Of a stretch of DNA of 64,000 nucleotides, positions 1 through 64,000 are shown one piece after another. Positions within the stretch are counted from its first letter, which is position 1. The number at the start of each line of letters is the position of its first letter. Position numbers and translations under genes: made by a program. A model generated the notes under the pieces. That model made no database searches and was not told the DNA's origin. It saw only the letters and a list, made by a program, of their open reading frames with translations. The stretch is from an uncultured Methanolobus sp. (GTDB lineage: Archaea > Halobacteriota > Methanosarcinia > Methanosarcinales > Methanosarcinaceae). The stretch lies in the NCBI GenBank assembly GCA_963675495.1, contig OY776215.1, forward strand, positions 1,888,001-1,952,000, given 5' to 3'.

Positions 1-46
1 CGGTGGCGGCTGCAATTCATCATCATGTGGCGGCGGCTGCTGCTAA
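1..46 (+). CDS. 3' end of a gene truncated by the window edge; C-terminus GGGCNSSSCGGGCC*
   Basis: Frame from nt 2 reads GGGCNSSSCGGGCC then TAA at 44-46; family cannot be determined from this fragment. Confidence 0.55.
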   Translation, partial: GGGCNSSSCGGGCC

Positions 47-114
47 GCAACAATTTAATGAACTTAATGAACTAAACGAATTGGGTATTTTACATTCATA
101 TCAAAGGTGGTTAC

Positions 115-465
115 ATGTTTCCGGGAATAGGTGGCAGGGGAATGAACCCTGCAAAAGTTAAGCAGATGATGAAACAGATGGGTATTAACATCACTGACGT
201 AGATGATGTTGAACAGGTCATTATAAGAACAGCTACAAAGGACATCGTTTTCAACGATGCCAATGTCTCGATAATGAATGCTCAGGGTACAGATACCTAT
301 CAGATAGTCGGTACTCCGGAAGATGTAGCCAGGGAATTACAAATACCCGATGATGATGTGAGGCTCGTTGCAGAGCAGACTGGTGTTTCTGAAGATCAGG
401 CCCGTGAGGCATTGAAAGATGCAAATGGTGACCTTGCAGAGGCAATCCTGTCACTCTCATCTTAA
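115..465 (+). CDS. nac: Nascent polypeptide-associated complex protein (archaeal NAC)
   Basis: MNP..MKQMGI N-terminus, NAC beta domain, C-terminal UBA-like DVRLVAEQTGVS..GDLAEAI; GGTGG RBS. Confidence 0.93.
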   Translation: MFPGIGGRGMNPAKVKQMMKQMGINITDVDDVEQVIIRTATKDIVFNDANVSIMNAQGTDTYQIVGTPEDVARELQIPDDDVRLVAEQTGVSEDQAREALKDANGDLAEAILSLSS

Positions 466-827
466 TTCTTTTTATTTCATTTTATTTTTTGGCTTATTTG
501 CGGCTGTTTTTACAGATCTTTCTTTTTGCAACATGTTTTCTTAATTTCTTTTCGGTTTTATTTAAACGTAGTTTTATAAATTTTAAGAGACCAAAATAGG
601 TATATATCAATATCATGATTATACATTATAATTGAAAGTATCTTGCATATTGTCTGTGGTTCTTTCAACGCGGTCCCTTTCATGTCCCGGGGTTCTTTCG
701 TGGGCCTTTGTTTGTTTTTCAAAATGACATGATACGGTTGCCCTGCAAAAAAATGTCCGATTGACCTGAAATATACTTGAGGTCATGGCGAATACCTCAA
801 CGGTAAATAATAATGAAGGGAGTAAAC

Positions 828-2717
828 ATGTCTGAGAATTTTGATGTCAAGTTGGATAGTAAAAGCTATCTTCCCGATCCTTCTGTAAAGGAAAATTCAT
901 GGTTGCAGGATTATGAAACTGCCTACAATGAGTTTTTAAAAGATCCTGAAAAACACTGGGAGAATGTTGCAGAAGAACTTGTGTGGTTTAAGAAATGGGA
1001 TAAAGTAAAGGAATGGAACCATCCGAATGCAAAATGGTTTACAAATGGCAAGTTGAACATCACCCATAACTGCCTGGACCGGCATGTGTTCAATGGCAAA
1101 AGGAATAAAGTAGCCATGATCTGGGTAGGTGACAATGGTGAGGAGCAAATTCTAACATATCGCCAGCTTTATCGTGATGTCATGAGATTTGCCAACGGCC
1201 TGAAGTCACTTGGGGTCGAAAAAGGCGACAGGGTATGCATCTATATGCCGCTTGTTCCCGAGCAGATCATCGCAATGCTTGCATGTGCCCGTATTGGTGC
1301 TGTACATAGTGTCGTGTTCGGAGGCTTCGGTGCCAATGCGTTGCATTCCAGAATAAAGGATGCACAGGCAAAGATCGTAATCACAGCAGATGCAACTCTC
1401 AGGCGTGGAAAGCGCATAGACCTCAAGACACTGGTAGATGAGGCTGTTGTCAACGCTTCATGCGTGGAAAAGATCGTGGTTCTCAGAAGAATGACTCCAC
1501 AACTGGAACTTTTCTCAGAGATAGAAGTCGATTTCCATGAGATAATGGACGAAGTGGAAAAAGAATGTGAGCCAGAGGTCATGGACGCGGAGGATCCGCT
1601 GTTCATTCTCTATACCAGTGGAACTACAGGTCCTGCAAAGGGCATAGTCCATGCATGTGGTGGCTACATGGTCGGTACCTATTATACTACAAAGAATATG
1701 TTTGACCTGAAAGAGAATGATGTCATGTGGTGTACTGCAGACCCAGGTTGGATCACAGGTCACAGTTACATTGTCTATGGTCCTCTTTCAATGGGTGCAA
1801 CGATCCTGATCTCCGAAACAACACCTGACTATCCAGACCCCGGTGTCTGGTGGAGCATGATCGAAGAGTTCGATGTAACTGTTTTCTATACAGCACCTAC
1901 GGCAATCCGCATGTTCATGAGAATGGGTGAGGAGTGGCCTGATCAGTATAACCTTAGTTCACTGCGTGTACTGGGTTCGGTTGGTGAGCCTCTTAATCCA
2001 GAAGCATTCGAGTGGTATTACCGTGTCATAGGCAAGGAGAAATGCCCGATTCTTGACACATGGTGGCAAACAGAAACAGGTATGCACATGCTTACAACAA
2101 CGGTTGGAGAGCCGATGAAACCTGGATTTGCAGGAAGAGCTGTTCCTGGTGTTATTGCTGATGTCGTGGATGAGCATGGCGAACCTGTGCCTGCCGGAAC
2201 AGGTGGTTTCCTTGTCATAAAAGAACCATGGCCTTCCATGATGAGAACCGTTTACGGTAATGACGAGCGGTATGATCAGTATTGGAATACTATAGGGAAC
2301 TATTACATGGCAGGCGACCTTGCAGTAAAAGATGATGATGGATACATAATGATCCTGGGTCGTTCTGATGATGTCCTGATAGTTGCAGGTCACAATATAG
2401 GCAGCGCCGAGGTGGAAAGTGCCCTGGTGTCCCACGAGGCGGTAGCAGAAGCAGCTGTAATTGGAAAACCCGACCCTCTCAAGGGTGATTCCATAAAGGC
2501 TTTCATTATATTGCGTATGGGTTTTAGTCCCAGTGACAAGTTGAAACTGGAGCTTCTTTACCATGTAAGGATGAACCTTGGCCCTATAGCAATGCCATCT
2601 GAGGTCGAGTTTAGGGACTCTTTGCCAAAGACTCGCAGTGGAAAAATAATGAGACGTTTGCTCAAGGCACAGGAACTTGGACAGGATCCAGGGGACATTT
2701 CCTCACTGGAGGATTGA
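828..2717 (+). CDS. acs: AMP-forming acetyl-CoA synthetase
   Basis: [38 protein letters not shown] motifs; ATG 828 follows GGGAG. Confidence 0.93.
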
Positions 2718-2788
2718 TCTCCTCTTTTTTTTTAAAAATAGTAACAGTTATGAAGTATACACTACTTTAATTAGTGCAGGTGATTACC

Positions 2789-3580
2789 ATGGTAGACTTT
2801 TTTGATATTTATCTTTCAGAGGATTGTCCTTACGGTGATGAGACCACAGAGCTCCTTGAAATAGAAGGTGATGGAAGAATCCGTATAAAATCAAGAGAGC
2901 ACGGGGTTGCTGCATGTATGGATGACCTCGCGTTTTTTTACAAAAAGAACAGTCTTGAAGTCGTAAACACGGTTCCAAATGGTGCGGAGTTCAACCCAAA
3001 CGATGTGATATTTGAGGCTCAGGGTGATCTTCCTACGCTTTTCAAACTCTGGCGGATATCGCAGACTTTCCTTTCAATGGTGTGTTCAATTGCATCAAAG
3101 ACTCGTTTTGCTGTTGAGCTTGCAAGAAAATCAAATCCTGATATAATGATAGCCACAAGTCGCAAAACCCATCCGGGATTTCGTAAATATGAGCTCAAGG
3201 CTGTAAAAACAGGTGGTGGAGATCACCATCGTAATTCCCTTAGTGATTCTATTCTCATAACGCAGAATCATCTGGATGTCATGGATAAACAGGTAAATCT
3301 CAAGGCAATGCGCAAGATAGAGATTGAACCACGGACCACAGAAGAGGCTTACGAGTCTGCTCCGGTGGCTGACATGCTTCTGCTGGATCACTACGAGCCT
3401 CAGGATCTTGAGTCACTTGTGCCAAAACTGCGCGCACTCAATCCCAACCTGGAGATTGCAGTTGGTGGGATAGATATCGGCATGATTCCTGAATATGCAA
3501 AATATGTGGACGTCATTGTGACCACTGCGCCTTATTATTCAAAGCCTCTTGACCTGACTTCTAAAATCAGGCGCATGTGA
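2789..3580 (+). CDS. ModD-like / quinolinate phosphoribosyltransferase (NadC) family protein
   Basis: ED.PYGD.TT N-terminus, TSRKTHPG, HR.SLSDSILI..NH, EIE, LLLDH; AGGTGA RBS. Confidence 0.8.
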   Translation: MVDFFDIYLSEDCPYGDETTELLEIEGDGRIRIKSREHGVAACMDDLAFFYKKNSLEVVNTVPNGAEFNPNDVIFEAQGDLPTLFKLWRISQTFLSMVCSIASKTRFAVELARKSNPDIMIATSRKTHPGFRKYELKAVKTGGGDHHRNSLSDSILITQNHLDVMDKQVNLKAMRKIEIEPRTTEEAYESAPVADMLLLDHYEPQDLESLVPKLRALNPNLEIAVGGIDIGMIPEYAKYVDVIVTTAPYYSKPLDLTSKIRRM

Positions 3581-3771
3581 ATATATAAGGTGGACGTAAA
3601 CTTTATATGTAATTATTCACATGGTTGTGTGTGTAATTCGCATTACCATCTTGAAGAGGTTTGTGTCTCTAGGGGACTTGGGTGACAAGACCTGCTTTAA
3701 GGCATGGCGATGTGTGGTATCGATAAGTAACAATAATTAATTCATTGATTATACAATACAGAGGTACTTAT

Positions 3772-4041
3772 ATGAGCAAAGTGGAACTTTTAGATTTCAG
3801 TGCAACCTGGTGCGGACCTTGTAAAATGCAGAAGCCTTTCCTTGAAAAAGTTGAGGCAGAACTTGGTGACAAGGTTGAAGTTAAGGAAATAGATGTAGAT
3901 CAGAACCAGGCGCTTGCAGGAAAGTATGGCATCCAGGCGGTACCTACTCTTATCATTCTAAAGGATGGGGAAGTAGCAAAACGCTTTACAGGACTTACCA
4001 CTGCGGGTGTCCTCATCGAAGAACTAAATAAGGTGCTTTAA
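3772..4041 (+). CDS. trxA: Thioredoxin
   Basis: DFSATWCGPC active site and VPT cis-Pro motif; GAGGT RBS before ATG 3772. Confidence 0.93.
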   Translation: MSKVELLDFSATWCGPCKMQKPFLEKVEAELGDKVEVKEIDVDQNQALAGKYGIQAVPTLIILKDGEVAKRFTGLTTAGVLIEELNKVL

Positions 4042-4133
4042 GCACCGGTTCTTTATTTTTAGTCTATTTTCCAACGTATTTTTTGAAAAAACGTAAATAA
4101 CTTAAGATCAATCATTTTCGAGGGTTTAGAAAA

Positions 4134-5147
4134 TTGAAGGAACTGATCGATCTTGGTGTCATGGTTTTCAGGGTGAAGAACTCCCGTGGTTCTTTCAAGC
4201 CGCACCTTTCTGTTAAGTTCAAATCTGTTGAAGGGGACCTTGTCACATTTTCTATTGATACTACAAGGACTCCTGCGAAATACCAACAACCTGATGCTTA
4301 TCTTATTACACATGCCCATTCCGATCACAATGGAAAATCCGCAATGTTGTCCGAGCGCGCGGTATGTTCGGACAAGACTGCCCTCGCTCTTGAGATTCGC
4401 CACCAGCGCAAATATGCAGGCAGGATGTTCAAAGTTGGCGAAACTATCGACATCAAAGGCGTAAAGGTGCAGACCTTCCCTAATTTTCACACAGTTGGTT
4501 CAACGTCATTCATGTGGGAAAATGAACTTGGTACAAAGATACTTGTGACCGGTGATGTAAAGGATGCTTCCATGCTCCCTAACTGCGATCTCCTGATAAC
4601 CGAAGCCAACTATGGTGATCCCGGAGACACAAGCTGTTATTTTGAGGATGACATCACAGGTTTTGAGAATGCTTTTAAAGCAGATCCTTCCATTGCTTTT
4701 GGGGCCTATGCATTTGGCAAAGCGCAGAGGGCTGTGGAACTGCTTAGAGAACTTGGTTATGATGGTATAATAGAGATGGACGATCAATCTCTTTCACTGA
4801 CCAGAACTCTCCTTGAGGATGCCGGGGAACTTGCATGTCTCGGAGAGAGCTGCGGAGATTGTATAAGTGTCGTTCCTCCGTGGGACCTGGGTAAACTACC
4901 GTCTCATATTTCTAAATATGTAATGACAGGGCGCAGCGATTATCGCTATCCTGCAATCCAGATAAGTGATCATCTGGATGCCAGGGGGCTTGTGGAGATG
5001 GTAAAGGACATAGACCCTGAATTCACAGTTGTCTATCATCCGAATGGACACCGCCCCGGAAAATTTGCAAATCATCTCAATTCCATCGGATTTAATGCCC
5101 TTTCCATTGATATGATCACTAATGTACTGAGCAATGAATTTGTGTGA
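4134..5147 (+). CDS. Metallo-beta-lactamase fold (beta-CASP-like) hydrolase/nuclease
   Basis: THAHSDH, H-TVGS, TGD, TEANYG, GKAQR, SDH motifs. Confidence 0.8.
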   Translation: MKELIDLGVMVFRVKNSRGSFKPHLSVKFKSVEGDLVTFSIDTTRTPAKYQQPDAYLITHAHSDHNGKSAMLSERAVCSDKTALALEIRHQRKYAGRMFKVGETIDIKGVKVQTFPNFHTVGSTSFMWENELGTKILVTGDVKDASMLPNCDLLITEANYGDPGDTSCYFEDDITGFENAFKADPSIAFGAYAFGKAQRAVELLRELGYDGIIEMDDQSLSLTRTLLEDAGELACLGESCGDCISVVPPWDLGKLPSHISKYVMTGRSDYRYPAIQISDHLDARGLVEMVKDIDPEFTVVYHPNGHRPGKFANHLNSIGFNALSIDMITNVLSNEFV

Positions 5148-5234
5148 TATGCTGTCTGGCAGGATAAACATTTATATAAGTACTGGTTTTTATAGTACCC
5201 ACACTATCCAAGTTGTACCAGGAGATCAGATCAA

Positions 5235-5648
5235 TTGTCCAAATCATCCAAAAAAAAGCAATCAGAGGCTGCATCTAAGCAGGAATCCATTGATATTGCG
5301 CAACCAGCTCCTACTTCATCCGGCTCCGGTAAGGTCTCATTTAAAGTGAGGACTCCGGAAGAAAGGAAAAAAGCTCACATGGAGGGTATCATCAAAACGG
5401 CAGTTGCAGCTATTATCGGTGTAATAGCGGGTATTCTTGCCTACATACAGCTTGGTATTGCTGATGACCCCACTGTGAAATGGTATGCAATACTGACCAT
5501 CGTTGCTGCGCTTTCCTTCTACGCAATGAAACTGGTATTCCCACTATTCAAGATCAAAGTAAAGGAATTCGGCTTTAAGGACTGGTTCTATGTTGAGTTC
5601 ATTGTTATAGATTTCTGTCTGGTAACATGGACACTGCTCCTTAATTGA
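5235..5648 (+). CDS. Three-TM membrane protein, probably archaeal EMC6-like
   Basis: Three hydrophobic segments, KDW.Y..F..W..LLN ending, located directly upstream of RLI. Confidence 0.6.
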   Translation: MSKSSKKKQSEAASKQESIDIAQPAPTSSGSGKVSFKVRTPEERKKAHMEGIIKTAVAAIIGVIAGILAYIQLGIADDPTVKWYAILTIVAALSFYAMKLVFPLFKIKVKEFGFKDWFYVEFIVIDFCLVTWTLLLN

Positions 5649-5699
5649 TCTTCTCTTTTTACCTTTATCTATTATATTTATCACTGACAGGGATTTTAC

Positions 5700-7472
5700 A
5701 TGCGAATTGCCATATTGAATAAAGACAGATGCCAGCCAAGACGTTGCAGCCATGAATGTGAAAAGTACTGTCCTCGTGTAAGGACTGGGGATGAGACTAT
5801 TATTTTCGGAGACGATGGTAAGCCAATAGTGTCCGAAGAGCTTTGTGTAGGCTGTGGTATCTGTGTCCACAAGTGTCCTTTTGAAGCTATAATGATCATT
5901 GGTCTTCCTGAAGCCCTTACAGAACCAACCCACAGGTATGGTCAAAACGGATTTGCCCTCTATGGTCTGCCAATCCCACAGGTTGGCAGGGTCACTGGTA
6001 TTCTTGGACCCAACGGTATCGGTAAAAGTACGGCAGTCCAGATACTTTCCGGCACTCTTGTACCAAATTTCTCACAGGAAAGTGGCAATTGGGATAAGGT
6101 ACTTGAACATTATTCCGGTACAGCTCTCCATGACTATTTCAGCGATGTGATAGACGGCAACATCAAAGTTTCCCAGAAACCGCAGTATGTGGATATGATT
6201 CCCAAGGCCTTTAAGGGAAAGACCAGCGAACTTCTTGACAAGACCGATGAGAAAGGCAATCTTTCGGAACTGGTTGAGCGTCTCAACCTCTCACATGTCC
6301 TTGACCACAAGATAACGGAACTCAGTGGTGGTGAACTACAGAGGGTAGCTATTGCCGCATGTGCTGCAAAGGATGCTGACTTCTACTTCTTCGATGAGAT
6401 CAGTCCTTATCTTGATATCTACCAGCGTATCAATACAGCGCAACTAATTCAGGAAATTGCAGAGGAAAAAGCCGTACTTGTCGTAGAGCATGACCTTGCT
6501 ATACTTGACATGCTTGCCGATGTTGTGCATGTTGCATATGGTGAACCAGGAGGCTACGGTGTGATGACCCACCCTAAAAGCGTGCGTGTTGCCATAAATC
6601 AGTACCTTAAAGGCTACCTTCCTGAAGAGAACGTGCGTGTACGTCCTGAAGCCATCAAGTTTGAGGTTCATCCTCCAAGAGTAGGAGCGGATATTAACAC
6701 CCTTGTGGATTATGACGGATTTTCCAAAAAATATGGTGAAGGATTCTCTCTCTCAACTGATGGCGGTTCACTAAAGCAAGGAGAAGTTCTGGGTATAGTG
6801 GGTCCCAACGGTATAGGTAAATCCACATTTGTAAAGATACTTGCAGGAGAGGTGCAGCCGGATGAGGGTGACCTTGACCTTGACATAAAAATATCATACA
6901 AACCGCAATACATCAAGGCTGACACGGCTATTCCGGTGCAATATTACCTGCGCGGTCTGTCCAGCAGGTTCGACACAAGTTATTATCAGTCAGAGATTGC
7001 CATACCTTTGCAGATAGAACGGCTTTATGATCACCTGATAACAGAGCTCAGTGGTGGAGAACTCCAGAGGGTAGCTATTGCAGCATGCCTTTCGCAGGAT
7101 GCTGACATGTATATTCTTGATGAACCAAGTGCCCACCTTGATGTAGAACAACGTTCAATGGCGACAAAAGTGATCAAAAGGTTTGCAGAGAACAACCGTA
7201 AGACTGCAATGGTCGTTGACCACGATATCTATATGATAGACATGCTGAGTGAACGTCTCATAGTCTTTGAGGGTGAGCCTGCAGTTTACGGTAAGGCACA
7301 CAATCCTTCAAGCATGCAGGATGGTATGAACAAATTCCTGGCAAACCTTGACATAACATTCAGACGTGATGAAGATACTTCCCGTCCAAGGGTAAATAAA
7401 CAGGATTCAAGGCTTGACAGGGAACAAAAAGCCAAAGGAGAATATTACTACCACAATATTATGGATGAGTAA
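5700..7472 (+). CDS. rli: Ribosome recycling ATPase ABCE1/RLI
   Basis: N-terminal FeS cysteines (CVGCGICVHKCP), two GPNGIGKST and two LSGGELQR motifs. Confidence 0.96.
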   Translation: MRIAILNKDRCQPRRCSHECEKYCPRVRTGDETIIFGDDGKPIVSEELCVGCGICVHKCPFEAIMIIGLPEALTEPTHRYGQNGFALYGLPIPQVGRVTGILGPNGIGKSTAVQILSGTLVPNFSQESGNWDKVLEHYSGTALHDYFSDVIDGNIKVSQKPQYVDMIPKAFKGKTSELLDKTDEKGNLSELVERLNLSHVLDHKITELSGGELQRVAIAACAAKDADFYFFDEISPYLDIYQRINTAQLIQEIAEEKAVLVVEHDLAILDMLADVVHVAYGEPGGYGVMTHPKSVRVAINQYLKGYLPEENVRVRPEAIKFEVHPPRVGADINTLVDYDGFSKKYGEGFSLSTDGGSLKQGEVLGIVGPNGIGKSTFVKILAGEVQPDEGDLDLDIKISYKPQYIKADTAIPVQYYLRGLSSRFDTSYYQSEIAIPLQIERLYDHLITELSGGELQRVAIAACLSQDADMYILDEPSAHLDVEQRSMATKVIKRFAENNRKTAMVVDHDIYMIDMLSERLIVFEGEPAVYGKAHNPSSMQDGMNKFLANLDITFRRDEDTSRPRVNKQDSRLDREQKAKGEYYYHNIMDE

Positions 7473-7489
7473 TTTCTTCTCCTTTTTTC

Positions 7490-8290
7490 TTATTTTTTAT
7501 CTACAAGCTCTTTTTTCATCATCTGGTAAAAATCCTCGTAAGCATGTTTTTCTTGCCAGGGGTAATGTCCACAGTTGTCCAGCAGCATGAACCTGAAGTC
7601 CTTGATAACCTTTGAAAGAGGGGCTTTCACTCCTTCAAATGGATGTGGGTCGTGATTTCCGTGAATTGCCATTACGGGGCACTTTATCTGCTCTCCCATA
7701 TTGAGCAATTTTCCGCTTCTTCTCAAATAGCTGGCTTCGTTCCATATACTTCTATTAACATCATGCATAAACCCTGTATTTGTTCCTTCGTAAGGAACGA
7801 AGTCAAAAGAATCAGCAGCTGAAATAAGTTTACCGAATTTTGCAAACACATGATTTTTATTTGTCACAGATGGGTCACTCATACTTGAACTGAGATGCAG
7901 GTACTCTTCTATTTCGCTTTCACTCATGCGTTCAAGTCTTGTTTGCATGATCGTGGAGGCATATCTTTCTTCAAAGGGTCCGCTTGCTACGAGTATTAGT
8001 TTTTTCACATAAGATGGGTAACGTGCAGCAAACATAAAGGCAAGCCATGCACCCCAGGAATGCCCTGTCAGTGACACAGGCAGTTTCCCGTGTTTTTTTA
8101 GCATTCTTCTTAGTTCTCCTATCTGTCCTTCGATACTCATTGATGTCTGCAGCGGTTCCAATACGCCCAATCCGCTCCTTTCTGACAGTCCCATTGCCAG
8201 CTCTGCAACTGTTCCCGGCGCTCCGGGACCTCCATGGATGACTGCAACTGTGTATGGGGCTGTTCCATGTTTTCTGGGATTTGGGTTCAT
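7490..8290 (-). CDS. Alpha/beta fold hydrolase
   Basis: HGGPG, GHSWG nucleophile elbow, HG..D, CGHYPW. Confidence 0.88.
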   Translation of the reverse strand: MNPNPRKHGTAPYTVAVIHGGPGAPGTVAELAMGLSERSGLGVLEPLQTSMSIEGQIGELRRMLKKHGKLPVSLTGHSWGAWLAFMFAARYPSYVKKLILVASGPFEERYASTIMQTRLERMSESEIEEYLHLSSSMSDPSVTNKNHVFAKFGKLISAADSFDFVPYEGTNTGFMHDVNRSIWNEASYLRRSGKLLNMGEQIKCPVMAIHGNHDPHPFEGVKAPLSKVIKDFRFMLLDNCGHYPWQEKHAYEDFYQMMKKELVDKK

Positions 8291-8444
8291 GTTTTATCTC
8301 TGGGATCTTTATGGTTTGTCAGACTTTATATTTCATCCATGAATTAAAAAAGGATATGCTTATATATTATATATATATAAATATATTATGACTGGTGACA
8401 ATGTTAATGTACATTGATACTGTTTTTCCCATGGATGTGGTATT

Positions 8445-9278
8445 ATAGCAGAAACAAAATTCTATAACAACGTAACTGTCCTTGACAGTGTTGACAAAGG
8501 TGATTTTAAAGCAGAGATCCTTCAGTACAATTCTTTAACCGGTAGCAAGGACCCTGCCATTGCAAGGAACCTGCATTATACACAGATGGCAGGTATGCAT
8601 CTGAAACAGGTAAAAGTAACCTTGAATGATAGTGGTGTTATAGTCGAACCGGGTGCTCTTTATTTCCATAAAGGAAACATTAAGTGTGATGCCAATATAG
8701 GTGGTGTTGGCGGTCTTGCAAAGAAGATGCTAAAGAACAAGCTTACAAACGAGTCTGCTTTCAATCCTCTCTACAAAGGCACAGGTGAGGTATTCCTTGA
8801 GCCCAGTTTTAGTCATTTCCTGGCAGTAACGCTGGACAATGGTACTATTATTGTAGACAAGGGTATATTCTACTGTTCCGAATCCTCTCTGGATGTTGGT
8901 GTGGCAAGCCAGAAGAATATAACTGCAGGACTATTCGGTGGTGAAGGCTGGTTCCAGACAAAGATAAGCGGTACTGGTACATGTATTCTTGAAAGCCCGG
9001 TTCCAATGGGTGAAATATTGAAATATACACTTGACAATGAAAGACTTCAGGTTGACGGGAACTTTGCTCTTTTAAGGTCTGATTCAGTAAAATTCAGTGT
9101 TGAAAGATCCGGAAAAGGCATTGCGGGTAAACTAACGTCCGGTGAAGGTCTTCTGCAAACATTTGAAGGGACAGGAACTGTATGGCTTGCACCTACACAG
9201 CCTGTTTACAATTCCATTTCTGCTGGCAGTATTTCATCACTGGCTGCTGCACCTTATAACAGGAACAATCCAGCATAA
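8445..9278 (+). CDS. AIM24 family protein; probable ATA start at 8445 (ORF track starts at 8586)
   Basis: EPGAL, GGEG.FQ, VDGNF, SGEGL.Q.FEGTG.VW motifs; frame stays open 47 codons upstream of ATG 8586. Confidence 0.8.
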   Translation: MAETKFYNNVTVLDSVDKGDFKAEILQYNSLTGSKDPAIARNLHYTQMAGMHLKQVKVTLNDSGVIVEPGALYFHKGNIKCDANIGGVGGLAKKMLKNKLTNESAFNPLYKGTGEVFLEPSFSHFLAVTLDNGTIIVDKGIFYCSESSLDVGVASQKNITAGLFGGEGWFQTKISGTGTCILESPVPMGEILKYTLDNERLQVDGNFALLRSDSVKFSVERSGKGIAGKLTSGEGLLQTFEGTGTVWLAPTQPVYNSISAGSISSLAAAPYNRNNPA

Positions 9279-9314
9279 TAGGAGCTTTTTGCTCCTTTAT
9301 TTTCCCCTTTTTTC

Positions 9315-9647
9315 TCAGCCCTGCTCCTTAGCTTGGTAATTTCTGGCAAAACTAAAAGCCTGATATATGTTGTACAGCCAGAAAACGATCAGTATCAATA
9401 TAGGTATTACAAGATATGATGCAACAATCAGTATAAACGCAATTACAAAATAGTAAGAACCTCTGGCAAAATCTCCGTTGTGCATCTGCCCAAGTCCCGG
9501 GAACACCAGTGAATAGAGTGCGGATCTCCATGGCACCGGTTTATGTTCTTCGTCTTCCTCTACTTCTATAACGTACTTCTCTTCTTCATCTGTCAGACCT
9601 ATTCCCCCATAACTATGTAATAGGTTATAGTTCCCTTTGCATAACAA
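9315..9647 (-). CDS. Small membrane protein with PGLGQ motif (TM2/DUF5683-like); real start may be CTG 9596
   Basis: SLVFPGLGQMHNG followed by two TM helices; GGGGGA RBS at 9608-9603. Confidence 0.7.
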   Translation of the reverse strand: MLCKGNYNLLHSYGGIGLTDEEEKYVIEVEEDEEHKPVPWRSALYSLVFPGLGQMHNGDFARGSYYFVIAFILIVASYLVIPILILIVFWLYNIYQAFSFARNYQAKEQG

Positions 9648-9659
9648 TTTTGCCAGATG

Positions 9660-10076
9660 TTAATTACGTTTTTGAAGGTTCTTTTTTGCTTTTTCGATTT
9701 CAGAAGATGTATTTTGGAGTACGTTTCCAAAGGTTTCCATATTTTGACTTTTGCCTGTACTTTCTTTTTTCATCTTTGTACCTTTTCCAAGGTACCATGT
9801 CAAAAACTCAGTGTACAGTATTATTCCTATAAGAGTGGACCAGAGCATCAGCAATATGTGGAAATTATTTATGGGTACAAGTCCGTTTGCAAGGAGCATC
9901 TGTCTGTATGAAAGGAAAGCCATTGAAGTTCCTGGCATTAAGAGTATAAAAATCAGGGGTGTAAGGAACAGAATAATGAGTGCAAGTCTGGATGACATAT
10001 TGATCAGGACAAAAAGTACTACCACGGCAAATAATGCAAAAAGCATCCCTGATCCTACAAAAGCTAGAATTCCCAT
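9660..10076 (-). CDS. Hypothetical membrane protein
   Basis: Three hydrophobic segments and basic tail; AGGAG RBS; in operon with neighbours. Confidence 0.75.
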   Translation of the reverse strand: MGILAFVGSGMLFALFAVVVLFVLINMSSRLALIILFLTPLIFILLMPGTSMAFLSYRQMLLANGLVPINNFHILLMLWSTLIGIILYTEFLTWYLGKGTKMKKESTGKSQNMETFGNVLQNTSSEIEKAKKNLQKRN

Positions 10077-10096
10077 AGTCTTTTTCTCCTGTTAGT

Positions 10097-11941
10097 TTAT
10101 TTCGTTTGCTTATATACTCTGATTATATATAAATATAAGAAGCCAGGTACAACGCCAATCAGGAGGAAAAGGCTGACAAATGAAGATGCTAAAAATCCTG
10201 CAGCTTCAACCCTTGTGATCTCAGGCTCAGTTGTTGCAGTTTCATCACTATTTTCAAAGGGACTATCATATGGTTCATTGTAGCTGCTCTGCTCAATGTA
10301 GATGTCATCTTCCACAAGAGCATCATCAATGTAAAGGAAAGGCTCAGCTGAAACAGCGTTTTCTTTTTTACGCTCTTCGTCTGTAATACTCAGTTCAGTC
10401 ATAGGCAGGTAGTATTCTCCTGCCCTTTCCGCCCGTACAATATAAGTGAACTTCCTGGTCTCTCCTGATTTCAGTATTCCAGTCCACTTGTAATCTCCTT
10501 CGATAAAGGTGAGCTCATCAGGGATGCGTTCCTTGTAAGATACTTTAAAAGTGTCATCGCCTTCATTAGTTACTATGACAGTGACATTTATTTCCTCTCC
10601 CACAAGCATATAACTGGAACTGAGTTCTTTTTCTACAATGACCTTCGAGCCACTTACATGAAAGAGTGCATCAGTTTTTTCAGATTCCAGTGTGTAGGTT
10701 TCTCCTCCATCTTTCCATATCACTGTTGCAGGCATGAATGTAAAATCTCCAGGTTCTGTAGGTGATACAAAGTATTCTATTGTCTTTGTGCTCCTGGCAT
10801 CAAGCAACACTGCCCATTCTGTATTTTCTATATCATTGGGAATAAAAGATGCGGGCAATTCATCTGTGACTGTGACAGCTGTCTGGAAGTTTGCCTTATT
10901 CTCAAGAGTAATAATTATCTGGAAGTACTGTTCAGTTCCAAATTCGGGATTTTCGGATGCTTTTTCCCTTGTAATTATCTCTTTTTCGATGGATATGTAG
11001 GGTTTGACGTTCACTTCTATCGAGGTTTCGCTGCTATATTCATTTCCCCTGTAATCATAGCCCTGAACTTTTGATATTATACTTATGTTCTTACCTATGG
11101 GTCCGGTTTCAGGCTTAACTTTGATTATGAACTTTTTTTGTTTTCCGGGTTCTAGTAGTGAATGTTGCTGAGTTAGTTCTTCTACATCTCCTTCATCACA
11201 TTCCGTGGTCAGTATTATCCCATGTAATGGTATTGTACCGTTGTTCGTAACCAGAAGTTCATATTCCGCATACTCATCTGGTTCATAGCTATCTTTTACG
11301 TCTGCAGAATCTAATTTTATATCAGGTGATCCAGGTTTTAGTGTTTCAAGAAAAACCTCTTTTGTATCCTTTTTCAGATACACTACATTGATCATGAATT
11401 CATCAGACAATTTCTGATGGTCTCCTGTTTTATAAGTCCCCTCAAACTTGTTGCCATCATACTCTCCTGATATTACTGCTCCGTCCTCATTAATATCTCC
11501 AAAGATGATTTTGTATCCATCTCCTGTTAGCGTGTCATCTGTCCTGAATGATGTCTTGGGAATGTCAGTTACCCATACAAGCTCTGATTTTTGTTTGTAT
11601 ATTTCCAGTGAGACTTTCTCCTGGCTTATGGCAAGTACATTGATCTTGAGCTCACCGTTATAGATGTGCTCACTGTTCAATCCAGTATCAACCTTAACAG
11701 CCTCTTTGAAAATCGAGTTCCTGTAAACCAACAATGTAGCCGAGGATCCATTATCAACGTTGATCTCATGTATTTTAATAGTGAAACCTTCCAGGTATGC
11801 TCTTTCAGTAATTCCAAGATCATAGGAACCCTGGAAAATCCATATGTTCTCCTCCCTGATTCCATAAGCGTTTGCAGGTATAATGAGAATTAGCAGTATT
11901 ATGCTTAGAAGGAGAACTTTTCTTGTTGGCATTAATATCAT
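10097..11941 (-). CDS. Secreted, C-terminally anchored protein with S-layer-like N-terminus and Ig-like (BatD/CARDB/DUF11-like) domains
   Basis: Signal peptide, TNNG..PL.G, VTDELP, PG.F.F.PA repeats, C-terminal TM. Confidence 0.75.
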   Translation of the reverse strand: MILMPTRKVLLLSIILLILIIPANAYGIREENIWIFQGSYDLGITERAYLEGFTIKIHEINVDNGSSATLLVYRNSIFKEAVKVDTGLNSEHIYNGELKINVLAISQEKVSLEIYKQKSELVWVTDIPKTSFRTDDTLTGDGYKIIFGDINEDGAVISGEYDGNKFEGTYKTGDHQKLSDEFMINVVYLKKDTKEVFLETLKPGSPDIKLDSADVKDSYEPDEYAEYELLVTNNGTIPLHGIILTTECDEGDVEELTQQHSLLEPGKQKKFIIKVKPETGPIGKNISIISKVQGYDYRGNEYSSETSIEVNVKPYISIEKEIITREKASENPEFGTEQYFQIIITLENKANFQTAVTVTDELPASFIPNDIENTEWAVLLDARSTKTIEYFVSPTEPGDFTFMPATVIWKDGGETYTLESEKTDALFHVSGSKVIVEKELSSSYMLVGEEINVTVIVTNEGDDTFKVSYKERIPDELTFIEGDYKWTGILKSGETRKFTYIVRAERAGEYYLPMTELSITDEERKKENAVSAEPFLYIDDALVEDDIYIEQSSYNEPYDSPFENSDETATTEPEITRVEAAGFLASSFVSLFLLIGVVPGFLYLYIIRVYKQTK

Positions 11942-11958
11942 CTATATATTTGTATGTT

Positions 11959-13059
11959 TTAAATGTTATGTTCTTCTTTCCTGACGGCCGTTACCATTGA
12001 AACATAGAGGAAAATTGCCACAAGGATATAGATCACCATCCATTTCCAGCTTTCCAGTGCTCCTATGCTTTCTATGGAAAGGCGGGTAACCATGTTCATT
12101 GGGGAGTTTGTGAACAGGTAAGAGGCCATGAACAGGAAGATAAGGATAAGTGAATATAGTAACTGTGCGACTCCTCTTTCCCTGAACAGGACTGCAATTA
12201 TGGTACTTGAAAGTACCAGTACAGCAGCGATAACTGTTACAAGTAGTAATATCTGCAGTGAATTTTGTATCGATACCCTGTTCATTGACAGTAGCAACAT
12301 CCAGACGAACGATTGCAGAGGAACTATCAATATTGCCAGTATCACCTTTCCATTAATGATGTCAAGCATGGATGCCGGAGATACAAGGAGCATATCCATG
12401 GTCTTGCGCTCGTATTCCTCAGTGATGAAATCAATTATCAGTCCTCCTGATATGAATGCCGGAGTGAATACAAGCAAGGGTAGGAGTGCTACATAAATAA
12501 ATTCAAAGTAGGTGGAAGATGTTTTGATACCTCTTTCTATTATGTTGAACTCGATAGGTGTGTATCCGGGCAATCTCTGTGTCCTTATGTCCCTCACACT
12601 CTGCTCGTATTTCTCCAGTGGCTCCTTAAGTTGAAGAGAGACAACAGTTGCCTTTATTTCTGATTTCGGCAGGTATATGTCTATATTAAGCAGCTCAGTT
12701 CCGGTAGATGTCCCCCATGGAGCCACAATTATCGCATCTAACTTATGATCATAGAAGTCCGTATATGCCGACTGGAAGTCGTCATAAAGATATGTTCTGA
12801 CATTGCTCTGCTGCAATATCTCGTAAAGTTCATTATCCTGCGTCCCAACCATAGCAATTGAAGTTCCTTCAAGTTCCATATTTCCCAGTGTGCTCGGATC
12901 GTAGAATGATGTAAGTCCGATTACCAGGAAGGTTGCAAACGATGCTATGAAAAGCTGGATTATAATGGCAAGTATGAATGTCTTTTCGCTCATGAGCTCT
13001 TTGAATTCCTTTTTAGCTATGGTCTTCATTTTGCTGCATGAATTTCCATATTTACTCAA
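11959..13059 (-). CDS. ABC-2 type transporter permease
   Basis: IAKKEF start motif, EEYERKTMD.LL.SP..IINGK, multiple TM; GGAGGTG RBS; overlaps upstream permease. Confidence 0.88.
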   Translation of the reverse strand: MSKYGNSCSKMKTIAKKEFKELMSEKTFILAIIIQLFIASFATFLVIGLTSFYDPSTLGNMELEGTSIAMVGTQDNELYEILQQSNVRTYLYDDFQSAYTDFYDHKLDAIIVAPWGTSTGTELLNIDIYLPKSEIKATVVSLQLKEPLEKYEQSVRDIRTQRLPGYTPIEFNIIERGIKTSSTYFEFIYVALLPLLVFTPAFISGGLIIDFITEEYERKTMDMLLVSPASMLDIINGKVILAILIVPLQSFVWMLLLSMNRVSIQNSLQILLLVTVIAAVLVLSSTIIAVLFRERGVAQLLYSLILIFLFMASYLFTNSPMNMVTRLSIESIGALESWKWMVIYILVAIFLYVSMVTAVRKEEHNI

Positions 13060-14876
13060 AAGAACACCTCCCTCAGGATTATCACGTTATACAAGCTGTG
13101 AAAAAGGGTTGCAAGCACTACGGCTACAACGTAATAACGTGGTCCTTTCTTGTACATTACCAGTGAGCTGATGAGAACTGTTGTGATATGCAGGAACAAT
13201 GGTATCAATAGCAAAGTGCCCATTGTCATTACTGACCCGAAGGCTGAACTTGCAATTGGTGCCAGTGTGAGGACAGCAACAGCTTTTTCCCCTACGAAGA
13301 ATCCTGCACCTGATAATATGGAATACTTTATTGCATTGAGTAATGTGATGTCAGCTATCTTCCTTCTAAAAAGTGTGTAGATGCCAATTGATTTTACAAG
13401 CTCCTCCGCCATTGCGGACAGCAGGATCATGGCTATTATCGAATAAGGCACAGGCAAATTGAAAAGCATGACTATGAGCATCAGTTGTGCCATATAAACA
13501 AAAGGAATGAATATTACGCTAAGCAAGAACACGGAACCATACGGATATGAAAGGAACAGTTCGAAACAGTCAACTATTTTTCCAGTTATGGATTTTTGTG
13601 TGAACAGATCCTCTTCCCTGAAAATGAAGGTTCCAAAGGCATATACTGAGATTGCTACGAAGTAGAATGGCAGGGTTGAGAAAAGATATGTGTTTATCAG
13701 CACTTCCTCGTTCTCAATGAGCCTGACTATGAGCGTTATAGGGGAAATGGAACTGATGGCATGGATATTTGCAAACATTGCAGGGAAGAACAGGTATCCT
13801 GATATGATCACCGACAGGAATACACTTGCAAAAGTCAGTTCCTTAAAACTTCTGGAAAGGATGGCACTGTAGAATGAAAGTGCAAAGAAGAGAAGTACTA
13901 CTGGGAATATGGCTGCGAGTACAAGACATACTCTCTCGACACCTGCAAAACTTGACGGTATGCCGATTATGTATAGAGTTATCGCTGTCTGGATAGCCAT
14001 TGTGATGAAAAGATAGGGGATCGTTTTCCCAACCACAACATCTATGCCACGCAAAGGTGCAGCAAGTACAAGTTCTCCCTTCTTGTTTGTACGCTCATCC
14101 ATCAGGCTTGTGGAGTAGAATTGTGAAATGAAGTAAATTGGGAATATGAACAGGAATGCATAAAGTATAGCTGTGAATGGGATAGGTGGTGAAAAGTTGG
14201 AAGGTGTGGATATTGTCTGCCTTTCAAAGAAGGTCTTCCCTTCCATGGCATCAAGAGCTGCGATATCTTCCGGGGAGATCGTTGCTGATCCTGTTCTTAC
14301 AGACCCGCTACTTTCACGTTCGTTTATATCATATTCACCGGGCACATCGTCAAGACCTGAAGATCCGTTCGCTTCTCTTCTAATGCCATTTACTGTTTCT
14401 TCAGCTCCTGCAAGCTGGAAGTTCTGCGGTCTTTCCAGGTCATGGACAGTGACCCATACCGGATGACTATTGTTAACATCATTATATGAGGTTAGAACCA
14501 CTTCGCGATATGTTTTAAAAGTACTGTCCAATGAATCGCCTGCAGCTGCTGCTTTACGTGTATCCCCCAGATAGACATTGTTTCCTATGATGGCCATATC
14601 AGCACCATATTCATAATAGCTACCTGCGGTGAATCTGTCTACGAGAATATGATCGAATCTTTGGTCGGTTTCGATAACCGGCTGGATATCAGGCTGTGAA
14701 ATAGCTACAAGATATATTTTCTGGTTCATACTCATCCCTGTCTGGGATGCAGCATAAGAGGCAATTATTACCAGTATCAAAGATAATATAAGCATGATCA
14801 TTGACCGTGCATCGAATTTAAGCTTTGATCTAAAAAATTCCCATTTTGCAATAGTGAACCAAGCAGGCATCATCAT
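13056..14876 (-). CDS. ABC-2 type permease fused to a PrsW-like intramembrane protease domain
   Basis: IAKWEF, DER.NKKGE.VL.AP..VVGK; C-terminal EELVK, GFFVGE, LH, HSLYN motifs. Confidence 0.8.
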   Translation of the reverse strand: MMMPAWFTIAKWEFFRSKLKFDARSMIMLILSLILVIIASYAASQTGMSMNQKIYLVAISQPDIQPVIETDQRFDHILVDRFTAGSYYEYGADMAIIGNNVYLGDTRKAAAAGDSLDSTFKTYREVVLTSYNDVNNSHPVWVTVHDLERPQNFQLAGAEETVNGIRREANGSSGLDDVPGEYDINERESSGSVRTGSATISPEDIAALDAMEGKTFFERQTISTPSNFSPPIPFTAILYAFLFIFPIYFISQFYSTSLMDERTNKKGELVLAAPLRGIDVVVGKTIPYLFITMAIQTAITLYIIGIPSSFAGVERVCLVLAAIFPVVLLFFALSFYSAILSRSFKELTFASVFLSVIISGYLFFPAMFANIHAISSISPITLIVRLIENEEVLINTYLFSTLPFYFVAISVYAFGTFIFREEDLFTQKSITGKIVDCFELFLSYPYGSVFLLSVIFIPFVYMAQLMLIVMLFNLPVPYSIIAMILLSAMAEELVKSIGIYTLFRRKIADITLLNAIKYSILSGAGFFVGEKAVAVLTLAPIASSAFGSVMTMGTLLLIPLFLHITTVLISSLVMYKKGPRYYVVAVVLATLFHSLYNVIILREVFF

Positions 14877-14999
14877 TTTATTACGCGCTTATTATATTAA
14901 TATATATTTCTAAACTTGCTATATAATTACGAAGGGTTATATGCAGGTATTTGTCTAAATTTATATGATTATTTACTAATAATACAAAGGAGTGATAGA

Positions 15000-15809
15000 T
15001 TGGTAGACATTTTAGCTCAAACTATACCTTATACAGAGATAACGATAGCAAACATAGTATTTGCACTGGTGATTCTGATTGCAGGTCTTCTTGTTGCCGG
15101 AATTCTTTCCGGTATGTTTAGTAAAGGCCTAAAAAAGACTAAACTCCCTGAGCTTGTAACTGAATTTCTCGTTCGTTTCCTGCGTGCGTTGCTCTATGTG
15201 GGTGTATTGCTTGCAGTTGTGAGCACCCTTGGGATCGACACAAGTTCTGTGGTGGTAGGTCTTTCAGCAGTTATTGGACTGGTACTTGGTTTTGGTATGC
15301 AGGATTCATTGAACAATATGGCTGCAGGTGTGTGGATAGCCTCCCTGAGACCCCTTGACAAAGGAGAGTATGTAACTGTGGATGGTCTTTCAGGCACTGT
15401 TCATGCAGTTGGTATCATGGCGACAGAACTCCTTACTCCTGATAACCAGTTTATCACATTGCCTAATAAGCTTGTATGGGGAAGTCCTATTGTGAATGCA
15501 AGTCGTATGCCCACACGCAGAGTTTCAGTGGATGTTGGTGTAGGCTATACCACAGACATTCCAAAAGCCGTACAGATCGCTCTGGGTGTCATCAAACAGG
15601 ATTCCCGTGTGCTTGCTGAACCTGCACCGGCAGTTGTTACAACGGAACTTGCAGATTCATCTGTAAACCTGCAGCTTCGTGCCTGGGTCAATACCGATGA
15701 TTTCTGGGGCGTTAAGAACGATCTGACAATAGCTATACATGCAGAATTTGGCAAGGAAGATATTGAAATTCCCTTCCCGCAGCTGGATGTACATATGTAC
15801 AAGAATTAA
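15000..15809 (+). CDS. mscS: Small-conductance mechanosensitive channel (MscS family)
   Basis: GFGMQDSLNN.AAG, PN..VW...I.N, IEIPFPQ; GGAGTGA RBS before TTG 15000. Confidence 0.9.
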   Translation: MVDILAQTIPYTEITIANIVFALVILIAGLLVAGILSGMFSKGLKKTKLPELVTEFLVRFLRALLYVGVLLAVVSTLGIDTSSVVVGLSAVIGLVLGFGMQDSLNNMAAGVWIASLRPLDKGEYVTVDGLSGTVHAVGIMATELLTPDNQFITLPNKLVWGSPIVNASRMPTRRVSVDVGVGYTTDIPKAVQIALGVIKQDSRVLAEPAPAVVTTELADSSVNLQLRAWVNTDDFWGVKNDLTIAIHAEFGKEDIEIPFPQLDVHMYKN

Positions 15810-15895
15810 ACCGTTTTAATGCATAGTTATCCTTCAACTATGCTTTTCTATATTTTATAACATTGTTTATATATAGTGAAGTGTGTACTCTTTTT

Positions 15896-16810
15896 GTGGA
15901 ACCTGGTATAATCGAAGTTAACGGACTCAGAAAAGAATACGGCGATTTCGTTGCTGTTGATGACCTTTCTTTCTCAGTGGGCAAAGGGCAGATATTCGGA
16001 ATAGTTGGTCCGAACGGTGCTGGTAAGACCACCACACTAAAAATGCTCAGCAGTCTTGTCAGGCCAAGTACTGGCAGTATCTATATGAAAGGTCTGGATG
16101 TCTCAAAGGATGCTGTTGAGATAAAATCATTCCTTGGTTTTCTTCCGGAAGAGTCTCCTCTTTACGAAGGTATGGGTGTAGAGGATTACCTCCTTTTCTT
16201 TTCAGAGCTATACTGTATTCCAAAGGACCGTGCGAAGAAAAGGATACGTGAACTTCTTTTTGATCTTTCTCTCAATGCTGACGGCAAAAAGATAGGCGAT
16301 CTTTCAAAGGGAATGAAGCGTAAAGTTGCCATAGCTCGTTCTCTTATCAATGACCCTGACATCCTGATATATGATGAACCGGCATCAGGATTAGACCCAA
16401 TGACTTCCCGTTATATCACTGATTACGTACGATCACTGAAAAATTCTGGCAAGACCATCATATTCAGTGCCCACAATCTCTTCCAGGTTGAAAGTCTCTG
16501 TGACAGGATACTTATTCTCAAGGCAGGCAAGCTGGTAACTCTTGGTACAGCTGAAGAAATAAGAACGGAATATGGCAAGATACAGTACCGTCTTGAGTTC
16601 AAAGTTGATGCCATCGATGAATACGTTGTATCAGAGGTCAAGACAGTGGATGGTAACTATGTTGTTACAACCAGTGACATTGATGTGGTTAACCAGACTA
16701 CTAAATGGGTGGCATCCAGAGGTGGGGATATAGTGGAGATGCGAACTATTGTACCTTCCCTTGAAGAGATCTTCCTTGAACTTATGGGCGTCGAACTTTT
16801 CGTAGACTGA
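15896..16810 (+). CDS. ABC transporter ATP-binding protein
   Basis: GPNGAGKTT, LSKGMKRK, YDEP, H-switch; likely partner of the permeases at 11959-14876; GTG 15896 chosen as start. Confidence 0.92.
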   Translation: MEPGIIEVNGLRKEYGDFVAVDDLSFSVGKGQIFGIVGPNGAGKTTTLKMLSSLVRPSTGSIYMKGLDVSKDAVEIKSFLGFLPEESPLYEGMGVEDYLLFFSELYCIPKDRAKKRIRELLFDLSLNADGKKIGDLSKGMKRKVAIARSLINDPDILIYDEPASGLDPMTSRYITDYVRSLKNSGKTIIFSAHNLFQVESLCDRILILKAGKLVTLGTAEEIRTEYGKIQYRLEFKVDAIDEYVVSEVKTVDGNYVVTTSDIDVVNQTTKWVASRGGDIVEMRTIVPSLEEIFLELMGVELFVD

Positions 16811-16855
16811 TTATTCTCAAAAGATTACAGTTTTAAAGAATGCTTTTTTATATTA

Positions 16856-16888
16856 TAGTTGTGTATGCAACAATTGCAAACGCAACTA
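16856..16888. promoter_or_regulatory. Putative MarR operator (inverted repeat) between the TATA box and the marR start
   Basis: TAGTTGTGTATGCAA-caa-TTGCAAACGCAACTA, arms match 13/15; two tandem TTG-N6-CAA boxes. Confidence 0.65.
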
Positions 16889-16892
16889 ATAG

Positions 16893-17390
16893 GTGGTAGC
16901 TCTGACACATTCCGCTCAACATGAAAACCTTTGTAGTATTAAAAAACACGAATCCATAGGCAGGGATATATCCCACATTTTCAGGTCCATCAACATATAT
17001 CTTTCAAAAGAGCTGGAACCGTATGGCATTGGGAGTGGACAGTTTCCTTTTTTCAAGCTTTTGATGCATCACGAAGGTGTGAGTCAGGAATCACTTGCAA
17101 GTTCATTGAAATATGATCGTGCAACCATCACCCGCTCTGTGAACAAACTCGAAGAAATGGGTTATGTTATCAGGAAAAGGGATCCCTGCGACAAACGTGC
17201 CTATTGTGTTTACCTTACTGGCAAAGGGCGTGAAATGAAACCTGTGTTGATCGATATCAGCTCAAAGCTCAATGATGTGCTCTTGTATGGTTTTAACACT
17301 GAAGAAAAGGCTATGTTTATTTCCATGATGGAAAAAGCTGCCAAAAACATAGCATCTGAAAACGAAATGAAGAAGGCTTCAAATGAATAA
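16893..17390 (+). CDS. MarR family transcriptional regulator
   Basis: SQ..LA...DRATITR.V.KLE..GYV.R..D..DKR....LT.KG. Confidence 0.92.
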   Translation: MVALTHSAQHENLCSIKKHESIGRDISHIFRSINIYLSKELEPYGIGSGQFPFFKLLMHHEGVSQESLASSLKYDRATITRSVNKLEEMGYVIRKRDPCDKRAYCVYLTGKGREMKPVLIDISSKLNDVLLYGFNTEEKAMFISMMEKAAKNIASENEMKKASNE

Positions 17391-18840
17391 TACTACAGAT
17401 AATGATACTCAGAGGCCTGCATTTGATGCTCCGAATGCAACTTCCGGTATGAAAGCCATGTTGGGTGACCCAAAAAAGGCTATAATTAAACTGGCATTGC
17501 CCATGATGCTTGGTATGTCTATCCAGACCCTGTACAATCTTGTTGACACTTTCTGGGTTTCCGGACTGGGTTCGGATGCTCTTGCAGCAGTGGGTTTTGT
17601 ATTCCCATTCTTCTTTGTCATCATTGCATTATCAAACGGCCTTGGAGTTGGTGCCGGTTCAGCAATATCCCGAAGACTTGGTTCAAGGGATAAAAAAGGT
17701 GCTGACAATGTTGCAGTTCATACGATGATGCTGATGGTTTTGATGTCTGCTGTTTTCACTATAACACTCTTCGTATTTGCAGAACCGATATTTGCTATGA
17801 TCGGCGCCGGAAAAACAACCGCAATGGCGACTTCTTATGGTCGTATTATCTTTGGAGGCAGTATTCTCCTGTTCTTCACCAATGTTGCAAACGCGATCCT
17901 TCGTAGCGAGGGCGACACCAAACGGGCTATGCATGCTATGATATTTGGCTCACTTCTGAACATAGTACTTGATCCTATCTTCATCTATCAGTTCAAGATG
18001 GGTGTTGCAGGTGCGGCATGGGCTACAGTGGTATCAATGGGAGTAACTGCCGTTCTCATGTCCAGCTGGTTGTTCTTCAAAAAAGATACTTACCTTTCCT
18101 TTGATTTCAAGGATTTCAGTTTTGAGAGGGGGATTCTCAGGGATATATCCAGGGTTGGCATTCCAGCAACTGTACAGCAGGCGTCAATGGCTCTTATGAT
18201 GCTTGTGATGAATGTGATCATAATAGCAGTCAGCAATACTGACGGAGTAGCTGTTTACACTGTTGGATGGCGTGTTGCAACCATCGCTATTGCCCCACTA
18301 ATTGGTATTTCTACAGCCGTGGTGACAATGACTGGTTTTTCATACGGTGAAGGCTCATATGACAAGGTGTCCTTCTCTCACATATATTCAATGAAGATGG
18401 GTCTTCTTGTAGAGACGGTAATCGCTTTTTTTACTTTCATCCTGGCCCCTCAGATAGCTTATGCCTTCACTATGTCAGCAAGTGCTTCTCACATAACGGA
18501 TGACCTTATTGTGTTTCTAAGGATTATTTGTATTTTCTACCCCACGGTCTCTCTTGGTATGCTTTCTTCATCTCTTTTCCAGGGAGTTGGAAAAGGATTT
18601 TATGCGCTTGTTGCAACAATCCTGCGTGCTGTCATATTCGTACCCGCTTTCGCTTTATTTTTTGCTTTTAATCTGAATATGGGGCTTATTGGTGTTTGGT
18701 GGGGTATGGTCGTAGGTAACATAATGGGTTCGATCTTCATCTTTGTGTGGGCAAGAGTTTACGTAGGGAAATTGCTGAATACAGGAAAGCCTCTAGATCC
18801 ACATTATAAATTACCGGATCATGAAGAACTAAGGGTATGA
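17383..18840 (+). CDS. MATE family efflux transporter
   Basis: LYNLVDTFWV, NIVLDPIFI, G.AGAA.AT, about 12 TM; overlaps marR stop. Confidence 0.93.
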   Translation: MNNTTDNDTQRPAFDAPNATSGMKAMLGDPKKAIIKLALPMMLGMSIQTLYNLVDTFWVSGLGSDALAAVGFVFPFFFVIIALSNGLGVGAGSAISRRLGSRDKKGADNVAVHTMMLMVLMSAVFTITLFVFAEPIFAMIGAGKTTAMATSYGRIIFGGSILLFFTNVANAILRSEGDTKRAMHAMIFGSLLNIVLDPIFIYQFKMGVAGAAWATVVSMGVTAVLMSSWLFFKKDTYLSFDFKDFSFERGILRDISRVGIPATVQQASMALMMLVMNVIIIAVSNTDGVAVYTVGWRVATIAIAPLIGISTAVVTMTGFSYGEGSYDKVSFSHIYSMKMGLLVETVIAFFTFILAPQIAYAFTMSASASHITDDLIVFLRIICIFYPTVSLGMLSSSLFQGVGKGFYALVATILRAVIFVPAFALFFAFNLNMGLIGVWWGMVVGNIMGSIFIFVWARVYVGKLLNTGKPLDPHYKLPDHEELRV

Positions 18841-18941
18841 TACCCTTATTTTTTCTAGATCGCTTTACTCTCTCTCTTTTTTAATACAATATTTATATAT
18901 GCTCTCAAATTTATTTCTGCATAATCTGTTTATGGGGTTAT

Positions 18942-19883
18942 TTGATCAATATGTCAACGTTAATGAAAATTATCTTCCTGGTAGTCTTATTCAGTATTTC
19001 GACCGGGGTTACTGGTGCAATAAATGAATATGCTGAAGAGGAGCAACAGATGCTTGACCTTATCAACGAGGAAAGAGCATTATATGGACTTGAACCATTT
19101 AGCTTCAATGCAGTCTTGAACGATGCTGCAAGTGAGCATAGTAAAGAGATGATCGAAGAAGATTACTTTTCTCATGATTCCTATGATGGAACTTCTTTTT
19201 CAGAAAGACTTAGCAATGCAGGCTATGATATTGTGTACGCAGGTGAGAACATTGCTTTGCATTATCCTCCAGACCTAATCGCAGCTCACGAAGGTCTTAT
19301 GAATTCTCCGGGGCATAGGGCGAATATACTTAACTCTGATTACAATGAGATAGGAATTGGTATCTGGGTTGGGGAGTACTCCGGTTACAGCAATGTTGCT
19401 ATGTACACTCAGGATTTTGGTTGGAGTGATTCAGTTGCAGAAAACCTTCAGATCACTTCTTTTACTCCTTCAGACAATATTGTTGAATCTGAATTATCTC
19501 CAATGACATTTTCAGTTGATACTAATATCGAGTGTGATATTTCATGGTCATTTGACGGTGAGAACGCAAAGGTAGAAAACAACGTACTGTCTTCAGATTG
19601 TGAGTTGATACCTCAGGTGCCAGGTACGTACTATGTAAAAGCAATTGCCTCACAGATGAATCAGGATGTGGTAACTCAATGGACCTGGATTGTCACAGAA
19701 GAAACTGTTCAGATGAAAGGGGATGCTAATAGCGATGGCCTGGTAAATCTTCGTGATCTCAGTGCTTTTGCTCTGGTTTATAATGGCACGAGCACAGAAT
19801 CCAGTAAATGGGCCGACTTCAATGATGATGGCTTGATAAATCTTCGCGATCTCAGTGCTTTTGCGCTGGTATATGAAAGTTAG
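18942..19883 (+). CDS. Secreted CAP/SCP-domain protein with Ig-like middle and C-terminal dockerin-like duplicated EF-hand
   Basis: LINEER, HS.EM..YFSH, GENIA, MNSPGHRANIL, IGIG; GDANSDGLVNLRDL and DFNDDGLINLRDL. Confidence 0.87.
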   Translation: MINMSTLMKIIFLVVLFSISTGVTGAINEYAEEEQQMLDLINEERALYGLEPFSFNAVLNDAASEHSKEMIEEDYFSHDSYDGTSFSERLSNAGYDIVYAGENIALHYPPDLIAAHEGLMNSPGHRANILNSDYNEIGIGIWVGEYSGYSNVAMYTQDFGWSDSVAENLQITSFTPSDNIVESELSPMTFSVDTNIECDISWSFDGENAKVENNVLSSDCELIPQVPGTYYVKAIASQMNQDVVTQWTWIVTEETVQMKGDANSDGLVNLRDLSAFALVYNGTSTESSKWADFNDDGLINLRDLSAFALVYES

Positions 19884-20021
19884 TTTGCTAATATTTGCAG
19901 TAGTTGCTTTTCAAAAGCTATTTAAAACCCACCGGGATATATTCATTAATGTTCTTGTGGTATCTGTCCTTTTTTAATGGATATTGTATCAGGACCAGGC
20001 AATAAATGATATGGGGCTCCC

Positions 20022-21215
20022 ATGGTAGCAAGATCAAGGAAAATAGCAGTTCAGGACGATAATTCAGAACAAGTTGACAAACATACAGAAGAAAAAGGTA
20101 TACTTCTTTTTGAAACCACAGGCAAAGAGAAAGTATACAGGTATAAAGATTCTATCTTGTTAAGTTTGCCTGAGGGGAGAAATACACTTACAACTTCATG
20201 GTTGAACGGTGGTTACAGGGAAGACATGAGGACAATTTTCAATCATATGGTTCCAAAAAGTAAGCATGCTCCAAAGGATCTTGATGGTGGCAACATTCCT
20301 GCTTACCTGACCATTATTGCAAAAAGGCTGGGTGCAGATCCTGATACATCTTCAGGGCTGTTGACAGCTGCTAATATGGATAATGTTTCAATCGTGACCA
20401 AATCTTTCCGTGGTGTAGAGGTAACTGCTGTCATGACTGCGGGTATTGAGGTTAATGGGGGGCGTGTAGGTGACCCAGCATCTTATTATCAGGAAGATGG
20501 TTCTCATCAGTTCATTCAGGGAACTATTAACACTATGTTGGTAATAGGGGCCAACCTTCCACCATATGCTATGACAAGAGCTGTGGTTACTGCCTCTGAA
20601 GCAAAGACTGCCGCCTTGCAGCAGTTGATGGCACCCAGTCGCTATTCTACTGGAATTGCCACAGGTTCAGGAACAGATATGATAGCTGTTGTCGCAGACT
20701 CTACAAGTTCTCTTTTGTTGACAGATGCAGGTCAGCATTCCAAGCTTGGTGAGCTTATAGGGAAAGTTGTGATCGAATGCACGCTTAAAGCACTTGAGAT
20801 GCAGTCGGATCTGACCCCACTTTCCCAGAGAGATATACTCGTGAGGCTTGAACGTTTTGGAATAGAAGAGACTAGGTACTGGAAAGTTGCATCACATATG
20901 AATGGGGATAATCGCAAAGCGGTTTTTTTAAAAAAATTGCGGGAAATGTCAAAGGATCCTGTACTAGTAGGGGCAACAGGTTCAATATTGCATATTGTAG
21001 ATGAGATATCATGGGGTCTTGTTCCTGAAACTGCTGGCAGGAAGGTAGCTGTTTCTATTATGAAAGGATTGCCTGAAATGCTTGATATAGATGTTCCCAT
21101 TCCTTTTGATGAACTGACTGACGAAAAAGATACAATAATTGACAATTGGATCCGTGTTACTGCCTGGTTGGCGAAAAATTGTGATCCCGAAGATATTTGT
21201 AATTCCAGAAAATGA
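20022..21215 (+). CDS. cbiZ: Adenosylcobinamide amidohydrolase
   Basis: NGG, GLLTAA.M, TAG..N, GTIN, EAK, ATGSGTD, G.HSKLGELIG. Confidence 0.88.
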   Translation: MVARSRKIAVQDDNSEQVDKHTEEKGILLFETTGKEKVYRYKDSILLSLPEGRNTLTTSWLNGGYREDMRTIFNHMVPKSKHAPKDLDGGNIPAYLTIIAKRLGADPDTSSGLLTAANMDNVSIVTKSFRGVEVTAVMTAGIEVNGGRVGDPASYYQEDGSHQFIQGTINTMLVIGANLPPYAMTRAVVTASEAKTAALQQLMAPSRYSTGIATGSGTDMIAVVADSTSSLLLTDAGQHSKLGELIGKVVIECTLKALEMQSDLTPLSQRDILVRLERFGIEETRYWKVASHMNGDNRKAVFLKKLREMSKDPVLVGATGSILHIVDEISWGLVPETAGRKVAVSIMKGLPEMLDIDVPIPFDELTDEKDTIIDNWIRVTAWLAKNCDPEDICNSRK

Positions 21216-21232
21216 ATCCTCAGGGTGAGTAA

Positions 21233-22213
21233 ATGAAAGAACTGATGAATTTTTCTCTTTGTGATCATGACATGAAGATGTTCGATTCTAACTGGGGCAT
21301 GATAAGGAATTTCCTTGTCAGACATGACCTGGATGGTCTGGAACTCTTTGTGGATTCGTCTCCGCTTCCAGATGTGCCCGTTGATCTTATAGTGGGTGTA
21401 CATCTTCCTTATTGGATGGGGCGACATAGAGCCTGGGCTGATCCTTCTGCTTTTTCACAGGAAATGGAGGAGTTTGAGATGGCTTACGTTTTTGGTGGTA
21501 ACAGCCGCGAGGAAGTTATTGATAATTTCAGGGGGTCACTTGAGAATGCTGCACATCTGGATGCTTCGTATGCAGTGTTCCATGTTTCTTATGCCGAACT
21601 GGAACAGGTCTTTACACGTTGCTTTGATTGTACCGACCATGATGTGCTTGCAACAACTGCTGAATTCCTGAATGAGGCTGTCTCAATTTATCAGAATGGT
21701 GAACCACCGGTCAGGATATTCTTTGAGAATCTCTGGTGGCCAGGTCTTACATTCCTTGATTCCAAAAATGTTGAATATTTTACAGACCTTCTTGATTTCG
21801 AGAATTGGGCTTTCGTGCTGGATACCGGCCATCTTATGAATGCTACTATGAAGTGTGAAGATGAGGAATGCTCAATAGATGTTGTATTGGATCTACTTTC
21901 CACTCATTCTGAGGATTTTATCAAGCGAATTGAAGGCATGCATTTCCACTGCAGTTTATCAGGTGAGTTCATGCGTAACTCCATGGGAAACGAGGTTCCC
22001 AAGGGATTTGAAAATATGCATTTCAATGACCGTCTTTTATCGGTTATGGAGGTTCTTGAGCAGATGGACCATCATATGCCTTTTACCAGTGAGAAATGTT
22101 CTAAGATAGTTGACTTGGTATCTCCTGATTTTCTGACCCACGAATTTGTTTCAACTGATTTACAATCTCTCGATATGAAAATAGCTACACAGAAACGAGC
22201 ATTGTATGGGTGA
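21233..22213 (+). CDS. Xylose-isomerase-like TIM barrel (AP endonuclease 2 family) protein
   Basis: GLE, VHL, VFH, FENLWWPG, LDTGH, H.H, D.H, HE metal ligands. Confidence 0.8.
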   Translation: MKELMNFSLCDHDMKMFDSNWGMIRNFLVRHDLDGLELFVDSSPLPDVPVDLIVGVHLPYWMGRHRAWADPSAFSQEMEEFEMAYVFGGNSREEVIDNFRGSLENAAHLDASYAVFHVSYAELEQVFTRCFDCTDHDVLATTAEFLNEAVSIYQNGEPPVRIFFENLWWPGLTFLDSKNVEYFTDLLDFENWAFVLDTGHLMNATMKCEDEECSIDVVLDLLSTHSEDFIKRIEGMHFHCSLSGEFMRNSMGNEVPKGFENMHFNDRLLSVMEVLEQMDHHMPFTSEKCSKIVDLVSPDFLTHEFVSTDLQSLDMKIATQKRALYG

Positions 22214-22345
22214 TTTTTGTATCCATATTATTGCGGGCGCACAGTCTTCATATTTATATTCTATCTGTCATATTTATAAAATGGTCTGTTAAATGGACCG
22301 TTTATGTGGAAAAGTATATATTCAACTCGACATGTACTCTTAATT

Positions 22346-22900
22346 ATGAGTACTCTCGATAACAATGATTCCGAGAATCCAGAAAATATGGACCGATTGA
22401 AACTTTTTAGTGCACTTGGAAGTGAAACCAGACTAAGAATGTTACAACAGCTTACTGAGGGTGAAATGCATATATCTGAACTTGCAAGGATGCTAAGTAT
22501 TTCTGTTCCGGTTGCTGCAAAGCATGCAAATATACTTGAAGCCGCTGACCTCATACAGCGTAAGGTGTATGGTAAAACCCATGTTTTACAATTGAATAAT
22601 AAGAACATTTTCCATGCATTGGATATATTTGCACCTTCCAGAACGGTTGAAGTGGAAAAGGGCGCAACACTTCTGCAAGCACTTAAAAAGGCTGCAGTAG
22701 TGGAAGTGAAGAACGTTCACGGACAGGATAACATTGTTTCCACAAATGGTGAAGAAGGTTTCTTTATATATGAGGTGGATGGTGAATTCTCTGAACAGAA
22801 TGTCAATGACTATAAATTTGACAAAGAAGGAACAGTCATGTGGAAGAAGCTGGAACCAATAAGCATCTTAAAGGTGAATGTCAAATTCAAAAAGGAATGA
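22346..22900 (+). CDS. ArsR-type HTH regulator with C-terminal beta-grasp (DUF4430/transcobalamin-like) domain
   Basis: FSALGSETRL..L...EMHISELA..H..IL..ADLI HTH; C-terminal VEVEKGATLLQAL..IYEVDGE..VNDY..VMW. Confidence 0.75.
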   Translation: MSTLDNNDSENPENMDRLKLFSALGSETRLRMLQQLTEGEMHISELARMLSISVPVAAKHANILEAADLIQRKVYGKTHVLQLNNKNIFHALDIFAPSRTVEVEKGATLLQALKKAAVVEVKNVHGQDNIVSTNGEEGFFIYEVDGEFSEQNVNDYKFDKEGTVMWKKLEPISILKVNVKFKKE

Positions 22901-23084
22901 TATTTTTTTAGTAGTCAGGAACCATCAAATTCATTATTTTTTTGGTCCCTTATTTTTCTTTTTTTCTTTTGAAATCCATTGTCAGCTCCTTTTTCAGTGG
23001 TGAGATGTCCATCTACATGCTTTGGTGAATACTTTCACCCTGCTTGCCAGTGGCTTATATCTGCATCTGGCATATTGTCTATTA

Positions 23085-24227
23085 ATGATTCCCAGAAATC
23101 CTGTTAATGAGCACCATATGACGCTTATGGAAAGGATGAGACTGCTGTCTGAAGGTACCAAATATGATAGTTGCAACCAGAGTGCAGTCTGCCATGCTTT
23201 CGGACCCGATGGTCGTTGCATACAACTCTACAAGACTTTGATGACAAATTCATGTTCAGGGGAGTGCACATATTGTCCGAACAGGTGTGGCAGGGATTCT
23301 GTGCGTGCATCATTAAGCCCGGAAGAAATCGTAAAGATCACATGGTCTTTCTACCGAAGAAATGCAATAGAAGGCCTGTTCCTGTCCTCTGGTGTGATAG
23401 GGGATTCCGAAAGGACGGCAGAGAAGCAATTAGATGTTGCAAGACTTCTGAGAGGGCAGGGATTTACCGGTTATATCCATATTCGAGTAATGCCAGGTAC
23501 TCCAAAATATTTGCTTGAGGAAATTGCTGATTATGCAAATAAGTTCGGCGTGAATGCAGAAACTACAAACTCACTTAATTATTCGGAAATATGCCCGAAT
23601 TTTGATTATCAAAATGATGTACTCCAGCGTTTACAATGGACACGGGATCTTATTAATAAAAAAAGACGAGAGCCAGGTTCCAGGAGTCGGATAATTGGTG
23701 CCAATGATACTCAGTTTGTGGTTGGAGCCCTGCAGGAATCTGACAGGGAGATAATCGGAACTGTTGAGAAGTTCATGGACAGATACGAATTGAGAAGGCC
23801 TTACTTTATGAGCTTCGACCCGGTTCCATTCACTCCTCTTGAAAACAATGAGCCTTCTCCCCAGTGGAGAGAAGCAAGATTATATCAGACTTCCTATCTT
23901 TTGAAGGACTATGGTATGAGTGCCAATGACCTGGATTCTGTTCTTGACGATAATGGCTTTCTTTGCGATACAGATCCTAAAATGCTCCTTGCATCGTGTC
24001 GTCCTGATATGTTTCCAGTGGACGTAAATTCTGCAAGCAGGAACGAATTGCTCACTGTGCCTGGGATTGGTCCTGTGGGGGCCAACAGGATAATTCAGTC
24101 AAGGCCTATAGCATCGGAAAAGGAACTTGCGCGCATGGGTGTTGTTCTTGGTCGTGCACGTCCGTTCATTGAAATAAACGGGAAAAAACAGACAAACTTA
24201 TTCTCGTTTACGGGGGTGGGTGCATGA
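23085..24227 (+). CDS. Putative DNA modification/repair radical SAM protein with C-terminal HhH (TIGR03916-like)
   Basis: KYD.C, CH.F.PDGRC, CxxxCxxC (CSGECTYC), IEGLFLSSG, RE.RLYQ, VDVN.A..LL.VPGIG; ATG 23085 lies about 25 nt after TTATAT. Confidence 0.85.
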   Translation: MIPRNPVNEHHMTLMERMRLLSEGTKYDSCNQSAVCHAFGPDGRCIQLYKTLMTNSCSGECTYCPNRCGRDSVRASLSPEEIVKITWSFYRRNAIEGLFLSSGVIGDSERTAEKQLDVARLLRGQGFTGYIHIRVMPGTPKYLLEEIADYANKFGVNAETTNSLNYSEICPNFDYQNDVLQRLQWTRDLINKKRREPGSRSRIIGANDTQFVVGALQESDREIIGTVEKFMDRYELRRPYFMSFDPVPFTPLENNEPSPQWREARLYQTSYLLKDYGMSANDLDSVLDDNGFLCDTDPKMLLASCRPDMFPVDVNSASRNELLTVPGIGPVGANRIIQSRPIASEKELARMGVVLGRARPFIEINGKKQTNLFSFTGVGA

Positions 24228-25069
24228 TAGTGGCCTTCAGGGAAAATGTAGAAGGTGTTTTGCTTGCCTGTGATGCGCTCTTAGGTAATCCGGATTGTGA
24301 TCTCATTTCCGCAAAGGACAGAGATGGGCTGAAACAAAAGATGGAGTTTACAGGAGTTGATGAAGTGAAAACTCTGGGATTCAGATGTATGGTAGATACA
24401 ACAAAGCTTGTATGCAACATATTTGGAAAACGGGGTTCAAGAATGTTTCAGCGTGATCCGGATGTTGAAGGGTACATAGCAATGGTATTGAGACATCGAA
24501 GCTCGCGACCGATCGAACTGGTACATTTTCTGTGTTCTTGTGAGGGGAATGCCGAACTTCTTTATTCAGGTAAGAGCAGCACGGGTAAAAAATATTACAA
24601 TTACATGCGGGATGTAAGTCGTTCATATCATCGTTTGTGCATGTTTGCACGGCCTGCTTTTGTTAATGGGGTGTTGTCTGTCAAAATAGAGTCATCACAT
24701 CAGATAGGAGATCTCTTCTGTCGCTGGCTTTCAAGGAAAAACCCCGACCTTCCTGTTTCGGTAATAGAGGGGGACATTGCCTGGATAGGAAATGGCGCTC
24801 ATGTAGGCCTTGAACACTTCACAAAGGTGCCTTCTTCATTGGCAGGTAGCCTTGAGTTTACCAATGAACGTGATGAGGTTGATGATCTGTGGGATATGTA
24901 CTACGATTCTCAGATGATTCACAACCGGAGAAATAAAAGCCATGCCAAGCAGCTGCAACCAAAGGCTTCTGCATCCATGAGCAAGATGTCGGAAAGGGAC
25001 CGGTACAAGGTTGAAAAAGGTATTGCGAACTGCACCCTGGATTCTTTTGCGTCTGAGTTGGAGGTATAA
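24224..25069 (+). CDS. DUF4130 / TIGR03915-like DNA metabolism protein
   Basis: V.R..HRL..F.R and LW..YY.S..I..R.N motifs; ATGA overlap with the radical SAM gene. Confidence 0.75.
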   Translation: MIVAFRENVEGVLLACDALLGNPDCDLISAKDRDGLKQKMEFTGVDEVKTLGFRCMVDTTKLVCNIFGKRGSRMFQRDPDVEGYIAMVLRHRSSRPIELVHFLCSCEGNAELLYSGKSSTGKKYYNYMRDVSRSYHRLCMFARPAFVNGVLSVKIESSHQIGDLFCRWLSRKNPDLPVSVIEGDIAWIGNGAHVGLEHFTKVPSSLAGSLEFTNERDEVDDLWDMYYDSQMIHNRRNKSHAKQLQPKASASMSKMSERDRYKVEKGIANCTLDSFASELEV

Positions 25070-27183
25070 TGTTAGCTGATGTCAGGACTTTACAGGATAT
25101 TCCTCGCATAGGGGACAAAATGTCGAAACGTTTTGTAGAGCATTTCGGTAGTGAAAATCAGGCACTTGACGTTATACTTGCCGGTGATATCGCCAGTATT
25201 TCCGAGGTAGAGGGTATTGGTCAACGTTATGCGATCTCTCTTATACAGGATGTAGCTTCCAGAGTTGAAGGAGTTAATGTCTCTGATTTTTTGAGAACCA
25301 AGGAGGCAATGGATGTCTATGAAAAATTGCTTGACCTAGTAAAGGAATTTGCTCATACCCGATATTCCAAAGATAAACTACATGTTTTTTTCCCGTATCC
25401 TTCTAGCAAGATCCAAAAGATAATGCAGGTCCGTGAATCAGTTTCGTATTACATGGAAACTGCCAATCTGCTTGAGGGGGATGGGACTATTGTTGACTTG
25501 TTGTCAAAAGCCACACAGTTAAATTTTAAACACCAGTGCCCCAAGATTCGCGACAGGGTTATCATAACATCTGACCATGATAGTTACGAGTATGCAAGAA
25601 AACGGTTTGCAGGATTGGTTGATGTAAACTTTGCACGTTCCCTTTCTGAATTCATAGATGTTTCAAGGGGTTTCTCTCAGGTTATTGCTGTGGGAGATGA
25701 TTACCTGTCATTTGATCTTCCAGAAGATGTGGACCCTGAATTCTATTCTGACTTACAGGAAATAGATGATTTCAAGGTTATACCTGAAAAAGAAATAGTG
25801 GCATTTTCCCGCAATCTCAAATCGATAGAATCTTCTATTAAAGTGATAAGGTTGCTCCGTTCCAGGGGAATTAGTTTCTTTGACAGCATGGATGATGATA
25901 AACTTGAGTTGCTTGCTTCTACATTGGCTCTTATAGACGAGAGTGGTGATATTGTCTATGGGACTGATGAGGAAGTGGACCGAATTTCGGATGCAAAAGA
26001 CAAGCTTAGTTCTACTGTTACAGAAACTGTACGTATTGTAAATGATGGTCTGAACTCCTGTCTGGAAAATAGTCAGATGACACTCAGTGGACAGGATATG
26101 CTGAAAGTGATGAATGGTTCCATTGAGCTGAAAGAGATACTTGGAAAGAAGCTGCACAAAAGTTATTACTCCATTGTTAAAGAAGGTGCGGACAGAATAT
26201 GCAATGAACTTCAGCTTGAGAAAAAGGAAAGATTGATGGTCGATTCCTTTTTCCCGGAAGAGATTATGCATCCTGTGGAAGCAAATGTTGATAATCTTAA
26301 TGCTTTGAAACAGCACCTGAATAAAAAGGCCCTGAAAAGAAAATTCGATCATAAGCGTGAAGTCTCACGCATATTGTCTTCCTACAAAACAATTGTTCGG
26401 GAAATGGTTCGCGAAGTACTTGATTTTGATGTGGGATTTGCAATCGGTTCTTTTGCTCTTGCATATGATCTTGTTATGCCTACAATTATAGATGGTACAG
26501 GCATTGGTTTTAATGGTGGAAGGAACCTGTTTTTGCTTTCCAGACATGGTGATGTGGTACCAATTGACTATTCAGTGGGTGAGAACGGTTTCAGTCCTAA
26601 AAGTGAGGCCAGCAGGGTCGTACTTTTGAGTGGCGTCAATTCAGGAGGTAAAACCTCCCTTCTGGAACTTCTTGCCCAGAGCAGTATCCTTGCCCAGATG
26701 GGATTTCCTGTTCCTGCACAGCATATGGAACTATCTCTTACTGAGTCGATGTACTACTTTGCTAAATCAAAAGGTACATTAGATGCAGGTGCATTTGAAA
26801 CGACCCTTACTGAGTTCTCTGTGGTAGCTGATGATTCTGCAAAATTTGTATTGGCAGATGAGCTTGAATCCATCACAGAGCCTGGAGCTTCTGCAAAGAT
26901 CATGGCTGGAATACTTGAAGTTTTAACCGAGAATGAAAGCACTATGTCTATATTTGTGTCACATCTTTCAGAGCAGATAGTGGAGAATACTACCTGTGAT
27001 ATCAGGGTTGATGGGATAGAGGCAAGCGGGCTGGATGCCGAGCTTAATTTAATAGTTGACAGGAGTCCCCGTTATAATTATGTTGCAAAAAGCACCCCTG
27101 AACTGATTGTAGAGAGGCTATCAAAAAAGACAGGCGGAAAAGAACAGGCTTTCTATGATAAATTAAGGAGTAAGTTTCAGTAG
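25069..27183 (+). CDS. Archaeal MutS-related ATPase with N-terminal helix-hairpin-helix motifs
   Basis: IPRIG and VEGIG HhH; GVNSGGKT Walker A, LAQMG.PVP, AGAFE, DELE, SH; no mismatch-binding or Smr domain evident. Confidence 0.85.
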   Translation: MLADVRTLQDIPRIGDKMSKRFVEHFGSENQALDVILAGDIASISEVEGIGQRYAISLIQDVASRVEGVNVSDFLRTKEAMDVYEKLLDLVKEFAHTRYSKDKLHVFFPYPSSKIQKIMQVRESVSYYMETANLLEGDGTIVDLLSKATQLNFKHQCPKIRDRVIITSDHDSYEYARKRFAGLVDVNFARSLSEFIDVSRGFSQVIAVGDDYLSFDLPEDVDPEFYSDLQEIDDFKVIPEKEIVAFSRNLKSIESSIKVIRLLRSRGISFFDSMDDDKLELLASTLALIDESGDIVYGTDEEVDRISDAKDKLSSTVTETVRIVNDGLNSCLENSQMTLSGQDMLKVMNGSIELKEILGKKLHKSYYSIVKEGADRICNELQLEKKERLMVDSFFPEEIMHPVEANVDNLNALKQHLNKKALKRKFDHKREVSRILSSYKTIVREMVREVLDFDVGFAIGSFALAYDLVMPTIIDGTGIGFNGGRNLFLLSRHGDVVPIDYSVGENGFSPKSEASRVVLLSGVNSGGKTSLLELLAQSSILAQMGFPVPAQHMELSLTESMYYFAKSKGTLDAGAFETTLTEFSVVADDSAKFVLADELESITEPGASAKIMAGILEVLTENESTMSIFVSHLSEQIVENTTCDIRVDGIEASGLDAELNLIVDRSPRYNYVAKSTPELIVERLSKKTGGKEQAFYDKLRSKFQ

Positions 27184-27203
27184 CTGAAACTACACTGTTT
27201 AGA

Positions 27204-27779
27204 TTAAAGCACGCCTTTAGTGCTTTTTATTTCTTCTCCTTCGATGACCATGGCTCTTCTAAGGGCGTAGGCGAATGCCTTGAAAAGTGCTTCTATCTTG
27301 TGGTGGTCATTATCACCGTAAACGTGGACATGCATATTTGTCTTTGAGTTCTGGGCAATGGCTTCAAAGAAATGAACTACCATCTGAGTGCTGAATTCTC
27401 CTACTTTTTGGGCTTTGAACTCTGCATCCATAACCAGGTAGCTGCGTCCTCCAAGGTCAAGAGCCACAGTTGCCAGTGCTTCATCCATTGGTATACGTGC
27501 TTCTCCGAATCTTGCAATGCCGGCTTTGTCAGCAAGTGCCTCTGCTATTGCTTGGCCCAAGACTATTCCAGTATCCTCTATCAGGTGATGGTCATCAACA
27601 ATGAGGTCGCCAGTAGCTTTTACAGTGAGGTTGAAGTTCCCATGCTTTGTGAATGCAGTGAGCATATGATCGAAAAATCCAATACCAGTGCTGATGTTTG
27701 CAAGGCCTTTTCCGTCAAGTTCCAGCTCAATATTGATGTCTGTTTCACTGGTTTTGCGTGATATATTTGCTTTTCTCAT
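27204..27779 (-). CDS. hisB: Imidazoleglycerol-phosphate dehydratase
   Basis: [36 protein letters not shown]. Confidence 0.97.
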
Positions 27780-27804
27780 GGGTGCACCTGATTATTCTGG
27801 TGTT

Positions 27805-28545
27805 TTATAATTCTTCACTGATAATATTTATCGCTTCTGGAAGTGTGAACTTTCCGGTATATAATGCACTTCCGACAACAACTGCATCTGCACCGGTCTT
27901 TTTTAAGGCAATGAGGTCATCAAGGCTTGTAACGCCACCTGATGCGATTACAGGAATGCTGACTGACTTTACCAGTTCTTTAGTAGGTGTTGTATTGACA
28001 CCTTGCAGCAATCCTTCGGAATCTATGTTTGTAAAAAGAATACTTCCGGCACCAAGTTCTTCGAACCTGATTCCCATTTCAACTGCTGTGAATTCTGACT
28101 GTTTTTTCCATCCTTCAATGGCCACTTTACCATTCTTGGAATCAAGGGCAACGTTGATGTGTTTGCTTCCAAACGCATCTGCAAGTTCTTCGATGAGTTT
28201 CGGATTATTTATGGCTGCAGTGCTTAATATGACCCTGTCTACTCCGATATTTAACAAGTCAGCTGCATTTTTAAAAGAGCGTATTCCTCCGCCAACCTGA
28301 ATTTGCATTCCAAGCGGTTTGCATTCCTTTACTATTTTTTCGATAATAGGAGCATTCTTGCGTTCACCATCAATAGCACCATCAAGGTCTATGAGATGTA
28401 GTGTTTTTGCACCCTGGGATGCCCAGTCTTTGGCTACTGCCGCAGGATCATCTATTGAGACCATTTCACTGCCAGGAATTCCCTGAACCAGTTGTACACA
28501 TTTGCCGTTTCTCATGTCAACGGCAGGGATAATTTCAAAGGTCAT
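27805..28545 (-). CDS. hisA: ProFAR isomerase
   Basis: IIPAVD...GKCVQL.QG, DLDGA, QVGGGIRS, ASGG, GSALY. Confidence 0.96.
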   Translation of the reverse strand: MTFEIIPAVDMRNGKCVQLVQGIPGSEMVSIDDPAAVAKDWASQGAKTLHLIDLDGAIDGERKNAPIIEKIVKECKPLGMQIQVGGGIRSFKNAADLLNIGVDRVILSTAAINNPKLIEELADAFGSKHINVALDSKNGKVAIEGWKKQSEFTAVEMGIRFEELGAGSILFTNIDSEGLLQGVNTTPTKELVKSVSIPVIASGGVTSLDDLIALKKTGADAVVVGSALYTGKFTLPEAINIISEEL

Positions 28546-28551
28546 GCTACC

Positions 28552-29406
28552 TCAAGGCATCATTCGCTCGATAGGCACTACCAGTATGTCTTTGGCACCT
28601 GCCTTCTTGAGTTCACCCACCGTAGCAAAGATGGTGGCGGCGTCAACAACTGCATGTACTGCAAGTACTGAGTCATCTGATTCAACTTTCATTATCGTAG
28701 GGCCAGCCATTCCGGGAAGGACTTTCTTGATAGTTTCCAGTGAATCCGTAGCTACATTCATCATAAGGTAACGCTTTCCTTTTGCTCTTAGGACACTCTC
28801 AACGGCGGTTTGTATCTGCTCTATCTTACCGTTGTTTTCCTGCGTCTTCTTATTTGCAATAAGATATACTGATGATGTGAATGTTTTTTCTATCATTTTC
28901 AGATGATTTGTGACAAGGGTTGTGCCTGAGCTGGATATATCCACGATAGCATCGGCAATCCCTACGTGAGGTGTCATCTCACATGCACCACTAACCTTTA
29001 CTACTTCGATGTTTACTCCAAGGTTTTCGAAGTACTTGGCAGTTATATTTGGGAACTCAGTGGCAACGCGCATCCCTTCGAGTTCTTTTGCAGAAGTGAT
29101 GGGGGAATCTTCAGGTACAGCCAGAACGAGATTTGCACCTCCAAATTTAAGGTCAAGAAGTATTTCCACATCTGATTCTGTTTCATGTATAAGGTCCAGG
29201 CCAGTAATGCCTACGTCGGCTGCGCCATCCTGTACATATTCGGGAATGTCTGCTGCTCTTGCAAACAGGTAAGTGATCTCAGGATCGGTTGTTTTAGCAA
29301 AAAGTTTCCTTGTCCCACCTTCAAGTACAGGCAATCCTGCTTCTTTGAGGAGACTTACGGTGGGGTCATGTAAGCGCCCTTTATTGGGTATAGCAATACG
29401 TATCAT
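28552..29406 (-). CDS. hisG: ATP phosphoribosyltransferase (long form)
   Basis: IAIPNKGRL, RAADIP, GACE..P..G.ADAIVD..SSG.TL, C-terminal regulatory domain. Confidence 0.97.
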   Translation of the reverse strand: MIRIAIPNKGRLHDPTVSLLKEAGLPVLEGGTRKLFAKTTDPEITYLFARAADIPEYVQDGAADVGITGLDLIHETESDVEILLDLKFGGANLVLAVPEDSPITSAKELEGMRVATEFPNITAKYFENLGVNIEVVKVSGACEMTPHVGIADAIVDISSSGTTLVTNHLKMIEKTFTSSVYLIANKKTQENNGKIEQIQTAVESVLRAKGKRYLMMNVATDSLETIKKVLPGMAGPTIMKVESDDSVLAVHAVVDAATIFATVGELKKAGAKDILVVPIERMMP

Positions 29407-29663
29407 ATGGATCCTTCTGTGTAATTATAATCAGTATCAATTGAACGTTATTTGAAAGACTTTTATAGCATATAGACTTCACGCTGATTCATATTCCTTC
29501 TGTGAATTTAATAAATGCACATTAATTACTGGGGGTTATAATTACATATGGGTATTATTATATAGTGTATGGGTGCTAGGTATAGCGAAGGATACATAGT
29601 TAACTTTAATTATCTATTCTTATCTTTTACTTGTTTATTAATTGATATTCTAGAGGATTATAT

Positions 29664-30860
29664 ATGATGCGAAATATCAAAGTCGAACACCTGATAGAAA
29701 CGCCGGTGGAAAAACAGCAGATTGAACTTGTGGAGAGAAAAGGTGTGGGTCACCCTGATAGTATCTCCGACGGTCTTGCAGAGGCAGTAAGCCGCGCATT
29801 GTGCAAGGAATATGTAGATAAATGTGGTGTAGTTCTCCACCACAATACTGATGAGACCCAGATCGTGGCAGGAAGGTCAAACCCTCAGTTCGGTGGCGGA
29901 GAGGTTACTCAGCCTATATACACTTTGCTTGTGGGAAGAGCAACCAAGGAATTTGAAGGCGTGGAGATTCCGGCAGAGTCTGTTGCATTAGCTGCTGCGA
30001 GAAACTATATCAGAAACACAATTGTTGATATTGACCTTGAGAGGGATATCATTGTTGACTGCAAGCTCGGGACAGGTTCATCTGATCTCAGGGATGTTTT
30101 CCAGAGAGACAGGGTTCCTGTGGCAAATGATACTTCTTTTGGTGTTGGGCATGCTCCATTTTCAGAACTTGAACAGATCGTATATGAGTCTGAAAGAAAG
30201 CTGGTCACTGACCTGAAAAAGAAAATACCTGGTATTGGAACAGACATTAAGGTCATGGGTCTTAGGGAGAATGACGATATAAACCTGACAATATGCTGTG
30301 GTATGGTTGGAAGATATGTTGATGACATGGATCACTACATCAATATCAAGGAAGAGATGGCTGATTATGTTACTGATCTGGCACTCAAACGTACGGATCG
30401 TAAGGTTAAGACCTTCATCAATGCAGCGGATAATGTGGAATGTAAGTCAGTGTTCCTGACTGTGACAGGTACTTCTGCTGAAATGGGTGATGATGGTTCA
30501 GTGGGTCGTGGTAACCGTTGTAACGGACTCATTACTCCAAACAGGCCAATGAGTATGGAGGCGACCAGTGGTAAGAACCCTATCAACCATATTGGTAAGA
30601 TCTACAACCTTCTTTCCACCCAGATGGCAAAGGATATTGTGAAGGCTGTCCCTGATGTCCAGGATGTCTACATCAAGCTTCTTTCACAGATCGGTCAGCC
30701 AATAGACCAGCCACTTGTAGCAAGCGCGCAGATCATTCCTGACGATGGTGCAAACTTTGCTTCCATAAGGGCGGAAACAGAGGTTGTCATGGATGAGTGG
30801 CTTGCTGATATCACCAGAATAACCAAGATGGTCATAAACGGCGAACTGGATACTTTCTGA
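29664..30860 (+). CDS. mat: Archaeal S-adenosylmethionine synthetase
   Basis: [44 protein letters not shown]. Confidence 0.96.
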
Positions 30861-30873
30861 TATTGATATTAGG

Positions 30874-30912
30874 AGTTCATCCTGAATTCAGGATGAACTT
30901 TTTCTTTTTTTA
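30874..30912 (+). terminator. Hairpin plus T-tract terminator after mat
   Basis: Perfect 26-bp palindrome AGTTCATCCTGAATTCAGGATGAACT followed by T runs. Confidence 0.7.
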
Positions 30913-31067
30913 GTTTTTCTTTGTTTCTACTGAATGCGTCTTTTTCCCCTTTGATTTATACGTTTATCTGCGTCATGTGTATTTTTCGGCGAAAGAGCTA
31001 AGTATGATTGTGCGTATTGGAGTGTTGCATCGCACGGCAACGTCGTGCCGAAGCATGATTTGTTAGA

Positions 31068-31175
31068 CCCGCCTTAACTCAGTGGTAGAGTGCGCGGCTG
31101 TAGTTTGATTCATGTGACATGATCACATTACGCGCAGGCACCGCGATGTCCCCGGTTCGAGTCTGGGAGGCGGGA
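31068..31175 (+). tRNA. tRNA-Tyr(GTA) with 36-nt intron at canonical 37/38 position (31104-31139)
   Basis: Acceptor CCCGCCT/AGGCGGG+A, anticodon stem CGCGG/CCGCG, GTA at 31100-31102, GGTTCGAGTC T-loop, CTGT/GCAG central helix with 3-nt bulges. Confidence 0.93.
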
Positions 31176-31250
31176 CTTACAAAATCAACAAAAAGCCTTA
31201 AATACAAGAGTCTCCTTTTAGGGGTGCTCACAAGCGAAAACTTACCTCAT

Positions 31251-31323
31251 GTCCGAATAGTGTAGAGGCCTATCATGGAGCCCTGTCGAGGCTCCGACCC
31301 GGGTTCGAATCCCGGTTCGGGCG
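31251..31323 (+). tRNA. tRNA-Asp(GTC)
   Basis: Acceptor GTCCGAA/TTCGGGC+G, stem GAGCC/GGCTC, GTC at 31285-31287, GGTTCGAATCC. Confidence 0.96.
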
Positions 31324-31335
31324 TAATTTCTTAAT

Positions 31336-31370
31336 CCCGGTTTTTCCGGGCTTTTTTTATCTTTTTATTA
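31336..31370 (+). terminator. Terminator after tRNA-Asp
   Basis: CCCGG-TTTTT-CCGGG hairpin followed by T tracts. Confidence 0.65.
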
Positions 31371-31493
31371 CTTTATGATTGCTTATTTGTAAATCTAGTT
31401 TATATACTTATTTTTCTACCTAATAGTTTTAATAAATATTAGGTTTTAAATCACTATTTATCCATAGTTTTGCTTCTTTTGCACGTGGTACGT

Positions 31494-31601
31494 ATGAATA
31501 ATTGCGGTAATTTAAGTACACTCAAAATAGTTATCATGTTGTCTGTTTATCTTGCAATGATACTTGCAATTGTATTAGCTGCAGGACTAATGGGGGTATG
31601 A
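31494..31601 (+). CDS. 35-aa membrane microprotein, VYL family copy 1 (MNNCGNLSTLKIVIMLSVYLAMILAIVLAAGLMGV)
   Basis: Manual translation; GTGGT RBS-like site, CTATTTAT promoter-like box near 31454-31461; aligns with three paralogs. Confidence 0.7.
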   Translation: MNNCGNLSTLKIVIMLSVYLAMILAIVLAAGLMGV

Positions 31602-31665
31602 ATGGCAGTATTCAAGAAGAAAAATTTCCATAAGGTTTTATACATGTATTTGAGACACTCTGTTT

Positions 31666-31788
31666 GTGGAACTCTTTATAAGAAAAAGCAACTTGAAGAT
31701 ACAACAAATCGTCTTATTTGTATCTGTCTATCTTTTTATTATGCTTGCATTCGTTTTACTCGATTGGTTTTTTCCAGGTATTCAGTGA
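31666..31788 (+). CDS. 40-aa membrane microprotein, VYL family copy 2 (MELFIRKSNLKIQQIVLFVSVYLFIMLAFVLLDWFFPGIQ)
   Basis: GTG start about 24 nt after TTTTATA box; aligns with paralogs. Confidence 0.62.
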   Translation: MELFIRKSNLKIQQIVLFVSVYLFIMLAFVLLDWFFPGIQ

Positions 31789-31956
31789 ATTAATATTCTC
31801 TGGATTAACTCTCAATTGTGGGGCATGCTTCTTCATGTAGGCAACTTTTAGTTCATCTGCTCTTATTTACTCGTTAGATCTAGCCAATATATTCCCAAGC
31901 ACATATAAAAAATATTAACTGAGTGACTTTTATATATTGATTTGACATCATGTTCT

Positions 31957-32109
31957 ATGAATTTTTTTTTCTGTGGTAATTCTATCGGGCATGATGCAAT
32001 AGAAATCGGACGTTTTCACAGAATCGGCAGAAATCTGTTGTGTCTCAATTGTGTAGCAGACCTTAAATCTATCTTGGAGCTTGAAAGATTGAAGAAAAAA
32101 AAGTGCTAA
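31957..32109 (+). CDS. 50-aa zinc-finger-like small protein (MNFFFCG...CLNC...)
   Basis: ATG about 22 nt after TTTATATA; xxxCG and CxxC knuckles, first Cys position is Phe. Confidence 0.55.
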   Translation: MNFFFCGNSIGHDAIEIGRFHRIGRNLLCLNCVADLKSILELERLKKKKC

Positions 32110-32345
32110 ATTCAGAACCATGTAGCACGAGAAAGAAGTTCATCTATGTATGAATAACCAGGAAATATTCATTGATTTTGCGATGATTTTATTGTGTAAA
32201 TGAGGGTAAATATCTCGTTTTAACTATAAACAAGTAATTTGTATTTTTGGTTTTTATTAGTATCCTTCTATTTAACTCTATGAATAAATAATAGAACTTG
32301 GTTATTTATTTATACAACGGTGACCTATATTGCAATTGGTACAAT

Positions 32346-32453
32346 ATGGATGATTCGGCTAACCCTAATCTTTTCAAAGTAATGGTACTTGCACTTGTCT
32401 ACCTCATGCTGCTTTCGACTGCAGCTTTATTTGCAGGTTTTTCGAGTGTTTGA
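32346..32453 (+). CDS. 35-aa membrane microprotein, VYL family copy 3 (MDDSANPNLFKVMVLALVYLMLLSTAALFAGFSSV)
   Basis: Manual translation; TTTATTTATA box upstream; same length and register as copy 1. Confidence 0.72.
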   Translation: MDDSANPNLFKVMVLALVYLMLLSTAALFAGFSSV

Positions 32454-32561
32454 TACGGGTTACTTTTCCCTGGCTACTGGCTTGAGCTTTACTCATATGA
32501 CTGCCTAAAAGGTGCTATTAGGAATCAGCAGCAAAAAAGAAAATAAAAGGGAAAATAAAAG

Positions 32562-32765
32562 TCACTCTGACTTTACCTTAACTGCAACCAGAGAGCGACC
32601 CAGCTTATCTTCCAGCTTTCTGATCTCTTCCAGGTCAGTCTTGCTAAGTTCTGCATTACTAATGTCAATGCCTGAAAATGACAGTAGAGTTACATTCATT
32701 TTATCTTCGAGTTCTTTGATTGATTTTACTTCTTCATCTTTGAGTGCAGAAAAGGCCCATATCAT
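32562..32765 (-). CDS. Small protein made of two ~31-aa repeats
   Basis: SALKDEEVKSIKELEDKMNVTLLSF / AELSKTDLEEIRKLEDKLGRSLVAV; GGAGA RBS. Confidence 0.8.
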   Translation of the reverse strand: MIWAFSALKDEEVKSIKELEDKMNVTLLSFSGIDISNAELSKTDLEEIRKLEDKLGRSLVAVKVKSE

Positions 32766-32870
32766 TTTTTCAATCTCCTAAATATTGTTACATGTTTTCT
32801 CATGCATTCTTCTCATAAGTATATAGTGGGTAAAGCTATTTATATGACATTCTCTATTTTAATGACTGTT

Positions 32871-32978
32871 ATGTTTAGCAAGCAAACTGATTTTACTATA
32901 GAAAGAATTATTCTTTTGGTATTCGTATATCTTGCATTGATGGTAAGTGTTGGTTTATTCTCTGCTATTTTCATGTAA
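32871..32978 (+). CDS. 35-aa membrane microprotein, VYL family copy 4 (MFSKQTDFTIERIILLVFVYLALMVSVGLFSAIFM)
   Basis: ATG about 25 nt after AAAGCTATTTATAT BRE/TATA; aligns with paralogs. Confidence 0.72.
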   Translation: MFSKQTDFTIERIILLVFVYLALMVSVGLFSAIFM

Positions 32979-33132
32979 TCTCTTGAGATCAGGTTATTAA
33001 TATAATTGCAGTGCTAATTTTGTTATTTGGTTCTTACTCACAAAATAGTGTATGTAAAAAAGTGATTGTTTCCGAATATTCTCTTTGAAAAAAAAAATGG
33101 TGGAATTAATCGTTTTTCCGTTTTTGAGGGAG

Positions 33133-33522
33133 TTAAAAGGTCATTGTATGAATAACTTGCAGCACACTGCATTCCATAAAAATGACCATTAGGTTGTTCA
33201 CCACCAGGAACAAGCCAACAATTGCGATACTTTTTCTGGACAAAACCCACAGCAGGTCGGTCCACCTGGAATCAGAATCACTCAGAATTCTGTAGTTCCA
33301 GTAGACTATTGCAAGGAAGAATACCTTCAGAACAAGAAGAGATTCTACACCATAGCTCTGGAACACTGCTGCCAGAAAATCATTCTCTTCAAATCCATAT
33401 TCAAGAGCATGGGCAGTTGTCAGGAAATCACCAAGTACGTAAAACAATACAATATATTTGACATCCTTTAGAAATTCACATATCTTTGTGAATTGTGAAT
33501 CGTATTGGTTTACGTAACTCAT
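33133..33522 (-). CDS. Small membrane protein (DUF5658-like)
   Basis: GD.LTT..AL..G.E.N motif, LK, VV.NN, three TM. Confidence 0.75.
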   Translation of the reverse strand: MSYVNQYDSQFTKICEFLKDVKYIVLFYVLGDFLTTAHALEYGFEENDFLAAVFQSYGVESLLVLKVFFLAIVYWNYRILSDSDSRWTDLLWVLSRKSIAIVGLFLVVNNLMVIFMECSVLQVIHTMTF

Positions 33523-33736
33523 AATGCTTTCTACTTATGGAGCCGTATATAATGTGGATGTTAAAGTATCGCACGTTTATGAGCATAAAAGTTAGTTCTA
33601 TGTAGTAATACTCTATACTAAGTGTTCATGAAAATATTTTATATGCTGTTCGTTTTGACTATACTATATTTCAGTTTGTCTTTTTCAGGCTCTACATTTG
33701 ATAACAATTTTGTACTAGTAACTACTAGATAATATT

Positions 33737-34912
33737 ATGGCCTCAACACAAGTTCCCATTGATATTTCCGCATCACTGGAAAACCACAGGTCAGATGTAT
33801 ATCTGATGGTAGGGAATTCGAACAATGCAGACATCTATTACGCAACCCGCTTCTTCGCTTCAGACGAGTTTGCTTACTTCCATACAAAAGAAGGCGCTGA
33901 AACGATCCTTATTTCTGATATGGAAAAAGGTCGAGCAGAGATCGAGTCAAGGGTGTCTGATATTCGTACACTGCAGGGGTGTGATTACAGGTCAAAGGTA
34001 AAGGAAAGAAAAGATCCATCTCTTGCTTATTGTGACTGTCTTGCAGATATTCTGCAAAAAGAGGGCGCAAGACGAGTAGCAGTTCCAAGAGATTTTCCGT
34101 ACCATATTGCTCAGACCCTCAAGGAAGAGGGTTTTTCCATAGAAGCTATCAAAAGTCCATTTGCCGAGTTGCGCTCACGAAAAGACCCCTCAGAGATCGA
34201 GATGGTAAAAAAGGTTCAGGATGCCTGCAATAAAGCAATGAAAGCGGCAGCTGAGATGGTAAAAAAATCAGAAGATGTTGAAGGTGTACTCAATTACCGT
34301 GGATTTGCCCTTACATCTGAAATGTTACGTAAAGAAATAGATATAACGCTTCTTGAACATGGATGTGAGGCAGAGAGTACCATAGTTGCCGGTGGTACAG
34401 GCTCTGCAAATCCTCATTGGGAAGGTGCAGGCCCTTTAAAGGCTAATGAACCTATTGTCATGGATATCTTCCCGCACAGCAAAAAGGAAAGATACTATGC
34501 TGACATGACCCGGACAGTGCTTAAAGGTGAGCCTTCAGAAAAGCTTGTGGACATGTATGAAGCCGTCCGCGAAGCACAGACAACCGGAATAGAAATGGTT
34601 AAGCCCGGTGTCAAATGCAGTGATATTCATAACAAAGTGTGCGATGTTTTCAAAGAAAGGGGCTACGACACCATCAGGGAAGGTTCAAATGTTGGTTTCA
34701 TCCATTCAACCGGGCATGGCGTAGGACTTGAGATACATGAAATCCCATTTGTAGGGAACAGCGATGTTGAGCTTGAGGAAGGTAACATCATTACAATAGA
34801 ACCGGGACTGTACTATCCTGATGTTGGTGGCATACGTCTGGAGGACCTTATACTGGTGACTGCAGATGGGTTTGAGAACCTCACGGAAATGGAAAAGAAA
34901 TTTGTATATTAA
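33737..34912 (+). CDS. Xaa-Pro peptidase family (M24B) protein
   Basis: PH, D, ADMTRT, HSTGHGVGLEIHE, TIEPGLY, GIRLED. Confidence 0.93.
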   Translation: MASTQVPIDISASLENHRSDVYLMVGNSNNADIYYATRFFASDEFAYFHTKEGAETILISDMEKGRAEIESRVSDIRTLQGCDYRSKVKERKDPSLAYCDCLADILQKEGARRVAVPRDFPYHIAQTLKEEGFSIEAIKSPFAELRSRKDPSEIEMVKKVQDACNKAMKAAAEMVKKSEDVEGVLNYRGFALTSEMLRKEIDITLLEHGCEAESTIVAGGTGSANPHWEGAGPLKANEPIVMDIFPHSKKERYYADMTRTVLKGEPSEKLVDMYEAVREAQTTGIEMVKPGVKCSDIHNKVCDVFKERGYDTIREGSNVGFIHSTGHGVGLEIHEIPFVGNSDVELEEGNIITIEPGLYYPDVGGIRLEDLILVTADGFENLTEMEKKFVY

Positions 34913-34943
34913 TCCCGAAATCAAATTATAAAGGAGATTTTAA

Positions 34944-35840
34944 ATGGCTGACAAAGTTAAGGATATCGAAGAGATCATCGGCAAATACGTCAAAGCAGGA
35001 AAGATATTGTCACAGGTAAGAAGTGAGGCAAAAGACCGCATAAAGGTGGGTGTCAGCCTTCTTGAAATCGCTGATTTTGTGGAAAACAGGGCAGTGGAGC
35101 TTGGAGCGGACGGCTCAGCATTTCCCTGTAATATTTCCCGTAATGATGAGGCAGCACATGCGACTCCTCTTGCAGGGGACGAAACCGTCTTTGGTGAAGA
35201 TGTGATAAAGCTTGATCTTGGGGTTCATGTGGATGGTTATATTGCAGATTCTGCCATTACCATCGATCTTTCAGGTAATTACGGCGACCTGGTGAAAGCT
35301 TCTGAAGACGGCCTTAAAGCTGCCATCGATATCGTCAAAAATGGTGCAAATACAGCAGATATTGCCGCTGCCATTGAGGATGCCATTCTTGCCCACGACT
35401 TCAAGCCGGTGGGAAATCTTACGGGGCATGGGCTTGCACAATATATTCCTCATGCACCTCCAAGTATGCCCAATAGGAGGGTAAGCAAAGGCGTTATACT
35501 TCATACAGGTGACTTCATCGCCATAGAGCCATTTGCCACCGATGGTGCCGGAAAGGTCGTTGATGGTTTACTTACTGAGATATATCAGGTCGTAAACAAA
35601 AAACCTGTGCGTTTACCAGCAGCAAGGGCTCTTCTTAAGGAACTTGAACCATACAGGACGCTTCCGTTCGCAAAAAGATGGCTCAAAACCCCACAACTGG
35701 ACTTTGCCCTGATGCAGCTTGAAAAAGCAGGAATAGTCCATTCATATCCGGTACTCAAGGAAGTGGCCGGAGGGATGGTTGCACAGACGGAGCATACGCT
35801 TATAGTAACAGATGACGGATGCGAAGTTACAACCAAATAA
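34944..35840 (+). CDS. map: Type II methionine aminopeptidase
   Basis: AFPCNIS.N..AAH, KLDLGVHVDG.IADSA, GH, AIEPFAT, Q.EHT. Confidence 0.96.
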   Translation: MADKVKDIEEIIGKYVKAGKILSQVRSEAKDRIKVGVSLLEIADFVENRAVELGADGSAFPCNISRNDEAAHATPLAGDETVFGEDVIKLDLGVHVDGYIADSAITIDLSGNYGDLVKASEDGLKAAIDIVKNGANTADIAAAIEDAILAHDFKPVGNLTGHGLAQYIPHAPPSMPNRRVSKGVILHTGDFIAIEPFATDGAGKVVDGLLTEIYQVVNKKPVRLPAARALLKELEPYRTLPFAKRWLKTPQLDFALMQLEKAGIVHSYPVLKEVAGGMVAQTEHTLIVTDDGCEVTTK

Positions 35841-35858
35841 AAAAGGGATGGGATAAGA

Positions 35859-36626
35859 TTGAGGATTAGGAACCTGTTATTGCTCGTTGTCTTATTCTCA
35901 ATGTTATCCCTTCCAGCAAGTGCTGCCTATGAATGGGATAATACCATCGATATAGGGACAGATGGTATGGTTTGGGAGTACACTGAAACATATTCCGGTG
36001 ATCGGTCTGTAGTATTCAAGACTTTCATCGATATGGAATTCGGGGATAATGATGGATTTGTCAGTTCATGGGAATTACTGAAAACCGATGTAAAGACCAG
36101 TAAGTCATTTATCGAGGCCATAGAGGATAATATGGATGTTAAGATCGATGACTCCTCAATGAATGTGACTCTTTTGAGAGTGGAAGCCAATATGTCCACT
36201 GAACTCATCGGACCGGTTGGTGATGAAAAAGACATAGTGAACAAGTATCAGGTTTTTTATGATTTCAAAACAACACTTACTGATTCTGGTACAAGCATGT
36301 GGTTTCAGGGTGAACCCGAAACAGAAGTAACTGTAAATCTCCCCTCTGAAATGAAATTGATTTCTGTAGAAGGTATTGACAACCAATCCGTAAAAGAAAG
36401 TTCACAAGGAACCAGTATTTCCGGTCAGTTTGGATTCACCGGAGAACTTGTTATTGAATTCTCAATTGAAGAACCACCTGTTCAGGAAAAAAAGGAAAAT
36501 GTGACTGAAATATCCCCTGCCGATATTCCATATACAGATTCTTCATCGCTACTCGATAAAATATTCCCTGGACTTACTGACAGTTTTCTTGAAAAATTAA
36601 AGTCCGACACATTTAAGAGCTTTTAA
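35859..36626 (+). CDS. Secreted hypothetical protein
   Basis: Signal peptide, acidic beta-rich body. Confidence 0.75.
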   Translation: MRIRNLLLLVVLFSMLSLPASAAYEWDNTIDIGTDGMVWEYTETYSGDRSVVFKTFIDMEFGDNDGFVSSWELLKTDVKTSKSFIEAIEDNMDVKIDDSSMNVTLLRVEANMSTELIGPVGDEKDIVNKYQVFYDFKTTLTDSGTSMWFQGEPETEVTVNLPSEMKLISVEGIDNQSVKESSQGTSISGQFGFTGELVIEFSIEEPPVQEKKENVTEISPADIPYTDSSSLLDKIFPGLTDSFLEKLKSDTFKSF

Positions 36627-36652
36627 TCTCACTACGAAATCAGTGAATAGTT

Positions 36653-36940
36653 ATGCTGGTCGAAAATATAGAACTTGATAACGGCTCGGCTCTGGGCCTT
36701 AATTTCCATATGCAAAACGCTTCATTGCTTGTTATCAGGGCAGACAGGGGTTTTGTCATGTGCGGCTATCTTGATATGGATACAGCAGGGATCCTTGGTG
36801 ATGTTGCAGTTAAGGTAAAAGGTGTCAGCACTTTTGATGATGTGCTTCAGGCGCCAGTTGTCGGTGCCACCCAGAAAGCTACCAATCTTGGTATCAAAGT
36901 AGGGATGACTGGGAAAGAAGCATTAGAATTGATGTTCTGA
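36653..36940 (+). CDS. YunC/DUF1805 family protein
   Basis: GFVMCGYL, V.GV..F.D.L.A, GI..GM.G.EAL. Confidence 0.88.
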   Translation: MLVENIELDNGSALGLNFHMQNASLLVIRADRGFVMCGYLDMDTAGILGDVAVKVKGVSTFDDVLQAPVVGATQKATNLGIKVGMTGKEALELMF

Positions 36941-37036
36941 TGTTCTATGAGGTCATTTTTCTTTATTTTTCATGCTTTGCTCTAACCGTCCATTGAAACG
37001 CTTTAAATAGTACTTCTATTCTCTATTGCAGTTATT

Positions 37037-38068
37037 ATGCTGTATGCTTTTGAGTTATCCGGGGAGCACGCTGTCCTGCCATGTAAAGAGGTATTTGCCT
37101 GTCTTTCTATGGTAGGTCTTGAGTACAGTGAGCATTCCTTTTTTGACCAGTGCCTTGTTCTTGATATTGAAGGCGAGGACATCGATGAGAAACTTATCTT
37201 TATCGCGGACAGGCTTGCTATGTCCCATCACATACTGAAAGTGGTGGGAATCTGCGATTTGGACACTGATTCAATTATAGAAATGTGTGAAGACTCCGAT
37301 CTTACCGGTTTTTTGTCCGAAGGCCAGACATACGTCGTTCGCGCAAAAAGAATCAAACATCATGGTGATGTCAAAAGAGAATACATTGAAGGCATGCTTG
37401 GGGGCAGTATTTTCCGCAAAGGATTCAGGGCAAATCTCAAAAACCCTGATGTAACATTTCGTGTTATAATGACCGACCGCGCAGTCCTTGCTACGATTCT
37501 GGTTTCTGTTGATAGGGGTGCGTATGAACACCGTGCACCACATAGAAAACCATTCTTCTATCCGGGCGTGCTTATGCCCAGAGTTGCAAGGGCGCTAGTG
37601 AACATTTCACAGGTGATGTCTGATGACATTCTTTTTGATCCTTTCAGCGGTACAGCCGGTATTCTTGTGGAAGCCGGGCTGGTGGGTGCCCATGTCATCG
37701 GTATCGAAGTCCGTCATAAGATATCCCACGGTGCCAGGCTGAACCTTGATGAGTATGAAACCGATTATTCTCTGCTGGTGGGCGACGCATGTCGTGTTCC
37801 ACTCAAAGACTCATGTGTCGATGCAATTGTGACCGACCCTCCATATGGTCGTTCTGCTGCCATAAGGGCTGAGTCCCTGCATCATCTGTATTCTGAATCC
37901 TTCGCTGAAATGTACAGGGTACTCAGGCAAGGGAAACTCGCAGTAGTGGTATCTGAGATCAAAGTGCTAGAATTTGCAGAGAATGCAGGTTTTACAGTTC
38001 TTGACGTATTCACGCAGAAAGTTCACAAGAGTCTGACAAGGACCTTCACTGTTCTCTATAAGGAATGA
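37037..38068 (+). CDS. THUMP-domain tRNA (guanine-10 N2) methyltransferase, Trm11/TrmG10-like
   Basis: FELSGEH, THUMP region, PFF.P..L.PR.AR, DPFSGTAG, TDPPYG, VHKSLTR. Confidence 0.88.
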   Translation: MLYAFELSGEHAVLPCKEVFACLSMVGLEYSEHSFFDQCLVLDIEGEDIDEKLIFIADRLAMSHHILKVVGICDLDTDSIIEMCEDSDLTGFLSEGQTYVVRAKRIKHHGDVKREYIEGMLGGSIFRKGFRANLKNPDVTFRVIMTDRAVLATILVSVDRGAYEHRAPHRKPFFYPGVLMPRVARALVNISQVMSDDILFDPFSGTAGILVEAGLVGAHVIGIEVRHKISHGARLNLDEYETDYSLLVGDACRVPLKDSCVDAIVTDPPYGRSAAIRAESLHHLYSESFAEMYRVLRQGKLAVVVSEIKVLEFAENAGFTVLDVFTQKVHKSLTRTFTVLYKE

Positions 38069-38631
38069 TCAATGCATTGTTTCTGTATAAGTGACCAGTG
38101 TACTGCAAGCAATGTCTCGTATTCTTTATAATCTGAAAAACGTTCTTTAATATAATTCCAGAAACGAGGGCTGTGATTGAGTTCGATGAGATGCACCATC
38201 TCGTGGAATACTATATATTCGATTATTCCTTCCGGCAGGTGTCTCATATAGCTGTTAAAGTTCAGGTTTCCCTTTGAGCTGCAACTTCCCCACTTTGTTC
38301 TCATTTTTCTGAACCGTATCCTTTGTGGTTTTACTCCAAGTTCCGCTTCGATCATGATGGCAAAGGAGTTTACAAGTTCCTTCAGTTCCTCTACAGATCT
38401 GCCTTTAACTAACTCCACATTCGAACATGCATCTTTTAATTTCTCCATCCGGGAATACCTGTTATATATCCATCTCCGGTGCCTGTGGATTATCATTTCG
38501 TGGTTCTTGTGGGCATGCGGTACTATCAGGTACAACTGTTGGTCCCTGAACTCAAGTCTTGGATTTTTTACATCTCTGCGTATGAGTTCATAGTCTATGA
38601 CCATGTCCTTGATACTTGTTGTAAAATGCAT
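38056..38631 (-). CDS. YgjP/DUF45-like zinc metallohydrolase
   Basis: M.TKWGSCS, YIV.HEMVH...NHS..FW. Confidence 0.88.
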   Translation of the reverse strand: MHFTTSIKDMVIDYELIRRDVKNPRLEFRDQQLYLIVPHAHKNHEMIIHRHRRWIYNRYSRMEKLKDACSNVELVKGRSVEELKELVNSFAIMIEAELGVKPQRIRFRKMRTKWGSCSSKGNLNFNSYMRHLPEGIIEYIVFHEMVHLIELNHSPRFWNYIKERFSDYKEYETLLAVHWSLIQKQCIDHSL

Positions 38632-38657
38632 TCATCATGGTAAAAAATAAAAAAAAT

Positions 38658-39476
38658 TTATTCCATGGGGACCAGATTATCCATCACTTCTGCCATGACC
38701 CGGTGGCGTACCATATAATCGTGCACGTTCTCATTTGCCCTTCTTATTGCGTAACCATCCTTGCACCAGTCTATAGGTTGCATGTATTCTACTTCCATAA
38801 GGGTCAATCCATATGCAGACGCAGGTTCCAGTCCTTCTTCGTAAGATTCAGGGTCAAGCATCTGATTAAGCCACTGCTCGTCTCTTACTCCGCTTCCAAC
38901 CATTGTAAGGGCAGCAACCATCTTTCTTACCATATTTCTAAGAAAACTATTTGCCTGTATGTCGATCTTTGTCAGGGTTCCGCTGACACGTACATCTATT
39001 TTTTCGATATTGCGGACTGTGTTCTTGTCGCCTTGTTTGGTACAGAAATTTGCAAAATCATGTTTCCCCTCAAGTATCTTAGACGCAGATCTGATCTTGG
39101 AAATGTCGTATTGCTCCCCGCTCATGACGTATCGGTACTTACGGCTGACAGCCCATCTTCTGGGATCAAATTCATCCGGGACTTCTGCATATGCCCATAC
39201 CCATATTGAGTTTGGGAGCTTGGAATTGATTACCCTTGGTATAGCAAGGTTTGGTTTATCTGTGTCAAATGCAATTACCTGTTCCCTGGCATGAACTCCT
39301 GTATCTGTTCTCCCGGAGCTTGAAAATCGTGCTGATTTCGGGTCTTCAATGATCTCAAGCTCAGTGAGTGCACTGAACAACTCACCTTCTATCGTTGCAG
39401 CATCCGGCTGAACCTGTGATCCATTATATCCGGTGCCTACGTATGCTATTTTCAGAGCAACTCTCATACCGTTCAC
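38658..39476 (-). CDS. truA: tRNA pseudouridine(38-40) synthase
   Basis: Y.G..Y.GSQ.QP, GRTDTGVHA, HDF..F, FL..MVR, GL.L. Confidence 0.95.
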   Translation of the reverse strand: MNGMRVALKIAYVGTGYNGSQVQPDAATIEGELFSALTELEIIEDPKSARFSSSGRTDTGVHAREQVIAFDTDKPNLAIPRVINSKLPNSIWVWAYAEVPDEFDPRRWAVSRKYRYVMSGEQYDISKIRSASKILEGKHDFANFCTKQGDKNTVRNIEKIDVRVSGTLTKIDIQANSFLRNMVRKMVAALTMVGSGVRDEQWLNQMLDPESYEEGLEPASAYGLTLMEVEYMQPIDWCKDGYAIRRANENVHDYMVRHRVMAEVMDNLVPME

Positions 39477-39483
39477 TCAGGCC

Positions 39484-40494
39484 TCATATGTTCTTTTTTC
39501 TATAATACATTTCTCTTACGAACAACAAAGAGATAATAAAAATACATCCAAATAGGAACCAAATGCTGACATGCGACAGGAGCCCCTGCTGAAAGATTCC
39601 TGATGCCGGCTCAGCAAGTGCTGTCATGTTATCAGTGACCCCTGTTGAAGTAGGGAGCGCAGGTGTCTGGTTTCCAGTAGCTGTGTTTACGCCTTCTCTC
39701 AAAAGGTCAGTTCCTGCATCAGTTCCATTTGGTGCAGATGATGCAAACATCTCTGGATTCATGTCATCAACAGGCAGTGTATCTGAACTTAATGATTCGG
39801 TGGGCACATCGTAATCAGGGACATCTGATGAAACCATCTGCTCGTCAAAATCAACATCCATGGCGACATCATCTGCAGGTAGTTCGGCTTCGGTGAATGC
39901 TTCAGCTTCCATTTCTGGTATATCCTGCTCCATTGCTTCTCCGCCTTCTGCAAAAGTATCCTCAATGGCCTCTTCAGTAGCAACATCCTTGCTCATGGCT
40001 GCCATTGGTTCTTCATCGAACATTGGGGCAGTAGCAGCTTCCTGTGATATTGAGGGTCCGCCCCCCATCCTTAGGTTTCTGGTCATTGCTTCAAGTCCTG
40101 TGGCTGCAAAAACAGCACCTGCAACAAGTCCCAGGTATTTTTTCAGCATACTTAAAACGGATGATCTGTCGCTTTTCATATTACCTGGAGCGACGACTAT
40201 CAATTTTTGCACCGGTTCGTATATCTTTACTTCTCTTCCCTTGCGGCTCCACTTTGTTTCTTTGACCTTTATGAGGTCTGCTTCTATAAGTCCGTCAAGA
40301 TTGTACTTGACAGTTGTAAGTGGAATTTCTAATGTTTCGGCCACGTCGCTTGCAGACATGGGTTTATCTGCAAGGATATCGAGCATTTTCATCGCTTTCT
40401 CATTGGAAAGTACCTGGGTGATCTTTTTCGATCCCTCTCCGAGGGGTACAATGAGCACTTTTTCGGAATTTGTGTTTTCTTCGTTTTCTCTCAT
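39484..40494 (-). CDS. Membrane-tethered ArsR/HTH transcriptional regulator with acidic low-complexity loop
   Basis: N-terminal wHTH (SASDVA..L..PLTTVKYNL..L..A.LI), hydrophobic segment, D/E-rich linker, C-terminal TM and basic tail. Confidence 0.8.
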   Translation of the reverse strand: MRENEENTNSEKVLIVPLGEGSKKITQVLSNEKAMKMLDILADKPMSASDVAETLEIPLTTVKYNLDGLIEADLIKVKETKWSRKGREVKIYEPVQKLIVVAPGNMKSDRSSVLSMLKKYLGLVAGAVFAATGLEAMTRNLRMGGGPSISQEAATAPMFDEEPMAAMSKDVATEEAIEDTFAEGGEAMEQDIPEMEAEAFTEAELPADDVAMDVDFDEQMVSSDVPDYDVPTESLSSDTLPVDDMNPEMFASSAPNGTDAGTDLLREGVNTATGNQTPALPTSTGVTDNMTALAEPASGIFQQGLLSHVSIWFLFGCIFIISLLFVREMYYRKKNI

Positions 40495-40630
40495 ATAATG
40501 CAGTATATAAACATAGGCTTATATTTTTTCCTTTAACTTCAATTCTGTTTGAAGTCTTCACTATTTCAGGAGCAACTCGAAAAGTTAAAGAATAGCTAGA
40601 ACAATATGGGATAAATTCTAGGGGCTTATT

Positions 40631-41698
40631 ATGATTACAAAAGAAAACATCATGGAAATTGTAGGGGACTATGATCTTGACAATATTAGTATTGCAACCG
40701 TATGTTCTCACTCCAGTCTTCAGATCTTTGATGGGGCAAGGAAAGAAGGCTTCAAGACTATAGGAATTTGCGTGAAACAGCCACCGAGGTTCTATGATGC
40801 GTTTCCACTGGCAAAGCCAGATGAATTTATCGTGGTCGACAGCTATCAGGATATTCCTAATATAGTCGATGAACTCGTGGCTAAGAATGCCATTGTGATT
40901 CCACATGGTTCATTTGTAGAATATCTGGGCATAAAGAAATTTGCTGAACTTGCGGTTCCTACATTTGGAAACAGAGCAGTTCTCGAATGGGAATCTGACC
41001 GGGAAATGGAAAGAGAGTGGCTTGAAGGCGCTGGAATTCATATGCCTCGGCAGATCAAACCGGAAGATATCGATGGCCCTGTGATGGTAAAATATCATGG
41101 TGCCAAGGGTGGACGTGGTTTCTTTATTGCGAAGAATCAGGATGAGTTCGAGGAACACGTAGACCCCAATGAGAAATACACTATTCAGGAATTCATAGTG
41201 GGTACACGATATTATCTTCACTACTTTTATTCTCCTCTTCAGGAGGAAGGCTACCAGCTAAGCGAGGGTATACTTCAGATGCTCAGCATGGACCGCAGGG
41301 TAGAATCAAATGCTGATGAGATCTTCAGGCTTGGTTCACCAAAAGAGCTGGAAAATGCAGATATCCATCCAACATATGTGGTAACAGGAAATGTTCCGCT
41401 TGTTGCAAGAGAATCTCTTTTGCCATTGATCTTTGAACTTGGTGATAGAGTCGTTGAAGAGTCTATCAAACTGTTCGGTGGGATGATCGGTCCTTTCTGC
41501 CTTGAGACTGTATTCACAGACCAGCTCGAGATCAAGGTATTCGAAATATCTGCAAGAATCGTTGCAGGAACTAATATCTATCCAAATGGTTCTCCGTATT
41601 CTGATTTTGTGGAGCCTGGACTTTCCACAGGAAAGCGTATTGCACAGGAGATCCGGGCTGCCATAGATTCCAAACAGCTTGATAAGATCCTATCATAA
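40631..41698 (+). CDS. purP: Formate-dependent AICAR ligase (FAICAR synthase)
   Basis: SHSSLQIF.GA..EG, PHGSFVEY, GAKGGRG, RESLL, GPFCLE, FEISARIVAGTN. Confidence 0.92.
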   Translation: MITKENIMEIVGDYDLDNISIATVCSHSSLQIFDGARKEGFKTIGICVKQPPRFYDAFPLAKPDEFIVVDSYQDIPNIVDELVAKNAIVIPHGSFVEYLGIKKFAELAVPTFGNRAVLEWESDREMEREWLEGAGIHMPRQIKPEDIDGPVMVKYHGAKGGRGFFIAKNQDEFEEHVDPNEKYTIQEFIVGTRYYLHYFYSPLQEEGYQLSEGILQMLSMDRRVESNADEIFRLGSPKELENADIHPTYVVTGNVPLVARESLLPLIFELGDRVVEESIKLFGGMIGPFCLETVFTDQLEIKVFEISARIVAGTNIYPNGSPYSDFVEPGLSTGKRIAQEIRAAIDSKQLDKILS

Positions 41699-41829
41699 AA
41701 ACGGGATATATCCATGAATATGCATTAAATGCAGTTTTCATGGATCACTTGATTTTTTGCGTTCTTATTTTTGTAAATATTTGCATTCGTTACTTTTGAG
41801 TCTAATTAGATGATTTATGTCAATTAAAA

Positions 41830-41973
41830 AAGCTTTTTGCTACTTAGTTATTGTATCAAAAGGAAAGAGGAATCTCACATAATGATGGTTTGGGTGAAGT
41901 TTGGGGTATGATACATTTAAGAATCAATGCATCAGAGGGGAATGATGTGATGACGGAGATTCCTCATTCCCCT
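41830..41973 (-). ncRNA. Candidate structured sRNA (~140 nt)
   Basis: Minus-strand TATA near 41989-41998, terminal stem 41862-41876/41956-41970 (14/15), inner hairpin with a G.U pair only on the minus strand, U-tract end. Confidence 0.5.
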
Positions 41974-42135
41974 ACATATGTATAGACCTATATATATTTT
42001 GTCAATTTGCTTTGGTCCGTATTTTTATTTTAGAGTGTCTGCTGCAGTTCATTTTAATCTTTTAAAATAGTATATTTTACAATTTGGATGCAAATAAAAA
42101 ATACTATATACTGTGGACATCTCTCTTTGTCTGAC

Positions 42136-43392
42136 ATGAAAAACTCTTTAAATGCAGGTGTTTCAAAACAGCAGTACATCCTTGGTGGAAATGGTGAAGA
42201 TGTTCTCCTTTATCTTGGGAGGTATCTTGCACGTGACAGGTCTTCAGGTTCCCATGTTTCTCTGGATGTGAACCATCCACATGCTATATTCATTGCAGGG
42301 AAAAGAGGGTATGGTAAATCGTACACCATGGCAGTTCTCATGGAAGAACTGATGATGCTTCCTGATGAGACTAAAGATAACGTCTCTTCTGTTGTCATTG
42401 ACACCATGGGAATTTTCTGGACACTTAGGAAGAGTAATGAGACACAAGAATCCACAGTTCATGAGTGGGATCTTGAAACAAAGGAATTTGACATTGATAT
42501 TTTCGTACCTGCAGGAAGCCTGAAAAGCTATGAAGATCGGCATATTGTAGCTCAACCGTTGTCCCTTCCGATCTCGCAAATGGACGGTCATGAGTGGTGC
42601 AAATTGTTTGGCATAGAAGCAGTTTCTGCACCTGGTGTTCTTACAATCAGAATTATTGATGATCTTAAAAAAAATCCAACTTTTTCCTTTGATGATATCA
42701 TCGACCTGGTAATGGAGGACGAACGTTCTGATTTAGTGACCAAAGGTGCTGTGGAAAACCATTTCAGAACTGCTATATCATGGGGTATATTCGCTGAGAA
42801 GGGAGAGGGAATTGAGGAAATGGTCAAGGGTGGCTCTACGTCTGTTATTGATGTAAGTACGATAAGAAGTGAAGCTGTAAGGTCTGCACTGGTCAGTTCC
42901 ATCGCCCGGAACATCTATCATCTAAGGCTTGATGCAAGGCGTTCTTATGAACGAATGATGATGGGCGATGAAAATGTTGAAAAGGGCATTCCCATGGTAT
43001 GGCTGTTCATCGATGAAGCCCAGCAGTTCTTGCCATCCCAGGGTAACACTCTTGCTTCTGATGTCCTGTTGAATGAATGGCTAAAGCAGGGACGTCAGCC
43101 CGGTCTGTCATTGGTGCTCGCAACCCAGCGACCTTCTTCCATCCATCCTGATGTGCTTTCACAGTCGGATATTGTTATATGTCATCGTCTTACATCCCAG
43201 GATGACATCAGTGTTCTCGAATCTGTCAGGCCAACCTACATGAAAGAAAACTTTGGTGATTCTATCATAAAAATGGGCTCCGAAAAAGGAGCAGCATTTG
43301 TTGTGGACGATAACACAGAAGCAGCTCATATAATCAGGATGAGGCCGCGTCTTAGCTGGCATGGTGGAGACGATCCGGCAATATTATCTTAA
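42136..43392 (+). CDS. HerA/FtsK-like (DUF87/DUF853) P-loop ATPase
   Basis: GKRGYGKS Walker A, WLFIDEA Walker B, GRQPG, ATQRP. Confidence 0.85.
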   Translation: MKNSLNAGVSKQQYILGGNGEDVLLYLGRYLARDRSSGSHVSLDVNHPHAIFIAGKRGYGKSYTMAVLMEELMMLPDETKDNVSSVVIDTMGIFWTLRKSNETQESTVHEWDLETKEFDIDIFVPAGSLKSYEDRHIVAQPLSLPISQMDGHEWCKLFGIEAVSAPGVLTIRIIDDLKKNPTFSFDDIIDLVMEDERSDLVTKGAVENHFRTAISWGIFAEKGEGIEEMVKGGSTSVIDVSTIRSEAVRSALVSSIARNIYHLRLDARRSYERMMMGDENVEKGIPMVWLFIDEAQQFLPSQGNTLASDVLLNEWLKQGRQPGLSLVLATQRPSSIHPDVLSQSDIVICHRLTSQDDISVLESVRPTYMKENFGDSIIKMGSEKGAAFVVDDNTEAAHIIRMRPRLSWHGGDDPAILS

Positions 43393-43637
43393 TTCTGTTT
43401 TTTTCTGTTTCTGCACAAATGTGGCTGTATATCAGTGGAATAGTCAGGTAACTTATATATTATTATAAAAGGTTCTTTACGCAGAACCAAATATGTATAT
43501 GTAAATATAGAAGATCAACCACGGGAAATTGTTTGTGGTGAATAGTAATTGTTCCAAAAACCGGAATTATTTATTCTGTGGTATTCTGTTTTTCATTATC
43601 TTCTGTAAACTAAAATCCTATATTGATAAGTGATTCG

Positions 43638-44951
43638 ATGAAATCATACCAACGCAGGCAACAAAATATTGTAGATAGAATTGATTCTGAGGAACCCCTC
43701 ACAAAATGGAATGACTGGAAATGGCAATTGAGACATTCAGTCACTGATATTGATACGTTTGAAACGCTTCTTAACATCAAATTTGAGGCAGATGAAAGGG
43801 AAGCACTTGAGAAGACACTGGATACATTTCCGTTATCCATAACTCCTTACTACCTTTCACTCATCGAAGTAGAAGATTTCAGGAACGATCCTATCTTCAT
43901 GCAATCCTTCCCATCCCCTAATGAACTGATCCTTTCCTGCGATGACATGGAAGATCCGTTAAGTGAAGATCATGATAGCCCGGTACCGGGAATTACGCAC
44001 AGGTATCCTGACAGGGTGCTCTTCCACATAAGTAACGTGTGTTCTATGTATTGCAGGCACTGTACAAGAAAAAGAAAAGTGGGTGACGTGGATTCCATTC
44101 CTGTAAAAGATGAAGTTCTTCAGGGAATTGAATATATAGCCAGCCATCCGGAGGTAAGGGATGTCCTGCTCTCAGGCGGTGACCCTTTCATGCTTTCAGA
44201 CGAGTATCTTGACTGGATTCTCACAGAAATCCGGGCAATTCCACATGTAGAAGTGATAAGGATTGGCAGTCGAATGCCCGTTGTTCTTCCATTCCGCGTA
44301 ACTGACAATCTTGTGAATGTGTTGAAAAAACACCATCCTGTATGGGTGAACACTCATTTCAATCATCCTCGTGAAGTCACAGCTTCTTCAAGAGCAGCTC
44401 TGCGAAAACTTGCAGATGCAGGAATTCCACTGGGTAACCAGACTGTCCTGCTTGCAGGGGTGAATGATTGTTACAGGATACTGAAGAAACTCTTCCACAA
44501 GCTGGTAGAGAACAGGGTCAGGCCATATTATCTGTATCAGTGTGACCTCTCGGAGGGTTTGACACATTTCAGGACATCTGTTGGCAAGGGCATGGAAATA
44601 ATGGAAAATCTGATTGGCCACACCAGTGGGTTTGCAGTTCCGTCCTATGTGATAGATGCTCCCGGTGGCGGTGGCAAGATCCCGGTTATGCCAAATTATC
44701 TAATTTCATGGTCCACTAACAAGGTTATTTTGAGAAACTATGAGGGTGTGATCACTTCATATGCGGAACCGGATTCATACGAAGCTGTATATTGTGATCG
44801 AAAATGTGATGACTGCAAATTACAGTTAAAACTTGATGATGCAAAGGAATCAAAATCAGTGGGAATTGCAAGTCTGCTATCTGATTATGATGATGCATTG
44901 AGTCTGGTACCTGAAGATACCGCGCGCATGGAGAGAAGGAACGTTGCGTGA
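43638..44951 (+). CDS. ablA: Lysine 2,3-aminomutase (radical SAM)
   Basis: [44 protein letters not shown]; followed by ablB. Confidence 0.95.
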
Positions 44952-45777
44952 TCATATCGAAAAGATCGCAGGTTCCCTGATACAACATGGTCCATTCAAT
45001 GACCGTGTGTATCTCATGAAGCTTGCGACAGATGACTTTGAGAATTTGCCATCTGTCATTGAAGATATTGCACAGGAAAACAATTATTCGAAGATATTTT
45101 CCAAGATTCCTGTGTCTGCAAAGGAATACTTTCTAAGCAGGGGTCACATCGAAGAGGCTCACATACCCGGATTCTTCAACGGAGATGAAGATGCAAGTTT
45201 CATGGCAAAGTACCTTTCTCCGGTGCGTATGCAGGAACCAAATTCTCAGGAGAATAGTTCCGTTCTTAAGGCTGCTATCTCAAAGTTCAATGTTTCCAAA
45301 GATGTGAAACTTTCAGATGATGAACAATTCATTGTTTGCAGTGAAACAGACACTTCGGAGATGGCCGACCTGTACAGACAGGTCTTCCCAAGTTATCCTT
45401 TTCCCATAAGTGATGTCACTTATTTACTTAGGACAATGTCTGAAGATTCTGTTTATTTCGGAATACGGAGAAACGGTAAACTTGTTGCTGTATCGTCCTG
45501 TGAGATGGATATTGCCAACAGCAATGTTGAGATGACCGATTTTGCCACAGTTCCTGAATCACGGGGAAAGGGCTATTCCTATTATCTGCTGGATGAAATG
45601 GAAAATAATATGCGTGAGATCGGGATCAAGACTGCATACACCATTGCAAGGGCCAGGTCATACGGTATGAATACGGTTTTTTCGCGTCATTCCTACATCT
45701 ATGCAGGAACTCTTGTAAACAACACCAATATTTCCGGGGGTATAGAAAGTATGAATATATGGTACAAAAAGCTTTGA
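44944..45777 (+). CDS. ablB: Beta-lysine N-acetyltransferase
   Basis: F.SYPFPI, EMTDFAT.P..RGKG, YTIARA.S.GMN, G.L.NN.NI.G..ESMN.W; overlaps ablA. Confidence 0.93.
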
Positions 45778-46221
45778 TCAGACGTAATAGATGCTGTCCT
45801 TGATACTTTTGGTTATGATCTCTACACTGTAATTCTGTACTGGTATCTCGTAAAGAAGATGATTGTTTATGAAGCTGGATAATTCTTCTTCATTATTGAA
45901 AAGACCGAATGCCTTGATGGAATATTGACCGGTTGTCTGGTATATTTTGATGAATTCATCGATTTGCATAAGTTTCTTTATGCTTTCCTTTGTTTTTTTA
46001 GGCTCCATCTCCAGGTTGAATATCACAAAGGTATGTTTGCCAAATTTTTTGGGATTCAATAACACGGTATAATTTTTGATGAATCCTTCATCCTCCAGCT
46101 TTTCAAGTCTATATCTGACTCCGTTCTCGCTGAGACCAACTTCTTTGGCTATCTCTGATATTGGCGTCCTTGCTCCATTTTGCAGCATGGTAAGTATAAC
46201 TTGATCCTTCTTGCTGACCAT
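45778..46221 (-). CDS. Lrp/AsnC family transcriptional regulator
   Basis: D..IL..LQ..AR.P.SEIA..VGLS...V..R...LE..G.I..Y, TG.Y. Confidence 0.92.
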   Translation of the reverse strand: MVSKKDQVILTMLQNGARTPISEIAKEVGLSENGVRYRLEKLEDEGFIKNYTVLLNPKKFGKHTFVIFNLEMEPKKTKESIKKLMQIDEFIKIYQTTGQYSIKAFGLFNNEEELSSFINNHLLYEIPVQNYSVEIITKSIKDSIYYV

Positions 46222-46412
46222 CTGCTTAAACTTGGGTTTATTATTACTAATGATTTTTCATTATGGTATGCTCTTGCATCAGTTATCGTTTACTTTGAGT
46301 AATGTTTATAGCCCCTTCGATCCGCCAGTAGTATTATTTAGTATAATGATATCTAATGTATAGTTTCAATTTTAGTATTGATAATCATTAATAATCTTAA
46401 TCAGGTGGAAAT

Positions 46413-46892
46413 ATGAACGGAAGAGTCTGGAAATTCGGAGATGATGTTGATACGGATGCTGTGATTCCGGGAAGGTATCTTATCATGAATACTCCGAAAG
46501 AGCTTGCTGCGCATGCTTTTGAAGGTGTAAGGCCTGAATTCCCAAAAGAGGTCAAAGAAGGTGACATTATTGTTGCCGGTAACAATTTTGGTTGCGGTTC
46601 TTCAAGAGAACATGCTCCAATTGCACTGAAAGGGACAAAGATAAGCTGTGTGATCGCTAAATCATTCGCACGTATCTTTTTCAGGAACTCAATTAATATC
46701 GGTGTGGCACTTCTAGAATGCCCTGACACTGACAAAATAGACGATGGCGATGAACTGGATGTTGATTTTGCTTCCGGTACGATCAAAAACATCACAAAGA
46801 ACGAACAGTATCATGCAACACCTTTGCCGGAATTCGTAAGGGGTATTATGGATGCTGGCGGTCTGATCGAATACACAAGACAAATAATTTGA
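46413..46892 (+). CDS. leuD: 3-isopropylmalate dehydratase small subunit (LeuD/HacB family)
   Basis: GDDVDTD.VIPGRYL, NFGCGSSREHA, SFARIFFRN; adjacent to leuB-like gene. Confidence 0.88.
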   Translation: MNGRVWKFGDDVDTDAVIPGRYLIMNTPKELAAHAFEGVRPEFPKEVKEGDIIVAGNNFGCGSSREHAPIALKGTKISCVIAKSFARIFFRNSINIGVALLECPDTDKIDDGDELDVDFASGTIKNITKNEQYHATPLPEFVRGIMDAGGLIEYTRQII

Positions 46893-46949
46893 TCATAGTC
46901 TGATCATTATCTTTGTTATTATCAAGAAAATCTTATCTTAGGAGTAATC

Positions 46950-48077
46950 ATGACACAGTATAAAGTACCTGTAATTCCAGGAGACGGTATAGGACCTGAG
47001 ATCATTGCAGAAGGCCGAAAGGTAATCGATGCTGCAGGTGAAAAATTTGGATTTGATGTTGACTGGGTAGAATTCCCACACGGTGCAGATCACTATCTCG
47101 AAACAGGTGAGCTAATATCCGAAGATTCACTAAAAGAACTTTCAGGCTACGAGGCCATCTATCTTGGTTCCATTGGTGACGACAGAATAGCACCAGGTGT
47201 GCTTGAAAAAGGTATCTTGCTTGCAGCAAGGTTTTATTTTGATCAATACATCAACCTGCGTCCAATTAAACTTCTTGAAGGTGTCTGGACTCCTATCAAG
47301 GACAAAACCCCTGCAGATATTGACTTCACAGTTGTCAGGGAAAATACCGAGGACTTCTACATTGGTATAGGCGGACGTGCAAAGAAAGGTGAAAGCAAGG
47401 AACTTCTGGAAGTTTCAAGATCTCTTTACTCTGCAAAGTTCGGTCTTGATATTGAGACTGACAGTGAGGAGATTGGCTACCAGATCGGTATGATCTCAAA
47501 AGAAGGCACACAAAGAGTCATCAGATATGCATTCGATCTTGCTGAGAAGAGTAAGAAGCATGTATCATCTGTAGACAAGGCAAATGTACTTTCCGACATC
47601 TACGGTTTCTGGAGAGAAGAATTTAATAATGTTGCATCCGAGCACCCTGAAGTTACTACAGACTTCAACTATGTTGATGCAATGACCATGTGGTTCGTGA
47701 AGAATCCTGAATGGTTCGATGTTGTTGTAACACCAAACATGTTCGGTGATATCATCACTGACCTTGGTGCAATGGTTCAGGGAGGACTTGGACTTGCACC
47801 TGGTGGAAACATTAACCCTGAAGGTACCAGTATGTTCGAGCCGATCCATGGTTCTGCACCAAAGTATAAGGGAATGAACAAGGTCAACCCAATAGCTACT
47901 ATATGGGCAGGTGCCATGATGATCGAGCAACTCGGTGAGAAGGAAGCTGCAGATTCCATTGTTTCTGCAATCGAGACTAACATACTTGATGCAAAGGTCC
48001 GCACCTATGATATGGGCGGTTCTGATGGTACTTCAGATGTTGGTGACGACATCGCAAGAATAGTTCTTGGAAAGTAA
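46950..48077 (+). CDS. leuB: 3-isopropylmalate / isocitrate family dehydrogenase
   Basis: [35 protein letters not shown]. Confidence 0.82.
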
Positions 48078-48458
48078 ATTCTTATTTTGCATCCATTTAG
48101 GATGCATTTTCTTATATTTTCTGTTTTACAATTCATATGGATATTTTTCTGTTTTTGATATTATCCTAGAAAATCCAAAAATATGCCAATAGTGTTTTTT
48201 CTATATTCGGTGAAGGTTTTGGCGGAATTTACAGCAAATTCGAAAGCAACAATTTTGTGATTCGTTCATTTTGAGGCCGATTGATGTCTATTTTTTATTC
48301 GTTATATCTCATTATAATAATGGTAATTATACCATCTGCAATAGATATATTTATATATTTGTATTTGTACCATTTAAGTATAAACGCACTATTTGCTAGG
48401 CTTTTAGAATTAGATAAGTTAACAATAATGACCTTCATTCAAAGGAGTGTGGCCTTTT

Positions 48459-48767
48459 ATGGCAAAAACAATTGAAGAACTGGAAAATGACCTTGATGTC
48501 ATGAACGAGATGTTTCGTAAATATGTAAAGATCTCTTTAAATTATCAAACACAGATAGACAATGCTGAAATTCCTGAAGATCAGCGTAAAGCTCTGATGG
48601 ATAAACTTGCAGTTGAAAATGCGAAGGTTCAAAAAGCAAAAGAGCAAATGAAAAAGTTCGAGCAGACTCTTGAATCTCTCAAAACGTCCAATCAGAAACT
48701 AAAAGAGGTTGCTTCCTGTCAGGAAACACCTAGGGAATCATCGGATTATCTTGTGGCTTATATGTAA
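48459..48767 (+). CDS. Hypothetical coiled-coil protein
   Basis: Helical, charged composition; GGAGTG RBS before ATG 48459. Confidence 0.7.
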   Translation: MAKTIEELENDLDVMNEMFRKYVKISLNYQTQIDNAEIPEDQRKALMDKLAVENAKVQKAKEQMKKFEQTLESLKTSNQKLKEVASCQETPRESSDYLVAYM

Positions 48768-48796
48768 AAAGCCACAAATTGTATTTTCAGTAAAAT

Positions 48797-49501
48797 TTAA
48801 CCAATTATTCTGGTTCCAAGATAAATTTCTTTTTTATCTTTGTTATTCTCGTTTTCCTGCACAATGACTTTCAGGACATTCTGTGGGTCGCTGCCTTCCA
48901 TTACTATGGTTTCAATTTTGCAACGTTCTATTATTTTTGCAGCCAGTGGGTCAACAGGTGATTTGGACCCTGCTTTCATTTCAGTGGTCATCACTGTGTT
49001 CACGAGTTGGTTTGCCGTCATTGTGTCATATTTGATTGCCTGTGGGTCCTTACGTGGGTCTGCAGAATATACACCGTCAACAGCCGTGGATATGACCAAC
49101 ATGTCCGCTCTGAGATATTCAGTGAGTATTGCAGCTACTGCATCGGTTGTTTGTCCGGGGATAACTCCTCCCATGACAATTATCTTTCCAGAAGACAGTA
49201 CTTCCTGAGCCTGTTTGTAGTCCTTAGGGGGTTCGGGATAGGCGGCATCTCCAAGTGCAGATATCAAAAGTTTTGCGTTCAAGCGGGTTATGTCTATGCC
49301 TATGTAGTCACATTCAACCTCATTTGCACCTGTACTGCGGGCCACATTGATGTAATCTCTTGCAGCTGCGCCACCTCCGGTTACTACCACTATCTCATGC
49401 TCTTTTGCAAGCTCTTTAAGCGTATTAGCATATCCGAGAAAGCTATCCGGGCTAAGTTCTTTTGCCAGTATCGATCCACCGACTGATAATATAATTAACA
49501 T
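48797..49501 (-). CDS. pyrH: UMP kinase
   Basis: S.GGS, GGG..AR.YI, PGQTTD.VAA, VDGVY..DP, DP.A. Confidence 0.95.
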   Translation of the reverse strand: MLIILSVGGSILAKELSPDSFLGYANTLKELAKEHEIVVVTGGGAAARDYINVARSTGANEVECDYIGIDITRLNAKLLISALGDAAYPEPPKDYKQAQEVLSSGKIIVMGGVIPGQTTDAVAAILTEYLRADMLVISTAVDGVYSADPRKDPQAIKYDTMTANQLVNTVMTTEMKAGSKSPVDPLAAKIIERCKIETIVMEGSDPQNVLKVIVQENENNKDKKEIYLGTRIIG

Positions 49502-49509
49502 GATAATCT

Positions 49510-50244
49510 CTAGTCTTTCTGTTTTGATTTTAAAAGTAACGCTATGGATAAGATTGCAATAGCTCCCATAATTGAAGAAAAGCCGGGGACAAGTGTCGAA
49601 AGTGATAATGGTGACTTGTTCAGGGTCATACTTTCACTATGAAGCGCATTGCCGTTGTAAAGTCCAAATACTTTAATATCGTCTCCTATTCCGAGGTCAG
49701 TAGATCCATAATAATAAATTTTCAAGGCGTTATCTTCTTTGTCCACAATGTTTACGATATGTCTTCCCATACTCATTTCACGACTTGATACATTCCCCAC
49801 AACGGTCATGTATCGTCCGTTATGGGCAGCTGGTTCAATGGAAATGCTACTGATATTAACAAGTCCCATATCCTCAATTGGATAATGGAGGACATATGTT
49901 GGTATTAAAGTGCTTTCTGCTATTGGTTTATATATGTATTCCCCGGTGATCATGGTTTGATCACTCACATTGAACCCACCAAAAAGTTCTATTTTTGATA
50001 TGTCGATTTTCAGTGACTCCGAGCCATCAGTAAGGGTTGCAGATTGCTTGCTCAATTCTGAAATATTTCCTATGACGCTTATCTTGCGATAAGCCATCGT
50101 ACTATCATAGGCAGTAGGGTCTTCTTTTATTGCAGAAATGGGAACCATTTCCAGTTCGAACATGGATGCATATGCGTTTGTGACAGTACAACTGAGTAAC
50201 AGTATTGCCATGAATATCGTTCTTATCATACTGCCAGTTAGCAT
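49510..50244 (-). CDS. Secreted tandem OB-fold-like protein with PGF-CTERM anchor
   Basis: Signal peptide; two I..I...P..Y/H.....V.G.I/V modules; VPGF + TM + basic tail. Confidence 0.7.
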   Translation of the reverse strand: MLTGSMIRTIFMAILLLSCTVTNAYASMFELEMVPISAIKEDPTAYDSTMAYRKISVIGNISELSKQSATLTDGSESLKIDISKIELFGGFNVSDQTMITGEYIYKPIAESTLIPTYVLHYPIEDMGLVNISSISIEPAAHNGRYMTVVGNVSSREMSMGRHIVNIVDKEDNALKIYYYGSTDLGIGDDIKVFGLYNGNALHSESMTLNKSPLSLSTLVPGFSSIMGAIAILSIALLLKSKQKD

Positions 50245-50256
50245 TATATCGCCTGT

Positions 50257-51288
50257 TTAAAGTTTTCCCAGTTTGTGAAGTAATTCGGCATTGAGCACGC
50301 TGGCTCCGGCTGCTCCACGAACGGTGTTATGTCCCATTACGGTGTAGCGTATGCCTTCTCTTATGCGGCCTACTGAGATTCCCATTCCATTGCCCATATT
50401 TCTGTCAAGGCGTGGCTGTGGCCTGTCCGGTTCATCTCTTACGGTAATGACTGGATTAGGTTCAGTTGGGAGGTCTCCAAGCCCGGGATTGAAATTGATG
50501 AATGCTTCCTTTACCTGCTCTGGAGTTGGGTTCTGTGTCATCTTTGCCCATATGTTCTCGGTGTGTCCATCCATCACAGGTACTCTGTTACAGGAGGCAC
50601 TTACCTTGATGTCCGCATCTATTATTTCTGCACCGTCAAATTCTCCGAGGAGTTTAAGTGGTTCGGTTTCCACTTTTTCTTCTTCACCGCCAATGTATGG
50701 AACAACGTTATCAAGTATTGCCATTGAAGCGATTCCATCATACCCTGCACCGGATATTGCCTGCATGGTGGCAACCGTGACGGATTCAAGCCCGAAATGC
50801 ATAAGTGGTTTGAGTGTTGGGACCATGACAATTGTAGAACAGTTTGGATTTGTTACAATGTAACCATCCCATCCGCGTTTATCCTGCTGTACATCAATGA
50901 GTCCAAGGTGATCTGCATTGACTTCCGGAATAACAAGAGGAACGTCCTTTTCCATCCTGTATGCAGATGCATTACTTGCAACAGCAAATCCTTCCTTTGC
51001 AAACTCAGCCTCAACTGTTTCTGCATAGTTGGATGGCAACGCTGAGAATACGACATCAGCATCAACCTTTTTTGGGTCTACTGGCACAACTTGCATGTCC
51101 TTGACAGAATCTGGAAGTTTGTTTTCGAGTCTCCAGTTTGCTGCTTTCTCGTATGTCTTGCCCGCGCTTCTTTCTGATGCTGCAAGTGCTGTTATTTCGA
51201 ACCAAGGGTGGTTTTCAAGTGCCTGGATGAATCTCTGACCGACAGCACCTGTTGCCCCCAAAATACCTGCTTTGATTACTTCTGGCAT
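50257..51288 (-). CDS. asd: Aspartate-semialdehyde dehydrogenase
   Basis: [36 protein letters not shown]. Confidence 0.96.
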
Positions 51289-51349
51289 GAGTCTCCCTCT
51301 GGGATAAAAAAGAATAAAAAAGTAAAGAATATGGAATAAAATATCAGTT

Positions 51350-51526
51350 TTATTCCATTGCTATTGCGTCTGTTGGGCACACGTCAACACATGCACCGCA
51401 GTCCAGACATTCGCCTGCATCAACTATTGCAATGTTTTCACCGTTAAGTGTAATTGCCTCTGCTGGGCATTCGTCTATACATGTTCCACAACCTACACAT
51501 TCATCTGCAGTAATAATTGCTACCAT
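51350..51526 (-). CDS. 2[4Fe-4S] ferredoxin, 58 aa (absent from ORF track)
   Basis: [25 protein letters not shown]...[20 protein letters not shown]; AGGAG RBS. Confidence 0.95.
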
Positions 51527-51799
51527 TTGTTTTACGCTCCTTTACATTGCATAGCAATGCGCTTTCGTTTTTATATACTCCTACTATATAATAGTAGGCT
51601 TCTACACACTATCATAACACAAGTGGGATAAAAAGCTATCGTTATCAGTCTGAAATCAAGGAGCTTGTGCTCTTATTGTTTTATTTGACCTTTCTTCGAT
51701 ATGTCAGTTAAAGACTGCGTTTTTAATTGGAATTGTATTATACTGACGATGAATATATTAGAGCAATTAAGATTAATTTATATAGTTAATATTAAAATT

Positions 51800-52453
51800 A
51801 TGCTCATGCAAAAACAAGTTTTGAATATCAGGTGGGACACAGGAGCTGTATCGCCGATAATAGGGGTTATACTGATGGTCTTTCTAACAATACTATTGGC
51901 AGGCATCACAGTTTCTTCAGTGTATGGTGGGGGTGCTGTATCATCTTTAAGTAAAGCTCCCATGGCTTTAATTGAGGTGGAATATGTGGAGGGCGGTGTT
52001 CAAAATTATCCTACTTATGTACAATACAAAGAAAATTTCCTATATATGGAACACATGGGTGGTGATTCTTTGGAGACTGCTTCCACTATGATATTAATAT
52101 CTGGTGAGGGGAGCAGTTATGAGGGTGTTGTCCCACATGGGACTCGACACTATGGTGAAGTTTTCATTAATTATGATTCTCTTATGTTTGAAGGAAAGAA
52201 ATCCGTATATGCTTCAAGGAATCCGGATATTTCAGATGGTGTTTGGTCTGCAGGTGAAAAATTGATTCTCAACGGTGACGATGCTATCAATGGCAGTGCA
52301 TCTTCTACAGTATCTGTGAGCATAAACGGGATAACAAATACTGCAAATCACTATGGTTTGAAGGAGGATAGTATTGTTACTATCAAGATATTCGACAGTG
52401 AGTCCAAGTGTATCATCTCAGAATTTGAATGTGTGGTCACTCCGGTAGATTGA
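51800..52453 (+). CDS. Archaeal type IV pilin-like protein (DUF1628)
   Basis: Class III signal peptide GA/VSPIIGVILMV.LTILLA; H.GGD.L and WSAGE motifs. Confidence 0.85.
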   Translation: MLMQKQVLNIRWDTGAVSPIIGVILMVFLTILLAGITVSSVYGGGAVSSLSKAPMALIEVEYVEGGVQNYPTYVQYKENFLYMEHMGGDSLETASTMILISGEGSSYEGVVPHGTRHYGEVFINYDSLMFEGKKSVYASRNPDISDGVWSAGEKLILNGDDAINGSASSTVSVSINGITNTANHYGLKEDSIVTIKIFDSESKCIISEFECVVTPVD

Positions 52454-52505
52454 TGCTCTATAGTATCAAAACCGTTTAAGTAATGTGAGGTCATAGGGGT
52501 AGTCG

Positions 52506-54692
52506 ATGAGCGGCAAAAGCGGATACATGAGATATTTTCCCAAAGAAACCTGTTATCCAAATCAGCAGGAGGCAATGGACAAGATCCATTCTTCCCTCAT
52601 AAACAAAGAGATCATACTTTTTGAAGGAGCGTGTGGTACGGGTAAGACTCTCAGTGCCCTGGCACCTTCTCTGAATGTGGGGAAACAACTCCAAAAAACA
52701 GTGATCATAGCTACTAATGTTCATCAGCAGATGGTCCAGTTCATCAACGAGGCACGTGATATCAGGCAAACGAACGACCTGAAGGTTGCAGTGGTAAAAG
52801 GCAAGTCTGCAATGTGTCCTAATGAGACTGATTATGAAGAATGCAGGCTCAAACGCGAGAATACTTTTGAACTTCTGGAAACCGAAAGGGAGGTCGTTCT
52901 CAAGAAACAGGAAATGAAGTCTGCGTTTGAGAATTACAAACGGTCAAAAGACCCTGCACTTGTGGCACTTCGCGATGCTCTTTCAAAGGAGCTGGATGTT
53001 GCCGAGGAAAAAGCAACAGAACTTCGTAAACGTTCATGTGATGAACTTTATGAGGTGCTGCGTTACGACGGTGAAACTTTCAGGCAATGGCTGTTCGATG
53101 ATGTGCGTACCCCTGAGGAAGTAAATGAATATGCTTTACAGAAAGGGATGTGCGGCTATGAGCTACTGAAACGTGAACTTAAGCATGCAGAACTTGTTAT
53201 CTGCAATTTCCATCACGTATTGAATGCGGATATATTCATGAGAGTGCTCAACTGGCTTGAAAAGGAGCCACAGGATGTCATTGTTATATTTGACGAGGCA
53301 CATAATATTGAATCTGCCGCAAGATCACATTCATCTATTACTATCACAGAGCATACGCTTGAGAAAGCGATTGCGGAAATCGAAGCGAATGTCGATCAGA
53401 TGCCAGATAGCGGTGCTCATAATTTATTAAAGATGCTTCATAATGTCATGATGGAGATCTATAACTCCCGTTTCAAGTTCGGTGAGCGGGAGAGGGTTGG
53501 AAGACACTGGTATGATATGCGTATAAGTGACCCCTACGAGCGTAATGATATGGTCGGAGGTAAGTTCCTTAAGCTTGCAAAGGACGCAGGTTTCAAAGAC
53601 GAGACATCTATACAGAAAACACTTTCAGAGGCAAGTGCATTCGGTGAAATGCTTGATGAGAATTATCGTGAACAATATAAGAAAGGCTTGAGCGGAGTCC
53701 TTAAGCGCTCAAACATACGCTATGCTGCAGATTTCCTGTCATCGTATCTTGTGCTTTCTAATAATCTGAACTACTATCCGGTCCTAAATGTCAGGCGTGA
53801 TCTTAGTGATGAAATATATGGTCGTATCGAACTTTTTACATGTATTCCTAAGAATGTGACCGAACCTCTATTTGATTCGCTTTTCTCGGCAGTTCTTATG
53901 TCCGCCACTATGCGTCCTTTTGAAATGATAAAATCTACTTTGGGAATTGGAAGACCTACTTGCGAGATCGCTTATGCAACATCATTCCCTGAGGACAAAC
54001 GTCTGACACTATCAGTTTCAGTTCCGCCTTTGTTTGCAAAGACCAGAGATGACCCTCAGACATTACAGGCTCTTGAAGAGGTCATTTTTGATGCCATAGA
54101 GTACAGTGAAGGCAATGTTATCATTTTTTTCCAGAGCTCATTTGAAGCCAGAAGATACTATAAAAAACTGGAATCCAGGGTAGATGCACCTGTTTTCCTT
54201 GATGAGGTTGGTGTTTCATCTCAGGAGATAAGGGAGGATTTCTTCAAAATGGGAGAGTCCGGTGGCAAAGCCGTACTTGTTTCGTATCTCTGGGGTACAC
54301 TTAGTGAAGGTATCGATTATCGTGATGGCAGAGGCAGGACAGTTATAATAGTAGGTGTCGGTTATCCGGCTCTAAATGACCGGATGAACGCTGTAGAGTC
54401 GGCTTATGATCACACGTTCGGCTACGGTGCAGGATGGGAGTATGCCGTGCAGGTGCCAACCATTCGTAAGATACGTCAGGCCATGGGCAGGGTCGTACGC
54501 TCGCCAGTTGACTATGGTGTGAGGATACTTCTTGACGGGCGTTTTACTACATCTGCTCCTAAAAAATTCGGAAAATTCTCAGTATTTGAGATATTTCCTC
54601 CCGAGGAAAGGGAAGAGTTCATTGATGTGGAACCCCAGAAAGTTAAATACTCTCTTATGAATTTCTTCCAGGACAATACAGAGTCCCAATAA
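52506..54692 (+). CDS. XPD/Rad3/DinG family FeS DNA helicase
   Basis: Q motif YPNQ, GACGTGKT, FeS cysteines, DEAHN, SAT, SEGID, QAMGRV.R. Confidence 0.92.
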   Translation: MSGKSGYMRYFPKETCYPNQQEAMDKIHSSLINKEIILFEGACGTGKTLSALAPSLNVGKQLQKTVIIATNVHQQMVQFINEARDIRQTNDLKVAVVKGKSAMCPNETDYEECRLKRENTFELLETEREVVLKKQEMKSAFENYKRSKDPALVALRDALSKELDVAEEKATELRKRSCDELYEVLRYDGETFRQWLFDDVRTPEEVNEYALQKGMCGYELLKRELKHAELVICNFHHVLNADIFMRVLNWLEKEPQDVIVIFDEAHNIESAARSHSSITITEHTLEKAIAEIEANVDQMPDSGAHNLLKMLHNVMMEIYNSRFKFGERERVGRHWYDMRISDPYERNDMVGGKFLKLAKDAGFKDETSIQKTLSEASAFGEMLDENYREQYKKGLSGVLKRSNIRYAADFLSSYLVLSNNLNYYPVLNVRRDLSDEIYGRIELFTCIPKNVTEPLFDSLFSAVLMSATMRPFEMIKSTLGIGRPTCEIAYATSFPEDKRLTLSVSVPPLFAKTRDDPQTLQALEEVIFDAIEYSEGNVIIFFQSSFEARRYYKKLESRVDAPVFLDEVGVSSQEIREDFFKMGESGGKAVLVSYLWGTLSEGIDYRDGRGRTVIIVGVGYPALNDRMNAVESAYDHTFGYGAGWEYAVQVPTIRKIRQAMGRVVRSPVDYGVRILLDGRFTTSAPKKFGKFSVFEIFPPEEREEFIDVEPQKVKYSLMNFFQDNTESQ

Positions 54693-54760
54693 TTTCTAAT
54701 GCTATGGTTTTTACATAGTTCTGGTATTTTATAGAGCATGCTTCTTTATGTTTTGAATAT

Positions 54761-54795
54761 TCGGCTTTGTGGATTTCCTCATTTGAACAACAAAT
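54761..54795 (+). repeat. Direct repeat copy 1 (31/35 identical to 56611-56645)
   Basis: Perfect 21-bp core TTCCTCATTTGAACAACAAAT at 54775-54795. Confidence 0.85.
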
Positions 54796-55183
54796 GTAAC
54801 CTTACCACCTCTATCAAATAATGCAGCCTAGAAGAGGAATATTAAAAATCTTATTTTTCATTTTTGATACTTTTTAGCACTGTTTAACACTACAATTGAT
54901 TTATTTATCAGAATTATGCATTTTGACAATTATTTGACTTGGGTATATTGGTGGGTGGTTTAGCAGGGGATAATCACCCTTAAATTGAGTTTCACAATCT
55001 TTATATACAAACATACTAAATGTAAAATGGGAGATGTTGTCTGTGTGGGATCAGTACAATCATATTTTCTTAGGCTTAGTTTGGACTGGAATTGAATTTA
55101 CTTAGTTTAAACTTTAATCCGATTTCACTATCATATGCAGACAAAAACCAAAAATTGGCTTAAACGCAAATTGGTGGTATGAT

Positions 55184-56578
55184 ATGAAAATAAAATATAT
55201 GGCAATATTAGTTGTCTTAATAGTACTTTTGGGGGTAGGGGGTGCTTCTGCAAAATCACTGTATGTGATTGATAACATCAATGCAAACCCGACTCCAATA
55301 AGTGCATATGACATAGTTGGTAACCAAATAGTTTACCAGACTACAAACACAGTTCCAGCCTTTGCAGGTGGAGCCGTTGGTCTTGGCGTTGATACCGATT
55401 CAGCATATCTTTTTGTGACCTACGAAAACTCAAACCTGATAAGTATTGTCAATGCTACGACAATGACCGTGCCAGCATCAAGTCCGGTAACTGCACCCGG
55501 TGCAAGTAACCTTGCAGGTGTTGTAGTTGATCAGGATGCGCAAAAGGTCTATACCATGGACAGGAATACAAACACACTCTATGTCTATTCTTGGGATTCA
55601 ACCGGACCTACGCTGAGTCTTGATGGCACTCATAGCCTAACTGGTGTTTCGCTAGCGCATGGAATTGCACTGGACGAGACAAATGATCTGCTTTATGTTG
55701 GAGACAGAACAACGCAAGTAAAGATATTTAACACAGGAACATGGACTCCTGCAGGCAGTTTCACAGTTTCACAGGCAGCTATGGGAATTGCTGTTGATGT
55801 TGCAAATGGATACGTATACACAGGGAATGCATATCCAGGATACGGAAGTATTGGTATCCTGAGTCAATACAACCTTGGAACTTCCACTGAAGCAACTGTC
55901 AATGTCGGTACTTTGACAGGTTACTCAGGTGATAATGCAGTGGGTGTTGCAGTTGACCCTTCAACTGGACTTGTATATGTAACTACAGGAAATCAGGGAA
56001 GCGGTGGTTCTGATAGATTGCTGGCACTCAACAGTGCCCTTAGCCTTACCGATACAACCGAAGATATTGGAAATCCTACCGGACTTTGCATACCTGGTAC
56101 AGGAATATCCTATAATCCACTAAGTTTTGGCAAGGATGATGGCCTGGCAACAACTGGTGCTAGTAGCCAGATTACCTATGCCCTGAGTTACACCAACACC
56201 AATCCAACGCCTGTAACAGGTGTCACTATTACTGACACTTTGCCAGCAGATGTTAGCTTTGTATCTGCTACAGGAACTTATGCACTAAGTAGCGGTGTTA
56301 TTACCTGGGACATTGGAACTCTTGCACCCGGAGAGACAGGATCAGTCACAGTTACAGTGCAGGAATCTTCAGGTGTAGCAAGGACATTGACCAATGATGC
56401 TACAATTGACAGTCTGGAGACCGCTCAAACCACACAGTCAGATGATACAGAGATTACTACAGGTAGTACTGGTGGTGGTGGTAATGGTGGTGAAATCCCA
56501 GAATTCCCAACCATTGCACTTCCAGTGGTAGCGATACTTGGTCTGGCATTTGTAATGCAGCGTAGAAAAGAGAAGTAA
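55184..56578 (+). CDS. Cell-surface protein: beta-propeller (YVTN/YncE-like) + DUF11 Ig-like domain + PEF-CTERM
   Basis: Signal peptide; repeated G.AVD...YV blades; YTN...GVTITDTLP..W.IG.LAPGE; GGG linker; IPEFPTIALP + TM + RRKEK. Confidence 0.88.
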   Translation: MKIKYMAILVVLIVLLGVGGASAKSLYVIDNINANPTPISAYDIVGNQIVYQTTNTVPAFAGGAVGLGVDTDSAYLFVTYENSNLISIVNATTMTVPASSPVTAPGASNLAGVVVDQDAQKVYTMDRNTNTLYVYSWDSTGPTLSLDGTHSLTGVSLAHGIALDETNDLLYVGDRTTQVKIFNTGTWTPAGSFTVSQAAMGIAVDVANGYVYTGNAYPGYGSIGILSQYNLGTSTEATVNVGTLTGYSGDNAVGVAVDPSTGLVYVTTGNQGSGGSDRLLALNSALSLTDTTEDIGNPTGLCIPGTGISYNPLSFGKDDGLATTGASSQITYALSYTNTNPTPVTGVTITDTLPADVSFVSATGTYALSSGVITWDIGTLAPGETGSVTVTVQESSGVARTLTNDATIDSLETAQTTQSDDTEITTGSTGGGGNGGEIPEFPTIALPVVAILGLAFVMQRRKEK

Positions 56579-56610
56579 GGCCTGAATTCTTACTTTTCAT
56601 TTCTTATTTT

Positions 56611-56645
56611 TTGGTTTTGTAGAATTCCTCATTTGAACAACAAAT
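56611..56645 (+). repeat. Direct repeat copy 2
   Basis: Perfect 21-bp core at 56625-56645, 1850 bp from copy 1. Confidence 0.85.
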
Positions 56646-57055
56646 ATGGATTGGTATGCCTGTCAAGGCTCGAATTAATAATTTGAATTTAATCTTTTTT
56701 GTTTGATCCCAGTATTTTTTCTTTCAGTTTATTCACTACTTAATAAATTTTTGCAACTATTGCTATGGAGGTGTGACTTTTCTGGTTTAGCTAGTGCTGT
56801 ATCAACAAACATTAACTAGTAATTAGGCAAGTCATTAAATCTGGATTTAGTGAGAGTTTTAGATTTCCAATCTGGAATAAACATAATAATTCCTTTTGTG
56901 CTTTCTTGTGATATATACTACTCAAGAGGACTGATTATTTTTAAATAATGATGTTAATATTAAATATAAGGTGAGTTTTCTACAGAGCCGAATATTTTTT
57001 TAACTGGCAAGTGATATTACTAATGAAAGTCCATTATTCTTAAAGGGGTTTTAGT

Positions 57056-57469
57056 ATGGCACTTGAAGATCTCATGAAAGAAGTATCCGCAGAGCTTGAA
57101 AGACTTGTTAGCACCAAGACCGTTGTCGGGGAGACCATGGTTGTTGGAGATACCACCATTATTCCGGTTACCAAGGTTTCATTTGGGTTTGGAAGTGGCG
57201 GCGGCGAGGGTAAGAAGAAAGGTGAGGAAGAAGGCTTTGGTGGCGGTGGTGGAGCAGGTGCAAAGATAGAGCCTGTGGCATTCATTGTAGTTTCACCAGA
57301 AGGCACACGTCTGATGTCTTTATCTGGTCAGACTGATTTTGGCAAGATACTTGAGTCGGTTCCGGGAATGATAGAGAAAATCAGGTCAATGAAGAAGTCA
57401 AAGAAAGGTGAGAGCTGTCAGGACGATTCAGAACCCTGCGAAGGGACAGATGAGTCTTCTGAAGACTGA
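57056..57469 (+). CDS. GerW/YtfJ family protein
   Basis: TVVGE, IIPVTKVSFGFGSGGG, GGGGGAG..IEPVAF.V. Confidence 0.9.
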   Translation: MALEDLMKEVSAELERLVSTKTVVGETMVVGDTTIIPVTKVSFGFGSGGGEGKKKGEEEGFGGGGGAGAKIEPVAFIVVSPEGTRLMSLSGQTDFGKILESVPGMIEKIRSMKKSKKGESCQDDSEPCEGTDESSED

Positions 57470-57508
57470 TCCTTCTATTTTTATTTATTATCCTGCCGTG
57501 GAGCAGCC

Positions 57509-58186
57509 ATGTTATCTGCCTTAATGGTCATACTGCTTCTTATCGTACTTGCTGTACTCTTAGTTTTGTTAGTTCTCTTTACTGCTATTGATATTATTTT
57601 TGAAGCGAAGGGCTCCGGCAGTGATATAGAACATAGTGTTACTGTCCATTGGTTACTGTTTTCCAAACAGGTTAGTCCGACAAAGGACGGTGAGGATGAG
57701 GATATCCATGAAGAAATAAAAGAGGCAGAAAAATTTGTCACCGAAAAGGTAACAGGGCAGTTTCAGAAACCAAAAAAAGAAAAGAAGTCCAGAGATTTAT
57801 CTTTCTCCGAAATATTGCAGGCTTTCAGACAACTGAAGTCCCCAGCGATCAAGTTGTTGCAGGGGATGATTCATGCCATCAGGATACCATATGCAAGGGT
57901 CAATATGGTTTTTGGGTTTCATGACCCTGCATATACAGGAATTGCATACGGTTATGCCCATGCGTTGAAGGGTTATTTTGCATGCCACTCCGAAAACCTG
58001 AAAATGCAACTGGAACCGGACTTTATTGATAGCAGGCTGGACCTTGACATGAAAGGGGCTGTCAGGATCAGATTGTATCGCTTTATTCTAGTGATTCTGT
58101 TCTTTGTTCTGGACAGGAATGTGCTGCGTTTTTCATGGCAGTTTCTTATTAAAAGATATTCTAAAAGGTCAAGTGTTAATCTTTAA
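57509..58186 (+). CDS. DUF2953-like membrane protein (usual partner of YtfJ)
   Basis: N-terminal TM, G..DPA.TG..YG, PDF motif. Confidence 0.8.
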   Translation: MLSALMVILLLIVLAVLLVLLVLFTAIDIIFEAKGSGSDIEHSVTVHWLLFSKQVSPTKDGEDEDIHEEIKEAEKFVTEKVTGQFQKPKKEKKSRDLSFSEILQAFRQLKSPAIKLLQGMIHAIRIPYARVNMVFGFHDPAYTGIAYGYAHALKGYFACHSENLKMQLEPDFIDSRLDLDMKGAVRIRLYRFILVILFFVLDRNVLRFSWQFLIKRYSKRSSVNL

Positions 58187-58213
58187 TAGTATGTGTCACT
58201 GATACTTCATGAC

Positions 58214-59173
58214 ATGATTACTATTAAGTCCCCATCAAGGCTCCATCTCACTCTTATTGATATGAATGCCGGTCTTGGCAGAGTGGATGGTGGCGCAGGT
58301 ATTTCTTTGGCCTCACCTCATGTTGTGATCAATGCAGAGAAATCAGATACTATTGAAGTGTTGGGTGACTCGTTCCTTGGGGAAAGGATGGAAAATGCTG
58401 TGAAGCAAGTCCTTCCTGAAGGTGAAGGTATTATTCTTAATGTCGAAGAAGACATGATGGCACATGTCGGTTTTGGTTCTGGTACACAGGCAGGTTTATC
58501 TGCGGCGGCGGCTGTTAATGATTTATATGATCTGGGCATGAGTGTAAGAGAGCTTGCCATTGCAGTAGGACGCGGAGGCACTTCAGGAATTGGTGTAGCG
58601 TCATTTGAGATGGGTGGTTTCATTGTTGACGGAGGTCATAGATTCAGTGACAAGGGTTCATTCTCCCCATCATCTGCAAGCAGGGCAGACCCGGCTCCGG
58701 TGCTGTTCAGACATGATTTCCCTGACTGGGATATAGTGCTTGCACTTCCAGAAACCCTGGGAGCACATGATGCAAAAGAGGTCAATATATTCCAGAAGGA
58801 ATGTCCTATTCCTCTTAATGAGGTGCAGGAGTTATCACATATAGTCCTGATGAAAATGATGCCTGCAATAATGGAGAAGGACATCGAGGCTTTTGGTTAT
58901 TGCATTAATCACATACAGAATATCGGTTTTAAGAAACGTGAAGTACAGCTTCAGCATCAGGCTGTGAGGGATGTTATGACACTGATGCAGGATAATGGTG
59001 CATATGGTGCCGGAATGAGTTCATTCGGGCCTGCAGTTTACGGTATAGTTGACAACAATGAAGATGCTGCTTATCTGCAGGAGGATGTGCAGGAACTTCT
59101 TGATAATACAATAGGTGGCAGAGTGATTGTCACAAAGGCAAATAATACCGGTGCGGAAATAAGGAGGGTCTGA
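58214..59173 (+). CDS. mptG: Beta-ribofuranosylaminobenzene 5'-phosphate synthase (methanopterin biosynthesis, GHMP family)
   Basis: PSRLH.TLID, GRVDGG.G, H.G.GSGTQ, GRGGTSGIG, GGF.VDGGH, GMSSFGP. Confidence 0.9.
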   Translation: MITIKSPSRLHLTLIDMNAGLGRVDGGAGISLASPHVVINAEKSDTIEVLGDSFLGERMENAVKQVLPEGEGIILNVEEDMMAHVGFGSGTQAGLSAAAAVNDLYDLGMSVRELAIAVGRGGTSGIGVASFEMGGFIVDGGHRFSDKGSFSPSSASRADPAPVLFRHDFPDWDIVLALPETLGAHDAKEVNIFQKECPIPLNEVQELSHIVLMKMMPAIMEKDIEAFGYCINHIQNIGFKKREVQLQHQAVRDVMTLMQDNGAYGAGMSSFGPAVYGIVDNNEDAAYLQEDVQELLDNTIGGRVIVTKANNTGAEIRRV

Positions 59174-59174
59174 T

Positions 59175-60215
59175 ATGGAATTCACTACATGGTTTGGAAA
59201 ACTTCAGCTGGATGCCGAGGGTGAAGTAGAGGATTGTAAGCTGTTTGATAAAGACCCGCAAAAGCTGGCTGAGCTTGTCTTTGAGTCGCAGGAGAATGTG
59301 CAGGATGTTCCGCTTAAGCGTCCTGATCTCCGTAAGGCTGCTTTGGAGTCTGGCTTTGTCGAACTTGATGAGGATTACGACATACTCCTGAGGGATGTGT
59401 GTATCAGGGCTGCAAAGAGCCAGATATCACAAACTGATACTGATGATTCAAGGATCATCCAGGCGGTTGAGGCGCTGGATGATATCGATAAGAATGTGAA
59501 TGAACTCAGTGAGCGTCTCTTTGAGTGGTATGGAAGGTATTTCCCGGAACTGGATATGACAGGCGAGAAGCTTGCAAGATTTGTTTCTGCATACGGTTCA
59601 AGGGCAAATGTGCCTGAGGATCATGCATTGTTCGAAAAGTCATCAAAGTCCATGGGTGCTGAGATATCATTTGCAGATGAGGAACTTTTGAGGGCTCTTG
59701 CCAACAACATTTGCAGCCTGTATGACACCCGCAGGTATATTGAAAATTACATTAATACGAGCATGGGCTCGGTTGCACCGAACCTTTGCAACATCACAGG
59801 AGCACCTCTTGGTGCCCGCCTTATGAGCATGGCAGGAAGCTTGCAGAAACTTGCAGCTTTCCCATCCAGCACGGTTCAGGTGATTGGTGCGAACAGGGCG
59901 CTTTTCAAACACCTGCGCTCCAGAGCACCGTCCCCGAAACATGGTATTATCTTCAACAATCCGATTATCAAGAATGCGCCCTGGTGGCAGAGAGGCAAGC
60001 TTGCAAGGACACTTGCTTCCAAAATAAGCCTTGCAGCAAGGACTGATTTCTATTCCGGTGAACTGGAGCCATCTATCAAAGAGGCTCTTGAAAAGAAATT
60101 GGAACACATTAGAAATACTAACCCAACTCCGCCAAAAAGGGAACCAAAGCCCCAGTCAAAGGGCAAAGGCGGTAAAAAAACACACAGAGGCAAAAGAAAA
60201 GGAGGTAAGCGCTAA
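59175..60215 (+). CDS. nop5: Box C/D sRNP protein Nop5 (Nop56/58)
   Basis: EWY...FPEL, APNL..I.G..LGARL, P.ST.QV.GA..ALF, PKHG.IF, RGK.AR, basic tail. Confidence 0.94.
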   Translation: MEFTTWFGKLQLDAEGEVEDCKLFDKDPQKLAELVFESQENVQDVPLKRPDLRKAALESGFVELDEDYDILLRDVCIRAAKSQISQTDTDDSRIIQAVEALDDIDKNVNELSERLFEWYGRYFPELDMTGEKLARFVSAYGSRANVPEDHALFEKSSKSMGAEISFADEELLRALANNICSLYDTRRYIENYINTSMGSVAPNLCNITGAPLGARLMSMAGSLQKLAAFPSSTVQVIGANRALFKHLRSRAPSPKHGIIFNNPIIKNAPWWQRGKLARTLASKISLAARTDFYSGELEPSIKEALEKKLEHIRNTNPTPPKREPKPQSKGKGGKKTHRGKRKGGKR

Positions 60216-60907
60216 TGCCAGTTAAAGAATTATATCGCGGTATTTATGAATTGGACATCGATGACAGGAAGATGCTTGCAACCAAGAATATCATGCCTGG
60301 TATGAGTGTCTACGGCGAGCGTCTCATTATTGGTGACGACATAGAATACCGCCAGTGGGACCCCAGTAGAAGTAAACTTGGAGCCATGGTGCTCAAGAAC
60401 TTTGAGATTCCAATAGAACCAGATTCCGCAGTACTCTATCTTGGTGCAGCCTCAGGAACAACAGTAAGCCATGTCTCCGACATACTTACAGACGGTCTGG
60501 TCTACGCAGTTGAGTTCTCCCCACGCACAATGCGTGACTTGATCCAGCTCTGCGACCAGCGCCCGAACATAATCCCGATACTGGCCGATGCCAACAAACC
60601 CCAGTCCTACGCTCACATCGTGGAAAAAGCTGATGTCATTTTCCAGGACGTAGCCCAGTCCAACCAGGCCGAGATAGCCGCCGTCAATTCAAAATACTTC
60701 TTAGAAGAGGACGGTCACCTGATGCTCTCCATCAAGTCAAGAAGCATCGACACCACAGCCAGCCCCAAAAAGATATTCAAGGAAGAGGTCCGAAAACTGG
60801 AAAGCGACTTTGACATTGAATTCGAGGTGTTGCAAAGAAAGGAGCTTGCCCCGTTCCACGAGGATCATTTAGGTCTGGTGGCACGGATGTTCGTGGATGA
60901 AGAGTGA
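60215..60907 (+). CDS. flpA: Fibrillarin-like rRNA/tRNA 2'-O-methyltransferase
   Basis: VYGE, W.P.RSKL, LYLGAASGTTVSHVSD, AVEFS, NI.PIL.DA, QDVAQ. Confidence 0.96.
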   Translation: MPVKELYRGIYELDIDDRKMLATKNIMPGMSVYGERLIIGDDIEYRQWDPSRSKLGAMVLKNFEIPIEPDSAVLYLGAASGTTVSHVSDILTDGLVYAVEFSPRTMRDLIQLCDQRPNIIPILADANKPQSYAHIVEKADVIFQDVAQSNQAEIAAVNSKYFLEEDGHLMLSIKSRSIDTTASPKKIFKEEVRKLESDFDIEFEVLQRKELAPFHEDHLGLVARMFVDEE

Positions 60908-61032
60908 AGTAAGTTGTATGTAATAAGGTTTTTTGGATATAGTACATGTGCTTCCATACGCCGTAGGCGGCACATTCTATTATCACCAATAATCTGTAAC
61001 ACATAAGCAATAACAGCAATTTTAAATATGTT

Positions 61033-62289
61033 TTATTCCAGCATCCATTTCCAGATGGGCTTTACAGTTATTTTTTTACCATTCATCTCGATTTCATCTT
61101 CGGTGTCATCTGTAAGAATAAGACCTTCCTTTAATTTGTAGGTCTTTAAAGCTTCAAAGAGTCCTTCAATCTCTCTTATTTTTGTATCTGGATTTTCAAG
61201 ACTTTGTGTTACCTGGATTGCTTCTCTTATGTTGTAGCCATCCCTTATGACAAAATCACATTCTTTCTTTTCTCTGTGGTAGTAGACTTCTTCGTTTCTT
61301 CTTTTCAGTTCCATGAACACAACATTTTCAAGAATCCTTCCGTAGTCTTCGGATGTCCTGAATCCCAGTATCTTTGCTATGGCAGTATCCACGAAGTAGA
61401 CCTTTTTGTTGGAATATACCTGTTTTTTAAGGGAAGTAGAGAATTTTGGCACAAGAAATGCAAGGTAGCTGTTCTCGAGGTACTCGAAGTATTCCTTTAC
61501 TGTTGTTGCACTGGAGAGTCCGGTAAGTTTTTTGATATTGTTGTAACTGATCTCTTTTGCGATATTGGATGCTGCAAAGTAAGCTGTTGTTTTCAGTGCT
61601 TTTTCATCTTTGAGATTATATCTTGCAACTATATCTCTGTAGATTATGTTCTCATACAGTGTCTTGATGTAGAGTTCATCCCGAGTTTTCACAAATTCCG
61701 GTATTCCGCCAGCTTCAATATACTCATTGAAGTGTTTTTTAATCGTACTCTTCTCAACGGTTGTAAGCACGTCTGACAAAGGCAGCTCATATTTTTTGAA
61801 ATCAAGAAATTCCCTGAACGAATAAGGGTACAACGAATAACTCAGATGCCTGCCAGTCAGATGAGTTCCCATCTCCCGACTCAGCATGCTTGCATTTGAA
61901 CCCGTAACGTATATCTTTTTTCCACCGTCATGCAGCCGCCTGACAAATCTCTCCCAGCCCGGTATGTTCTGTATCTCATCAAAAAAGTAAGTATTTCTTT
62001 CACCATATAGTTCGATAAGAATCTCCTGCATCATCTGGAAATCTTCAATTGTAAAATCAAATAATCTCTCATCGTCAAAGTTCACAAAAAAACTCTCATG
62101 AAGCTTCTCCTTCCTAACCTCTCCCATAAGCGTTGATTTCCCAACCCTGCGAAGCCCTGCCACTATGACGATAAGATCAGACTTCTTACTCTTAACCTCA
62201 TCCAACAACTCCCTTTTAACCAGTTCCTTCTCATCTTTGACCTGATTGTTCTGCTCTTTTAGCAGGATTTTTAGTCTCTCTTTGTCCAT
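61033..62289 (-). CDS. ATP-binding protein (AAA_14 + DUF4143) with C-terminal PD-(D/E)xK-like nuclease fold
   Basis: GLRRVGKST, FFDEIQ, TGS, LTGR, GGIPE, K.YF.D, EN.V, ECDF...IQV. Confidence 0.88.
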   Translation of the reverse strand: MDKERLKILLKEQNNQVKDEKELVKRELLDEVKSKKSDLIVIVAGLRRVGKSTLMGEVRKEKLHESFFVNFDDERLFDFTIEDFQMMQEILIELYGERNTYFFDEIQNIPGWERFVRRLHDGGKKIYVTGSNASMLSREMGTHLTGRHLSYSLYPYSFREFLDFKKYELPLSDVLTTVEKSTIKKHFNEYIEAGGIPEFVKTRDELYIKTLYENIIYRDIVARYNLKDEKALKTTAYFAASNIAKEISYNNIKKLTGLSSATTVKEYFEYLENSYLAFLVPKFSTSLKKQVYSNKKVYFVDTAIAKILGFRTSEDYGRILENVVFMELKRRNEEVYYHREKKECDFVIRDGYNIREAIQVTQSLENPDTKIREIEGLFEALKTYKLKEGLILTDDTEDEIEMNGKKITVKPIWKWMLE

Positions 62290-62320
62290 ACTTTTTGTTT
62301 GGAGTTAGTTGCTTATATAC

Positions 62321-62374
62321 ATTTGGTTTGCTAAACCAAATAAAAGTATGTTTATTACAATTAGCAAACCAAAT
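62321..62374. promoter_or_regulatory. Nested inverted repeats upstream of the ATPase promoter
   Basis: ATTTGGTTTGCTAA (62321-62334) / TTAGCAAACCAAAT (62361-62374) perfect 14 bp; also ATTTGGTTT-gct-AAACCAAAT. Confidence 0.65.
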
Positions 62375-62399
62375 TTGTTCCATGGGGGCAGTTATCAGG

Positions 62400-62546
62400 C
62401 CAAAAAATATATTCAAGGAAGAGGTCCGCAAACTGGAAAGTGACTTCTACATCGAGTTTGAAGTACTGCAAAGAAAAGAGCTTGACCCGTTCCACGAGGA
62501 TCATCTAGGTTTGGTGGCACGGATGTTCGTGGATGATGAGGAATGA
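62400..62546 (+). pseudogene. Orphan duplicate of the fibrillarin 3' end (direct repeat of 60764-60907)
   Basis: Encodes PKNIFKEEVRKLESDF...LVARMFVDDEE; 16 differences in 135 nt versus flpA; no 5' part of the gene. Confidence 0.9.
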
Positions 62547-62554
62547 AGGATTAG

Positions 62555-63906
62555 TTAGTTATTTTCGTGTTTATTTAATTCTTCATCTATTATTTCTACT
62601 ATTTTATCCCATTCATTATCAGCAGCCATCTCCTTCAATTTGTAGAGTTCATAGTTAGCATCTATTGCTGCATTTATAAGATTATGTTTTCTAGATTCAA
62701 TGTGTAATTTTATGAGTATAATTGAAGTTTTAAATGTAATATCTTCTAGATTTTGTTCCGCAGCTTTTCTTCCTATATTTCCGAGCGCAAGTGCTGCTTT
62801 CCATGTTGCATCAGGAAGCTTATATTCTGTTGCTTTAGCCCCTATACTTTCAAGTGTAACTATGACCCAAAATACTGTATTTTCTAGTTTATTGTAGATT
62901 GCTTTAGTTCCTATATTTCGTAGGAGGTGTATGGTATTCCATGTTGCTCCCTCAAGTTCTTGTTCTGCAGCTTTAATCCCGCAGTTCCCATCATGTTTAC
63001 CACATACTCGGTTTATTCTTCAAACTTTATTTCTGATGTTTTAATCCCAATTTCTCCAAGATTTTCAATTGCAAATGTAGCAGAATCTTCATTTTTTCTA
63101 TTGATTGCAACAATTGCTAACTTTGAAATATGTAGGGGGATATGAGGTGCAAGTACTCTATCCTCTTTAAAATGTGCATTTTCAAGTACGAGGACTGTAG
63201 ATATTTTAATAGCTTTAAGCCCATTTCTAACGGTTTCATAGTCATTTTTCTCGAGAGAAGCATTTATCATATCAGCAATTGGTTGAATTGGATCCTTTTC
63301 ATCTATTTCTTCACTATTCAAAAACTCAAGAATGTTCTCTTTCGTAATCTCCGCAGCCAGCAATTTAATCACAGTCGAAGGTTTCAGCAAATCCAGAGTC
63401 TTCAACATATAAGGCACCAGACAAACAAAAGCAAAGAACCCCATGAAGTAAGCCACAAAAATAGCGCCCTCCATATTTATTCCAGAAACACCAAGTTCTA
63501 CTACTTTGATTAATCCAAGCCCGTAGAAGATAGTGGTAATGTAGATGCAGAGAAGTATCCACATATCGGGGTTCTGTTTGTAGACGTCAATGACCCTTGC
63601 GGAATAGGACTGGGCTGCGAGCTGTACGGCTACAAGGCTGAGTGTGATTACTAATGCGATGGTGGCTGCGAGACTCTGGACGAGGGCGCTTAGGAGATAG
63701 CGCTCGTTGTCGTAGTTGATGTTGTTGTTTGGGAATGTGAAGTTGGGGAAAATGAGGTTGAATATTACAAAAACTATTATGAACGCTAAGACTATGCTGG
63801 TGAATATAGAAGCGTAGAACAGTGTTCTGTTTATCCATGCAGGTTTGTCGAAGAAATCTGCCAGATTATTGCATTTCTCTTTCAGTTTATTTGCTAGCAT
63901 GCCCAC
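62555..63906 (-). pseudogene. DUF2254-like membrane protein with 23-aa helical repeats, broken by a stop codon and a frameshift
   Basis: ERYLLSALVQS.A...LVAVQLAAQSYS.R N-terminus; TAA at 63015-63013; repeats (IG.KA.E..LE.AT) resume in another frame near 62980 and end with TAA at 62557-62555. Confidence 0.8.
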
Positions 63907-64000
63907 ATAAGAAAGACAGTTTCAAGAAATAAAACAGTATTGAAATGATTTTGTTAGAAGACAATAAACTCATTCTTGAACAGTCATCTATTTTAATTCA

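Follow-up and report, generated by a model that had tools for sequence, protein, structure and literature searches.

The window, meaning the whole 64,000-nt stretch of DNA analyzed here, carries an array of four short ORFs, all on the plus strand, between a tRNA-Asp gene and a convergent gene for a DUF5658 membrane protein. Their coordinates and translations, as reported in an initial annotation, were re-read from the sequence and verified, as were the lengths: ORF1, ORF3, and ORF4 encode exactly 35 aa and ORF2 encodes 40 aa. The features of the locus are listed below; the position given for a TATA-like box is that of the leading base of its 8-mer, counted from the start codon, and E values of the ORFs come from a profile of peptides from other genomes.

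31068..31176, plus strand: tRNA-Tyr(GTA) with a 36-nt intron (Rfam tRNA, 49 bits; found by ARAGORN with the intron option and missed by default ARAGORN)
31250..31324, plus strand: tRNA-Asp(GTC) (ARAGORN/Rfam); the array begins ~170 nt further on, an arrangement common to other species
31336..31358, plus strand: hairpin CCCGG-TTTTT-CCGGG with a T-run, directly 3' of tRNA-Asp (read from the sequence)
31457..31464, plus strand: TATA-like box of ORF1, TTTATCCA, at -37
31494..31601, plus strand: ORF1, ATG start, 35 aa, A-type (E 1.4e-13)
31637..31644, plus strand: TATA-like box of ORF2, TTTATACA, at -29
31666..31788, plus strand: ORF2, GTG start, 40 aa, divergent paralog (E 4.1e-11)
32309..32316, plus strand: TATA-like box of ORF3, TTTATACA, at -37, with a second match, TTTATTTA, at -41
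32346..32453, plus strand: ORF3, ATG start, 35 aa, A-type (E 2.4e-7)
32839..32846, plus strand: TATA-like box of ORF4, TTTATATG, at -32
32871..32978, plus strand: ORF4, ATG start, 35 aa, B-type, MF.K...R...LFSA (E 1.2e-11)
33111..33125, no strand assigned: oligo-T terminator-like element, CGTTTTTCCGTTTTT, separating the array from the convergent DUF5658 gene
33133..33522, minus strand: DUF5658 membrane protein gene, 129 aa, convergent; it closes the array in Methanolobus loci

The tRNA-Tyr gene forms the upstream border of the syntenic block, and the other neighbors of the locus are, by homology among species, genes for a SAM synthetase and an M24-type peptidase. A comparable hairpin with a T-run lies 3' of tRNA-Asp in other Methanolobus genomes. 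The hairpin at 31336..31358 is likely the end of the tRNA transcript, and the peptide genes are therefore probably not co-transcribed with tRNA-Asp. At the other end of the array, CGTTTTT units are repeated at the equivalent spot of other species' loci (L008, L012, L016, and L017). In an Rfam search of the locus the two tRNAs passed, and two sub-threshold sRNA matches both fell outside the ORFs. Of the listed sequencing runs that contain the stretch, none is recorded as RNA. In three runs the entire stretch lay within one long contig with 0 differences, and these runs may be where this DNA came from. Another run, X4, of unrecorded kind, gave 223 short contigs over all 30 bins at very uneven depths (312 to 22,546) and looks RNA-like; as contigs, these show neither transcript starts, strand, nor level.

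The four genes are not equally well supported. ORF1 has an in-frame GTG at 31485, three codons upstream of its ATG, which may be the actual start, giving 38 aa; it shares 86% nucleotide identity with its ortholog at a dN/dS of 0.25. ORF2, the weakest member, is present in two genomes only. It starts with GTG because the ATG of its sole ortholog reads CTG here, and 5 nucleotide differences from that ortholog produce 4 amino-acid changes; it is a young or decaying copy. ORF3 (P0006) is the only one of the four already predicted as a protein in a large protein collection, and the B-type lineage to which ORF4 belongs is invariably distal to an A-type gene.

The four ORFs align without internal gaps, with V-Y-L plus one later L invariant. 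With its five middle residues uncharged, the strict motif occurs 4 times in a six-frame translation of the whole genome (3.59 million residues), each time in this array, and a loose form gives 5 matches against 0-3 in five shuffled sets; the test is post hoc, since the motif came from these same ORFs. Profiles built from three ORFs at a time retrieved ORF1 (E 0.0012), ORF2 (6.8e-5), and ORF4 (0.064) and missed ORF3 (E 18). An independent profile of 33 peptides, all from other genomes, recovered all four. Searched against the 61,829 six-frame segments of this genome, it found six copies at E 1.4e-13 to 9.6e-6, the next segment being at 0.11: the four of the array and two dispersed copies, G000:C1:336017-336130(-) and 867969-868073(+). 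The claim of selection at the protein level is supported. In 12/12 close pairs (at least 70% nucleotide identity) dN/dS was 0.06-0.44, although the pairs, like the genome counts given below, include related sequences and are not independent. Third-position changes dominate, the differences at the three codon positions being 18/12/66 in six pairs at 80-90% identity. Across species the frames are open and their length is fixed; among the matches listed in the genome survey no internal stop was seen, and one weak match elsewhere carries a TAA. Judged from these patterns, all four ORFs are real genes, related to one another as paralogs, that code for protein and are maintained by selection on it.

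The family they represent is one of single-pass membrane microproteins of about 35 residues. The 40 distinct peptides range from 30 to 55 aa, 28 of them having exactly 35 aa and 6 having 36 aa, and the best 19-residue Kyte-Doolittle window averages at least 2.19 in 40/40. Each opens with a polar head about 10 residues long, followed by a Lys or Arg and then by a single unbroken hydrophobic helix that nearly reaches the C-terminus. The head is either A-type (M-N/D-D/E-x-G-N) or B-type (M-F-x-K) and has a net charge of -1 to +2. Eight residues past the Lys/Arg, in the middle of the helix, stands a Tyr that none of the 37 aligned sequences lacks; close to the end of the peptide comes a pair of small residues (AG or SA). 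The shared motif first described for the array thus stands in its gapless alignment and in the constancy of V-Y-L among the four, but V-Y-L as a whole is not invariant family-wide; only its Tyr is. The distribution of charge suggests an N-in, C-out, tail-anchored topology, and peptides of this kind would have no catalytic potential.

That the family was not recognizable had also been stated at the outset, and our searches bear this out. No peptide of the four reached the gathering score in Pfam-A (0/4; best 15.3 bits against a cutoff of 28) or matched NCBIfam above cutoff, and the source annotations read only "hypothetical protein." In the ESM Atlas the best feature score for ORF1 was 0.87, in unnamed clusters and under the meaningful level. 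In the literature covered on Methanolobus small proteins, the cold box, and cold-induced sRNAs, including the covered part of PMC5378194, no description of the peptides was found. On these grounds the four ORFs appear to belong to a previously unnamed family that is not assignable to a known one. As to Prli42 (NCBIfam NF033880), ORF3 gave E 0.0075 and 16 bits and the other three ORFs gave no match; membership was rejected because the score is far under the cutoff of 27.5, and the simplest reading is a resemblance between hydrophobic helices.

As far as searched, the family is confined to two genera. It is found in 25/34 other Methanolobus genomes (genus by source names) and in 8/11 genomes of a second genus, labeled Methanomethylovorans, with several genomes carrying 6-8 copies. 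No member was detected in the 105 genomes from 14 further genera, and the 34 genomes of the largest other genus in this taxonomic family gave no match to the family profile. A mobile origin was not borne out: no tblastn match was found for ORF1 in plasmids or for ORF4 in phages, and 137 pattern matches in viral contigs included 0 relatives. No fused or longer form was seen among 8000 candidates scored, which is weak evidence; a 181-aa representative that opens with the motif was set aside, since it continues in low-complexity sequence and looks like a read-through call.

Within Methanolobus, the proposed synteny with tRNA-Asp holds: array loci adjoin this gene in 14/25 cases, and so do 10 loci located through their downstream DUF5658 gene. 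The order tRNA-Asp, A, B (then A') is repeated in ten genomes and in the named loci of the DUF5658-based set, and B-type peptides of other species share 43-74% identity with ORF4. There are thus at least two old paralog lineages (A and B, with A' in some species), whose order is fixed between tRNA-Asp and DUF5658. We count the recurring gene order as support for the idea that the paralogs are probably non-redundant. About a quarter of the species have no family member, insertion sequences occur inside the array, and the array spot beside the tRNA genes is also a landing place of IS elements and of an integrase gene. The peptide genes are dispensable yet under purifying selection, with copies born and lost in the array.

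Every array gene is preceded by a TATA box of its own, 22-37 nt ahead of the start codon; one box per gene had been seen in the initial annotation too, and this feature extends to the family: TTTATATA is matched with at most 2 mismatches in -50..-20 of 39/40 family genes, against 18/40 in a control window and a mean of 22.0 in shuffles. Sense-strand matches peak at -40..-31 (13/39 genes at no more than 1 mismatch). In a Methanolobus species the BRE/TATA element lies ~19-22 nt from the transcription start site, according to the covered part of PMC5378194. From the position of the TATA box, a leader of ~10 nt or less is predicted, giving a near-leaderless mRNA.

Could the DUF5658 protein be the partner of the peptides? 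In Methanomethylovorans the DUF5658 gene is in the same region, with a 248-aa gene between it and the peptide gene. In a third genus the DUF5658 copies are 57-59% identical to the one here and peptides are found in 0/3 genomes; three Methanohalophilus loci have the DUF5658 gene without peptides, and at 10 DUF5658 loci lacking a profile match (Methanohalophilus and MAGs) nothing family-like was seen among the small TM ORFs. We therefore rejected co-occurrence as evidence for a link: it is suggestive inside the genus only, kinship and paralogs confound it, and the third genus contradicts it. A complex prediction for a B-type peptide with the DUF5658 protein (score 0.01, mark 0.32) is evidence neither way, and the AlphaFold2 model of the DUF5658 neighbor, at a mean pLDDT of 56.9, is of too low a quality for fold searching. 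No protein-coding neighbor is common to the dispersed copies, and the analysis found no conserved partner gene.

Based on our findings, we propose that the peptides act as membrane-embedded modulators or accessory subunits. They would pack, by the helix face bearing the Tyr and the small residues, on each other or on a larger membrane protein, and separate promoters would let each paralog be dosed according to conditions. Among the possible functions this one seems to us the most likely. Two precedents come from methanogens, as described in the covered parts of the respective reports: MttS, a 49-aa protein with one TM helix that is a subunit of the MttP transporter (bioRxiv 10.64898/2025.12.02.691841), and sP24, a protein with a single TM helix whose small mRNA is probably leaderless and which is protective during salt stress (bioRxiv 10.1101/2025.10.28.685009). 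Against a modulator, the multi-copy arrays, the narrow genus range, the losses, and the insertion sequences are no less expected of selfish or accessory elements, toxins for instance, than of subunits of core machinery; against membership as an accessory subunit stand the genes' own promoters, the unrelated neighbors of the dispersed copies, and the occurrence of DUF5658 without peptides. Overall, a genuine microprotein family whose members would be membrane modulators or accessory subunits is the best explanation we can offer, and we hold it tentatively, at slightly less than an even chance. If it is true, the array would be a multi-paralog case beside MttS and sP24.

A weaker rival to this modulator proposal, both having been named in the initial annotation, is that the peptides resemble type I toxins: each would harm or depolarize the membrane, an RNA (cis-antisense or acting in trans) would keep its translation off, and a chromosomal cluster of toxins is what the array would amount to. 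Peptides under 60 aa with one TM helix, tandem multi-copy arrays accompanied by dispersed copies, a narrow taxonomic range, dispensable genes that turn over, and a tRNA-adjoining spot that also receives IS elements and an integrase gene would all suit such a cluster, and Methanosarcina mazei, according to the covered part of the literature, has small-protein mRNAs paired with antisense RNAs. However, when 39 genes were scanned between -150 and +300, the antisense strand had no position at which TATA-like matches peak. The mRNAs of bacterial type I toxins typically carry a long, structured leader, and translation is blocked until this is processed, whereas with TATA boxes lying at -29 to -37 there is no space for one here, and folding of the four predicted transcripts is no more stable than that of shuffled sequences (z from -0.16 to -0.83). 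The tandem toxin copies of enterobacteria, as in the ldr and ibs loci, are near-identical, whereas here every paralog lineage is old, keeps its place in the order, and is under purifying selection. In the covered part of PMC12390103, type I systems are so far reported from three bacterial phyla only. We regard the toxin explanation as unlikely, although of the rivals it is the most probable; if true, it would be the first type I-like system in archaea.

Another possibility is that the genes are stress-induced (for example, cold-induced) transcripts of the kind catalogued as sRNAs, namely the nine of Methanolobus psychrophilus, with the RNA as the main actor or with a dual function. The covered part of PMC5378194 reports 195 intergenic "sRNAs," of which at least two lie together in each of 43 intergenic regions, and nine highly conserved cold-induced sRNAs in M. 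psychrophilus that share a motif, named "cold box," situated upstream of the promoters. The genes described here are short (105-123 nt coding), multi-copy, and promoter-bearing, and TAATAA/AATAAA-like words are enriched at -85..-45 (12/40 genes against about 2-3 expected), an enrichment that is not independent because many of those 12 genes are orthologs at one locus. A role for the RNA only would leave the codon-position pattern, the dN/dS below 0.45, and the fixed 35-codon length unexplained, and the stability of the transcript fold is ordinary. We consider such an RNA-centered role improbable. Equally speculative is a combination in which A, B, and A' would be an ancient, ordered, tail-anchored set that co-assembles, is the translated product of the M. 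psychrophilus cold-box sRNAs, and tunes the membrane in the cold. If this were true, a published class of archaeal "non-coding" RNA would become mRNAs, and the set would be a dedicated, transcriptionally switched microprotein module.

The remaining two explanations fare worse. Aureocin A70 of staphylococci is a four-peptide leaderless antimicrobial, and the array could by analogy encode an archaeocin, with the adjoining membrane protein as its immunity factor: there are several related 30-40-aa peptides per array, made without a leader, and a conserved small membrane protein next to them. The head charge of -1 to +2 and the unbroken hydrophobic helix are not those of a cationic amphipathic peptide, the locus has no transporter gene, and the dispersed copies have no such neighbors, making this very improbable. 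Chance ORFs in AT-rich intergenic DNA, to which the very short length, the failure of the other three to retrieve ORF3, and the GTG start and mostly non-synonymous ortholog differences of ORF2 might point, are scarcely credible given that frame, length, motif, and promoter position are conserved across species, and are already contradicted for ORF1, ORF3, and ORF4.

Small membrane proteins with a single helix are now seen as widespread regulators; to our knowledge, very few archaeal ones have comparative support, and most escape annotation. For 105-nt genes the comparative evidence is unusually clean, comprising a constant length, a Tyr in mid-membrane that is invariant, a promoter per gene, and ordered paralogs in two genera. 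The family thus offers laboratories working on methanogen small proteins a defined target, and catalogues of intergenic "sRNAs" in Methanolobus may include mRNAs of such peptides.

It is useful to compare the family with known systems. It recalls the bacterial type I toxins Ldr, Ibs, ShoB, TisB, and Hok in size, single hydrophobic helix, tandem or dispersed copies, genus-level range, and intergenic location. Unlike these toxins, it shows no antisense promoter signal, long leader, or stable mRNA fold, and its paralogs are old and ordered. The toxins are treated in the covered part of Fozo and colleagues (2010; PMC2887945), and the host here is an archaeon, whereas type I systems are known from bacteria only, as far as the covered part of PMC12390103 goes. 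Prli42, a 31-aa stressosome anchor of Listeria, is of comparable length and of the tail-anchored type suggested for the peptides here. According to the covered part of its report, sP24 (spRNA24) likewise has a single TM helix and comes from a short, probably leaderless transcript first catalogued as an sRNA. It is a single gene of narrow range (some M. mazei strains), related to stress, with a mapped cis-antisense RNA, asRNA94; here, there is an ordered paralog array with no antisense promoter signal, and a short (near-)leaderless transcript of the sP24 type is predicted from the TATA position alone. MttS of M. mazei, in the covered part of its description, is encoded in an operon directly after its partner, single-copy per operon, whereas our genes are stand-alone, multi-copy units with no adjoining transporter gene. 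It is conserved widely among methylotrophic methanogens and has an extracellular helix. Even so, MttS resembles the peptides described here in being a microprotein with one TM helix, long missed by annotation, from a methylotrophic methanogen that belongs to the same order, and it works, as the peptides may, by packing on a larger membrane protein, in its case in the MttPQS trimethylamine transporter, a likeness by description only.

About 2.9 kb of the window, between a SAM synthetase-like and an M24 peptidase-like gene, hold a single ORF of at least 90 aa, on the minus strand. The four short plus-strand ORFs that the initial annotation described in this interval, 3' of tRNA-Asp, were recovered with the same coordinates and translations among the following features:

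29664-30860, archaeal S-adenosylmethionine synthetase-like gene, upstream border
31068-31176, plus strand, tRNA-Tyr(GTA), anticodon-loop intron of 36 nt (Rfam; ARAGORN intron option)
31250-31324, tRNA-Asp(GTC)
31336-31358, hairpin and T-run 3' of tRNA-Asp
31485-31493, NTGGTAC(G/A)T element of ORF1
31494-31601, plus strand, ORF1, ATG, 35 aa
31666-31788, plus strand, ORF2, GTG, 40 aa
32336-32345, NTGGTAC(G/A)T element of ORF3
32346-32453, plus strand, ORF3, ATG, 35 aa
32871-32978, plus strand, ORF4, ATG, 35 aa
33133-33522, minus strand, DUF5658 membrane protein, 129 aa (precomputed Pfam label PF18902)
33737-34912, M24 peptidase-like gene, downstream border

The intron-containing tRNA-Tyr(GTA), 100% identical to the closest relative's copy, was not called by the default ARAGORN run. 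ORF1, ORF3 and ORF4 have the length of 35 aa attributed to them, all with ATG starts, and the four peptides align without internal gaps, as claimed, V-Y-L and one later L being invariant. A 67-aa soluble ORF (32562-32765, minus) lies between ORF3 and ORF4, and its promoter region and that of ORF4 face each other. It is duplicated internally, with two LK/LS-D/E-EE..K-LEDK-like halves; protein identity is 92.5% in two close relatives (loci L003 and L031), and it was not detected in the remaining loci and had no Pfam or NCBIfam match. A 55-aa ORF (31942-32109, plus) has an ortholog in the closest relative with zinc ribbon-like CxxC...CxxC spacing; here the first CxxC pair is disturbed, beside a T run, and one further genome (locus L011) has a piece at 49% identity. 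The gap that separates the array from the convergent DUF5658 gene contains an A-run and then CGTTTTTCCGTTTTT (33087-33125), probably a two-way oligo-T terminator, the CGTTTTT unit of which reaches up to about six repeats at the equivalent site in other species.

In the genome, G000 (2.87 Mb, one contig, G+C 40.5%), the hydrophobic form of the originally described motif turns up at four places in 3.59 million six-frame residues, all of them in ORF1-ORF4; a loose form occurs 0-3 times genome-wide in shuffled sets. Since the motif was derived from these ORFs themselves, two independent profile tests were run. Leave-one-out profiles of three ORFs each retrieved ORF1 (E 0.0012), ORF2 (6.8e-5) and ORF4 (0.064); ORF3 was not retrieved by the profile of the other three (E 18), and its paralogy is therefore not demonstrable from G000 alone. 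A profile of 33 peptides from other genomes, none from G000, searched against 61,829 six-frame segments, picked out ORF1 (E 1.4e-13), ORF4 (1.2e-11), ORF2 (4.1e-11) and ORF3 (2.4e-7), confirming the claim of a paralogous array. The same profile found two further copies, at 336017-336130 (minus; E 2.3e-7) and 867969-868073 (plus; E 9.6e-6), before a seventh-ranked segment at only E 0.11. The microprotein family has six members in G000. The fifth copy (locus L032), with the N-terminus MKKSASIEIKR, is convergent to a 429-aa gene for a putative nicotinate phosphoribosyltransferase. About 290 nt downstream of the sixth (locus L033, G000:C1:866500-869500) is a gene for a multi-pass membrane protein of 306 aa in which helix motifs are repeated (L033 1866-2786, plus). 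Comparison of these two dispersed loci gave no common neighbour gene.

Within the genus, the four-sequence profile (E ≤0.01) had matches in 17 of the 24 other genomes searched; in the 16 genomes sampled from five further families of the order it had none. A 37-sequence profile (E ≤0.001) matched 25 of 34 other genomes of Methanolobus, the home genus of the peptides by source names, 8 of 11 in a second genus, labelled Methanomethylovorans, and 0 of 105 genomes across 14 further genera of the taxonomic family. Loci with the peptides include those of M. psychrotolerans, M. bombayensis, M. profundi and M. vulcani. None of the matches listed from the 37-sequence search has an internal stop; one weak match elsewhere contains TAA. 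We took 40 distinct peptides from 30 loci, 28 of 35 aa and six of 36 aa, those of Methanomethylovorans having 32-33 aa; aligning 37 of the sequences leaves a single Tyr that never varies, +8 residues from a nearly constant Lys/Arg. Protein-level selection, proposed from the array itself, is borne out by ungapped codon comparison of the 28 peptides with 35 aa: differences at codon positions 1/2/3 are dominated by the third (18/12/66; six pairs, 80-90% identity), and Nei-Gojobori dN/dS is 0.06-0.44 in 12 of 12 pairs at ≥70% identity, which overlap and are not independent, the direction being uniform. In the largest protein collections the family makes up only 13 clusters among 5.8 billion and 15 representatives among 1.84 billion, the entries being unnamed or "hypothetical protein". 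The earlier impression of an unrecognised small-protein family agrees with zero Pfam and NCBIfam matches above cutoff for the four peptides, and we found no paper describing it.

The locus has turned over in the closest relative. Between G000 and the closest relative's genome, G001, the flanks are 92% identical and ORF1 86%, the tRNA-to-ORF1 spacer only 68%. The G001 array (locus L031, G001:C1:1479000-1488500) is interrupted, with insertions at 1175-2184 and 3999-6105, by a 475-aa transposase, a split IS-type transposase (162 + 125 aa) and a tyrosine-recombinase fragment; G001 has one extra copy and an ORF3 ortholog without its ATG. ORF2, present only in G000 and G001, is regarded as a putative young or decaying copy: the ATG of its ortholog is CTG here, and five nucleotide differences give four amino-acid changes. 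All five peptide-less genomes of the genus examined have other genes 3' of tRNA-Asp, including a 384-aa integrase-like ORF beginning 78 nt after it (locus L042), and two of the five have ATGGTAC motif remnants. Within the genus, the DNA 3' of tRNA-Asp is a hot spot for insertions. Because it is common to two genera, the peptide family is old; it is maintained by selection where present, yet dispensable.

Synteny with tRNA-Asp, which had been suggested as a check, was found in 14 of 25 related loci (≤1.5 kb, same strand). In a second set of 28 loci anchored on the convergent DUF5658 gene, 18 have peptide genes, always on the strand opposite to it, and in 10 of the loci tRNA-Asp lies beyond them on the far side. 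The order from tRNA-Asp in ten genomes is A-type (the lineage of ORF1 and ORF3), then B-type (that of ORF4), followed in four by a third lineage, A' (MNS.A.LPTMKILF...). For the DUF5658 protein, our own Pfam scan (E up to 1) listed no PF18902 match; 41 positions are invariant in 15 sequences (GDF.TT..AL, G.EEN.FL, FLV.NNL.VIF), two paralogs lie elsewhere in G000, and relatives were found in 115 of the 150 other genomes from the taxonomic family. In one Methanomethylovorans locus, a 248-aa ORF (L070 3337-4083, minus) stands between the peptide and DUF5658 genes, about 94 nt downstream of the former on the same strand.

Matches to TTTATATA with at most one mismatch peak on the sense strand at -40..-31 (13 of 39 genes), and the antisense strand from -150 to +300 of the 39 genes has no comparable peak. 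With at most two mismatches, a box lies in -50..-20 in 39 of 40 genes, against 18 of 40 in the control window and a shuffle mean of 22.0. This family-wide positional enrichment upholds the assignment of a TATA-type box to each ORF, with starts at -37 (ORF1), -29 (ORF2), -37 (ORF3) and -32 (ORF4). A Methanolobus dRNA-seq study (PMC5378194) puts the distance from BRE/TATA to the start site at about 19-22 nt and classes transcripts with leaders under 10 nt as leaderless; by this spacing, our transcripts are predicted to have leaders of no more than about 10 nt. Those predicted for ORF1-ORF4 fold no better than shuffled sequences (z -0.81, -0.73, -0.83 and -0.16). B-type genes have ACTGTT immediately 5' of ATG TTT. 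In 21 of 24 A-type genes, NTGG(T/C)(A/G) (as NTGGTAC(G/A)T) lies ≤14 nt upstream of ATG, at -9 in frame in 16 and at -10 or -8, out of frame, in five; the out-of-frame copies indicate conservation of nucleotides, not codons. It may add three residues in some copies, and database entries beginning MVRM or MVDM use it as the start; NTGGTAC(G/A)T could serve as an alternative start, act as an initiator or start-site element, or provide, through its GGT, a weak Shine-Dalgarno-like sequence. Further upstream of A-type genes, at about -85..-45 (31410-31450 in the window), TAATAA/AATAAA-type words were counted in 12 of 40 genes, with 2-3 or so expected; the gene copies adjoining tRNA-Asp have TTTTAATAA..AATTTTAAC in common there. 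This could be the "cold box" described in PMC5378194 or an orthologous AT-rich spacer.

The polar head, which differs between lineages (M-N/D-D/E/N-x-G/A-N in A-type, M-F-x-K...R in B-type), is followed in 40 of 40 peptides by a hydrophobic stretch with a 19-residue Kyte-Doolittle mean of at least 2.19, which stops 0-4 residues short of the C-terminus. Basic residues precede the helix, with few or none after it, most strongly in Methanomethylovorans (e.g., MKSKSRVKK). By the positive-inside rule, a cytoplasmic N-terminus is predicted, with a tail-anchored type of insertion. By kind, the peptides are small single-helix membrane proteins, a well-known class; judged by sequence, they fit no curated family tested.

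Based on these findings, we tentatively propose, as the first-ranked reading, that the peptides are membrane modulators or accessory subunits; their size and hydrophobicity rule out a catalytic role. Selection has kept the mid-membrane Tyr, two small residues close to the outer end, and heads that differ by lineage, a pattern suggesting that the helix packs specifically against other helices through the Tyr and the small-residue pair and that the head is read on the cytoplasmic side. The paralogs are ordered, diverged long ago and have promoters of their own, which suggests that their roles are non-redundant and that each is regulated separately. As a partner, the DUF5658 protein is a candidate by synteny only; it also occurs at loci without peptides, and in Methanomethylovorans the 248-aa ORF separates it from the peptide gene. 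Type I toxin-like peptides are a less probable alternative, favoured by the smallness of the peptides, their multiple copies, the restricted range, gene turnover and the position in an insertion hot spot, and weakened by the missing antisense promoter signal, the very short predicted leader, the unremarkable RNA folds and the old, ordered paralogs. It is more doubtful that the family is, as its main story, the cold-induced "conserved sRNAs" of M. psychrophilus reported in PMC5378194; that reading is compatible with membrane modulators if the peptides are the product. Leaderless bacteriocin-like peptides are very improbable and chance ORFs even more so, both being poorly supported.

For genes of 105 nt, the comparative evidence is unusually clean; it points to no new principle, and archaeal small-protein research gains a defined, multi-paralog target. 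The family does not show two testable features of bacterial type I systems, nor one that is expected of accessory subunits encoded in an operon, which lowers the case for membership in each; it may nevertheless behave similarly. For the first-ranked reading, the nearest documented parallel within the order is that of small membrane proteins binding larger ones or stabilising a stressed membrane: in Methanosarcina mazei, MttS is bound to the larger MttP transporter, and the small membrane protein sP24 comes from a small, probably leaderless transcript.
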